Positions 1-32,000 of a stretch of DNA of 32,000 nucleotides are shown here, piece by piece. The notes under the pieces were generated by a model, which was not told where the DNA came from, ran no database searches, and was given only the letters and a program-made list of their open reading frames with translations. Numbering within the stretch: the first letter of the stretch is position 1; the number at the start of each line of letters is the position of its first letter. The DNA comes from Fibrobacteria bacterium (GTDB lineage Bacteria > Fibrobacterota > Fibrobacteria > UBA11236 > JADFYW01), in contig JBNKOC010000032.1 of the NCBI GenBank assembly GCA_050294405.1, positions 61,677 to 93,676 on the forward strand, written 5' to 3'. The position numbers and the translations under genes were made by a program.

Positions 1-281
1 GGATTTTCTTCCGTTCAGAAAACATGGGGAAAGCATTTTCATATATCTCAAAACTCTTCTCGTTTAATTTTAAATTAGATTACTTAGGTATTGAACGATA
101 TAATTTTGAAGCGATTCCTATAATTCTTTTATTTTTCGTTTTAGAATGGTCTGCAAGGTTGAAGCGTCATCCTCTCCAGGATTCAAAATTTTCACTTATA
201 AAAACCGTAGTTATTGTGTTACTAATTATTCTTTTAGGTTCTTTTATAGAGAATAGCGAATTTATTTACTTCCAATTTTAA
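1..281 (+). CDS. MBOAT-family membrane O-acyltransferase (AlgI/DltB-like), 3' end only; the gene starts left of the window
   Basis: Frame 3 is open from the window edge (IFFRSENMGKAFSYISKLF...). Hydrophobic segments follow, and the C-terminus ...NSEFIYFQF is the ending I associate with AlgI/MBOAT proteins. An SGNH/DltD-like partner gene starts 1 nt after the stop. Confidence 0.6.
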   Translation, partial: IFFRSENMGKAFSYISKLFSFNFKLDYLGIERYNFEAIPIILLFFVLEWSARLKRHPLQDSKFSLIKTVVIVLLIILLGSFIENSEFIYFQF

Positions 282-282
282 A

Positions 283-1170
283 ATGTCTCAATTTTTAAAT
301 TTTTTACTTAAACTTTTGGCTATCGTAATTATATGTGCATTTGCAATTGACACTGTCATTACATATTCATACCCTAAGTTAACGGCTAGAAGCCATGCGG
401 ATTGGATATTTTCTTTACCACCAGAAACTAGTTTTGATTGCATATTTTTGGGTTCATCTCGCTCTTCGCAACATGTTATTCCAAAAATGATTGAGGAACA
501 AACAGGAAAAAAATGTGCTAATTTTGGATACGCCGCATCCAAGCCATTTGAAATAAAGTTAACCTTTATGGCCCTTAGGAAGAGGATTCATTTGAAAAAG
601 GTTTTTATTCAAATAGACCAAAGTTGGAATATTAGCAATCCAGATGTTTTAGCCCAATCCCAATGGATGCCTTACATAAAAAAACCTGAGATACAGGGCT
701 ATTTTAAAGACCTTGGAAATGACTACATTGTTTTATCTTATATTCCTTTAATTCGATACAGCTTGAATAACCCTAAAATAGGAGTTAGAAATTTATTTTT
801 TAAGTTAGTTGGAAAAGAATTAGACGTCATTCCATCACTAGGGTATTCAAATTCAACCCATCCTTTCAAAAACAAAAAGATTTCGGAATATGAAGCTGAA
901 ATTCACAATATCATGAACCCACACATTAAAGAAATTATTGATTATTGTAATGGAAACCAAATACAATTGTTTTTTTACACAGCCCCTTTCTATAAAAATA
1001 CTATTGATTTTTCACCTTTTAATAGCTTAGTGCGAGACTACCATGATTTTTCAAGAGAAATTCCACAAAATAAATTTTACCTTGACCCCTACCACTTAAA
1101 TGAAAGTGGATCTAAAAAATTTACTCAACAGATTATTGATTACTATTTTAAAATTCATGAGGAATTTTAA
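283..1170 (+). CDS. Membrane-anchored SGNH/GDSL-like protein (DltD/AlgJ-like partner of the MBOAT acyltransferase)
   Basis: N-terminal TM helix (FLLKLLAIVIICAFAI). Ser block FLGSSRS near the N-terminus and a DxxH block (DPYHLNESG) near the C-terminus. Immediately adjacent to the MBOAT gene. The family assignment is by motif pattern only. Confidence 0.5.
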   Translation: MSQFLNFLLKLLAIVIICAFAIDTVITYSYPKLTARSHADWIFSLPPETSFDCIFLGSSRSSQHVIPKMIEEQTGKKCANFGYAASKPFEIKLTFMALRKRIHLKKVFIQIDQSWNISNPDVLAQSQWMPYIKKPEIQGYFKDLGNDYIVLSYIPLIRYSLNNPKIGVRNLFFKLVGKELDVIPSLGYSNSTHPFKNKKISEYEAEIHNIMNPHIKEIIDYCNGNQIQLFFYTAPFYKNTIDFSPFNSLVRDYHDFSREIPQNKFYLDPYHLNESGSKKFTQQIIDYYFKIHEEF

Positions 1171-1249
1171 ATCAATTCTGCCTCCTTGGCATTTCTTATA
1201 TTTTGTGATTCAAAATTTATCTACCGGGGTAATTTAAGCAGGAGAATAA

Positions 1250-2668
1250 ATGTTGTATTTGAATTTTTGGAAAACAATGCCAAAAAAAGTTCTGGCCCTG
1301 GTAATATCTGCCAATCTTTCTCTTTTTGCCCTTCCAGAGGGTTTCCAAATTGGGCTGGTGGCCCAGGGTCTCGACCCGGTTATGATGGATATGGCACCGG
1401 ATGGGCGAATATTTATTGCCAATAAACCCGGCCAGATAATGATTGTGGAAAACGATGTTTTGCTTGAAGCCCCATTTGTGGACATAAGCGGAAAAACCAT
1501 TAGCTCTCAGGAACGAGGTTTGTTGGGTGTTGCTGTGGATCCTGATTTTATTAAAACGCCTTATATTTATGCCTGGTACAACGACGTGGATGACCACGCC
1601 TATGTAGTTCGTTGGCTCGCCGATGGCAATTCAGCTAATTTAGAATCAGAGGAAATGGTTTTTGATTTGCAAAATTTTGGCGAAGGCGGGTATCACCACG
1701 GTGGCGATGTGGCATTCGGACCAGATGGCAAGCTATACATAACAAGAGGCAATGGCCACACAGTAAGCAACTCCTCCGACAAAACATCTATTTTCGGCAC
1801 AATACTCAGGGTAAATAAAGACGGTAGCATTCCCGAAGACAACCCCTTCTACGATGAAAACGAAGGCGATGCCCGAGCCATATGGATTTGGGGTGTGCGC
1901 AACAGCTTCAATTTAACCTGGCAGCCCGGGACAAACCTTATGTATTTTAACGATGTTATGGACAACAACCGTGATGACGAAATAAACGAAGGTATTGCCG
2001 GAGAAGGCTATGGCTATGATGGTGGCGGAAGCGTAGAGCCGCTTTATACATGGGGCAGCACTGGCAACGCATTAATGGGAGGCGTTTTTTACAACAAAAA
2101 AAGAGAGAGCCATGAGTTGCAATTTCCCGAAGAGTATCTGGGCCTGTATTTTTTTGGCAACAATGGAGGCAGCCAGGATATACGTACTTTAAACCCACAG
2201 GGCCATGAAGTACTTGACTTTGAAAATGGATATTGCGTGGTGGACTTTGTTATTGACCCCTTGGGCTCATTGTATGGTACCGACAGATGCGAAGGCGGCA
2301 TTATTAAAATAACTTATCCTGAAGCCATGGGCGAATTCACAATGGGTTGTACCGATTCCACAGCTTCTAATTACAATGGAAATGCTAATTTGGATGATGG
2401 AAGTTGTGATTTTGAAAACAGCGCTTCTGTGGCGTTTCCTGGTAAAGGCCAAAAACTCCAATACAGCCGCGGTATTTTATCTTTCCCCGGGATAAAATCG
2501 GGAAATTACAAATTGCAAATACACAACATCCAGGGGCAAATGGCATATGAAAACAATTTGTCCTTAGCAAATAATTATGGAATTAAATTAGGCTTAAAAC
2601 CCGGATTGTACAATTTGAAGATATCTGGAAATGCTGTGTTTGCTGTCCAAAAATTTTTGGTTAAATAG
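1250..2668 (+). CDS. Secreted PQQ-dependent (soluble glucose/sorbosone dehydrogenase-like) beta-propeller protein with a T9SS C-terminal sorting domain
   Basis: AGGAGA SD just upstream of the ATG and a signal peptide (KKVLALVISANLSLFA). Family signatures ERGLLGVAVDPDF, HHGGDVAFGPDGKLYITRGN and WGVRNSFNLTW. The last ~75 aa (YKLQIHNIQGQ...GLYNLKISG...KFLVK) look like a Por/T9SS CTD. Confidence 0.8.
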   Translation: MLYLNFWKTMPKKVLALVISANLSLFALPEGFQIGLVAQGLDPVMMDMAPDGRIFIANKPGQIMIVENDVLLEAPFVDISGKTISSQERGLLGVAVDPDFIKTPYIYAWYNDVDDHAYVVRWLADGNSANLESEEMVFDLQNFGEGGYHHGGDVAFGPDGKLYITRGNGHTVSNSSDKTSIFGTILRVNKDGSIPEDNPFYDENEGDARAIWIWGVRNSFNLTWQPGTNLMYFNDVMDNNRDDEINEGIAGEGYGYDGGGSVEPLYTWGSTGNALMGGVFYNKKRESHELQFPEEYLGLYFFGNNGGSQDIRTLNPQGHEVLDFENGYCVVDFVIDPLGSLYGTDRCEGGIIKITYPEAMGEFTMGCTDSTASNYNGNANLDDGSCDFENSASVAFPGKGQKLQYSRGILSFPGIKSGNYKLQIHNIQGQMAYENNLSLANNYGIKLGLKPGLYNLKISGNAVFAVQKFLVK

Positions 2669-2669
2669 A

Positions 2670-3800
2670 TTACATCATTCCAAAAATAATCATCTGCGCA
2701 CTCACTCCCCCAAAGCGAGTTCCGTCACTAAACCTCGCCAAGATAAGCTTCCCCTTAAATTCAGGGTATGGCACTATGTTATTCTCATTGCAGTTAAAGC
2801 TAGGGGCTAATGGGTCCCAAAGATGGTTAGCATTGAATGAGGTGATTATATTAGGGTGGCTATCCAACCATTGGCATATGGGTTCCAGCCCTTCTACTGG
2901 GGATACAATAATTTCCATAGATTCTACAACACCAGCGCTAAATGAAGTATCGGAATTGGGAGCCAAAATTATATTTGGAGTGGGAAGTGGTCTTGGAGGC
3001 AATTCGGACTCGGCAATTCTATTTAAGCTTGCTTTAAGGGGACCATATTGATTGTGGTGAAACATTTCAAAACTTAGCTCGGAATAGTCTTCTGAAAAAG
3101 ACAAGTTTTTAATTTGATCGATATTTTCTGTACTATGTTCGAAAAAGATTAGAATAGTTCCCGATGCTTTTCCCCCAACGCTGATATTATCCAGCTGAAT
3201 ATATTTGGCTGGACTATCATTATCAGTACCATAATAAAACGCGGGAATGGCATCCGTATCAACATTATAAGCGCTATAATTCCCATTCTCATCAATATGA
3301 AGAGCAATTTGATAGGGCTCAGTCCATGGAGTCTCCATTGTTCCCAAATAGTAACCAGGCAAATTCGCTTTCAGTTCTTTTAATTTTTCAATAAGGCCAT
3401 CATTACTAACAAGTATGGGTTGCAAAACCTGGATGTATATGATCAATTCTTTTTGAGAATCTTCCACATTTGCTTGAAGTGTAATTTTATATAGGCCTGG
3501 CTCCGTGGGCTGCCAATCATCCAGGGCATCAGAAATTATTTTTTCAACAAGTTTTCCTTCCTTTTGGATTGTCCAAGTATACTCCACATCATTTCCCACC
3601 CCTTCCTCATTTAATTCTAAAACCGGAGTTAAAGTCATGCTTTGGCCAAGGCTTACATCATTTTCAACACCACTAACATCTAAAGATTGTATCTCAATAT
3701 TTTCATTGGTCTTTTCAGACGGTTCCGAAATTTTTTCAAGTTTGCAAGAACTTAAAATCAGAGCACAACAAATTCCCAGTAAAATGAATGGCATTTTCAT
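2670..3800 (-). CDS. Putative lipoprotein of unknown function
   Basis: Signal peptide with a lipobox (ALILSSC). Contains an Ig/PKD-like stretch (EYTWTIQKEG...GLYKITLQANV). No catalytic motif recognised. Convergent with the dehydrogenase gene. Confidence 0.6.
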   Translation of the reverse strand: MKMPFILLGICCALILSSCKLEKISEPSEKTNENIEIQSLDVSGVENDVSLGQSMTLTPVLELNEEGVGNDVEYTWTIQKEGKLVEKIISDALDDWQPTEPGLYKITLQANVEDSQKELIIYIQVLQPILVSNDGLIEKLKELKANLPGYYLGTMETPWTEPYQIALHIDENGNYSAYNVDTDAIPAFYYGTDNDSPAKYIQLDNISVGGKASGTILIFFEHSTENIDQIKNLSFSEDYSELSFEMFHHNQYGPLKASLNRIAESELPPRPLPTPNIILAPNSDTSFSAGVVESMEIIVSPVEGLEPICQWLDSHPNIITSFNANHLWDPLAPSFNCNENNIVPYPEFKGKLILARFSDGTRFGGVSAQMIIFGMM

Positions 3801-3963
3801 TCTTACTCCTTTATAAGCTAGTTGAGTTATTATTAATTTACTTATAATAAGTTGAAAAGAAACTGATTAATAAAAATACCGTATTCTTTTAGTCAACAAT
3901 ATGGCAGCAACAAAGTATGCATATATTAAAATCCCCACACTTTGAAGCCATGATTTCATAGAA

Positions 3964-3997
3964 CAAAAAAAAAGCCAGCCTGAAATTCAGACTGGCT
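3964..3997 (-). terminator. Rho-independent terminator downstream of gltD (hairpin usable on both strands)
   Basis: On the minus strand AGCCAGTCTGAATTTCAGGCTGGCT (arms 3973-3978 and 3992-3997, with an inner CTGA/TCAG extension) is followed by a run of nine T (3964-3972). It lies 22 nt after the gltD stop. Confidence 0.8.
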
Positions 3998-4018
3998 TTT
4001 TAATTTTAAAAGGAAATG

Positions 4019-5500
4019 TTAGGGAAGTTGGGTAGAACCCATTAAAAAGCGGTCTACCTCACGAGCAGCTCCACGCCCTTCATTAATGGCCCACACCACC
4101 AGGCTTTGCCCACGGCGCATATCACCTGCGGCAAAGATACCTTCCACATTAGTGCGGTATTTTTCAAAATCCGCCTTCACATTGCTGCGAGCATCCCTTT
4201 CCAAATCAAGCTGTTCGGCAATAATATCTTCAGGGCCTAAAAATCCCATGGCTAAAAGAACCAAATCAGCGGCAATAACCTTATCGCTTCCGGGAATTTC
4301 TTTTGGAGTGGGACGGCCATTTTCCATAACCCATTCAATTTTTACGGTATGTAACGCTTTAACATTACCTTGGTCATCGCCTTCAATTTTTTTGGTCATA
4401 ATGGAATATTCACGTGGGTCCTGTCCAAAAACAGCTGCCGCTTCTTCCTGGCCGTAATCCATGTTATATACTTTTGGCCATTCGGGCCAAGGGTTATTTT
4501 TAGCCCTTTCCATTGGAGGTTTGGACATGATTTCAAGTTGGGTAATAGTTTTACATCCATGACGCACAGACGTGCCTACGCAATCAGTTCCGGTATCACC
4601 ACCGCCAATTACCACTACATTTTTATCCTTCGCGCTGATGTAATTCCCATCTTTTAATTGGCTGTCCAAAAGGCTTTTAGTGTTAGCTGTTAAAAATTCC
4701 ATTGCAAAATGGACACCCTTCAGATTTCTTCCTTCAATGGGAAGGTCGCGGGGCTTGGTGGCTCCGCAGCAAAGAACTACAGCATCGTACTCTTTTTGAA
4801 GTTCTGACATCTTAACATCTACACCAACATTTACCGATGTTTTAAATTCAACTCCCTCTTCCCGCATGATATTGACACGGCGTTCCACAATTTTTTTATC
4901 TAATTTCATATTAGGAATACCATACATCAAAAGGCCGCCAATTCTATCAGCTCTTTCCAAAACAGTTACATTATGGCCTGCGAAATTTAATTGTCCAGCG
5001 GCCGCCAAACCAGAGGGGCCGGAACCAATTACAGCAACTTTTTTACCAGTTCTTTTGCTGGGAATTTTAGGGACAACCCAGCCATTTTCAAAAGCCATGT
5101 CCGCAATGGATACTTCATTATTTTTAATGGTAACTGCAGGCTCATTTATTCCCAATACACAAGATCCTTCACAGGGAGCGGGACAAACCCGTCCAGTAAA
5201 TTCAGGAAAGTTGTTTGTTTTGTGAAGCCTTTCCGAAGCTTCTTCCCACAATCCGTGATAAATTAAATCGTTCCATTCGGGTATAAGGTTGTTAATGGGG
5301 CAGCCAGAAGCCATCCCGCTAACCATATCACCAGTATGGCAAAAAGGCACGCCGCAGTCCATACATCTGGCGCCCTGTTCCTTTTGCTCTTCAGGATTGT
5401 GGTTAATATGAAACTCATTCCAGTCCTTAATACGCTCAAGGGGGCTTCGGTCTGAGTGGGTTTTTCTTTTTATTTCTAAAAATCCAGTTGGTTTTCCCAT
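4019..5500 (-). CDS. gltD: Glutamate synthase (NADPH) small subunit
   Basis: Canonical N-terminus [12 protein letters not shown]. Fe-S Cys clusters (CMDCGVPFC...GCP; CPAPCEGSC). Two dinucleotide folds ([23 protein letters not shown]). I place the start at ATG 5500 (AAGGAA upstream) rather than the TTG at 5530 used by the ORF track. Confidence 0.93.
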
Positions 5501-5522
5501 ACTTATAAAATTCCTTTTGATG

Positions 5523-8500
5523 TTAGGCAAGACTTACATGGAATGCTTCCAATAAAGCCTCATCTCCTTTAAGTCCCTTGGCCTTTACCATTTCTGTGGC
5601 TTCCACAACACGCTTGTAATCGCGGGGATAAACTTTAACAAAATGCTTAATATTATCTTCCCATCTATCCAGGATGCGTTTTGCAAGCGCGCTTCTGGTG
5701 ATTTCAGCATGGGTAGAAATATATCCCTTGAGTTCCGAGATTTCTTTATCCTCTTCCACTTTGTACAAATCCACCAGACCCGTATTGCAGCGGCCGGGGA
5801 AAATATTTTGAGGATCGTATACATATGCCAATCCACCGGACATGCCAGCGGCAAAATTTCTTCCAGTGGGTCCAAGTACGACAACCCGGCCCCCTGTCAT
5901 ATATTCGCAACCGTGATCCCCCACCCCTTCTACAACAGTGGTAGCGCCGCTATTGCGCACCGCAAAGCGCTCTCCGGCCATACCTGAAAAGTAGGCTTCT
6001 CCGGCAGTTGCTCCGTAAAGAGCCACGTTTCCAATAATGATATTTTCTTCAGCCAGGTAAGGCGCCACGTTGGGAGGAGACACTATAATTTTTCCTCCGG
6101 AAAGGCCTTTGCCCACATAATCGTTGGCATCGCCTTCCAGATACATGGTCATACCCGAGGGCACAAAGGCGCCAAAACTTTGTCCTGCAGAGCCTTTAAA
6201 ATGCAACTTAATGGTTCCTGCAGGCAGTCCTTCTGCTCCGTATTTTCTGGAAATTTCACTTCCGGTAATGGTTCCCACTACACGGTTGGTGTTTTTAATA
6301 AGGAAGTTCGCCTCAACCTTTTCGCCTTTTTCAATGGCTGGCCGGCATGCGTCCAAAATTTCGGTCATATCCAGAGAATCTTCCAAACCGTGATCCTGAT
6401 CCATTTGGTGGTATTGACCAACTGTTGAGGGAACAACGGGCTTGTGCAAGATTTTTGAAAAATCTAACCCCTTTGCCTTCCAATGTTTGATGGCTTTGCG
6501 GGTTTCCAGCTTGTCAACTCGGCCAATCATTTCATTCAGGTTGCGGAAACCCAATGAAGCCATAATTTCCCGAAGTTCCTGGGCCACAAAATGCATATAG
6601 TTCACAACATGGGCCGGATCACCGGTGAATTTTTCTCTGAGCTCAGGGTTTTGAGTGGCAACACCCACTGGACAGGTTCCCAAATGGCATTTGCGCATCA
6701 TAATACATCCAAGCACCACCAAAGGCGCCGTGGCAAATCCAAATTCTTCGGCACCCAAAAGAGCTGCCACAGCAACATCACGACCAGTTTTTAACTGGCC
6801 ATCGGTTTCCACCACAATTCGGCTGCGTAAATCATTCATCACTAAAGTCTGATGAGTTTCCGCAAGGCCTAATTCCCAGGGAAGCCCTGCGTGATAAATG
6901 CTGGTTATGGGAGATGCGCCAGTTCCACCGTCGTATCCGCTAATTAACACAACATCCGCATGGCCTTTGGCCACACCTGCAGCGATAGTGCCCACTCCCA
7001 TTTCGGAAACCAATTTCACATTTATGCGCGCCTTGTTATTGGCGTTTTTCAAATCGTGGATCAATTCGGCCAAATCTTCGATGGAATAAATATCGTGATG
7101 AGGCGGCGGAGAAATAAGTTCCACACCAGCTGTACTTCCTCTAACTTTTGCTATCCAGGGATACACTTTTTTGCCGGGCAATTGGCCGCCTTCTCCGGGT
7201 TTAGCCCCCTGGGCCATTTTAATTTGAATTTCATCGGCATTTACCAGGTAATGGCTGGTCACACCAAAGCGCCCGGAAGCCACCTGCTTAATGGCGCTTC
7301 GACGCAAGTCCCCATTTTCATCGGGGGTAAAACGACGGGGATCTTCCCCACCTTCACCGGTGTTGCTTTTTCCACCCACCCGATTCATGGCAATCGCTAA
7401 AGATTCGTGGGCTTCTGCGCTAATGGACCCATAGGACATAGCCCCTGTTTTAAAACGCTGGCAAATAGATTCCACGGATTCCACTTCTTCGATAGGAATG
7501 GGGTCCATATTTGTTTTAAATTCCAGCAATCCACGTAAGGTGTATAATTGCTTGGATTGGTTGTTTACAGCGTCTGCAAATTCTTTATACAAATCATAAT
7601 CACCCACTGCTGTGGACTTTTGCAGAGCATGTATGGTTTTTGGATTGAACAAATGGAGTTCCCCATTTTTACGCCAATTCAATTTACCGCCCACTCCCAA
7701 TGTTTTGCTGTTGCCCCTTTCATCAAAGGCTGCCTGATGACGCAATAGAGCTTCGTTTGCAATCACTTCAAGGCCTACCCCTTCGATTCGAGTGGCTGTC
7801 CAGGTAAAGTACTTTTGAATGAGGTTTTGATCCAATCCGATGGCTTCAAAGATTTGAGCTCCCCGGTAACTGGCAATGGTGGAAATACCCATTTTAGATA
7901 AAACCTTAATGATACCCGTATTGGCCGCTTTGAAGAAATTCTTTTCGGCAGCTTTGTAATTAAGGCCATTCAACTCATTTTTATCTGCCAAAGATTTTAA
8001 TGTATCCAACGCCAGATAAGGGTTTATTCCGCCAGCTCCATACCCCAACAATAAGGCAAAGTGATGTACTTCGCGAGCTTCCGCCGTTTCGATAACAATA
8101 CCAACACGGGTGCGTTGGCCGTTTCGGATAAGGTGGTGGTGCAAGCCAGATACAGCTAGCAAGGATGGAATAGCGGCTTTTTCTCTGGATATTCCTCTGT
8201 CGGATAAAATGAGAATCGTCTTGCCTTCCGCAATGGCTGCATCTGCTTTTTCAAAAAGGCTATCTAACGCAGCTTCCAGTCCTTCCGCTCCGTTATCAAA
8301 GGGAAAATGTATAGGCAATGTCGCTGTTTTTAAAGATTCGGTATTGAGCTCCCTTATTTTTTGCAAATCCTGATTGGATAACATGGGGCTATCCAAACGC
8401 AATTGCTTGCAGTTTGTCTCATCGGAAGAAAGCAGATTTCCCTGACTCCCAAGAAGCGAATCCGTAGCAGTCACCAGTTCTTCTCTAATAGCATCTAATG

Positions 8501-10088
8501 GAGGGTTAGTTACTTGGGCAAAAAGCTGTTTGAAATAACTGTAAAGTAGCTGGGGTTGGCTCGATAAAACGGCCAAAGGCGTATCGTTACCCATAGATCC
8601 AATGGGGTCTTTACCCGCAATACCCATGTCTGATAAAATCTTTTGGATTTCTTCGGTGGTGTATCCAAAAGCTTGTTGCAAGCTAAACAGTTCTTTTCCA
8701 GAAGTGGATGTGGCTTCGGTTTCGGCTGTTAAATCCTTTAGGTTCATTAAATTTTTATTGAGCCATTCCCTGTAAGGATGTTGTTTAACCAGCTCGTCTT
8801 TAAGTTCGCTGTCCGAAACGATTTTCTTTTTAATGGTATCCACCATAAACATACGGCCAGGTTCTAAACGCCCTTTTTTAACCACATTTTCGGGAGGTAT
8901 TTCCAATACGCCCACTTCAGAGGCCATTATGACCAAATCATCTTTAGTAACCCAATAACGGGAAGGACGCAAACCATTTCTATCTAACACGGCCACTACC
9001 CTGTCGCCATCCGTTGCGGCGATGGAAGCAGGGCCATCCCAGGGTTCCATAATGCAACTGTGGTATTCGTAAAAAGCCTTGCGGGCATCATCCATATCGT
9101 TGTGGTAAAACCAGGGTTCGGGAATCATCATCATTAAGCTGTGGGCCAAACTGCGGCCGCCCATGACCAAAAATTCCAAGCAGTTGTCGAAGATGGCTGA
9201 ATCAGAACCATTGGGGTTTAATATGGGAAAAACTTTAGATACATCAGGGCCAAAAACTTTGGATTGAATTTGAGTCTCCCGGGCGTGCATCCAGTTGTAA
9301 TTGCCACGTACAGTATTGATTTCGCCGTTGTGAATTACATAGCGATTGGGGTGCGCCCTGTCCCAGCTGGGGAAAGTGTTGGTGGAAAACCTGGAATGCA
9401 CCAGGGCCAAAGCGGATTCCACATCCTTATCCAAAAGTTCAGGAAAGTACTTGTATACTTGTTCGGACAATAACATACCCTTGTATACAATGGTTTTAGA
9501 AGACAATGAGGGGATAAAAAAGTTTTCCCGGCCCATATCGGTGGATTCATTAATTCCGTTTTCAATTTTTTTGCGGATTAAGAACAGTTTGCGTTCAAAA
9601 TCCTGAGTGCTTTTAATTTTTTTGCCCTTTTTTATAAACACCTGCAAAATAAAGGGGGCACAAGCCTTGGCTGTGTTGCCCAGAGAGGAATCGTCGGTGG
9701 GAACCGGACGCCAACCCAAAAGCTCTTGTTTTTCTTCGCGGATAACTTTTTCAATCAACTGCTCGGCCAAATCGCGACGGCCAGCTTCTTTGGTTAAAAA
9801 CACCATGCCTACGCCGTAATCCCCTTCTTTGGGAAGTGTAAAACCCAACTGAGGCTCAATTTTTTTGAAAAAACTATGGGGAATTTGAATTAATATTCCA
9901 GCCCCATCGCCTGTATTGGGTTCGCAACCACTGGCTCCACGGTGGGTTAAATTGTCCAAAACCATGAGGGCTTGCTTCACGATTTGGTGGGATTTTTTGC
10001 CTTGCATATTTACTACAAAGCCAATTCCACAAGCATCGTGTTCATAGTCAGGGTTATACAGCCCTTGGGCCTTTGGTCTCTCAATCAT
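5523..10088 (-). CDS. gltB: Glutamate synthase large subunit
   Basis: 1521 aa. Ntn-amidotransferase Cys after a short propeptide (HDACGIGFV), central FMN/Fe-S domains and a C-terminal Gly-rich beta-helix domain. Lies directly upstream of gltD. Confidence 0.95.
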
Positions 10089-10320
10089 CGTGTTTCCTTT
10101 ATTTAATTCTCTTTTGCCTTAGGAGTGCTTGACTGAAAGGAAATTCCATTCGGTACGCGCAGGGGCAGCTCCGGCATTTTGCACCCACAATTTGCGGGGC
10201 TCCCATTTAACTCAAAAGGAAAAGAAAATTTAAGTCAAAAAAAGGGGTTTTTCAAATTTTCCCGGGGTTTACCCGATAAAAACACCGTTCTAAAATGGGG
10301 AGTTTTATAGCAAGAAAAAA

Positions 10321-10896
10321 TTACAAATCACCAGCCTCTGCCATCATCTGATGGCGAAGCTCCTCAAAAGCCAATTTATCCCAAGGATCTTCTGGCTGGC
10401 CGAGAAAATGATTTAATTCCGGTTGGTAAACTTCCCAGCCACCTGCCTGAATTTCCAGCTCCAGTTGCTGAGCTCCCCAGCCAGAATACCCCAGAAAAAG
10501 GCGAATTTTGGGAGGGTTTAGGTTTAAAATCCTATCGATTTCTGTCCAATGGCCCCCAAGATGAATATTGCTTGCCAATTGGGTGGCCTCCAGCACCGAT
10601 TCTTCGCTGTGTTGGATAATTTGCAACTCACCCTCCTGTACAGGGCCGCCAATAAACACCTTTTTTACACCTTTTTGGTGAAAATCGAGAGAATTAAAGA
10701 CCTCCGAAAGTGGCATATGGGATACCCGGTTGAGCACCAAACCATAAGCTCCCTCCTCATTGTAATGGCAAATGAGCACAATGGTATCGCTAAAATTTGG
10801 GTCGGCCATGGTTTTGTGGCTAAGCAAAACGCAACCCGGCTTTAGTCTTTTGAGGTAAGTTTCTGCTTCTTTGGGACGCAATCCTTCTAGAGACAT
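10321..10896 (-). CDS. yqgE: YqgE/AlgH-family (UPF0301) protein
   Basis: Family pattern ...MADPNFSDTIVLICHYNEEGAYGLVLNR...GGPV...FLGYSGWGAQQLELE... in a protein of ~190 aa. Confidence 0.8.
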   Translation of the reverse strand: MSLEGLRPKEAETYLKRLKPGCVLLSHKTMADPNFSDTIVLICHYNEEGAYGLVLNRVSHMPLSEVFNSLDFHQKGVKKVFIGGPVQEGELQIIQHSEESVLEATQLASNIHLGGHWTEIDRILNLNPPKIRLFLGYSGWGAQQLELEIQAGGWEVYQPELNHFLGQPEDPWDKLAFEELRHQMMAEAGDL

Positions 10897-11100
10897 GCAA
10901 TTAAATTAGAAAATTTCGCCCAGAATAACTACAATTGCATTTATTTTAAAATTACAAAGGGCAAAAGGCCAAATTTGATTATCTTAAATTCGGGAAGTTT
11001 ACCTTTTGCAAATGTCAGTAGTAAACTACTATTCTTCTACAAAAAAAGTTAGGGGTAAACAACTTTTTCATAATACTGGAACAATTGGAATAGAGAACTT

Positions 11101-12591
11101 ATGGTAATGGATATTATTTTTGGATTATATGTTGTGGCCGCCCTCGGTCTATTTATTTACGGAACCAATTGTTACTGGCTCCTTACCGTTTTTTTACGAA
11201 ACAAACGCCGCGAGGTGGTGTTCGATAAAAAAATCGTTCGCAACTTTTACAAAAAGAACAGCGAAGACAAACTTCCCTATGTCACTACCCAGCTTCCGGT
11301 CTATAACGAAGCCAATGTGGTGGAAAGGTTAATCCATGCTGTTTGCGCCATGGAATATCCAAAAGACAAACACGAAATTCAGGTTTTAGACGATTCCACA
11401 GATGGCTCTGAGGACATCGCCGCTGCTATCGTAAAAGAATACAGGGAAAAAGGTTATAACATTCACCATGTTCGCCGTAAAAACCGTGTGGATTATAAAG
11501 CTGGAGCTTTAAATTACGGTATGTCTTTTTGCAAAGGCGAATTCATCGCCATTTTTGATGCGGACTTTGTGCCTCCTAAAGATTATTTGGTTAAAGCTGT
11601 GCCCTTCTTTTACGAAGATCCTAAAATTTGCTTGGTACAAGCCCGTTGGGGACATTTGAACCCCTATCAATCTCCATTAACATTGGCTCAATCCATCGGT
11701 ATCGACGGCCACTTTATTATTGAGCAAAGCGCCCGTTCCTGGGGACGCTTATTTATGAATTTTAACGGCACAGCTGGTATCTGGCGCAAATACGCCATTG
11801 AAAATGCAGGCGGTTGGCAAGGCGACACTTTAACAGAAGACATGGATCTTTCCTACAGGGCTCAAATCAAAGGATGGAAAATGAAATTCCTTTACGATTT
11901 AGTGGTTCCCGCGGAATTGCCAGCTAACATCAACGCTTTTAAATCGCAACAGTATCGTTGGGCAAAAGGCTCTATCCAAACCGCCATGAAATTGCTGCCC
12001 GAAGTGGTGATGAGCCGCGAATCATTGGCTGTAAAAATCCAGTCTTTTTTGCATACCACCCATTATTTAATACATCCATTGATGTTATTAACAGCATTGC
12101 TGGCCACTCCCCTACTGGTGTTTTATCCGGTAAAATTGGGAACTTACAGCTTCGCCATGGTATGTATGTTAATATTGGTTAGCTCTATGGCTCCCTCTAT
12201 ATTATATATGGTGGCCCAGCGGGTTTCCAGCACCAACTGGAAAAAACGCTTGCCTGTATTGCCGGTGCTTATGTCTGTAGGGGTTGGAATTGCCTTTAAC
12301 AACACTCTGGCGGTATTGTCTGCCTTAAGCGGACGCAAAGGAGCTTTTATCAGGACTCCTAAGGCTGGCGACAAAGTCGTAAAATCTTACAAATCCAAAC
12401 TGCCCTTTGGCTCATTAGCGGAGCTCTTTCTGGGGGCTTATTGTTTCCTTGGTTTGATTATATATATCGACGCCAAAAAGTATTTGGTTGGCCCTTTCTT
12501 AGGCCTCTACGCCGTTGGTTTTACCATTGTTGGCTGCATTTCCATTTTCCATCACATCAGGCCTTACATTGGAAAAAAAGCCGAAGCTTAA
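11101..12591 (+). CDS. Family-2 glycosyltransferase, processive beta-glycan synthase-like (cellulose-synthase/CslA-like fold)
   Basis: N-terminal TM helix. GT-A motifs QLPVYNE, DDSTD, DADF and TEDMDLSYR. Processive-synthase motif QQYRWAKG (QxxRW). Several C-terminal TM helices follow. Confidence 0.85.
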   Translation: MVMDIIFGLYVVAALGLFIYGTNCYWLLTVFLRNKRREVVFDKKIVRNFYKKNSEDKLPYVTTQLPVYNEANVVERLIHAVCAMEYPKDKHEIQVLDDSTDGSEDIAAAIVKEYREKGYNIHHVRRKNRVDYKAGALNYGMSFCKGEFIAIFDADFVPPKDYLVKAVPFFYEDPKICLVQARWGHLNPYQSPLTLAQSIGIDGHFIIEQSARSWGRLFMNFNGTAGIWRKYAIENAGGWQGDTLTEDMDLSYRAQIKGWKMKFLYDLVVPAELPANINAFKSQQYRWAKGSIQTAMKLLPEVVMSRESLAVKIQSFLHTTHYLIHPLMLLTALLATPLLVFYPVKLGTYSFAMVCMLILVSSMAPSILYMVAQRVSSTNWKKRLPVLPVLMSVGVGIAFNNTLAVLSALSGRKGAFIRTPKAGDKVVKSYKSKLPFGSLAELFLGAYCFLGLIIYIDAKKYLVGPFLGLYAVGFTIVGCISIFHHIRPYIGKKAEA

Positions 12592-12621
12592 TACACAAAT
12601 AAGTAAGAAGAAATTTTTAGA

Positions 12622-12653
12622 GCTGCGGCCCAAAACCGCAGCTTCTTTTTTGG
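12622..12653 (+). terminator. Rho-independent terminator of the GT2 gene
   Basis: GCTGCGG (12622-12628), loop CCCAAAA, CCGCAGC (12636-12642), then TTCTTTTTTGG. It starts 31 nt after the GT2 stop. Confidence 0.75.
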
Positions 12654-13318
12654 CCAAAAAGTTAAAATTCGCTCTGGAGCAAAAAGACAAAGCCAGCCTC
12701 GAAAACTTTTCCGAACTAGCCTCTTTGCTGGATTACGCTGCGCATATCCCCAGTAATTTTGAAGAGGCCTATTATTTTTTGCTGGATAAAGCCGGGCACA
12801 ATTTCGGACCTTTGCGGTTGCATACTGCTTTTCGCGATTTAGCTCTGCCGCGACATCCTCCTATAAGCTGGAAAGTAGCCCTTAACTCCTTTCGTTCCGG
12901 GCACAATGTGGGGAGCGTTTTTCGCCTGGCTGATGCTTTTTGTTTTGAAGAAATTCTCTTGGGAGGCTATTGCCCTGGACCGGAAAACAAAGCGGTGGCT
13001 GCAGCAGCCATGGGAGCCGAGGCCTATGTACCATTTAAAAAAGAAATGGATTTGGCAGCTTTTTTAAAAAGTTATGCCAAGGAATACCCCCTATTTGCTC
13101 TGGAAATTGCAGAGGACGCCCTGGAGTTGGGAAAGTGGAACCCTCCTCCGAAAGGAATTTTACTTTTAGGAAACGAAGAGCGTGGAATTGAAAAATCCTG
13201 CCTCAAACTATGTGAAAAAATCATAAAAATCCCCCTTTACGGTCGCAAACACAGCCTCAATGTTTCCACCTCCTTTGCCATAGCTGCACAGCATATTTTT
13301 GCCAGCATGGACCATTAA
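12650..13318 (+). CDS. TrmH/SpoU-family RNA 2'-O-methyltransferase (start uncertain)
   Basis: SpoU motifs GHNVGSVFRLADAF, LLLGNEERGI and IPLYGRKHSLNVSTSFAIA. The ORF-track start (12515) overlaps the GT2 gene and reads through its terminator. There is no in-frame ATG before the catalytic domain, so a TTG start (12650 or 12725) is more plausible. Confidence 0.75.
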   Translation: MAKKLKFALEQKDKASLENFSELASLLDYAAHIPSNFEEAYYFLLDKAGHNFGPLRLHTAFRDLALPRHPPISWKVALNSFRSGHNVGSVFRLADAFCFEEILLGGYCPGPENKAVAAAAMGAEAYVPFKKEMDLAAFLKSYAKEYPLFALEIAEDALELGKWNPPPKGILLLGNEERGIEKSCLKLCEKIIKIPLYGRKHSLNVSTSFAIAAQHIFASMDH

Positions 13319-13363
13319 ACTTATCTTGTAGGCAATTAAACTGCAAAAAAAGGATGTAACTCT

Positions 13364-14734
13364 TTGTCTGAACAAGAATCCACAGAGTCCATAAATATTA
13401 TTGAGCCGGATCCGGCTCGACCCGATTACGAAATCGGCGAACTAAACTCCCAAATTCGGGAAAATATTGAACAAATGGGATGGAATTCCCTGAATCTGGT
13501 TCAAAAAAAGGCCATACCCTACATTATGGCTGGCGAAAATTTAATCGTCCAGTCCAAAACTGGTTCGGGAAAAACAGGAGCCTTTGCTATTCCCCTGCTC
13601 CAAATTGTAGAGCCTGAACACAGGGCTCCCCAGGCAATTGTCCTGGTCCCCACTCGCGAGCTAGCGGTACAGGTTTCCGAAGAGTTTCTAAAACTGGCTC
13701 AGGGAATGGGAATCGAGTGCCTTGCCATTTACGGTGGCGTGGGATACAAGTCCCAATTAGACGCCCTTAAAGCTGGAGTTCATGTTATTGTGGGCACTCC
13801 TGGCCGTATATTAGATCATTTGATGAACAATAATCTTAAACTGGATTCCATTCGGGATTTGGTTTTAGACGAAGCGGATGAAATGCTTTCCATGGGTTTT
13901 TATCCGGACATGAAAAAAATTGCCCGCTACATGCCCAAAGGGGTTTGCGCTTATATGTTCTCGGCCACGATGGGCGTTAACGTAAAACGGTTGGGCCATG
14001 AATTTTTAAACCAGCCCAAATACTTAAACCTCTCTCCCAGCAGCCATTCTGTGGCAAAAATGGATCGCATATATTACAAGGTCCCCGCCATGGAAAAGGA
14101 CAAAGCTCTGCTAAGAATTATAGAAGTTGAAAACCCCGATTCTGGAATCATCTTTTGCAACACCAAAAAAGATGTTTCTTATCTGTTCGAATTTTTATCA
14201 TCGCGAGGGTTGCCTGTGGGCATGATGTCCGGCGATATGAATCAGGGCGCCCGCGAAAAAGTGTTAAAAAAATTAAAAGCAAAAGAACTCAATCTATTAG
14301 TAGCCACTGATATTGCTGCCCGAGGCATTGATGTGAGCAATCTAACCCATGTCTTTATGTACGATCACCCCGATGATCCCGAAGTATACATCCACCGAAG
14401 TGGAAGGACAGCAAGGGCGGGCAACCGAGGCCTGGCCATTTCTCTGGTAACGGAAATTGAAGAAATTTCTTTAAAAACCACTGCGCTTCAATTTGGAATT
14501 CAATTTATTGAAAAAAAATTAAAGGATGACGCCGAATTCAATGAAATAGTTCACCAAAGGGCCATCGCCTACATCGAGAGAGAATGGCGGGATTTAAAAA
14601 AATTCCAAAAGGAGCGTTCCAAGGATATGGTGCCCCTGGTAGATAAAATTTGCGAATCCCCTGAAGACAAAGAGGCCTTGGGAGTTTTACTTTATCAAAT
14701 GTATTGGAAACATTTTGTTTCAAAAGAAGAATAA
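13364..14734 (+). CDS. DEAD-box ATP-dependent RNA helicase
   Basis: Walker A SKTGSGKT, PTRELA, DEAD box (VLDEADEML), SAT and HRSGRTARAG. TTG start with AAGGA upstream. Confidence 0.92.
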   Translation: MSEQESTESINIIEPDPARPDYEIGELNSQIRENIEQMGWNSLNLVQKKAIPYIMAGENLIVQSKTGSGKTGAFAIPLLQIVEPEHRAPQAIVLVPTRELAVQVSEEFLKLAQGMGIECLAIYGGVGYKSQLDALKAGVHVIVGTPGRILDHLMNNNLKLDSIRDLVLDEADEMLSMGFYPDMKKIARYMPKGVCAYMFSATMGVNVKRLGHEFLNQPKYLNLSPSSHSVAKMDRIYYKVPAMEKDKALLRIIEVENPDSGIIFCNTKKDVSYLFEFLSSRGLPVGMMSGDMNQGAREKVLKKLKAKELNLLVATDIAARGIDVSNLTHVFMYDHPDDPEVYIHRSGRTARAGNRGLAISLVTEIEEISLKTTALQFGIQFIEKKLKDDAEFNEIVHQRAIAYIEREWRDLKKFQKERSKDMVPLVDKICESPEDKEALGVLLYQMYWKHFVSKEE

Positions 14735-14739
14735 TCTCC

Positions 14740-15513
14740 ATGAGAAAAAAACGTGACATGATACATATTAAATCAGCCAAAGAAATTGACTTATTGAGGA
14801 AAAGCGGAAAGTTGGCTGCTCATATTTTAAGAGAAGCCGCAAACTTTGCCAAAGAAGGCGTGACCACAGATGAAATCAACAGCTTGGTGCACAAACTAAC
14901 TGTAGACGCCGGAGCCTACCCCTCCCCTCTTAATTATCACGGCTATCCCAAATCAGTTTGTACTTCGGTAAATGAAGTGGTGACTCATGGCATTCCGGGA
15001 GATTATGTGCTAAAAAATGGGGATATCGTAAATATCGATGTTACTTGCAATTTAAACGGCTACCACGGAGACACCTCCAAAATTGTGATAATTGGCGAGG
15101 CGGACCCCGACGTGGTGGAATTGGTGAATGTAACCAAGCGCTGCCTCATGGAAGGCATAAAAGCGGTAGAAGTGGGTGGATATATCAGCGATATTGGCAG
15201 CGCCATACATGATATTGCCGATGATTACGGCTACGGGGTGGTGCGCGACTATTGTGGCCATGGAATTGGGCGCAATTTTCACGAAGAGCCCTTGGTATTG
15301 CATTACAGAACATCCAGAAGAGGACCTAGAATCAGTGAGGGAATGGTTTTCACTATTGAGCCTATGATAAACCAAGGCAGCCATGAAACCGTTTTGCTGG
15401 ATGATGGATGGACTGTAGTAACGAGAGATGGCGGCATTTCCGCGCAATTTGAACATACATTAGCCGTTACATCGGACGGAGTGGAAATCCTAACGGACGA
15501 TCCAGAGTATTGA
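14740..15513 (+). CDS. map: Methionine aminopeptidase, type I
   Basis: Pita-bread fold metal-ligand contexts (NIDVTCNLNGYHGDTS, CGHGIGRNFHEEP, FTIEPMI, AQFEHT). Start placed at ATG 14740 (MRKKRDMIHIKS...), 6 nt after the helicase stop, rather than at 14704. Confidence 0.92.
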   Translation: MRKKRDMIHIKSAKEIDLLRKSGKLAAHILREAANFAKEGVTTDEINSLVHKLTVDAGAYPSPLNYHGYPKSVCTSVNEVVTHGIPGDYVLKNGDIVNIDVTCNLNGYHGDTSKIVIIGEADPDVVELVNVTKRCLMEGIKAVEVGGYISDIGSAIHDIADDYGYGVVRDYCGHGIGRNFHEEPLVLHYRTSRRGPRISEGMVFTIEPMINQGSHETVLLDDGWTVVTRDGGISAQFEHTLAVTSDGVEILTDDPEY

Positions 15514-15677
15514 TTTTAGGGAAATAATCTTAAAATTTATTCATCTCCTGGTTTTTCAATTCAAAATAAATTTGAATTACTTGCATTTTGCAAAGTCGGT
15601 GGTTAACTTTTTTATTACTATAATTTGGCTACCCGATTGGAAACTAAAAATTAGCTAGTCAATAACTGAACCTGTAT

Positions 15678-17426
15678 ATGAACCGGTTTATGGTAATGCT
15701 AAATATCAGATCCCAACTTTTCTTTGGTTTATTATCCTTTAGTATAATGTTTTTAATGTGGGGATGTCTTTCCACTTCTCCCGAGGCTGAAACCGACAGC
15801 CCTAATACCAAAAAATCATCCATTGCTCGATTAAGCAGCCTTGTTATCAATGGTGTTTCAGTAACATCAAATAGCGACAGCATCCCATTAATAAATCAGA
15901 TGAAAATAAGAAGCAATGTGTCAAATATTATCATAACCCCCACATCCGCACAATCAGCAGCCAGTATCACAATTAATGGCCTTCCAGTTGCTTCAGGAAC
16001 TCCATCCCAGCCCATTGCTATCCAGGAAAAGGAAGAAATCATTACCATTATTGTGACAGCGGAAGACAATGTTACGGAACAATCATACGCTATCCAGATA
16101 ATCAGAATGAGTAACAATGCTAATATCACTCAAGTAAACTTTTCCACAGGAAGTTCTGTCAATTTTAACGCCAGCGACAGCTTGTTCGTTTATTCCATTT
16201 CCAGCACAGATCCCATTGGTTTTGAACCTATTGCCGAGAACGAATTTGCAAACGTACAGGTAGACGGTTTGCCGTTAAAAGAAAATGGCTTTTCCCCGAC
16301 TTTAAATGTACAAATTGGAGATACCGTTGTTATTAAATCCGTATCAGAGGATCGCTCGAACACCAAAAAATATTATCTGGTAAGAGTTGGTTGGATAGCG
16401 GTCGGAATTGAGGGCTTTTCAAACCAGCGAATTTATGAAACAAGTTTGCAAATAAATACTTTAGGAGAACTATATACGGCCTACGCTAGCAGCCCAACTG
16501 ACAATGCCTCACTTAAGCCAACAGTTCAACAATTTATTGGAACCAACTGGGAAAATATTGGTCAGTCAGAGTTTACAAATTCTCCTATTTCTGATTTTTC
16601 CTATTTGTTACATGAAGACACCCATTACATTGCCTTTTTGGACAGAACCACTCCGTATAGGGTCTCTGTTATGAAGTTTGACGGAGCAAATTGGTTTTTT
16701 TTGGGAGTACCCAGAATATCTTATGGAAATGCAAGCGATATTTCTTTAACAACAGATGGAACAAGTGTCTTTGTGGGGTATAGCGATCATGACATTTCAT
16801 TGGATAAAAAAATTTTAGTGCAAAAATTTGATGGAAACAGCTGGGATACGGTAGGCACTCCCGGTTTTTCAAATGGAATTGCTAGTGATATCAAACTTCA
16901 GTTTCATAACCAAATACTTTATGCCGGATATTCCGATAATAGCTTAGGAGGAAAACCAACTCTAAAAAGTTTTAATGGTACCCAATGGATAAATGTTGGG
17001 GAAGAAGAAATTTCAGAAGGTGCAGCCACCGATATTCAATTTGCCATTTCGAAATCTGGCATTCCTTTTGTGGCTTATTTGGAAAGTAATGAAGGAAATA
17101 CTGTTTCGGTGAAACAATTTGACGGTAGCAAGTGGATATATGTGGGAAGCCGGGGTTTTTCTTCAGGAAGTGCCGATTACTTAAGCTTGGCTTTAGATGG
17201 TGAAGTTCCTTATGTTGCTTACCAGGATTTAGAGTCATTAAGCAAAATTACAGTTCAAAAATTTAATGGAAGCGAATGGGAAAAAATTGGAAATTCCTTT
17301 TCCATTAACGGTGGTGAGCATATTAGTCTTGCCGTCTATAGTCAGGTACCTTATGTGCTTTATAGCGATATCGCAAATAATTACAAGGCCACAGTAGTGG
17401 AGTTTTTTAATCCATTATACCAGTAA
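15678..17426 (+). CDS. Secreted or lipoprotein surface protein: two cadherin-like beta-sandwich domains followed by six ~50-aa repeats (propeller-like)
   Basis: Signal sequence ending LMWGC. Two segments fit the cadherin-like beta-sandwich pattern (ARLSSLVINGVSVT...YAIQIIR; NITQVNFSTG...YYLVRV). Six repeats follow of the form V(Q/K)KF(D/N)GxxWxxxGxxGFSxGxAxxxSL...Y(V/A)xYxD. Confidence 0.65.
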   Translation: MNRFMVMLNIRSQLFFGLLSFSIMFLMWGCLSTSPEAETDSPNTKKSSIARLSSLVINGVSVTSNSDSIPLINQMKIRSNVSNIIITPTSAQSAASITINGLPVASGTPSQPIAIQEKEEIITIIVTAEDNVTEQSYAIQIIRMSNNANITQVNFSTGSSVNFNASDSLFVYSISSTDPIGFEPIAENEFANVQVDGLPLKENGFSPTLNVQIGDTVVIKSVSEDRSNTKKYYLVRVGWIAVGIEGFSNQRIYETSLQINTLGELYTAYASSPTDNASLKPTVQQFIGTNWENIGQSEFTNSPISDFSYLLHEDTHYIAFLDRTTPYRVSVMKFDGANWFFLGVPRISYGNASDISLTTDGTSVFVGYSDHDISLDKKILVQKFDGNSWDTVGTPGFSNGIASDIKLQFHNQILYAGYSDNSLGGKPTLKSFNGTQWINVGEEEISEGAATDIQFAISKSGIPFVAYLESNEGNTVSVKQFDGSKWIYVGSRGFSSGSADYLSLALDGEVPYVAYQDLESLSKITVQKFNGSEWEKIGNSFSINGGEHISLAVYSQVPYVLYSDIANNYKATVVEFFNPLYQ

Positions 17427-17501
17427 AAATATTAGCGGGTTTATTCTTTTAAGGGAATATTCTAACTTTAATTTGGTAGAATTGGCCCGCAGGAGAATAA
17501 A

Positions 17502-18149
17502 ATGAAAACAGCCACCATCTTTAGAAAAATAAGTTTCGCAGTTCTGCTATTGATGTTAGTGCTTGGAACTCAGCCCATATTTGCTGAAGGCGATGGAGAA
17601 TCTCAAAACTCTTCTTCAAAATCTAAAATCCATCATACGGTGGAAATGTCTCCTCTAAGCCCTCTTTCAGGGATATATGCCATGTCCTATTCTTTAACTG
17701 CTGGTAAAAATGGATTTGGTTTAATTGGGGGGCCTATTTGGTCACCCGTATCCACAGCAAAGGCCACAGGTTACATTGGCGGAGCCTTCTATGTCCGCAA
17801 TTTTGAATACTTTGAACAAGACCCAAATTTCATAGGAGCAGCCCTGGTTTATTACAACATGGAAGGAACTTACAAAGTTGGCAGTGAAGAAACCTTTAAA
17901 GCGGGTTTAGAAGCCACTGTAGCTTCTTTAAGTATTTTTTACGGAAATGCCTACGTATGGAAAAATGGCTTTAGTATGAGCTGGAGACTTGGTGTGGCCA
18001 TCCCCCTTCAATGGGATTACAAATGGGAAAACCTGGAAAATACCCCGGACAAGCAATTTAAAGACGACACAGAAACTTTTGAAACAATTTCAAAGGTTTT
18101 TTCCACAATATTAGGCGGTTCCGGTTGGAATATCGGCTGGTCTTTTTAA
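17502..18149 (+). CDS. Small secreted, probably outer-membrane beta-barrel-like protein
   Basis: AGGAGA SD and a signal peptide (AVLLLMLVLGTQPIFAEG). Alternating aromatic/Gly-rich strands and a C-terminal aromatic residue (...NIGWSF). Confidence 0.55.
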   Translation: MKTATIFRKISFAVLLLMLVLGTQPIFAEGDGESQNSSSKSKIHHTVEMSPLSPLSGIYAMSYSLTAGKNGFGLIGGPIWSPVSTAKATGYIGGAFYVRNFEYFEQDPNFIGAALVYYNMEGTYKVGSEETFKAGLEATVASLSIFYGNAYVWKNGFSMSWRLGVAIPLQWDYKWENLENTPDKQFKDDTETFETISKVFSTILGGSGWNIGWSF

Positions 18150-18193
18150 GAGCTTTATAATTTGCCGTTTAATGGCAAATCCATTAGACGATG

Positions 18194-18637
18194 TTAATTG
18201 CCCTGCTTTTCAGCTCTTTTTTGGCGTAGGCGATATAAATCGTCTAGTTGAATGTGAAAACCCTGGCCATCATCATCCACAATACCATTTTGAATTAAAA
18301 ACTCCAGGGACTCTATGGCCTTATCCAATTCTCTGCGGTTGCGGTAATAAGTTACCAGGCTTTTAATCTGGCTTCCCACAAACTTGGAATTGTAGTCGTA
18401 GTTTTTAATGGTTTTGCGGAAAAAACTAAGGATGTATTGAGCCAAAAATTCCTTGTCCATTTTACAACGTGATTCCCGAAGTTTAAAAGAAAGCAAATCC
18501 AAAAACTCATGAGTCCACTCTATTTTGGTATAGGCGTTTATGGACGATTTTTGGAATTCCTCAAAACGTTCGAAAACAGTTACATCTTCGTTGCGTAAGG
18601 CTTCTAAATAGTCGGCATCAAATTCTTCTTTTGTCAT
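18194..18637 (-). CDS. Hypothetical cytoplasmic protein
   Basis: Long ORF with no recognisable motif. I prefer the ATG at 18637 (MTKEEFDADY...) because GAGGAAAG lies 5 nt upstream. The track start at 18664 is a TTG. Confidence 0.5.
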   Translation of the reverse strand: MTKEEFDADYLEALRNEDVTVFERFEEFQKSSINAYTKIEWTHEFLDLLSFKLRESRCKMDKEFLAQYILSFFRKTIKNYDYNSKFVGSQIKSLVTYYRNRRELDKAIESLEFLIQNGIVDDDGQGFHIQLDDLYRLRQKRAEKQGN

Positions 18638-18797
18638 ACAACTTTCCTCAAGTCTATGTAGCAATTTAAATCAAAATGACTTAAAAAAGGAATTAAAAAA
18701 CGGGATAAAAAAATATATGTTAAAGGCAGCAATGGATTCAAGGGCGAAAGGTTTTTTCAGGCGAATTTCAGCCATTTTTCTTTTATAAGCAATTTTT

Positions 18798-20213
18798 ATG
18801 GACAATTCCGATTCCAAACTTTCCATTTTAATCGTGGACGATGAGGCTTCCACAGCCCAGAGCCTGAAAATTATCCTGGAGGAATATGGCCATCAGGTGC
18901 TTATTGCCGAAAACGGTGAAGAAGCATTGGAGCAAATCCCCAAAAGTTCGTTTAACTTGGTTATAACCGATTTGGTCATGCCTGGTATGGATGGCTTTGC
19001 CCTGGTAAAACGCATTAAAGAAAAGTTTCCTTCACTAATGGTTTTTATTTTTTCCGGCCACGACTCCTTTTCCATGGCCCGTAAAGCCTTAAAGCTCGGT
19101 GCCGATGATTTTCTTCTAAAACCCCTAGATCCCGATCAACTCAATATTGCCCTGGAGCAGGCCATTTTAAAAATGGACCTAAAAAACCGCCTGGAAAATT
19201 TGGGAAAACTGGTGGAGCGAAATTACGGCCCAGCCAACATTGTGGGTACCAGCAAATCCATGCAAGAGGTTTTCCGGTTAATTGACCGGGCCACCCAAAG
19301 CAGGGCTAATGTTTTGATCCACGGCGAGAGCGGTACGGGCAAAGAATTGGTGGCCAGAGCCATTTACAGTAAAAACGCCAGCCAAAAACACAATTTTGTG
19401 AGCGTAAACTGTTGCGCCATTTCTGAGGGTCTTATTGAAAGCGAATTGTTCGGCCATGTGCGCGGGGCTTTTTCCGGAGCCATCTCCGATAGAGAGGGAT
19501 TATTCGAAATGGCCAACAATGGCACCATTTTTTTAGATGAAATTGGAGACATTAGTCTAAACATCCAGACCAAGTTGCTTCGGGTCCTCCAGGAAGGAGA
19601 AGTGAGACGGGTTGGAGAAAACAAAATGCGCAATGTTAATGTGCGCGTTATTGCCGCCACCAACAAAAACCTGGAAAATGCTGTTAAAGAAGGCGGCTTC
19701 CGGGAAGATTTGTTTTACCGGCTCAATGTTATTCCCATTTTCTTACCTTCTCTCAAGGAGAGAAAAAGCGACATTCCTCTTTTAGTGTCTCACTTCTTAA
19801 GAAAGTATTCCGATATATCCCAAAACAAACGCTTTTCTCCAGAGGCCCTGGTTTTCCTGCAAAATTATCCTTTTCCTGGAAATATAAGGGAGCTTGAAAA
19901 TATTGTGCAAAGAGCCATGTCTCTGGCTGCCAGCGACACTATCAGCCGGGAGGAGTTGGAGTCTTATATACAATTTGAACCCCAAAGTTCCATTGCCTCC
20001 GGGGGCAATGTAAGTTTATCTGGTTTAAAATACGAGGAAATGAAAGCTGCCCTGGATGAAATGGAGCGAAATTACTTAATTGAATCGCTGGTAGAATCAC
20101 AAGGCAATGTTATTGCAGCGGCTAAAACAATAGATATCAGTCGCACAGCCTTTCACAATAAAATTGCCAAACACAAAATTGATTTGGGGCAAATCAGGCA
20201 AAGTTACGACTAG
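18798..20213 (+). CDS. Sigma-54-dependent response regulator (NtrC family: REC + AAA+ + Fis-type HTH)
   Basis: REC domain (VDDE..., phospho-acceptor context VITDLVMPGMDG). Walker A GESGTGKE, GAFSGA loop (a GAFTGA variant), Walker B IFLDEIG. C-terminal HTH (NVIAAAKTIDISRTAFHNKIAKH). Confidence 0.9.
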   Translation: MDNSDSKLSILIVDDEASTAQSLKIILEEYGHQVLIAENGEEALEQIPKSSFNLVITDLVMPGMDGFALVKRIKEKFPSLMVFIFSGHDSFSMARKALKLGADDFLLKPLDPDQLNIALEQAILKMDLKNRLENLGKLVERNYGPANIVGTSKSMQEVFRLIDRATQSRANVLIHGESGTGKELVARAIYSKNASQKHNFVSVNCCAISEGLIESELFGHVRGAFSGAISDREGLFEMANNGTIFLDEIGDISLNIQTKLLRVLQEGEVRRVGENKMRNVNVRVIAATNKNLENAVKEGGFREDLFYRLNVIPIFLPSLKERKSDIPLLVSHFLRKYSDISQNKRFSPEALVFLQNYPFPGNIRELENIVQRAMSLAASDTISREELESYIQFEPQSSIASGGNVSLSGLKYEEMKAALDEMERNYLIESLVESQGNVIAAAKTIDISRTAFHNKIAKHKIDLGQIRQSYD

Positions 20214-21212
20214 ATGTTTCTCGACCAATCTGTAATTGACTTTAAAAGCGGCGATGGCGGCGGCGGTATGAAACATTTCCGCAGAAGCCGTAACAACCCT
20301 AAAGGCGGACCCGATGGAGGGGATGGCGGCAGAGGCGGCCATATAATTTTAATAACATCGGAAAACCTCCACACCCTGTATGACATGAATCAAAAGCGCA
20401 AGTTTAAAGCCCAAAACGGAGATAGAGGTGGCCCCAACTTTGTGAAAGGAAAAGATGGTTCCGATATTATTCTGGAAATTCCAGTAGGAACTCTTATTAA
20501 AAATGCGGAAACTCTGGAAGTCATAGCCGATTTGGACAAACCGGGAATGCGCTACACGCTGTTAAAAGGAGGCCAGGGAGGTATTGGCAATGCCCAGTTT
20601 AAAAACTCTCGTATTCGAGCTCCTGAAACAGCCACCCCGGGTGGAAAAGGCCAACATCTATTGGTGCAGTTGGAGCTTAAGCTATTGGCGGATTGCGGGC
20701 TGGTGGGTTATCCCAATGCAGGAAAAAGCTCTTTGGTTAGAGCCCTTTCCAACGCCACACCAAAAGTGGGAGATTTCCCTTTTACCACCTTAAAACCTTC
20801 CCTGGGAATTGTAAAAGTCTCCCCCCATGAGAGTTTTGTTTTGGCGGATATACCTGGTATTATTGAAGGCGCCGCAGAGGGCCGTGGATTGGGAAACCAG
20901 TTCCTCCGCCACATAGAAAGATCGGGCTGTCTGGCATTTGTTTTAGACCCCAGCACAAAACCACTCTACCAACAATATAAAGAGCTGGTTACAGAGCTAA
21001 GAAACTACCAGCCTTCTCTGCTTTCACGACCTCGCCTTATTGTGGTAAACAAAATGGATTTAGGGGAGCCTGAAATCGAAAAGGAACTGGAAAGGGAGCC
21101 CTATCCCCTGGTAAAAACATCCACCTTGTCTCAAATTGGGCTTAGCGATTTTAGCCGCGCGGCCTGGGAACTGATTAAGCCCAAAAAAGAAGAAAGCGCC
21201 TGGAGTAATTAA
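20214..21212 (+). CDS. obg: GTPase Obg/CgtA
   Basis: Gly-rich Obg fold (SGDGGGG...GGPDGGDGGRGGHIIL), G1 GYPNAGKSS, G3 DIPG, G4 NKMD. The ATG directly abuts the stop of the regulator gene. Confidence 0.92.
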   Translation: MFLDQSVIDFKSGDGGGGMKHFRRSRNNPKGGPDGGDGGRGGHIILITSENLHTLYDMNQKRKFKAQNGDRGGPNFVKGKDGSDIILEIPVGTLIKNAETLEVIADLDKPGMRYTLLKGGQGGIGNAQFKNSRIRAPETATPGGKGQHLLVQLELKLLADCGLVGYPNAGKSSLVRALSNATPKVGDFPFTTLKPSLGIVKVSPHESFVLADIPGIIEGAAEGRGLGNQFLRHIERSGCLAFVLDPSTKPLYQQYKELVTELRNYQPSLLSRPRLIVVNKMDLGEPEIEKELEREPYPLVKTSTLSQIGLSDFSRAAWELIKPKKEESAWSN

Positions 21213-22201
21213 AAACCCATTTCCCTTTTTAAGTTTTCCATATAGGGCCCGGCGATGGCTCTGGCTTTTTCGGCTCCCTTTTTAAGCACCTCATCCAGAT
21301 AATCCTTGTTGTCCATTAACTTGAAAAACTCTTCTCTGGGTTTTTCCAGTTGGGCATTTAAACTTTCAAAAAACATTTTTTTAGCCTGGCCCCAGCCCAT
21401 TCCCCCGGCTTCATAGGTTTTGCGGACCTCGGCATCTTGCTGCCCATTTAAAAACAAGCGATGTAAAGAATATACATAGCTTTCCTCCGGATTTTTTGGC
21501 TCTTCGGGAGTCTGGCTGTTGGTTACAATTTTGTTAATGAGTTTTTGCAGTGGCTTGGGCTGTAAAAACAGGGGTATGGTATTCCCATAACTTTTACTCA
21601 TTTTTCGGCCATCCAGACCCACTATGGTTTCCGCATGTTCACTGATTTTAGCTTCCGGCAAAACTAAAAGAGGTTTTCCGTAATGGTTGTTAATTCTATC
21701 GGCAAAATCCCGGGCAAATTCCAGATGTTGTTTTTGATCTTGTCCAATGGGAACCACATTGGCGCTAAAGAGCAAAATGTCTGCTGCCATAAGCACAGGA
21801 TAGCTGTAAAAACCCATATTCACACCATCGTCCAAATCCTTACCCGCTTCCTGATTTTTAGTCATGCGGTCCTTGTAGCCGTGGGCCCGATTCATAAAAC
21901 CTTTGGGGGCAAAACAGGATAGGAGCCAGCTCAACTGAGTGATTTCCGGAACATGGCTTTGCCGGTAAAAGATGCAGTTTTCGGGGTCGAGACCTAAAGC
22001 CAGCCAGGTGGCCCCCACGGTGTAGATAGATTCATTAAAATCCTCTGGGGCGGGAGTTGTGGTTAAAGCGTGATAGTCCGCGATAAAGTAAAGAGGCTCA
22101 TAATCTTTGGAAAGTTCAAGAGCCGGACGTATGGCCCCCAGCCAATTTCCAATATGAGGCATGCCTGTGGGCTTAATGCCCGTTAGTGATCGTAATTTCA
22201 T
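21209..22201 (-). CDS. trpS: Tryptophan--tRNA ligase
   Basis: Class I signatures GIKPTGMPHIGNWLGA (HIGH variant) and KMSKS in a protein of ~330 aa. Start placed at ATG 22201 (MKLRSLTG...); the track start at 22207 is a TTG. The 3' end overlaps obg by 4 nt (convergent). Confidence 0.88.
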   Translation of the reverse strand: MKLRSLTGIKPTGMPHIGNWLGAIRPALELSKDYEPLYFIADYHALTTTPAPEDFNESIYTVGATWLALGLDPENCIFYRQSHVPEITQLSWLLSCFAPKGFMNRAHGYKDRMTKNQEAGKDLDDGVNMGFYSYPVLMAADILLFSANVVPIGQDQKQHLEFARDFADRINNHYGKPLLVLPEAKISEHAETIVGLDGRKMSKSYGNTIPLFLQPKPLQKLINKIVTNSQTPEEPKNPEESYVYSLHRLFLNGQQDAEVRKTYEAGGMGWGQAKKMFFESLNAQLEKPREEFFKLMDNKDYLDEVLKKGAEKARAIAGPYMENLKREMGF

Positions 22202-22238
22202 GTCCAAAATTTAAAAAAAACTTGAGTCTTGTCTTTCT

Positions 22239-22265
22239 CAAATCCTTCGTTTTGTTGAGGATTTG
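22239..22265 (-). terminator. Hairpin between the RT gene and trpS (candidate terminator of the RT operon)
   Basis: CAAATCCT (22239-22246) and AGGATTTG (22258-22265) form an 8-bp stem with an 11-nt loop. The T-tract on the minus strand lies ~20 nt away, so the terminator call is weak. A second 7-bp hairpin (CACAACC 22301-22307 / GGTTGTG 22319-22325) sits just after the RT stop. Confidence 0.3.
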
Positions 22266-22339
22266 TTCTGTTTTTAACGAGTTATTAAATATGCCAAAGC
22301 CACAACCTCTATTTAGCTGGTTGTGCCATCCACCTAGAT

Positions 22340-23341
22340 TTAATTCAATAAAGCGTGTTCTTGCTCAAACCAATTCAAATCTTTATTCAGAATAGTATTC
22401 GGCTTTATTGTTTTTTTATCCTTCAATTTTTTTTTATATAAAACTTTATAATAACAGTTTAATTGCTCAAATTTATTTGGGAGTATTTGTCTAACATACC
22501 CAATCTTCCCCAAAAGTCTTTGGGTATCTTTTTGTGTAATAGATCCGCTTTGCTTATGCTTACCGACCATCTTCATTATTTCATAATAATGTTTGTTTGG
22601 TATTAACAACTCTTTTTCTGGGCCGATGATAGGTCCAGTAACTGTTTTATACTTCTTTTTTGAAAAATATTTTGTTTTTTTCTTTTTTATATTTAGCCCA
22701 GCTCTTTTCAATTTGTTATCAATCAACAAATGAAAATCTTTTGATATAGGATTGTTAGTTGAAAAAGTCATATCATCAACGTATAGCGAAAAAAGCATTT
22801 GCCTGTCTTTCGCTTCTTTTGATATTTTATTAAAAAGGTTTGAATGTGTCCAGTAGGCTAAAGTTTGGCTCAAATGGCTACCTGTTGGGATGTGATCTGA
22901 ATAGCATGTAAGGTTTGCCAACAACCATGCCACATCATCACTCATTTTAAACTGATAGCGAAAAAGCCTGAACACGTGCTCCTTTTTACAGTTTGTATAA
23001 AAGCTTTCAATGTCAGTCGCCAACATGTAACTATTACTTACATGATATTTTGCGTTATCAATACTAGACACCCCTTTTTTCCCTGAAAACAAATACTCTG
23101 GTGTCTGAATTTTCATCATCAATTGTTGTAATCGAAAGTGGATTTTTTTTCTTAGGTGTATTGGCTCTTGGACTTCTCTAGTCTTAGCACCTTTCTTCGC
23201 ATCAAAAACTCTGTAAAAATTTGTGTCCGTTAGCGATGCAAGCTCTCTTACCTCTATTTTCAATATTTGACATAACCTTCTTTTATTAGAAAGCTTATAT
23301 AAAGGGCTGGAAGTAATTGGATATAATTTATGCCGTTGCAC
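22340..23341 (-). CDS. Retron-type reverse transcriptase (stand-alone RT domain, no fused effector domain)
   Basis: RT palm motifs: YRVFDAKKGAKTREVQEP (motifs 1-2), LATDIESFY (catalytic Asp), IPTGSHLSQ, and YVDD (aa 187-190, nt 22772-22783). It also has the NAxxH (IDNAKYH) and VTG (KTVTGPIIG) signatures I associate with retron RTs. There is no maturase, endonuclease or other domain. The GTG start lies 14 nt inside the 3' end of the upstream HTH gene. Confidence 0.8.
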   Translation of the reverse strand: MQRHKLYPITSSPLYKLSNKRRLCQILKIEVRELASLTDTNFYRVFDAKKGAKTREVQEPIHLRKKIHFRLQQLMMKIQTPEYLFSGKKGVSSIDNAKYHVSNSYMLATDIESFYTNCKKEHVFRLFRYQFKMSDDVAWLLANLTCYSDHIPTGSHLSQTLAYWTHSNLFNKISKEAKDRQMLFSLYVDDMTFSTNNPISKDFHLLIDNKLKRAGLNIKKKKTKYFSKKKYKTVTGPIIGPEKELLIPNKHYYEIMKMVGKHKQSGSITQKDTQRLLGKIGYVRQILPNKFEQLNCYYKVLYKKKLKDKKTIKPNTILNKDLNWFEQEHALLN

Positions 23342-23630
23342 TTTCTATCTTTTGTAGAAATTGTATTGTTTTCTTTCGGACAAGATCTTTAAATTTTCGC
23401 TTACCTTTATCAGCTTCTAAATCTTCTGCAAAAAACAAAATCGAAGAAGGTGTTGTTTTAAATATTTTAGCGTACTTTCGTATTAACTCCAAAGAGGGTT
23501 CCTTTTTCCCGTTTTCAATCTCTGACAGATAACTAGGGGATATACTCAAATCAGCCGCTAAGTCGTAAGATTTAATGTCATGAAATTTTCTAATTAATCT
23601 AAGTGCTTCATTTACCATAGTTATAATCAT
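23328..23630 (-). CDS. XRE-family helix-turn-helix protein, translationally coupled to the RT
   Basis: Classic XRE HTH: LRLIRKFHDIKSYDLAADLSISPSYLSEIENGKKEPSLELIRKYAKIF. 100 aa with a basic C-terminal tail. Overlaps the RT start by 14 nt. Confidence 0.8.
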   Translation of the reverse strand: MIITMVNEALRLIRKFHDIKSYDLAADLSISPSYLSEIENGKKEPSLELIRKYAKIFKTTPSSILFFAEDLEADKGKRKFKDLVRKKTIQFLQKIESATA

Positions 23631-23651
23631 TGAGTTAAAAAAAATAGGAAG

Positions 23652-23792
23652 CTAGTCGCCAAAAACCCAGATGAACAGTCTAACCAAAAAAAGAATTACC
23701 TTGATAATTACAAGTCTCCATATTTTTCGTTGACTTTTTTTCTTTTCAGCAACAGGACTACGGGCTAATAGGTTAATGTGTTTAATAATCAT
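23652..23792 (-). CDS. Unannotated 46-aa peptide with a basic N-terminus and one C-terminal TM helix (below the ORF-track size cut-off)
   Basis: Hand translation gives MIIKHINLLARSPVAEKKKSQRKIWRLVIIKVILFLVRLFIWVFGD*. The ATG at 23792 is preceded by AAGGAG (23798-23803) with a 5-nt spacer. The stop lies 21 nt upstream of the HTH ATG on the same strand. Confidence 0.5.
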   Translation of the reverse strand: MIIKHINLLARSPVAEKKKSQRKIWRLVIIKVILFLVRLFIWVFGD

Positions 23793-23866
23793 TTTTTCTC
23801 CTTTCCAGACTTGGGTTACCTACACGAGACATTCGCACAGGCCTAATTCAAGTCTCTCACAAGAAA

Positions 23867-24091
23867 GGTCCGTACCGTAATCCTATTCACCTCCTATTTG
23901 TTTCGCCACCGCTCTCACAGCGGTGGCATGAAATGATTGCGGAAGGGGTTTATTCAAAAGTTAAGTAGCCAATCTACCAACGGAAGGAATCAACCCTACC
24001 TCTGCAAAAAAATTGAGCATTACCCAGAAAGTAAAACTCACAGGCTTCCGCCCACTTTAGCTTTTCAGCTTTGTGAATTACGGAACCTATC
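23867..24091 (-). ncRNA. Candidate structured non-coding RNA (retron msr/msd-like leader) upstream of the peptide-HTH-RT genes
   Basis: There is no credible ORF. The 5' segment GATAGGTTCCGTAATTCAC (24091->24073) is complementary to GTGAATAGGATTACGGTACGGACC (23890->23867) over 6+5+3 bp, interrupted by bulges. Internal hairpins: AGCT-GAAA-AGCT (24059-24070); GGGTTGATTC/GAATAAACCC (23946-23996); GCCACCGC/GCGGTGGC (23905-23927). It begins at the predicted transcription start. Confidence 0.4.
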
Positions 24092-24100
24092 AACAACATG

Positions 24101-24129
24101 AATATAAGATCATATTCAATTTTTTGCAA
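24101..24129 (-). promoter_or_regulatory. Sigma70-like promoter driving the leader-peptide-HTH-RT unit
   Basis: On the minus strand: TTGCAA (24129->24124), a 17-nt spacer, then TATATT (24106->24101). The predicted start near 24092-24094 coincides with the 5' inverted-repeat arm of the leader. Promoter rules in this phylum may differ from E. coli. Confidence 0.4.
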
Positions 24130-24143
24130 ATAATATTTGCAAA
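24123..24143. promoter_or_regulatory. Perfect palindrome (9-bp arms, 3-bp spacer) overlapping the -35 element; candidate operator for the XRE HTH protein
   Basis: TTTGCAAAT-aat-ATTTGCAAA read directly from the sequence. The promoter-proximal arm (24123-24131) contains the -35 TTGCAA hexamer. Confidence 0.45.
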
Positions 24144-24377
24144 TAGCGAATTTATTTTTGGGTAATCAAGGGCACGGCGTGCTTCGCACATGGTCACGGG
24201 CTCGAACTGCGTGTGAGCATGGCTGGACGGATCTGTTTTCTACGCGGTATGGGAAAGACCCAGGATACCTGGCGAAGCGATAGTGTAAAGTAAGACGCAG
24301 GGAGCTTTGCTTTCAAAGCGGCCGGATTGCTTCACCCTTTTTCATGGCCTTAGCGCGAAGGTGGGGTATCTTGGGAC

Positions 24378-24805
24378 TTAACTTTCCTCGGTAGATTTTC
24401 TCTCCAGTCTTGCGGGGTGGCTTTTGGTGTGTACTTCCATAGCCTGTACGTATCCTATATCAGCTCCGCCTTCAAGCATATGAATGGCACAGCTATGGCG
24501 AAGTAAATGGCAAGCCCCTATTTTTTTGCGTGCCGGATTCTTAGATATGTCGCATTATTATATCGACAAGATGCCCGGCACTAAGTATTCCCCTAAGACA
24601 ATTATAAACAAATGGCCTTCCCCGAGTATTTTAACTAGCCTTGGTGATTCCCTAAGAAATTTTTCCACCCAGAACTGCTCCCGGGGTCCAAGGAGTGTTG
24701 GAGCTGAATTTAAAATGAATTAAATTTGACTTTCCATTATCAACTTTAGGTGTGACAACTTCCCAAAAAAAGTTTTTTTTAAAACAACAATTTCAACCCT
24801 AAATT
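24378..24805 (-). pseudogene. Decayed tyrosine recombinase/integrase (frameshifts, stops and an internal deletion removing the catalytic Tyr region)
   Basis: Minus-strand translation fragments: FRVEIVVLKKNFFWEVVTPKVDNGKSNL (box I-like, with Arg); PREQFWVEKFLRESPRLV...HLFI; KNPARKKIGACHLLRHSCAIHMLEGGADIGYVQAM (HxLRHS box II); and EVHTKSHPA*. VQAM joins directly to EVHTKSHPA, so the LGH...IYTH segment carrying the Tyr nucleophile is missing. Two in-frame stops and at least one frameshift separate the fragments. The upper boundary is fuzzy. Confidence 0.6.
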
Positions 24806-25126
24806 AAAAGCACCACCACTATTCTGTGTAATTTCGCAGATAATTCATGTTTTATCTAAGATTTTGCAAATTATCGAAATGGGGACAGCGGGCATAGCCA
24901 AAAGGAAATTAGTGCCTAAAGCTCCAGTAAAAAGGTATATTTAACCCAAAAAAATTACTGTTTTGCTGAATTACTCGTTTAAATGCCAGAGAGTGAAAAA
25001 ATTGTAGACTTTTTGATAAGCTAATATCACCATCTAAATCTAGTTTAATCAAAGCAAGTTCTTTATTCAACTTTCAATTGTTAATTATCCATATCACTAA
25101 ATTTTTATCAATCAAAAGTTAAAAAA

Positions 25127-26707
25127 ATGGCATATTTTAGAGTCTTTATCAAAAGTATTTGCATTGCGTTTGCCTTGGTTTCAAATGCGATCTCACAAAT
25201 AGAGCCCTGTCAAACCCTGAGTTGCGATACCCTGGCAGTTAAAGAAATTTTAGCTCTAAACGGAATAAGTAACCCTGGATTAAATGGTGTGACAATTGAC
25301 ACTTTGACAAATAGGGTCATTCGATTTGGATATGGATTTGATACCATTCCCCCGCAGATAGGTAGGCTATCTGAGCTAAAACATTTATCAATATACGGAA
25401 ACCAATCGAATATTTTAGACTTAACTAGCTTGCCAACTGAAATGAGTTTATTATCGAAGTTGGAATTATTAGAAATAAAATTTGTAAACTGGACTATTCC
25501 CCCCAAAGAAATTGGCCTCATACCCAATTTAAAGCACCTACTTGTAACCTCCTGTAGTTTAGTTGATTTGCCTGACGAGTTAACAAATCTGCCTTTGGAA
25601 TTTTTGGACATATCTTATAATAATTTTGAAAATTTACCAGATGTAATTTTTGAAATTAGCACACTTAGAAAATTTGGATCAAGAATAAACCCAATCGAAA
25701 ATATTCCACCTGAAATAGTTCAATTAACTGAGTTATGTTCTTTATATGTAACCAATAGTTCAATAGTAAAATTACCCGAAAATATTGGAGATTTAAAAAA
25801 TTTAAAATATTTGGAAGTATCAGGGTCTAAGTTAACAGTTTTGCCTGTTAGTATTGGAGATCTGGATAGCCTTCAAGAGCTGCTAGTTTTTGACAATGAA
25901 CTTAAGTCTTTACCACCAGAAATAGGTAACCTGCAAAATTTGAAAAAGCTCAGTATTCACGAAAATTATTTTGAAGAACTGCCTGCGGAAATAGGCAACC
26001 TTTCAAAGCTTGAAACTTTAAATGTCCGCAACAACCTGTTAACAGATTTGCCTTCGGAGATTGCAACATTATCAAATTTGGACAGGTTACACCTCCAAAC
26101 AAACAATATTTCCTATTTAAGAGAAGAGTTATTTACCCTGGAAAAATTGACCATTTTAGATTTGAGTCACAATCAATTGACTGAAATTCCCCCTAGTATT
26201 TCAAAATTGAATAATCTAACCCATTTATATTTAGCCTTTAACGGTTTATCAGATTTGCCATTAGAACTAACTAACATGCCCAATTTATATGCCATGGATT
26301 TAGCCTTTAATAATTTTTGCAATTTGCCAGATACACTTATCGAATGGCTTTCTACTCAAACCGCATATCTGGGAAACCCTAACACATATGAGTATATCAT
26401 GGAAACTCAAAGACTTGACTCCGTAACCTATTGTGATGGGAGTGAAATTAATGTAAAAACGGCATTCCCCTTATCAAGATCAAAAATTTATCAATATCAA
26501 CTCAATAGTGACTTTTACATAATTTTTGAAAGTTCTAGCTCAAAAAATGTGGAAATTTATAACTTGGAGGGTCGAATAGCTGCCACTTTTTATGATGTTA
26601 AAGGGCGACTAAGAATTTCAAAAGGTTCTATGCCTAATTCCATCTATTTTGTAAGAGTATTTGATGGTGACGAGACGTACACAACGAAAATTCTTTTTGG
26701 TAAGTAA
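25127..26707 (+). CDS. Secreted leucine-rich-repeat protein with a T9SS C-terminal sorting domain
   Basis: Signal peptide (ICIAFALVSNAISQ). About 14 tandem 23-aa LRRs of the LxxLxxLxLxxNxLxxLPxEIGxL type (nt ~25358-26341). C-terminal ~70 aa fit a T9SS CTD (VEIYNLEGRIAATFYD...SIYFVRVFDGDETYTTKILFGK). Confidence 0.85.
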   Translation: MAYFRVFIKSICIAFALVSNAISQIEPCQTLSCDTLAVKEILALNGISNPGLNGVTIDTLTNRVIRFGYGFDTIPPQIGRLSELKHLSIYGNQSNILDLTSLPTEMSLLSKLELLEIKFVNWTIPPKEIGLIPNLKHLLVTSCSLVDLPDELTNLPLEFLDISYNNFENLPDVIFEISTLRKFGSRINPIENIPPEIVQLTELCSLYVTNSSIVKLPENIGDLKNLKYLEVSGSKLTVLPVSIGDLDSLQELLVFDNELKSLPPEIGNLQNLKKLSIHENYFEELPAEIGNLSKLETLNVRNNLLTDLPSEIATLSNLDRLHLQTNNISYLREELFTLEKLTILDLSHNQLTEIPPSISKLNNLTHLYLAFNGLSDLPLELTNMPNLYAMDLAFNNFCNLPDTLIEWLSTQTAYLGNPNTYEYIMETQRLDSVTYCDGSEINVKTAFPLSRSKIYQYQLNSDFYIIFESSSSKNVEIYNLEGRIAATFYDVKGRLRISKGSMPNSIYFVRVFDGDETYTTKILFGK

Positions 26708-26822
26708 AATTTCTCATTATGAAACTTCATATAAATTAGCCTTCAATTATAAACTACACGAAGAGGTGGCCTATGGTAGCTTTATCCTCTACCAAAAGCT
26801 GTTCATTGATAAATTTTCATAA

Positions 26823-27143
26823 TTACTCTTTATTGCCTATCCTGCGCAAGATAAAAATCATAATAAAAAAACAAATGAAAACTAGTGTGATAATATTTTG
26901 TTTAACAGAAAAATAATCAAGCTCATAAATAAGATGAACAACCGCCGAAATGAGTGACAACGATAGGAAAGCCACAAATACCACATATCTTAGTCTTTTT
27001 TTTGAGACCGAAATTAAAAAAAAACACAAAGAAATAATCATAGCAGCATTAATTACGGAAAACATTACCCAAGGAACGAAATAAATAGCACTGATGAACA
27101 ATGCTGAGTACATTATAATCAAAAGGAAATCGAAAAGTTTCAT
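26823..27143 (-). CDS. Polytopic small membrane protein; candidate immunity protein for the upstream RHS toxin
   Basis: 106 aa with three to four predicted TM helices (FLLIIMYSALFISAIYFV, VMFSVINAAMIISLCFFLISV, VVFVAFLSLSLISAVVHLIY, IITLVFICFFIMIFIL). It starts 3 nt after the toxin stop on the same strand. Confidence 0.55.
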   Translation of the reverse strand: MKLFDFLLIIMYSALFISAIYFVPWVMFSVINAAMIISLCFFLISVSKKRLRYVVFVAFLSLSLISAVVHLIYELDYFSVKQNIITLVFICFFIMIFILRRIGNKE

Positions 27144-27146
27144 AGC

Positions 27147-28523
27147 TTACCTACGAGTTCCTTGTTCCCAATATCGTTCTTTTTCCTTAATCATTTTCAT
27201 AGACTCTGTTATATTTGTTACAATAGATGATGAAGTAAAATCTCTTGAAAAACCATATCTGAAATCATATATATGCAAAGCTTCGTTCATAAAATTGCCT
27301 TGCCACCGTTTCATAAAATCACCTGGATTGAGCATGTCATCGACTTTAATTTTAAATGACTGAAACCCAGGGTCATAATATTTATGACCCATCAAATGTT
27401 TATTAATGCCGCCACTGGCCAAATTTCCTGTAGCATTTATAGTATTAGCTAGGAACTGATATTTAAGTGCTGTATTCAAGTCATAGCCATGTTTTTGAGA
27501 ATCATATATATGTCCACCCGCTCTTAATGAAAAATCAATAGTATTATGCAATAGTGTTCTTGAAGCAAACGCAGAAAAAGAATTTGAAGCTATTGACCAT
27601 CCATGTTTTATTGCAGACATATCAATTCCGGTCGTAATTGCACCTGAGAATCCTGCGGCAACCACACCTCCCCAACGAATTTGGCTATTATCGCCACCAG
27701 ACATCGCGTATTGAAGTGACAATTCAACTGCAGCTGCAGTAGCAGCCTTCAATGCTATGACACCTATAACTGCCCATTGAATAGCTCTTCCGTCTGGATC
27801 TATAAAGTTAATTGGATTAGTGGCATATGAATAATAGCTAAAAAACTGTTTTTCCGGGTCAGTCGAAATCCACAACCCCACAACAGGGTCAAAATACCTA
27901 GCACCAAAATAATACAAACCCATGCCCTCGGTGAATCCTGTAACAACTCCATCCTCATCTAACTCCTTGCCTGTAAATTTTTCCCTGGTTGGATATCCTG
28001 ATTCCACAACCTTATTAATTTCCCCATGCAAAGCATATTTATTTGCATCTATCAATTGGTCTCCACTTATAGTACCCACAATAGAGCCTAAGTGATCTTT
28101 AATATAAAAATAATACCTGTCCGTTGCGTCAACTTCTATTCTACCTTCAACTTGAGAGTTACCAAAGGTCATATATTCCTTAAGTTCAGCATTTCCGAGG
28201 TCAAATTCCGAAATAAAACCGCCGTCGTAATAAATTGTCTTTTTAATAAGGGTTTCATTAGAAATGGTACCAAGGATATTGATAGCAAATCCATTAAGGC
28301 TCAACGCATCAGCATCAATTTCAGTGGGAGTAATATACCCATCCTGTGGCACTGAAACATGAATATCTAAATCTTCCGTTAGTGGCATTTCGGCAGTTAC
28401 GGCTTCTTCAATGGTTGAATACTGTCCATATGGACCTACATCTACATCTTTGGTAACAGATATGTTTACAAACACTAAAACAACAAATATAAACAAACTA
28501 TTTTTCATACTCAAAATCTGCAA
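27147..28523 (-). CDS. Short secreted RHS repeat-associated core protein with an unrecognised C-terminal toxin domain
   Basis: Signal peptide (NSLFIFVVLVFVNISVT). YD/RHS elements YYFYIKDHLGSIVG and REKFTGKELDEDG. RHS core end GLYYFGARYFDPVVGLWISTDPE...YSYATNPINFIDPDGR (nt 27786-27920). A 212-aa C-terminal domain with no motif I recognise follows (nt 27150-27785). Confidence 0.8.
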   Translation of the reverse strand: MQILSMKNSLFIFVVLVFVNISVTKDVDVGPYGQYSTIEEAVTAEMPLTEDLDIHVSVPQDGYITPTEIDADALSLNGFAINILGTISNETLIKKTIYYDGGFISEFDLGNAELKEYMTFGNSQVEGRIEVDATDRYYFYIKDHLGSIVGTISGDQLIDANKYALHGEINKVVESGYPTREKFTGKELDEDGVVTGFTEGMGLYYFGARYFDPVVGLWISTDPEKQFFSYYSYATNPINFIDPDGRAIQWAVIGVIALKAATAAAVELSLQYAMSGGDNSQIRWGGVVAAGFSGAITTGIDMSAIKHGWSIASNSFSAFASRTLLHNTIDFSLRAGGHIYDSQKHGYDLNTALKYQFLANTINATGNLASGGINKHLMGHKYYDPGFQSFKIKVDDMLNPGDFMKRWQGNFMNEALHIYDFRYGFSRDFTSSSIVTNITESMKMIKEKERYWEQGTRR

Positions 28524-28576
28524 TTAAGGTTTAACATATCCATATTAATTTTTTATTCATTTTTAATTTTGATTTA

Positions 28577-31500
28577 TTAAAATGATGGATATCCCCATAT
28601 CTTTACATTGATATTGGTATTTTGAACTGGGTTAATATTGAACCTATACCAAAAATATTCTTCACCAGTTTGGGCTCTCATATCAAATTTAAGAATGTAA
28701 GGACCCTCGGTAGTATAACATTTATCGCATGACACTTGGTTGAGATCGGATTGTTTAAAATCCCAATGGACAGTTCCCGTATATTTAGGAGGAAATCCAG
28801 AAGGACCAGTAAATATTCCATTTTGAATAGGGATAAATGCGAATCCAAATGACCCGTTAGTATTAATATTGATCCACTCCACATTCGGATGTGGATTACA
28901 CCCATTTGCTCCTCCATCAAGTGTAGTCTTTTCACCACCAGAGCCTCCTACATTTGAAAAACGTAAATGGGCAGCCTGCTCGCAATTAGTAGTAAAAGGG
29001 TAATCAAGATATACACCTGTGCTACTATGTATAAAAGGCACATCAGTGAAATTAAAATCAATTGAAATATTCGCTACGTGGTCCGAAATGGCCGCCATTA
29101 TAGCAGAAAAATCAAATTGGCAAACACTCTCGTCCATATCTGGTTCGCAATTGTAATCACCCGAACCAAGAAGCATCAATCTTCTTGAATGAACAACAAA
29201 ATATAGTTCTATATTTGTTCCGATAATTTCATATGGAATTAAGGTGTAACTAGTTCCATCCACATTATCTGCAACAACACACACTTCTTTAGTCGTATTG
29301 TTCACGGTAAAATGACCTGGATTGCTTGGAGTTAACAAATTAAAGTCTGTAAAAGGTTCACCGGCATAACTTGGCTCTATTGTTTCGCAATACGAATTAG
29401 TTCCATCCCAAACAAATTGTAAATCCGGAAATTCTATATGCATTTTTGTTCCCATCTCTACATATTGTTTTCCTAAAATTTTATTCCCTCTTTTATTATA
29501 ACTAGCTACCAACCTTCCAAACTCATCGAATTCATTTTTTGCAACATAGTTATTAACATCAACAGTTTCTGTCAAAAGGCCTAAATTCCTATCATAGATA
29601 TAATTTTCCATTTCGGCGTTCTTCGGGTAAGCACGTACTCCATCATAATAAATATTTCCATCTATAAAATTTCCTCCTTCAACTTTTGGAGGACGCAAAA
29701 CTACTCTGAATTGTTTTGTTATCCCAGAGGGGATGTTTGCCTCAAATCTATACTTATTCCATTCATTTGTGACGGTAAAATAATTCATTCCATACCAGGT
29801 GTTTCCAGCATCCATAGTTTGTAAATGAGCAAATGTTGTGGTACTCGGCGCATCTGATTTTGCCCAAAACTCAAAGACGAAAGTTTTGGAATTAGCCAAA
29901 TTAAAATTGTCTATGGGTGTAGGACTAGTAACAAAATAGGGATCTGCTGCAGTACCCCTATCAATTCTCAACGAAATTTTTCCTGAATGAAACTCGTTTG
30001 CAATGCAGTTTATGTCAGCATCAGGATTCGCTCCTGGAGGTACGGACCCATCTGCACAGTCCTCAAAACTGTTAAATAGGGCTTCTCCATATTGGCCATT
30101 AGAAATTGCTGCAATCTTGTAAATACCTTCATCATCATAAATATTAGACTGATAAGACCGGATAACATGACCATCCAAAAGCTGGCTGGCTTCCAATACA
30201 TTTCCAAAATTGTCATATCGAGTAATAGCACTCTGTAATTGCCAATTTGAATTAGTAGTAGCAATTGTTTGTAAATCACAATTTGAATTAGTAGGGTTTT
30301 GACAATAAACAAAAGGCGCAAAACTATTTATTGCCTTACCAGACTGATCCATATCACTTTTCCAATTAAAAATTGCCTCGGGTCTGTAAACACCATTGTT
30401 ATTAAAGGATTTCCAAGTCTGGGCGGAGGCGGATATAACTTTATCCGTAGAAAATGGCGAACTAACATTAATTTGACTGCTGTGAACAGTAATTGAAGAA
30501 GTCATGTTCTTAAAAACCACAGAAATGTCAAAAGGTTCCTGCCAACCTTCTTCTTTTATTAAATGCCGAATAGTAATCACATTAGGATTGTCCGTAGAAG
30601 AAAAAGCTTGGTTTTTTACAGGAATTTCCACACTAGAAAGAGTTGTATAATCAAAGGAGAGAAACAAGTTTCCAAATGTAACCCCACCCAATCCTGAATA
30701 ATTTATTGTAATTAAAATTTCATCGCTTTCTTCTAAATCTAGGGGAGATGAGGGATTTAGTTGGTATTCATCGATTGGAGTAGAAATTGTTTTAGAGGTC
30801 GAGTTAACAATAATAGCCGATTTATCGTCAGGATTTGAATATTCGTAGATGATAGTTCCTGAACTTTGATTCACCATATTTTTTTCTTCAGTAATGCTGG
30901 GATACGCCTCGGAAATTGTAACCTGCCTTGTTATTATTTCTTTCCCGTCACTATTTTGTACAACTGAATAATCAGGAACTCCATCGAAATCTGAATAACG
31001 TTGATTTTCAATTTCCTCAACTAAATACATACTGAGATCGAAACCTACGTTAAAGGCCTCCGCAGGTTTTTTTGTATGGGCTAACAAAAATTGGTCGCGC
31101 GAGGGCAGCCAGGCACCTCGGACTAACTGATAGCCATTATTCCAAAAATAACGAGCGTCAGAACCTTGATAGCTCGAGGGTAAGTAATTTTGAATTACAT
31201 CAGAATAGCCAGAGCTATAATTGAAATTTTTATAAACTACCTTTGAAACTTGTAGTTTATTTGAAGTTTGAATTAATACTAGATCATTTTCATTTCCATC
31301 ACCATCCATATCAATCAGCGAACCTGTTGACATGGGGAGTAAATTCAAATTACTCAAAAATATTGTATTGGCCGGGTTGAGTAAATAATTTGAAGAAACT
31401 GCAAGCGGAATATCTTCAAATAAAACACCCGTTTCGCTGGTTTTAAACTCTCTTGAGGACCGGAAGGCTGTGCCATAAATTAAAACATCAAGTGCATTTC

Positions 31501-32000
31501 CAGAACCAGAAATTTTTGAACTAATAACCGACCCCGCATTAAACAATCTATCTATTTTTCTTACGTGTGAATACACCTTCATTGGATCTTGGTCATAGAT
31601 AATTGTATAACCAGCGTAAGAGTCATACTCAGCATCCACATAGGCTTGTGCTTCTCCTGACCACGAAAAAATTATATCGGGAATAGCATTGTCATCCAAG
31701 TTCATCACTTTTATTTGAAGTGGTTGAAAATTGGTGATATCATTGTAATAATCAGGTGGCGGCATAACGCAATCTCCGCCGGTTGTATTGCTACAATCTC
31801 GATTAATTAGCTCATCTTTAAATAGTATGCTGTAAGGATGAAGAGTATTCCACTGAGAAACGACTCCAGGACTTGATGAGAAGTCAACATTTTCGGCAAC
31901 ATATATTCTCAAGCCATCATAATTTCCATATTCAGCACTATATTTCCTGTTTAAAACTTCTAAGTAAATTAAATCTGGTAAAGTAGGATCTCCGTCTAAA
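28577..32000 (-). CDS. Large FG-GAP/VCBS-like and YD-repeat protein, 5'-truncated by the window edge
   Basis: The frame stays open from the track's TTG at 31912 to the window end (...LDGDPTLPDLIYLEV...). Asp-rich Ca-binding-type loops (DMDGDGNENDLVLIQ). A CBM-like block (FHSGKISLRI...WNKYRF). YD repeats (YDNFGNVLEA; YIYDRNLGLLTE...EFDEFGRLVASYNKRGN). The last ~280 aa are unrecognised. There is no RHS core/PxxxxDPxGL motif in this ORF. Confidence 0.7.
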   Translation of the reverse strand, partial: LDGDPTLPDLIYLEVLNRKYSAEYGNYDGLRIYVAENVDFSSSPGVVSQWNTLHPYSILFKDELINRDCSNTTGGDCVMPPPDYYNDITNFQPLQIKVMNLDDNAIPDIIFSWSGEAQAYVDAEYDSYAGYTIIYDQDPMKVYSHVRKIDRLFNAGSVISSKISGSGNALDVLIYGTAFRSSREFKTSETGVLFEDIPLAVSSNYLLNPANTIFLSNLNLLPMSTGSLIDMDGDGNENDLVLIQTSNKLQVSKVVYKNFNYSSGYSDVIQNYLPSSYQGSDARYFWNNGYQLVRGAWLPSRDQFLLAHTKKPAEAFNVGFDLSMYLVEEIENQRYSDFDGVPDYSVVQNSDGKEIITRQVTISEAYPSITEEKNMVNQSSGTIIYEYSNPDDKSAIIVNSTSKTISTPIDEYQLNPSSPLDLEESDEILITINYSGLGGVTFGNLFLSFDYTTLSSVEIPVKNQAFSSTDNPNVITIRHLIKEEGWQEPFDISVVFKNMTSSITVHSSQINVSSPFSTDKVISASAQTWKSFNNNGVYRPEAIFNWKSDMDQSGKAINSFAPFVYCQNPTNSNCDLQTIATTNSNWQLQSAITRYDNFGNVLEASQLLDGHVIRSYQSNIYDDEGIYKIAAISNGQYGEALFNSFEDCADGSVPPGANPDADINCIANEFHSGKISLRIDRGTAADPYFVTSPTPIDNFNLANSKTFVFEFWAKSDAPSTTTFAHLQTMDAGNTWYGMNYFTVTNEWNKYRFEANIPSGITKQFRVVLRPPKVEGGNFIDGNIYYDGVRAYPKNAEMENYIYDRNLGLLTETVDVNNYVAKNEFDEFGRLVASYNKRGNKILGKQYVEMGTKMHIEFPDLQFVWDGTNSYCETIEPSYAGEPFTDFNLLTPSNPGHFTVNNTTKEVCVVADNVDGTSYTLIPYEIIGTNIELYFVVHSRRLMLLGSGDYNCEPDMDESVCQFDFSAIMAAISDHVANISIDFNFTDVPFIHSSTGVYLDYPFTTNCEQAAHLRFSNVGGSGGEKTTLDGGANGCNPHPNVEWININTNGSFGFAFIPIQNGIFTGPSGFPPKYTGTVHWDFKQSDLNQVSCDKCYTTEGPYILKFDMRAQTGEEYFWYRFNINPVQNTNINVKIWGYPSF

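Follow-up and report, generated by a model that had tools for sequence, protein, structure and literature searches.

Which kind of system is encoded on the minus strand of the 32,000-nt window (the whole stretch of DNA that was analyzed), where a reverse transcriptase (RT), a helix-turn-helix (HTH) protein, a very small peptide, and a structured leader lie together within 1.8 kb, and how might it work? An initial annotation had described this unit as a retron-type RT operon of an HTH-associated type and had pointed out that it has no enzymatic effector, the only partners of the RT being the HTH protein, the small basic and hydrophobic peptide, and the leader. This description stands, and the ORF coordinates, the 14-nt and 21-nt spacings of the genes, and the position of the YVDD motif (22772–22783) were all reproduced. 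The same annotation regarded the extra peptide as unusual and the mechanism as not established, and on both counts the literature says otherwise. Small accessory proteins were already associated with Type VI retrons in 2020 (Mestre et al., 2020, NAR 48:12632), and mechanisms have been given for Retron-Vpa2 (Zhang et al., 2025, bioRxiv 10.1101/2025.10.22.683967) and Retron-Sen3 (Garcia-Rodriguez et al., 2026, bioRxiv 10.64898/2026.04.27.721009). The layout and mechanism of Type VI retrons are published (2020, 2025–26), and the locus is a further example.

Judged from its sequence, the locus is very probably an intact, previously unannotated Type VI retron, made up of a structured RNA, a small protein (SP), an HTH protein, and an RT. 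We also consider it likely that this intact retron, with its canonical SP-HTH-RT layout, serves as an abortive-infection anti-phage module. Anti-phage defense for which RT, ncRNA, and effector are all required has been demonstrated for Vpa2, Eco12, and Sen3 only.

Type VI Retrons

Retron RTs carry the signatures NAxxH in region X and VTG in region Y, together with the YxDD catalytic site. Type VI combines a clade 3 RT with NAxxH and VTG, an upstream Cro/C1 HTH protein (cluster 2_1, 91–110 aa), and, optionally, a small accessory protein; in 2020, no Type VI ncRNA was found and the accessory proteins were thought to be antitoxin-like (Mestre et al., 2020). In Retron-Vpa2 of Vibrio parahaemolyticus, the small protein is a toxin encoded inside a hybrid RNA of ~470 nt that also contains msr-msd. 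A 63-nt long stem-loop was mapped as the msd, and the msDNA derepresses translation of the SP (Zhang et al., 2025). SP-HTH-RT has since been described as the canonical arrangement, with pairing of two inverted repeats, IR1 and IR2, around the SP gene, and the SPs fall into named clusters (cl2075, cl2760, cl3272, and cl3897) plus a 'Large' lineage (Garcia-Rodriguez et al., 2026).

The Genes of the Locus

The RT and the HTH protein belong to Type VI families, a small basic and hydrophobic ORF lies 5' of the HTH gene, and the leader contains promoter and RNA elements of the family (Table 1). The comparisons below draw on 139 related loci, 118 of them with the HTH gene, on 66 non-redundant loci for counts of elements, and on a 41-sequence alignment of the RT.

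Table 1. Features of the locus, with positions in the window.
Feature	Position	Strand	Description
Operator-like site	24136–24150	minus	TTCGCTATTTGCAAA, 6 nt upstream of -35; consensus among related loci TTCGC-N5-GCGAA
Palindrome	24123–24143		TTTGCAAATA-T-TATTTGCAAA, perfect 10-1-10; operator right half plus -35 region
Promoter, sigma-70-like	24101–24129	minus	-35 TTGCAA (24129–24124), 17-nt spacer, -10 TATATT (24106–24101)
Hybrid RNA (hyRNA)	23625–24096	minus	~470 nt, predicted ends; MFE -145.5 kcal/mol, z = -6.2 against shuffles
Long imperfect hairpin	23937–24007	minus	Candidate main msd stem-loop (msDNA template), from predicted helices and analogy with Vpa2
H1	23905–23927	minus	23-nt hairpin GCCACCGCU-GUGAG-AGCGGUGGC; 9-bp stem, loop unpaired
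DR1	23919–23912	minus	Direct repeat UGUGAGAG, in H1 loop
IR1	23889–23904	minus	GAAACAAAUAGGAGGU; 5' arm of long-range pairing, 4 + 11 bp with IR2
Riboregulator	23798–23868	minus	Anti-SD:SD helix, DR2, inner hairpin 23855–23807
SP	23652–23792	minus	46 aa, MIIKHINLLARSPVAEKKKSQRKIWRLVIIKVILFLVRLFIWVFGD, ATG start; presumed toxin; ORF, also a gene call in the public record
IR2	23630–23652	minus	GCUUCCUAUUU...UUUU (23652–23637), begins in SP stop codon; then U8 tract
HTH	23328–23630	minus	100 aa, Cro/C1 (XRE)-type, Type VI family; PADLOC HTH_VI, Pfam HTH_3
RT	22340–23341	minus	333 aa, GTG start; PADLOC RT_VI, Pfam RVT_1

In the HMM-based placement that had been suggested as a check, the RT falls in PADLOC RT_VI, over profile positions 1–278 of 279 (E = 3.8e-82, 273.7 bits). 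This score is about double that of the second-best model, RT_II-A (128.8 bits, E = 5.8e-38). The three signatures noted earlier are present as IDNAKYH (NAxxH), YVDD, and TVTG (VTG), and their residues sit on family columns that are invariant (N96, H100, V188, D189, D190, T235, and G236) or nearly so (A97) among the 41 homologs. The closest RT in databases is ~50% identical. In the public record, the RT is given as 307 aa from a TTG start; since the residues M1, Y7, S12, P13, L17, and K20 of the longer N-terminus are conserved, the long GTG start is favored and the public model is too short.

Similarly, the HTH protein matches PADLOC HTH_VI over 91 of 92 profile positions (E = 4.6e-30, 101.7 bits, with the next model at 34 bits), and Pfam HTH_3 with E = 3.7e-12, so both proteins are full-length members of their families. 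Its length is within the range of cluster 2_1 (Mestre et al., 2020), and its gene lies directly upstream of the RT gene, overlapping the 5' end of the latter by 14 nt. Co-occurrence of the genes, which had also been put forward as a check, is widespread: in 118 of the 139 related loci, an HTH gene either lies directly upstream of the RT gene or overlaps it, and at least 104 of these 118 have an equivalent small ORF, with an ATG, a Shine-Dalgarno (SD) sequence, and a like character and position.

The SP is preceded by the strong SD sequence GGAAAGGAG (23806–23798) and its ORF stops 21 nt ahead of the HTH start. Its N-terminal half is basic and its C-terminal helix hydrophobic, with the highest hydrophobicity of the 66 loci (KD19 = 2.56). 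The label 'TM peptide' given to it earlier agrees with this value, which passes the Kyte-Doolittle threshold; a membrane role is the interpretive part of the label, and the Vpa2 and Sen3 preprints assign none. In a word search, 'transmembrane' occurred in neither of them and 'membrane' solely in the wet-lab methods of one. By analogy with Vpa2 and Sen3, the SP is presumed to be a toxin. It likely belongs to the heterogeneous 'Large' lineage, which includes Vpa2, because it has 46 aa as compared with 75–79 aa in named clusters. It does not contain the LWKHRK motif, and a profile built from the 13 nearest SPs places it first among 703 fragments of the window, at a non-significant E of 0.35. By eye, its C-terminal tail ILFLVRLFIWVFGD resembles LLLIIRAFVRLFGNN of the related locus L078.

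Promoter and Candidate Operator

Upstream of the leader, the sigma-70-like promoter would place the start of transcription at about 24094–24097. The perfect palindrome that had been seen to overlap the promoter is real. Its interpretation as an operator was a good call as well, with the correction that the conserved core is not the 21-bp palindrome as such; it is TTCGCTATTTGCAAA, just upstream of the -35 hexamer. With at most one mismatch, this motif is found in 39 of the 66 non-redundant loci; the two control regions each gave 0/66, and shuffles gave 0.5%. It invariably lies 6–8 nt upstream of a -35 hexamer of the TTG type. The arrangement of operator, -35, and -10 recurs in relatives, and the motif is missing from all 12 of the 12 relatives without an HTH gene. 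The Type VI HTH protein probably binds this putative site.

The Predicted Hybrid RNA

From 5' to 3', the predicted hyRNA is composed of a structured domain, the candidate RT template, the riboregulator, the coding sequence of the SP, and the 3' inverted repeat with its U-tract. No priming G and no msr were assignable in it. The initial annotation spoke of a structured, ORF-free leader of ~300 nt with terminal inverted repeats. The structure is evident, as the leader folds far better than shuffled sequences (z = -4.4 and -6.2), but the leader is not free of ORFs in the strict sense, as a mechanical 51-aa ORF with a TTG start is present at 23974–24129. The arms of the terminal repeats lie at 24128–24116 (5') and 24016–24003 (3'); the 5' arm is probably absent from the RNA, because it is upstream of the presumed start at ~24094, and the inverted repeat that is conserved is another pair, IR1/IR2.

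IR1 and IR2 flank the SP gene, the former upstream of its ribosome-binding site (RBS), the latter just past its stop codon, at positions that are conserved in relatives with compensatory sequence variants. In a cross-locus control, IR1 and IR2 of the same locus paired with a mean of -19.7 kcal/mol, compared with -14.4 kcal/mol for partners from different loci; the locus's own IR1 window ranked third of 66, behind two cross-locus partners. A U-tract (at least six T in 8 nt) within 40 nt of the SP stop is found in 42/66 loci, versus 5/66 and 2/66 in control regions, and IR2 with its U8 tract is the probable 3' boundary of the hyRNA.

On the 5' side of IR1, H1 ends 1 nt short of this repeat, and the closest relatives also have a hairpin at the H1 position. 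In the riboregulator, the anti-SD CCUUUCU (23868–23862) pairs with the SD GGAAAGG (23806–23800) over 7 bp in both the MFE and the ensemble predictions; the in silico pairing probability is 0.67–0.99 for the SD and 0.57–0.71 for the SP AUG. The second direct repeat, DR2 (23861–23854), lies in an internal loop beside the anti-SD and is mostly unpaired. It is identical to DR1 over 8 nt, and both copies are largely single-stranded in the fold. The DR1 and DR2 windows share a word of at least 6 nt in 47/66 loci, as compared with 16% of cross-locus pairs, and the words are of 32 different kinds; for words of at least 7 nt, the values are 48% of own pairs and 5.7% of cross pairs.

Across ~140 related loci, the same RNA elements are found with differing, co-varying sequences. 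The evidence for this structural conservation comes from custom anchor-based scripts. MAFFT alignments of the relatives were too poor for a covariance model, and the anti-SD:SD helix was the sole consensus pairing recovered from them. In sequence, the leader has next to nothing in common with relatives: an nhmmer search with it matched only L003 (E = 0.0012), and Rfam 15 gave no match in the region.

A Possible Translational Switch

By analogy, we lean toward the view that a switch of the Vpa2 type operates at the locus. The sigma-70-type promoter would produce the hyRNA of ~470 nt, with the adjacent operator probably bound by the HTH protein. Pairing of IR1 with IR2 around the SP coding sequence would close this RNA, which probably ends at the U-tract past IR2. 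At rest, both the RT and the HTH protein would sit on the hyRNA, with the HTH protein limiting reverse transcription, and the SP would stay untranslated while its SD is paired to the anti-SD. Upon infection, ssDNA copied from the template would build up, the likely signal being phage recombination proteins or the inhibition of RecBCD; the long hairpin (24007–23937) plus H1 is the candidate template, again by analogy. The 5' stem-loop of the ssDNA would carry CTCTCACA, the complement of DR1, and could pair with DR2, which abuts the anti-SD. This pairing would open the anti-SD:SD helix and permit translation of the SP, which would then arrest or kill the cell via its hydrophobic C-terminal helix.

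More tentatively, three features may be added to such a switch: a layer of transcriptional control through the HTH-bound operator, an address of 6–9 nt in DR1/DR2 that can be freely re-programmed, and an SP that exceeds all others of the set in hydrophobicity and is possibly a membrane-inserting toxin variant. If the HTH protein does bind the operator, then the protein that restrains the RT in Vpa2, or neutralizes the SP in Sen3, would also set the transcription of the hyRNA. The diversity of the DR1/DR2 words (32 among 66 loci, the two copies matching within a locus) is what a natural toehold switch triggered by ssDNA would be expected to show in a comparison of loci.

Alternative Readings

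The RNA features are compatible with more than one mechanism, because the RBS of Sen3 is also sequestered in silico and yet its SP is constitutive and controlled post-translationally. The locus could be a Sen3-like Type VI retron, in which SP and ssDNA are constitutive, the HTH protein is a post-translational antitoxin, and the loss of RecBCD activity triggers defense in place of an ssDNA-operated switch. Its gene order and IR1-IR2 architecture agree with Sen3, and an operator beside the promoter is a usual feature of type II toxin-antitoxin modules that are autoregulated. In Sen3, the ssDNA and the SP are indeed constitutive, and the HTH-SP pair forms a toxin-antitoxin module that is independent of the RT and the ncRNA (Garcia-Rodriguez et al., 2026). 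However, Sen3 belongs to the cl2075 lineage of Beta- and Gammaproteobacteria, whose SPs have 75–79 aa and an N-terminal extension, whereas the 46-aa SP is nearer to the 55-aa SP of Vpa2. In addition, co-varying direct repeats beside the anti-SD are a prediction of the Vpa2 switch, and the Sen3 model proposes no function for them. A Sen3-like mode of action is therefore rather unlikely here, and the Vpa2-type switch is the reading that we prefer.

It is much less probable that the locus is a stranded remnant, or a selfish addiction module within a mobile element in decay, that plays no part in defense at present and whose three genes are kept solely by the lethality of HTH loss. The exact element is present in one genome only, in a stretch of lower GC content (0.35, versus 0.45 in neighboring core genes) that adjoins a broken integrase fragment. 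This fragment had been called a dead integrase: its 58 aa (24554–24381), among broken frames, match Pfam Phage_integrase weakly (E = 8e-5), at a score below the curated cut-off. In contrast, the ORFs of the RT, the HTH protein, and the SP are intact, every family-invariant residue of the RT is retained, and the promoter, the operator, the riboregulator, and both pairs of repeats are intact as well, a pattern that speaks for continuing selection on the system as a whole.

An RT of another defense class, whether Abi/UG/DRT, DGR, or that of a group II intron, beside an unrelated XRE regulator is effectively refuted: the NCBIfam models Drt3a and Drt2 give weak partial matches far under their cut-offs, whereas no other PADLOC model exceeds 129 bits against 273.7 for RT_VI, the best 25 PADLOC matches listed are all retron RT models, the sequence matches in the PDB are exclusively retron RTs, NAxxH and VTG are present, the HTH_VI match is specific, and the HTH-RT linkage is conserved.

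Comparison with Known Systems

The locus leaves the concept of a Type VI retron unchanged. A 1.8-kb stretch that was unannotated can be explained as a complete defense system, the annotated start of its RT is corrected, and the design of SP-HTH-RT with a hybrid RNA is extended to a lineage that branches deeply and is probably related to Fibrobacterota. The comparison set gives sequence-independent support for RNA elements that were proposed from two enterobacterial/vibrio systems. Testable additions are the operator beside the -35 hexamer, the co-variation within the direct-repeat pair, a requirement of the ssDNA-riboregulator model, and the U-tract past the 3' inverted repeat, which may mark where the hybrid RNA ends; in a word search, none of the three was mentioned in either preprint (Zhang et al., 2025; Garcia-Rodriguez et al., 2026).

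With Type VI in the definition of Mestre et al. (2020), the locus shares the RT clade motifs and the HTH protein, and its SP is shorter than those of the three clusters named there (75–79 aa). The likeness to Vpa2, compared by its published description, is more extensive: promoter, structured RNA, SP, HTH protein, and RT form one operon; the SP coding sequence lies inside a hybrid RNA of ~470 nt closed by inverted repeats; one direct repeat is in the template loop and the other in the riboregulator; the msDNA of Vpa2 has a 23-nt 5' stem-loop, the length of H1; and both SPs are small with a hydrophobic C-terminal helix (55 and 46 aa). The two differ in their hosts, a Vibrio and an uncultured, probably Fibrobacterota-related bacterium, in the SP, which here is more hydrophobic than that of any of 66 relatives, and in the operator found here, of which the Vpa2 preprint makes no mention. 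The Vpa2 preprint calls the repeats sequence-conserved, whereas among the present relatives they vary and co-vary. In Sen3, the upstream stem has 5 bp, compared with 9 bp here.

Types IV (two-TM) and V (cold-shock domain) are sister clades with related RTs and a small, non-enzymatic partner, and the effector of Type IV is membrane-located. However, RT_VI gives the RT a far higher score than RT_V (90.6 bits, E = 2.8e-26) or RT_IV (71.2 bits, E = 2.2e-20), the locus has no two-TM or cold-shock gene, and its effector lies upstream, inside the RNA, and not downstream of the RT. Finally, engineered toehold switches and natural riboregulators also combine a stem that sequesters the SD with an adjacent single-stranded toehold, here DR2, that is complementary to a trans-acting nucleic acid. 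The resemblance is a functional analogy and not homology, and the trigger at this locus would be an ssDNA reverse-transcribed from the very transcript that it opens.

Assignment to Type VI

Judged by its sequence matches, the unit formed by the 333-aa reverse transcriptase (RT), the 100-aa XRE-type protein (HTH) and the 46-aa small protein (SP) is a Type VI retron. The initial annotation, which had read it as a retron-type RT operon and had proposed profile placement of RT, was right in kind: RT matches the PADLOC model RT_VI well above every other model (273.7 bits, E = 3.8e-82, profile positions 1-278 of 279; next best RT_II-A, 128.8 bits; sister types RT_V, 90.6 bits, and RT_IV, 71.2 bits), and HTH matches HTH_VI best (E = 4.6e-30, 91 of 92 profile positions), ahead of the runner-up capH (34 bits), and also matches Pfam HTH_3. 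Further searches of RT returned RVT_1 alone in Pfam, retron models below threshold in NCBIfam and, among PDB sequences, exclusively retron RTs, none of them Type VI. The retron RT signatures of Mestre et al. (2020; NAR 48:12632), NAxxH and VTG, are found at positions that are invariant or nearly so in the family alignment. SP gave no family match in any profile library searched.

RTs 34-36% identical to that of the window are encoded on plasmids of Enterococcus, Staphylococcus and Aeromonas (CP012386.1, NZ_CP050488.1, NZ_CP118062.1, LC735978.1). Several of them are unannotated or named just 'reverse transcriptase family protein'.

The absence of an enzymatic effector, the tiny peptide and the structured leader had been held to make the operon unusual; all are published hallmarks of Type VI, as three studies describe them. 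Type VI combines a clade-3 RT with a Cro/C1 HTH, and small accessory proteins have also been linked to it (Mestre et al., 2020). In the canonical arrangement, SP-HTH-RT, long-range inverted repeats on either side of the SP gene pair with each other (IR1-IR2), and a stem-loop closely precedes the 5' repeat (Garcia-Rodriguez et al., 2026; 10.64898/2026.04.27.721009). In Retron-Vpa2 (Vpa2), the toxin is a 55-aa SP with a hydrophobic C-terminal helix, encoded together with msr-msd in one hybrid RNA (hyRNA) of ~470 nt; infection leads to msDNA accumulation, SP translation needs msDNA, via its 23-nt 5' stem-loop, and a riboregulator worked by 7-nt direct repeats has been proposed (Zhang et al., 2025; 10.1101/2025.10.22.683967).

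Gene Layout

The three ORFs run head-to-tail on the minus strand, with the 21-nt gap between SP and HTH and the 14-nt overlap between HTH and RT that were initially annotated; the YVDD motif of RT lies at 22772-22783. In the public record JBNKNQ010000016.1 (MAG GCA_050293925.1), the 46-aa ORF and HTH are annotated as genes, and RT is given as 307 aa from an internal TTG start, a model without 26 conserved N-terminal residues. Because the N-terminus is kept across an alignment of 41 homologues (M1, Y7, S12, P13, L17, K20, L23, L27), the long GTG start is the correct one; this start, which overlaps the HTH gene, is also consistent with the PADLOC profile.

Features of the retron unit, listed in the direction of transcription
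Feature	Coordinates	Strand	Remarks
Operator-like site TTCGCTATTTGCAAA	24150-24136	-	6 nt upstream of -35 box
-35 box TTGCAA	24129-24124	-	consensus scan
-10 box TATATT	24106-24101	-	consensus scan; 17-nt spacer
5' hairpins	24089-24014	-	predicted fold
Long imperfect hairpin, candidate msd	24007-23937	-	predicted fold
H1 hairpin, 23 nt, GCCACCGCU-GUGAG-AGCGGUGGC	23927-23905	-	predicted fold
Direct repeats DR1 / DR2 (UGUGAGAG)	23919-23912 / 23861-23854	-	
IR1 : IR2	23904-23889 : 23652-23637	-	IR2 begins inside TAG stop codon
Anti-SD CCUUUCU : SD GGAAAGG	23868-23862 : 23806-23800	-	P(paired) 0.67-0.99
SP start codon	23792-23790	-	inside 4-bp stem
SP ORF, 46 aa	23792-23652	-	ATG start, preceded by GGAAAGGAG
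SP helix LVIIKVILFLVRLFIWVF	within 23792-23652	-	
HTH ORF, 100 aa	23630-23328	-	
RT ORF, 333 aa	23341-22340	-	GTG start

Related Loci and the Small Protein

Genomes contributed 63 loci to the comparison set and metagenomes 80. The HTH gene lies directly upstream of RT in 118 of the 139 loci with an RT ORF, several of the remainder being interrupted by a contig end, and a small ORF ends 2-100 nt before the HTH gene in at least 104 of the 118 HTH-bearing loci. These small ORFs have an ATG start, usually with an SD, and encode peptides whose N-terminal half is basic and whose C-terminal helix is hydrophobic.

The nearest relatives are MAGs of Chitinispirillaceae, Bacteroidota and spirochaetes (RT identity 43-50%). 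Their SPs have in common an LWKHRK motif that is missing from the window SP, which may represent a distinct SP family. With a profile built from the 13 nearest SPs, the window SP ranked first among 703 window fragments, at a non-significant E of 0.35. We call it the positional and compositional equivalent of the relatives' SPs, homology not being demonstrated. It has the highest hydrophobicity of 66 non-redundant SPs (Kyte-Doolittle measure KD19 = 2.56, vs a median of 1.58), and at +7 its N-terminal net charge lies at their median.

A Conserved Operator-like Site

Among 66 non-redundant relatives, 39 carry the motif TTCGC-N5-GCGAA, one mismatch being allowed, in the stretch 230-430 nt before the SP start; the corresponding figures are 0/66 in each of two control regions and 0.5% of shuffles. 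Without exception, the motif precedes a TTG-type -35 hexamer (often TTGACA) by 6-8 nt, and a TATAAT-like box follows the hexamer. Related loci with the motif include L003, L024, L033, L037, L066, L068, L072, L093, L108, L140, L144 and others, and in some loci the full site is present twice or is accompanied by a GCGAA half-site farther upstream. In 12 related loci without HTH, whose RTs are also more distant, the motif was found in none. The solved structures nearest to HTH are the dsDNA-binding XRE repressors DdrO, ClgR and CylR2, and we infer that HTH would bind this site. A word search of the Vpa2 and Retron-Sen3 (Sen3) preprints found no mention of an operator, a palindrome or autoregulation.

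The palindrome pointed out in the initial annotation is indeed perfect over 21 bp (24143-24123), and consists of the right half of the operator-like site plus the -35 region; the conserved unit is the operator-like site rather than the palindrome. The motif TATTTGCAAA is present in two copies 11 nt apart. A role for the palindrome as an RNA hairpin was rejected because the distance between motif and -35 box is fixed across loci, and apparent 'flipped' versions resolve into an additional upstream half-site.

RNA Architecture

Folding of 24096-23625 gives an MFE of -145.5 kcal/mol (z = -6.2). In the predicted fold, DR1 lies in the H1 loop and DR2 in an internal loop adjoining the anti-SD, both mostly unpaired. 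The 'terminal inverted repeat' initially described for the leader (24128-24116 / 24016-24003) was discarded as an RNA feature, its 5' arm lying upstream of the probable transcription start; the repeat stems from the A/T-rich palindromic motif TTTGCAAA. A permissive search of 22000-25200 with Rfam 15 returned chance-level matches alone and no retron msr family, and neither a priming G nor an msr could be located.

By eye, a strong SD is seen at SP (23798-23806) and none at the HTH gene (23631-23650) or trpS (22208-22230); the SP SD may be retained for anti-SD pairing as much as for ribosome binding. Just upstream of H1, AAUCAUUU (23938-23931) is complementary to the SP start region AAAUGAUU (23794-23787) and also to the HTH start region AAUGAUU (23632-23626), both ORFs starting with Met-Ile-Ile. 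This pairing could provide alternative masking of either start codon, or could reflect chance in AU-rich sequence.

The leader is unalignable by sequence. An nhmmer search of the region upstream in every related locus recovered L003 alone (E = 0.0012), and MAFFT with RNAalifold on 9-19 upstream regions recovered the anti-SD:SD helix alone, or nothing. RNA elements were compared with anchor-based scripts and cross-locus controls in place of alignments. In the closest 20 relatives, the order of elements is kept, namely H1 (loop = DR1), IR1, anti-SD, DR2, inner hairpin, SD, AUG, stop and IR2, and the IR and DR sequences vary among loci. IR1/IR2 pairs include AUAGGAGG/CUUCCUAU, GAGAGG/CCUCUC, GGGAAG/CUUCCC, AAGGGG/CCCCUU, UAAGAAG/CUUCUUA and UUGGGA/UCCCAA. 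The mean pairing energy of IR2 is -19.7 kcal/mol with the IR1 window of its own locus vs -14.4 with those of other loci; out of 66 partners, the own IR1 pairs best in 14 loci and ranks among the top three in 25.

For the direct repeats, the 42 nt ending at the IR1 start were compared with the 26 nt after the anti-SD. A common word of at least 6 nt was present in 47/66 loci vs 16% of cross-locus pairs, and one of at least 7 nt in 32/66 vs 5.7%; the shared words of at least 6 nt amount to 32 different sequences. At the sequence level, this identity within and difference between loci is direct-repeat co-variation, as would be expected if the cDNA made from one copy has to base-pair with the RNA of the other.

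Directly after IR2, the window has a U8 tract (23630-23641). Within the 40 nt after the SP stop, 42/66 loci have a U-rich stretch (at least 6 T of 8 nt); the control regions give 5/66 and 2/66. The IR1:IR2 helix and U-tract could act as a terminator-like element that defines the hyRNA 3' end, which would account for published RNA-seq in which hyRNA is far more abundant than the downstream mRNA.

Genomic Context

The unit is flanked by trpS (22207-21209) and a gene for a 526-aa LRR protein (25127-26707) with a weak C-terminal match, below cut-off, to a type-IX-secretion sorting domain. Its GC content is 0.35, vs 0.45 in the core genes to the right. Upstream of the retron, among broken frames, a 58-aa fragment (24554-24381, minus strand) that resembles the catalytic region of tyrosine recombinases (HLLRHSCAIHMLEGGADIGYVQ) is a putative decayed recombinase (Pfam PF00589, E = 8e-5, below cut-off). 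The search for mobile-element boundaries near the retron found no tRNA and no att-like flanking direct repeats. The host Obg (20214-21212) has its nearest named relative in a Fibrobacterota MAG, at an identity of just 56%, and is ~48% identical to Bacteroidota; the former value and the weak sorting-domain match point to the host as a deep-branching member of the Fibrobacterota-Bacteroidota group.

Mechanism and Comparison with Known Systems

Sequence comparison shows that RT and HTH belong to the Type VI families, that the gene linkage is conserved, and that the RNA and promoter elements are present and co-vary. For the mechanism, the best-supported reading is, by analogy, the Vpa2 model placed at the window coordinates: hyRNA would start near 24094 and end at the U-tract, the candidate msd hairpin region would be the reverse-transcription template, HTH would occupy its operator, ssDNA would pair with DR2, and SP would act as a toxin. 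The main rival is post-translational control, described for the cl2075 lineage, which includes Sen3; in Sen3, the RBS is likewise sequestered in silico, yet SP is made constitutively (Garcia-Rodriguez et al., 2026). On the RNA features of the window, the Vpa2 type is the more likely of the two.

The unit is a new, divergent member of the known and recently explained Type VI system, to whose researchers the operator, the repeat co-variation and the U-tract, as read from sequence, may be useful incremental observations. The predicted RNA, from the probable start to the U-tract, would measure ~470 nt, the hyRNA size reported for Vpa2. In contrast, the direct repeats, described as sequence-conserved for Vpa2, co-vary in the related loci compared here.

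Follow-up and report, generated by a model that had tools for sequence, protein, structure and literature searches.

The structured leader of a Type VI retron locus: probable msr-msd arm of a hybrid RNA that runs through a small protein gene

An earlier note had marked positions 23867–24091 of the window (the whole 32,000-nucleotide stretch of DNA analyzed) as a candidate msr/msd-like non-coding RNA with paired a1/a2 ends, and the locus raises the question of what kind of RNA its minus strand specifies and where this RNA ends. We conclude, with a probability of about 0.88 for the identity of the element, that the marked stretch is the msr-msd arm, i.e., the structured non-coding 5′ part, of the hybrid RNA (hyRNA) of a Type VI retron, the class being taken as in the classification of Mestre et al. 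2020 and PADLOC Retron_VI. A Type VI retron is a bacterial anti-phage system, in which a part of the RNA is copied into DNA by reverse transcriptase (RT). Type VI hyRNA systems were first described in 2025–2026 (bioRxiv 10.1101/2025.10.22.683967; bioRxiv 10.64898/2026.04.27.721009). The locus is a further representative of this recently described kind and leaves the knowledge of that kind unchanged.

The minus strand carried, in this order, a promoter, the structured leader, a gene of a 46-aa small protein (SP), a gene of a Cro/C1-type HTH protein and the RT gene. The RT (22340–23341) matched PADLOC RT_VI (3.8e-82, 273.7 bits, profile positions 1–278 of 279), with the next class at 5.8e-38, as well as Pfam RVT_1; the best 25 PADLOC matches were all retron RT classes, with RT_VI far ahead. 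Its YVDD motif was invariant in the RT alignment. Read from a GTG codon, the RT consists of 333 aa and overlaps the HTH gene by 14 nt, while 307 aa are annotated in the source record. The HTH protein (23328–23630, 100 aa; PADLOC HTH_VI, 4.6e-30; Pfam HTH_3, 3.7e-12) was encoded together with the RT in most of 138 related loci. The SP gene (23652–23792), preceded by the Shine–Dalgarno sequence (SD) GGAAAGGAG, was called in the source record; the N-terminal half of its product is basic, and the C-terminal helix is hydrophobic. The protein could be aligned with its counterparts in relatives, the alignment showing RLF-type motifs and an invariant W; it is predicted to be a toxic effector by analogy with the SPs of Retron-Vpa2 and Sen3, the toxicity of which was demonstrated (bioRxiv 10.1101/2025.10.22.683967; bioRxiv 10.64898/2026.04.27.721009). 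The order SP-HTH-RT with an SD-bearing small ORF was found in essentially all of ~100 related loci. The closest relative of the RT outside its own genome was only ~50% identical, and no Vibrio match was among those found; therefore, the experimental systems (Vibrio, Salmonella) are distant from this one.

The sigma-70-like promoter TTGCAA-17 nt-TATATT proposed in the earlier note (24101–24129) was found with its hexamers at 24129–24124 and 24106–24101, and the start of the transcript is predicted near 24094. The match alone was not beyond chance (3 sites in the promoter scan vs. 2.0 ± 1.4 in shuffles); TTGCA/TTGAC-17-TATATT was present at the same place in relatives. An operator-like palindrome TTCGCTATTTGCAAA (24136–24150) was located 6 nt upstream of the −35 hexamer and overlapped two copies of TTTGCAAATA (24123–24132 and 24136–24145). 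The corresponding TTCGC-N5-GCGAA pattern, with up to one mismatch, preceded the leader in 41 of 66 non-redundant Type VI loci, compared to 7 matches in a total of 65 kb of control sequence. We infer that the palindrome is a candidate binding site of the HTH protein.

All the features listed for the leader in the earlier note were recovered on the minus strand by sequence inspection, repeat search, and folding, and they go beyond chance, since the same positions in homologous loci carry them with different sequences. The 5′ arm, a1 (GATAGGTTCCGTAATTCAC, 24091→24073), comprises an outer part, UCCGUA (24084–24079), and an inner conserved motif, AUUCAC (24078–24073). The 3′ arm, a2 (23867–23890), comprises inner GUGAAU (23890–23885) and outer UACGGA (23874–23869) or the first copy, UUACGG (23880–23875). 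As claimed, the two arms were able to pair (24077–24086 with 23872–23881, 10 nt at 90%). The thermodynamic check suggested for the leader was positive: the minimum free energy (MFE) fold of the isolated 228-nt piece (24094–23867) had its ends closed by a 13-bp stem (24087–24075 with 23883–23867), with an energy of −77.3 kcal/mol and z = −4.17; 0 of 200 shuffles folded as well. Pairing had been allowed to either copy of a tandem TACGG; both can indeed pair, but the homologous partner is the second copy (UCCGUA 24084–24079 with UACGGA 23874–23869), because the 3′ arm of relatives sits immediately 5′ of the anti-SD tract.

Covariation in related loci, also suggested earlier as a check, was obtained for the outer a1:a2 helix and for three hairpins described below (GC-rich, H2, and H3), but not for the inner a1:a2 helix. 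In position-anchored windows from 15 lineages, the outer helix scored 12.1 for self pairs and 9.1 ± 0.76 for permuted ones (p about 1e-4), and slid controls gave p = 0.33 and 0.77. The inner motifs, UUCRC/GYGAA, were conserved but gave no lineage-specific signal; an A·C mismatch was present in this helix in three lineages. The lineage-specific a1:a2 signal appeared only with position-anchored windows: duplex energies in wide windows (45 nt × about 25 nt) did not separate self from cross pairs (z = −0.3). The register of the helix differed between lineages. In the duplex-energy test, no signal was found for pairing of a1 with the SD region or with the region after IR2, the distal inverted repeat described below. 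The first G past a1 (24069, 3 nt after it) is the candidate priming (branching) G; a G 1–4 nt past the a1 motif was found in 12 of 12 lineages having a UUCRC-type motif. In canonical retrons, a branching G immediately 3′ of a1 primes the cDNA via a 2′-5′ link.

The AGCU-GAAA-AGCU hairpin of the earlier note (H1, 24059–24070), belonging to the msr part, was present in the fold, and a small hairpin occupied its position in 9 of 13 lineages, with differing stems. It was followed by a GGGC-GGAA-GCCU hairpin (H2, 24040–24055), a conserved GUGAG motif, and an 11-bp imperfect hairpin (H3, 24014–24040), the 5′ arm of which begins within this motif. In the alignment of relatives plus the window, H2 and H3 were 78.7% paired vs. 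66.6%, and 10 of 12 pairs were compensatory. The 9-bp stem with one mismatch noticed before (23996–23987 with 23955–23946) turned out to be a part of a long imperfect hairpin of ~70 nt in the variable region (23937–24007), which is a candidate for the main msd template. Relatives had a single long hairpin of 25–141 nt at this position, and the sequences were unrelated. A 15-nt direct repeat with one copy at the 5′ end and the other in the long hairpin (24080–24094 and 23980–23994, 80% identical) was not conserved in relatives and probably arose by chance.

The GC-rich hairpin GCCACCGC/GCGGTGGC, reported earlier at 23905–23927, was confirmed and extends from 8 to 9–10 bp (23904–23928). A hairpin at this position was significant in 92% of 61 non-redundant loci; 89.6% of cells were paired vs. 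56.5% in shuffles, and compensatory changes were found in 7 of 7 modelled pairs. Its loop bears the first copy of a direct repeat, UGUGAGAG (23919–23912), and the second copy (23854–23861) is located at the entrance of the riboregulator stem, beside the anti-SD tract. This is the octamer that the earlier note had read on the plus strand as CTCTCACA at 23912–23919 and 23854–23861, and it represents the known direct-repeat pair of Type VI hyRNA, corresponding to the 7-nt direct repeats of Zhang et al. (bioRxiv 10.1101/2025.10.22.683967). Among the 61 loci, the loop repeat recurred at the riboregulator in a lineage-specific manner, the longest shared word being 6.3 nt for self and 4.0 nt for cross comparisons.

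Covariance models built from relatives only recognized the window in two places: 23849–23931 (27.1 bits, E = 2.5e-6) and 24007–24091 (25.6 bits, E = 0.0067 in 461 kb). No Rfam family (release 15) reached its gathering score in the window, and at E up to 10, there were only two weak matches, both on the opposite strand. MAFFT with RNAalifold gave no consensus structure for the 3′ module of relatives, owing to excessive sequence divergence and to hairpins lying out of register; landmark-anchored alignment-free tests and covariance-model realignment were used instead. The msr/msd-like nature of the RNA and its a1/a2 geometry were thus upheld by the adjacent retron RT, the homology of the leader, the covarying hairpins, the complementarity of the arms in 15 lineages, and the G after a1.

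The 3′ end of the RNA, placed by the earlier note at 23867, had to be revised: the structured unit runs on through SP to an inverted repeat (23642–23652) and a U tract. The first repeat, IR1 (AAAUAGGAGGU, 23889–23899), pairs beyond the SP stop codon with the second, IR2 (GCUUCCUAUUU), forming 11 bp (23889–23899 with 23642–23652). The first base of IR2 (23652–23642) is also the final base of the SP stop codon, and IR2 together with its U tract occupies 23637–23652 (U8 at 23644–23637); we infer a terminator-like geometry for this site. IR1:IR2 was found in nearly all of the 61 loci and gave the strongest covariation in the locus, with duplex energies of −14.9 kcal/mol for self and −7.3 kcal/mol for cross-species pairs (z = −3.7). 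In 17 of 17 ensembles, it took most of the pairing mass of IR1. Across the 61 loci, the 12-nt tail past IR2 was U-rich (6.7 T vs. 3.5 expected), and IR2 began no more than 13 nt from the SP stop in 69% of them and no more than 3 nt in most of the clade of the window. Folding of an isolated fragment had offered a local partner of IR1, UCAUUUC (23936–23930); it showed no covariation (p = 0.6 and 0.36) and was rejected.

Because the covarying helix joins 23889–23899 to 23642–23652, the predicted unit is about 458 nt long, from 24094 to about 23637, both ends being predictions. It includes the msr-msd arm, the riboregulator, the SP coding sequence, the 3′ inverted repeat, and the U tract; its fold had z = −4.56, and its length is in line with the ~470-nt hyRNA of Vpa2 (bioRxiv 10.1101/2025.10.22.683967). 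In the full-length ensemble, IR1:IR2 won and a1 paired elsewhere; no nested fold can hold both IR1:IR2 and a1:a2. IR1:IR2 crosses a1:a2; therefore, the two helices form either a pseudoknot or alternative states. The words pseudoknot, terminator, and operator were absent from the text of both Type VI preprints (word search).

This architecture bears directly on the alternative that the leader is a self-contained canonical msr-msd RNA of ~225 nt ending at 23867, yielding an antitoxin msDNA of the Ec86 type, with SP and HTH as ordinary separate genes. Similarly to Retron-Eco1/Ec86, the window has paired a1/a2, a G soon after a1, small msr hairpins followed by a long msd hairpin, and an RNA encoded next to a retron RT; the ends-paired fold of the isolated 228-nt piece and the covarying outer a1:a2 helix speak for the same. 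However, IR1 is part of the arm but pairs with IR2 on the far side of SP, so that the RNA runs past a2 into a protein-coding gene and a second helix crosses a1/a2. The conserved second repeat and the anti-SD tract also lie 3′ of 23867, and no terminator-like site was found after this position in a scan of the window. Moreover, the SP and HTH genes stand between the RNA and the RT, which is not the canonical arrangement. In Vpa2 and Sen3, RNA-seq coverage continues through SP (bioRxiv 10.1101/2025.10.22.683967; bioRxiv 10.64898/2026.04.27.721009), and the msDNA of Vpa2, the one tested Type VI case of this logic, activates the toxin instead of neutralizing it (bioRxiv 10.1101/2025.10.22.683967). 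We consider a canonical RNA very unlikely here, and the hybrid RNA is the preferred interpretation.

In the hybrid RNA, the segment following a2 appears to control SP translation. The anti-SD tract CCUUUCU (23862–23868) pairs with the SD of SP: in silico, the probability of pairing of 23806–23800 with 23868–23862 was about 0.67, with a further 0.30 in a shifted register. CCUUYC was conserved among relatives. The riboregulator (23798–23855) consists of a stem (23855–23849 with 23815–23809) with an inner hairpin, followed by the SD (23806–23798). When the second repeat was blocked in silico, the accessibility of the SD rose modestly, from 0.32 to 0.53.

By homology to Retron-Vpa2, the RT would copy the long hairpin and the GC-rich hairpin into single-stranded DNA, in which the copy of the loop repeat would be complementary to the second repeat. 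The bound cDNA would open the riboregulator, the toxic SP would be translated, and the infected cell would stop growing; the HTH protein would hold the system in check. By analogy, we give about even odds to such a mechanism, in which cDNA relieves the translational repression of the SP toxin, operating at this locus.

If the leader were instead only a cis-regulatory 5′ region, i.e., a riboregulator of SP, HTH, and RT translation without a template for reverse transcription in this lineage, the sequestration of the SD by the anti-SD tract would be expected, and this option would agree with the six Type VI retrons that gave no detectable ssDNA under standard expression. The conservation of the msr-like hairpins and of the a1/a2 closure, the long variable hairpin typical of msd, and the catalytic YVDD motif retained by the RT make it hardly probable, the more so as cDNA was later detected for Vpa2 and Sen3, and the covariation between the loop repeat and the riboregulator repeat is difficult to account for unless a complementary copy is made.

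The earlier note had also offered a DRT2-like alternative, to be checked by concatenating sub-segments in search of a stop-free frame; in such a system, rolling-circle copying of a sub-segment would create a concatemeric ORF. In DRT2, rolling-circle cDNA creates a neo-gene, and a structured ncRNA likewise lies upstream of a defense RT. An open frame of 54 codons was present on the cDNA-sense strand (23937–24101), and many in-frame sub-segments remained stop-free when concatenated; since any piece taken in frame from an open frame will pass, this outcome is not informative and lends no support to the alternative. Chance alone would give open frames of ~55 codons among six frames, and a conserved concatemer frame was found in no relative, the region being the most variable in sequence and length. 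In contrast to DRT2, full-length profile scoring assigns the RT to retron type VI by a wide margin over other classes, and the architecture agrees with retron hyRNA element by element, so a DRT2-like template is extremely improbable. A chance origin of the hairpins and complementarities in AT-rich intergenic DNA can be dismissed: the number of promoter-like matches did not exceed shuffles, and 9% of cross-species partners equalled the a1:a2 helix of the window when this helix was considered by itself, but relatives-only models find the region, several helices covary, and fold z-scores are below −4.

Regarding the published systems, the hybrid RNA of the window most closely follows the description of Retron-Vpa2, the Type VI retron of Vibrio parahaemolyticus, for which Zhang et al. 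reported the hyRNA, the 7-nt direct repeats, and msDNA-dependent SP translation (bioRxiv 10.1101/2025.10.22.683967). The likeness was drawn from that description. Both have the gene order SP-HTH-RT; one structured RNA of ~460–470 nt (predicted for the window) with the msr-msd arm and the SP coding sequence; an inverted repeat past SP that anneals back into the first arm; a 7–8-nt direct repeat in the loop of the msd hairpin and again in the riboregulator; and a sequestered SD. The GC-rich hairpin of the window (8 + 7 + 8 = 23 nt) has the same length as the essential 23-nt 5′ stem-loop of Vpa2 msDNA, and the Vpa2 cDNA maps to a long stem-loop (bioRxiv 10.1101/2025.10.22.683967). In contrast, the RT of the window is distant from that of Vpa2, the host appears to be different, and the sequences of the repeats and helices are unrelated.

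For Sen3, a Type VI retron of the cl2075 lineage, Garcia-Rodriguez et al. described the ncRNA, IR1-IR2, and an extended transcript (bioRxiv 10.64898/2026.04.27.721009). As in the window, the Sen3 ncRNA is located no more than about 300 nt from the SP start, has terminal inverted repeats and a long variable internal stem-loop, and belongs to a structured RNA extending across SP, with IR1 upstream and IR2 just past the SP stop codon. The window differs from Sen3 in that its ribosome-binding site has an internal anti-SD as its partner and the predicted transcript carries no stem-loop ahead of a1. The two characterized retrons also differ from each other: Vpa2 relies on translational control, whereas Sen3 produces cDNA constitutively and uses the HTH protein as an antitoxin; its ssDNA accumulates debranched (bioRxiv 10.64898/2026.04.27.721009). 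Constitutive cDNA and post-translational control are thus features of Sen3. While the authors of the Sen3 study found no significant IR1-IR2 covariation within their lineage (bioRxiv 10.64898/2026.04.27.721009), in our broader set it was the strongest signal.

The crossing helices a1:a2 and IR1:IR2 may, on positional grounds, form a gate that couples reverse transcription to translation, a suggestion that we regard as tentative and rather unlikely. IR1 is located immediately 5′ of a2, sharing 2 nt with it, at the place where the template of a canonical retron would begin. IR1 is held by IR2, which begins with the final base of the SP stop codon; a ribosome that terminates there would therefore unwind IR1:IR2. 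The start of the template and the inner a1:a2 helix would thereby become available for priming; as cDNA accumulated, the riboregulator would be opened further, and such positive feedback would produce an all-or-none toxin switch. The IR1:IR2 helix with its U tract would, in addition, set the 3′ end of the hyRNA.

The window thus contains a clean, well-delimited Type VI retron whose lineage is remote from both of the systems studied. The hybrid-RNA design, which combines a template arm with a repeat-based riboregulator, a toxin gene, and a repeat that closes the unit, holds at about 35–50% RT identity and in many phyla. For annotation, leaders of Type VI retrons are recognizable from sequence though Rfam contains no model for them, and the relatives-only models could seed one. 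Both the crossing of a1:a2 with IR1:IR2 and the conserved TTCGC-N5-GCGAA palindrome upstream of the promoter provide leads on how the system stays off.

Beyond the palindrome, the GC-rich stretch 24160–24480, which has no ORF, gave no tRNA, Rfam match, or fold signal on either strand. A neighboring gene encodes a T9SS-type protein, which suggests a host of the FCB group.

The locus was encoded on the minus strand. Downstream of the leader lay a 46-aa ORF for a small protein (SP, a predicted toxin; 23792-23652) with a strong Shine-Dalgarno sequence (SD), followed by an HTH protein of 100 aa (23630-23328; PADLOC HTH_VI, 4.6e-30) with no visible SD and a reverse transcriptase (RT) of 333 aa (23341-22340; PADLOC RT_VI, 3.8e-82; next best class, 5.8e-38); Pfam agreed with both of the latter assignments. 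Type VI retrons have this SP-HTH-RT order. The SP ORF was called as a gene in the record GCA_050293925.1 (contig JBNKNQ010000016.1). The RT start codon (23263-23341) was ambiguous: the source record gives 307 aa, versus 333 aa for the GTG reading from 23341. The longer protein can be aligned with its relatives starting at residue 1, and its gene has a 14-nt overlap with the HTH gene; RT and HTH genes overlap in related loci as well. The SP (23785-23793) and HTH (23623-23631) genes share their first 9 nt, AAUGAUUAU (Met-Ile-Ile), which may be due to chance.

The minus strand had all leader elements of the earlier note at the positions given there: the 5' segment GATAGGTTCCGTAATTCAC (a1, 24091->24073), the AGCU-GAAA-AGCU hairpin (H1, 24070-24059), a stem of 9 bp with a single mismatch (23996-23987 x 23955-23946), the GC hairpin (23905-23927), and both copies of an octamer (23854-23861 and 23912-23919). 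The complementarity of a1 to 23890-23867 (a2, the 3' arm of the terminal repeat) was recovered by a repeat search as 24077-24086 x 23872-23881 (10 nt, 90%), and the isolated leader (24094-23867) folded at -77.3 kcal/mol (z = -4.17) with a 13-bp terminal stem. The TTGCAA-17-TATATT promoter-like site was present at 24129-24101; with 3 promoter-like matches versus 2.0 +/- 1.4 in shuffles, the match by itself does not exceed chance. The 5' end of the leader, GUUGAUAGGUUCCGU (24080-24094), was 80% identical to a part of the long hairpin, GUUGAUUCCUUCCGU (23980-23994); this repeat was not conserved in relatives and is therefore probably a chance one.

A 15-bp palindrome, TTCGC-N5-GCGAA (consensus TTCGCTATTAGCGAA), precedes the -35 hexamer of the retron promoter by a few bases. 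Of 66 non-redundant Type VI loci, 41 had it ahead of the leader, compared with 7 matches to control sequence totalling 65 kb. The window carries the copy TTCGCTATTTGCAAA on the minus strand (24150-24136), followed by a second TTTGCAAATA within 24123-24150. The palindrome is likely an operator for autoregulation by the HTH protein.

Anatomy, conservation, and covariation of the leader were evident in the comparison with related loci, 138 from genomes and metagenomes and 11 from exact-protein look-ups. Their RTs shared at most ~50% identity with that of the window; the HTH gene adjoined the RT gene in most loci, and in essentially all of them it was preceded by a small ORF that has an SD, encodes a hydrophobic tail, and could be aligned with the window SP. 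MAFFT with RNAalifold failed on the divergent leaders, so landmark-anchored tests and covariance models were used. The model of the 3' module, built from 14 relatives with the window left out and reaching from the GC hairpin to the second copy of the loop repeat, matched the window at 23849-23931 (27.1 bits, E = 2.5e-6). In the realigned set, 89.6% of GC hairpin cells were paired versus 56.5% in shuffles (0/500 as high), with compensatory changes in 7/7 pairs; slid controls reached 18-53%. The relatives-only model of the 5' part matched 24007-24091 (25.6 bits, E = 0.0067 in 461 kb), its 5' edge coinciding with the boundary drawn in the earlier note, and hairpins H2 (24055-24040) and H3 (24040-24014) had 78.7% of cells paired versus 66.6%, with compensatory changes in 10 of 12 pairs. 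Between H3 and the GC hairpin, the loci had a single imperfect hairpin of 25-141 nt (24007-23937 in the window), unrelated in sequence across lineages, which is what an msd would be expected to look like.

For the terminal a1:a2 pairing, wide windows gave true partners no advantage in duplex energy over those of other lineages (z = -0.3). When 12 nt ending at the UUCRC motif were set against 15 nt ending at the tract complementary to the SP SD (anti-SD), true partners scored 12.1 versus 9.08 +/- 0.76 for permuted ones (p ~1e-4), with duplex energies of 6.1 versus 3.9 kcal/mol (p ~1e-4); slid controls gave p = 0.33 and 0.77. This supports the a1/a2 geometry. The helices differed by lineage (UCCGUA:UACGGA, AAGUCG:CGACUU, ACUGG:CCAGU, GGGGA:UCCCC, AGAGGA:UCCUCU), and the inner helix (AUUCAC:GUGAAU in the window) consisted of conserved motifs with both A:U to G:C exchanges and A.C mismatches, giving no lineage-specific signal. 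A G followed the a1 motif after 1-4 nt in 12/12 lineages with a UUCRC-type motif. Since a2 in relatives abuts the anti-SD, the partner homologous to theirs is the second TACGG copy of the window.

Of all comparative signals in the locus, the strongest came from the helix between two inverted repeats, IR1 AAAUAGGAGGU (23899-23889) and IR2 GCUUCCUAUUU (23652-23642), which pair over 11 bp; IR2 starts on the final base of the SP stop codon. Own partners paired at -14.9 kcal/mol and cross partners at -7.3 kcal/mol (z = -3.7); for the median sequence no cross-species partner equalled its own. The helix recurred with unrelated sequences in nearly all of 61 loci, was highly probable in 17/17 full-length ensembles, and took most of the pairing mass of IR1. 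Because IR1 is positioned between a1 and a2, the a1:a2 and IR1:IR2 helices cross; they overlap by 2 nt and must be a pseudoknot or alternatives. IR2 runs into a U-rich tail (U8 in the window, where repeat and tail together span 23637-23652; 6.7 T in 12 nt versus 3.5 expected in the 61 loci). This geometry looks terminator-like and would set the RNA 3' end before the HTH gene, with a predicted length of ~458 nt. It is proposed that a ribosome terminating on SP would unwind the helix.

A significant hairpin was found just upstream of IR1 in 92% of the 61 non-redundant loci, and its loop motif recurred downstream: the longest shared word was 6.3 nt in self versus 4.0 nt in cross pairs, reaching at least 6 nt in 72% versus 7.6%. 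Both copies changed in parallel between lineages (GUGAGA, GCGCGA, GCGAGA, GGCAAG). The anti-SD CCUUUCU (23868-23862), downstream of a2, pairs with the SD (23806-23800) with a probability of ~0.67, to which a shifted register adds 0.30. When the second repeat was blocked in silico together with its flanks, SD accessibility rose from 0.32 to 0.53. A purely cis-regulatory leader would leave the msr/msd-like arm and the co-varying repeat unexplained. A stand-alone canonical msr-msd RNA ending at 23867, the unit drawn in the earlier note, has the a1/a2 and msr/msd layout in common with the window element and is contradicted by conserved elements continuing 3' of 23867. The DRT2-like template, also raised there, is contradicted by the RT class; the concatenation frame test was uninformative. 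Chance features are excluded by the comparative data.

Retron-Vpa2 produces a ~470-nt "hybrid RNA" of an msr-msd arm and the SP coding sequence, whose 3' end returns to anneal with the first arm. A direct repeat of 7 nt has one copy in an msd loop and the other in a riboregulator, and SP translation is derepressed by the msDNA, of which a 23-nt 5' stem-loop is an essential part (bioRxiv 10.1101/2025.10.22.683967, Zhang et al.). Retron-Sen3 ncRNA has terminal repeats, a long variable stem-loop, and IR1-IR2 pairing around SP; its ssDNA is constitutive and HTH control is post-translational (bioRxiv 10.64898/2026.04.27.721009, Garcia-Rodriguez et al.). Those features of a Type VI hybrid RNA that are testable in sequence were all found in the window element, whereas the stand-alone non-coding character of canonical retron RNAs was not. 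The GC hairpin has 23 nt, the same length as the essential stem-loop of Vpa2, and the crossing IR1:IR2 helix fits how the Vpa2 3' end is described ("wraps back" onto the first arm). Judged by sequence, the element is a Type VI retron hybrid RNA of a lineage distant from those studied; Rfam has no model for it. A word search of both preprints found no mention of helices that cross, of an IR2 adjoining the stop codon and leading into a U tract, or of the conserved palindrome (neither "operator" nor "palindrome" occurs), and these features are small additions to them.

By homology to Vpa2, the RT would copy the long hairpin and the GC hairpin (template roughly 23890-24010). The cDNA of the loop repeat would be complementary to the second repeat and, by binding there, open the SD-sequestering structure; the toxic SP would then be made, with the HTH protein restraining the system. 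We give such Vpa2-type logic about an even chance in this lineage, because Sen3 shows that a Type VI retron can instead be "armed" constitutively, with control exerted on the protein.

The G+C content of the cassette (22340-23800) was 28-37%, versus 43-49% in the neighboring housekeeping genes obg and trpS, which points to horizontal acquisition. Next to the cassette, the window had neither an integrase nor a tRNA gene. A GC-rich region (~51% G+C; 24160-24480) directly precedes the retron promoter, on the side facing an LRR protein that carries a T9SS sorting domain. It had no convincing ORF, tRNA, or Rfam match, and its fold z-scores were close to 0 on either strand; possibly, it is a remnant where the cassette ends.
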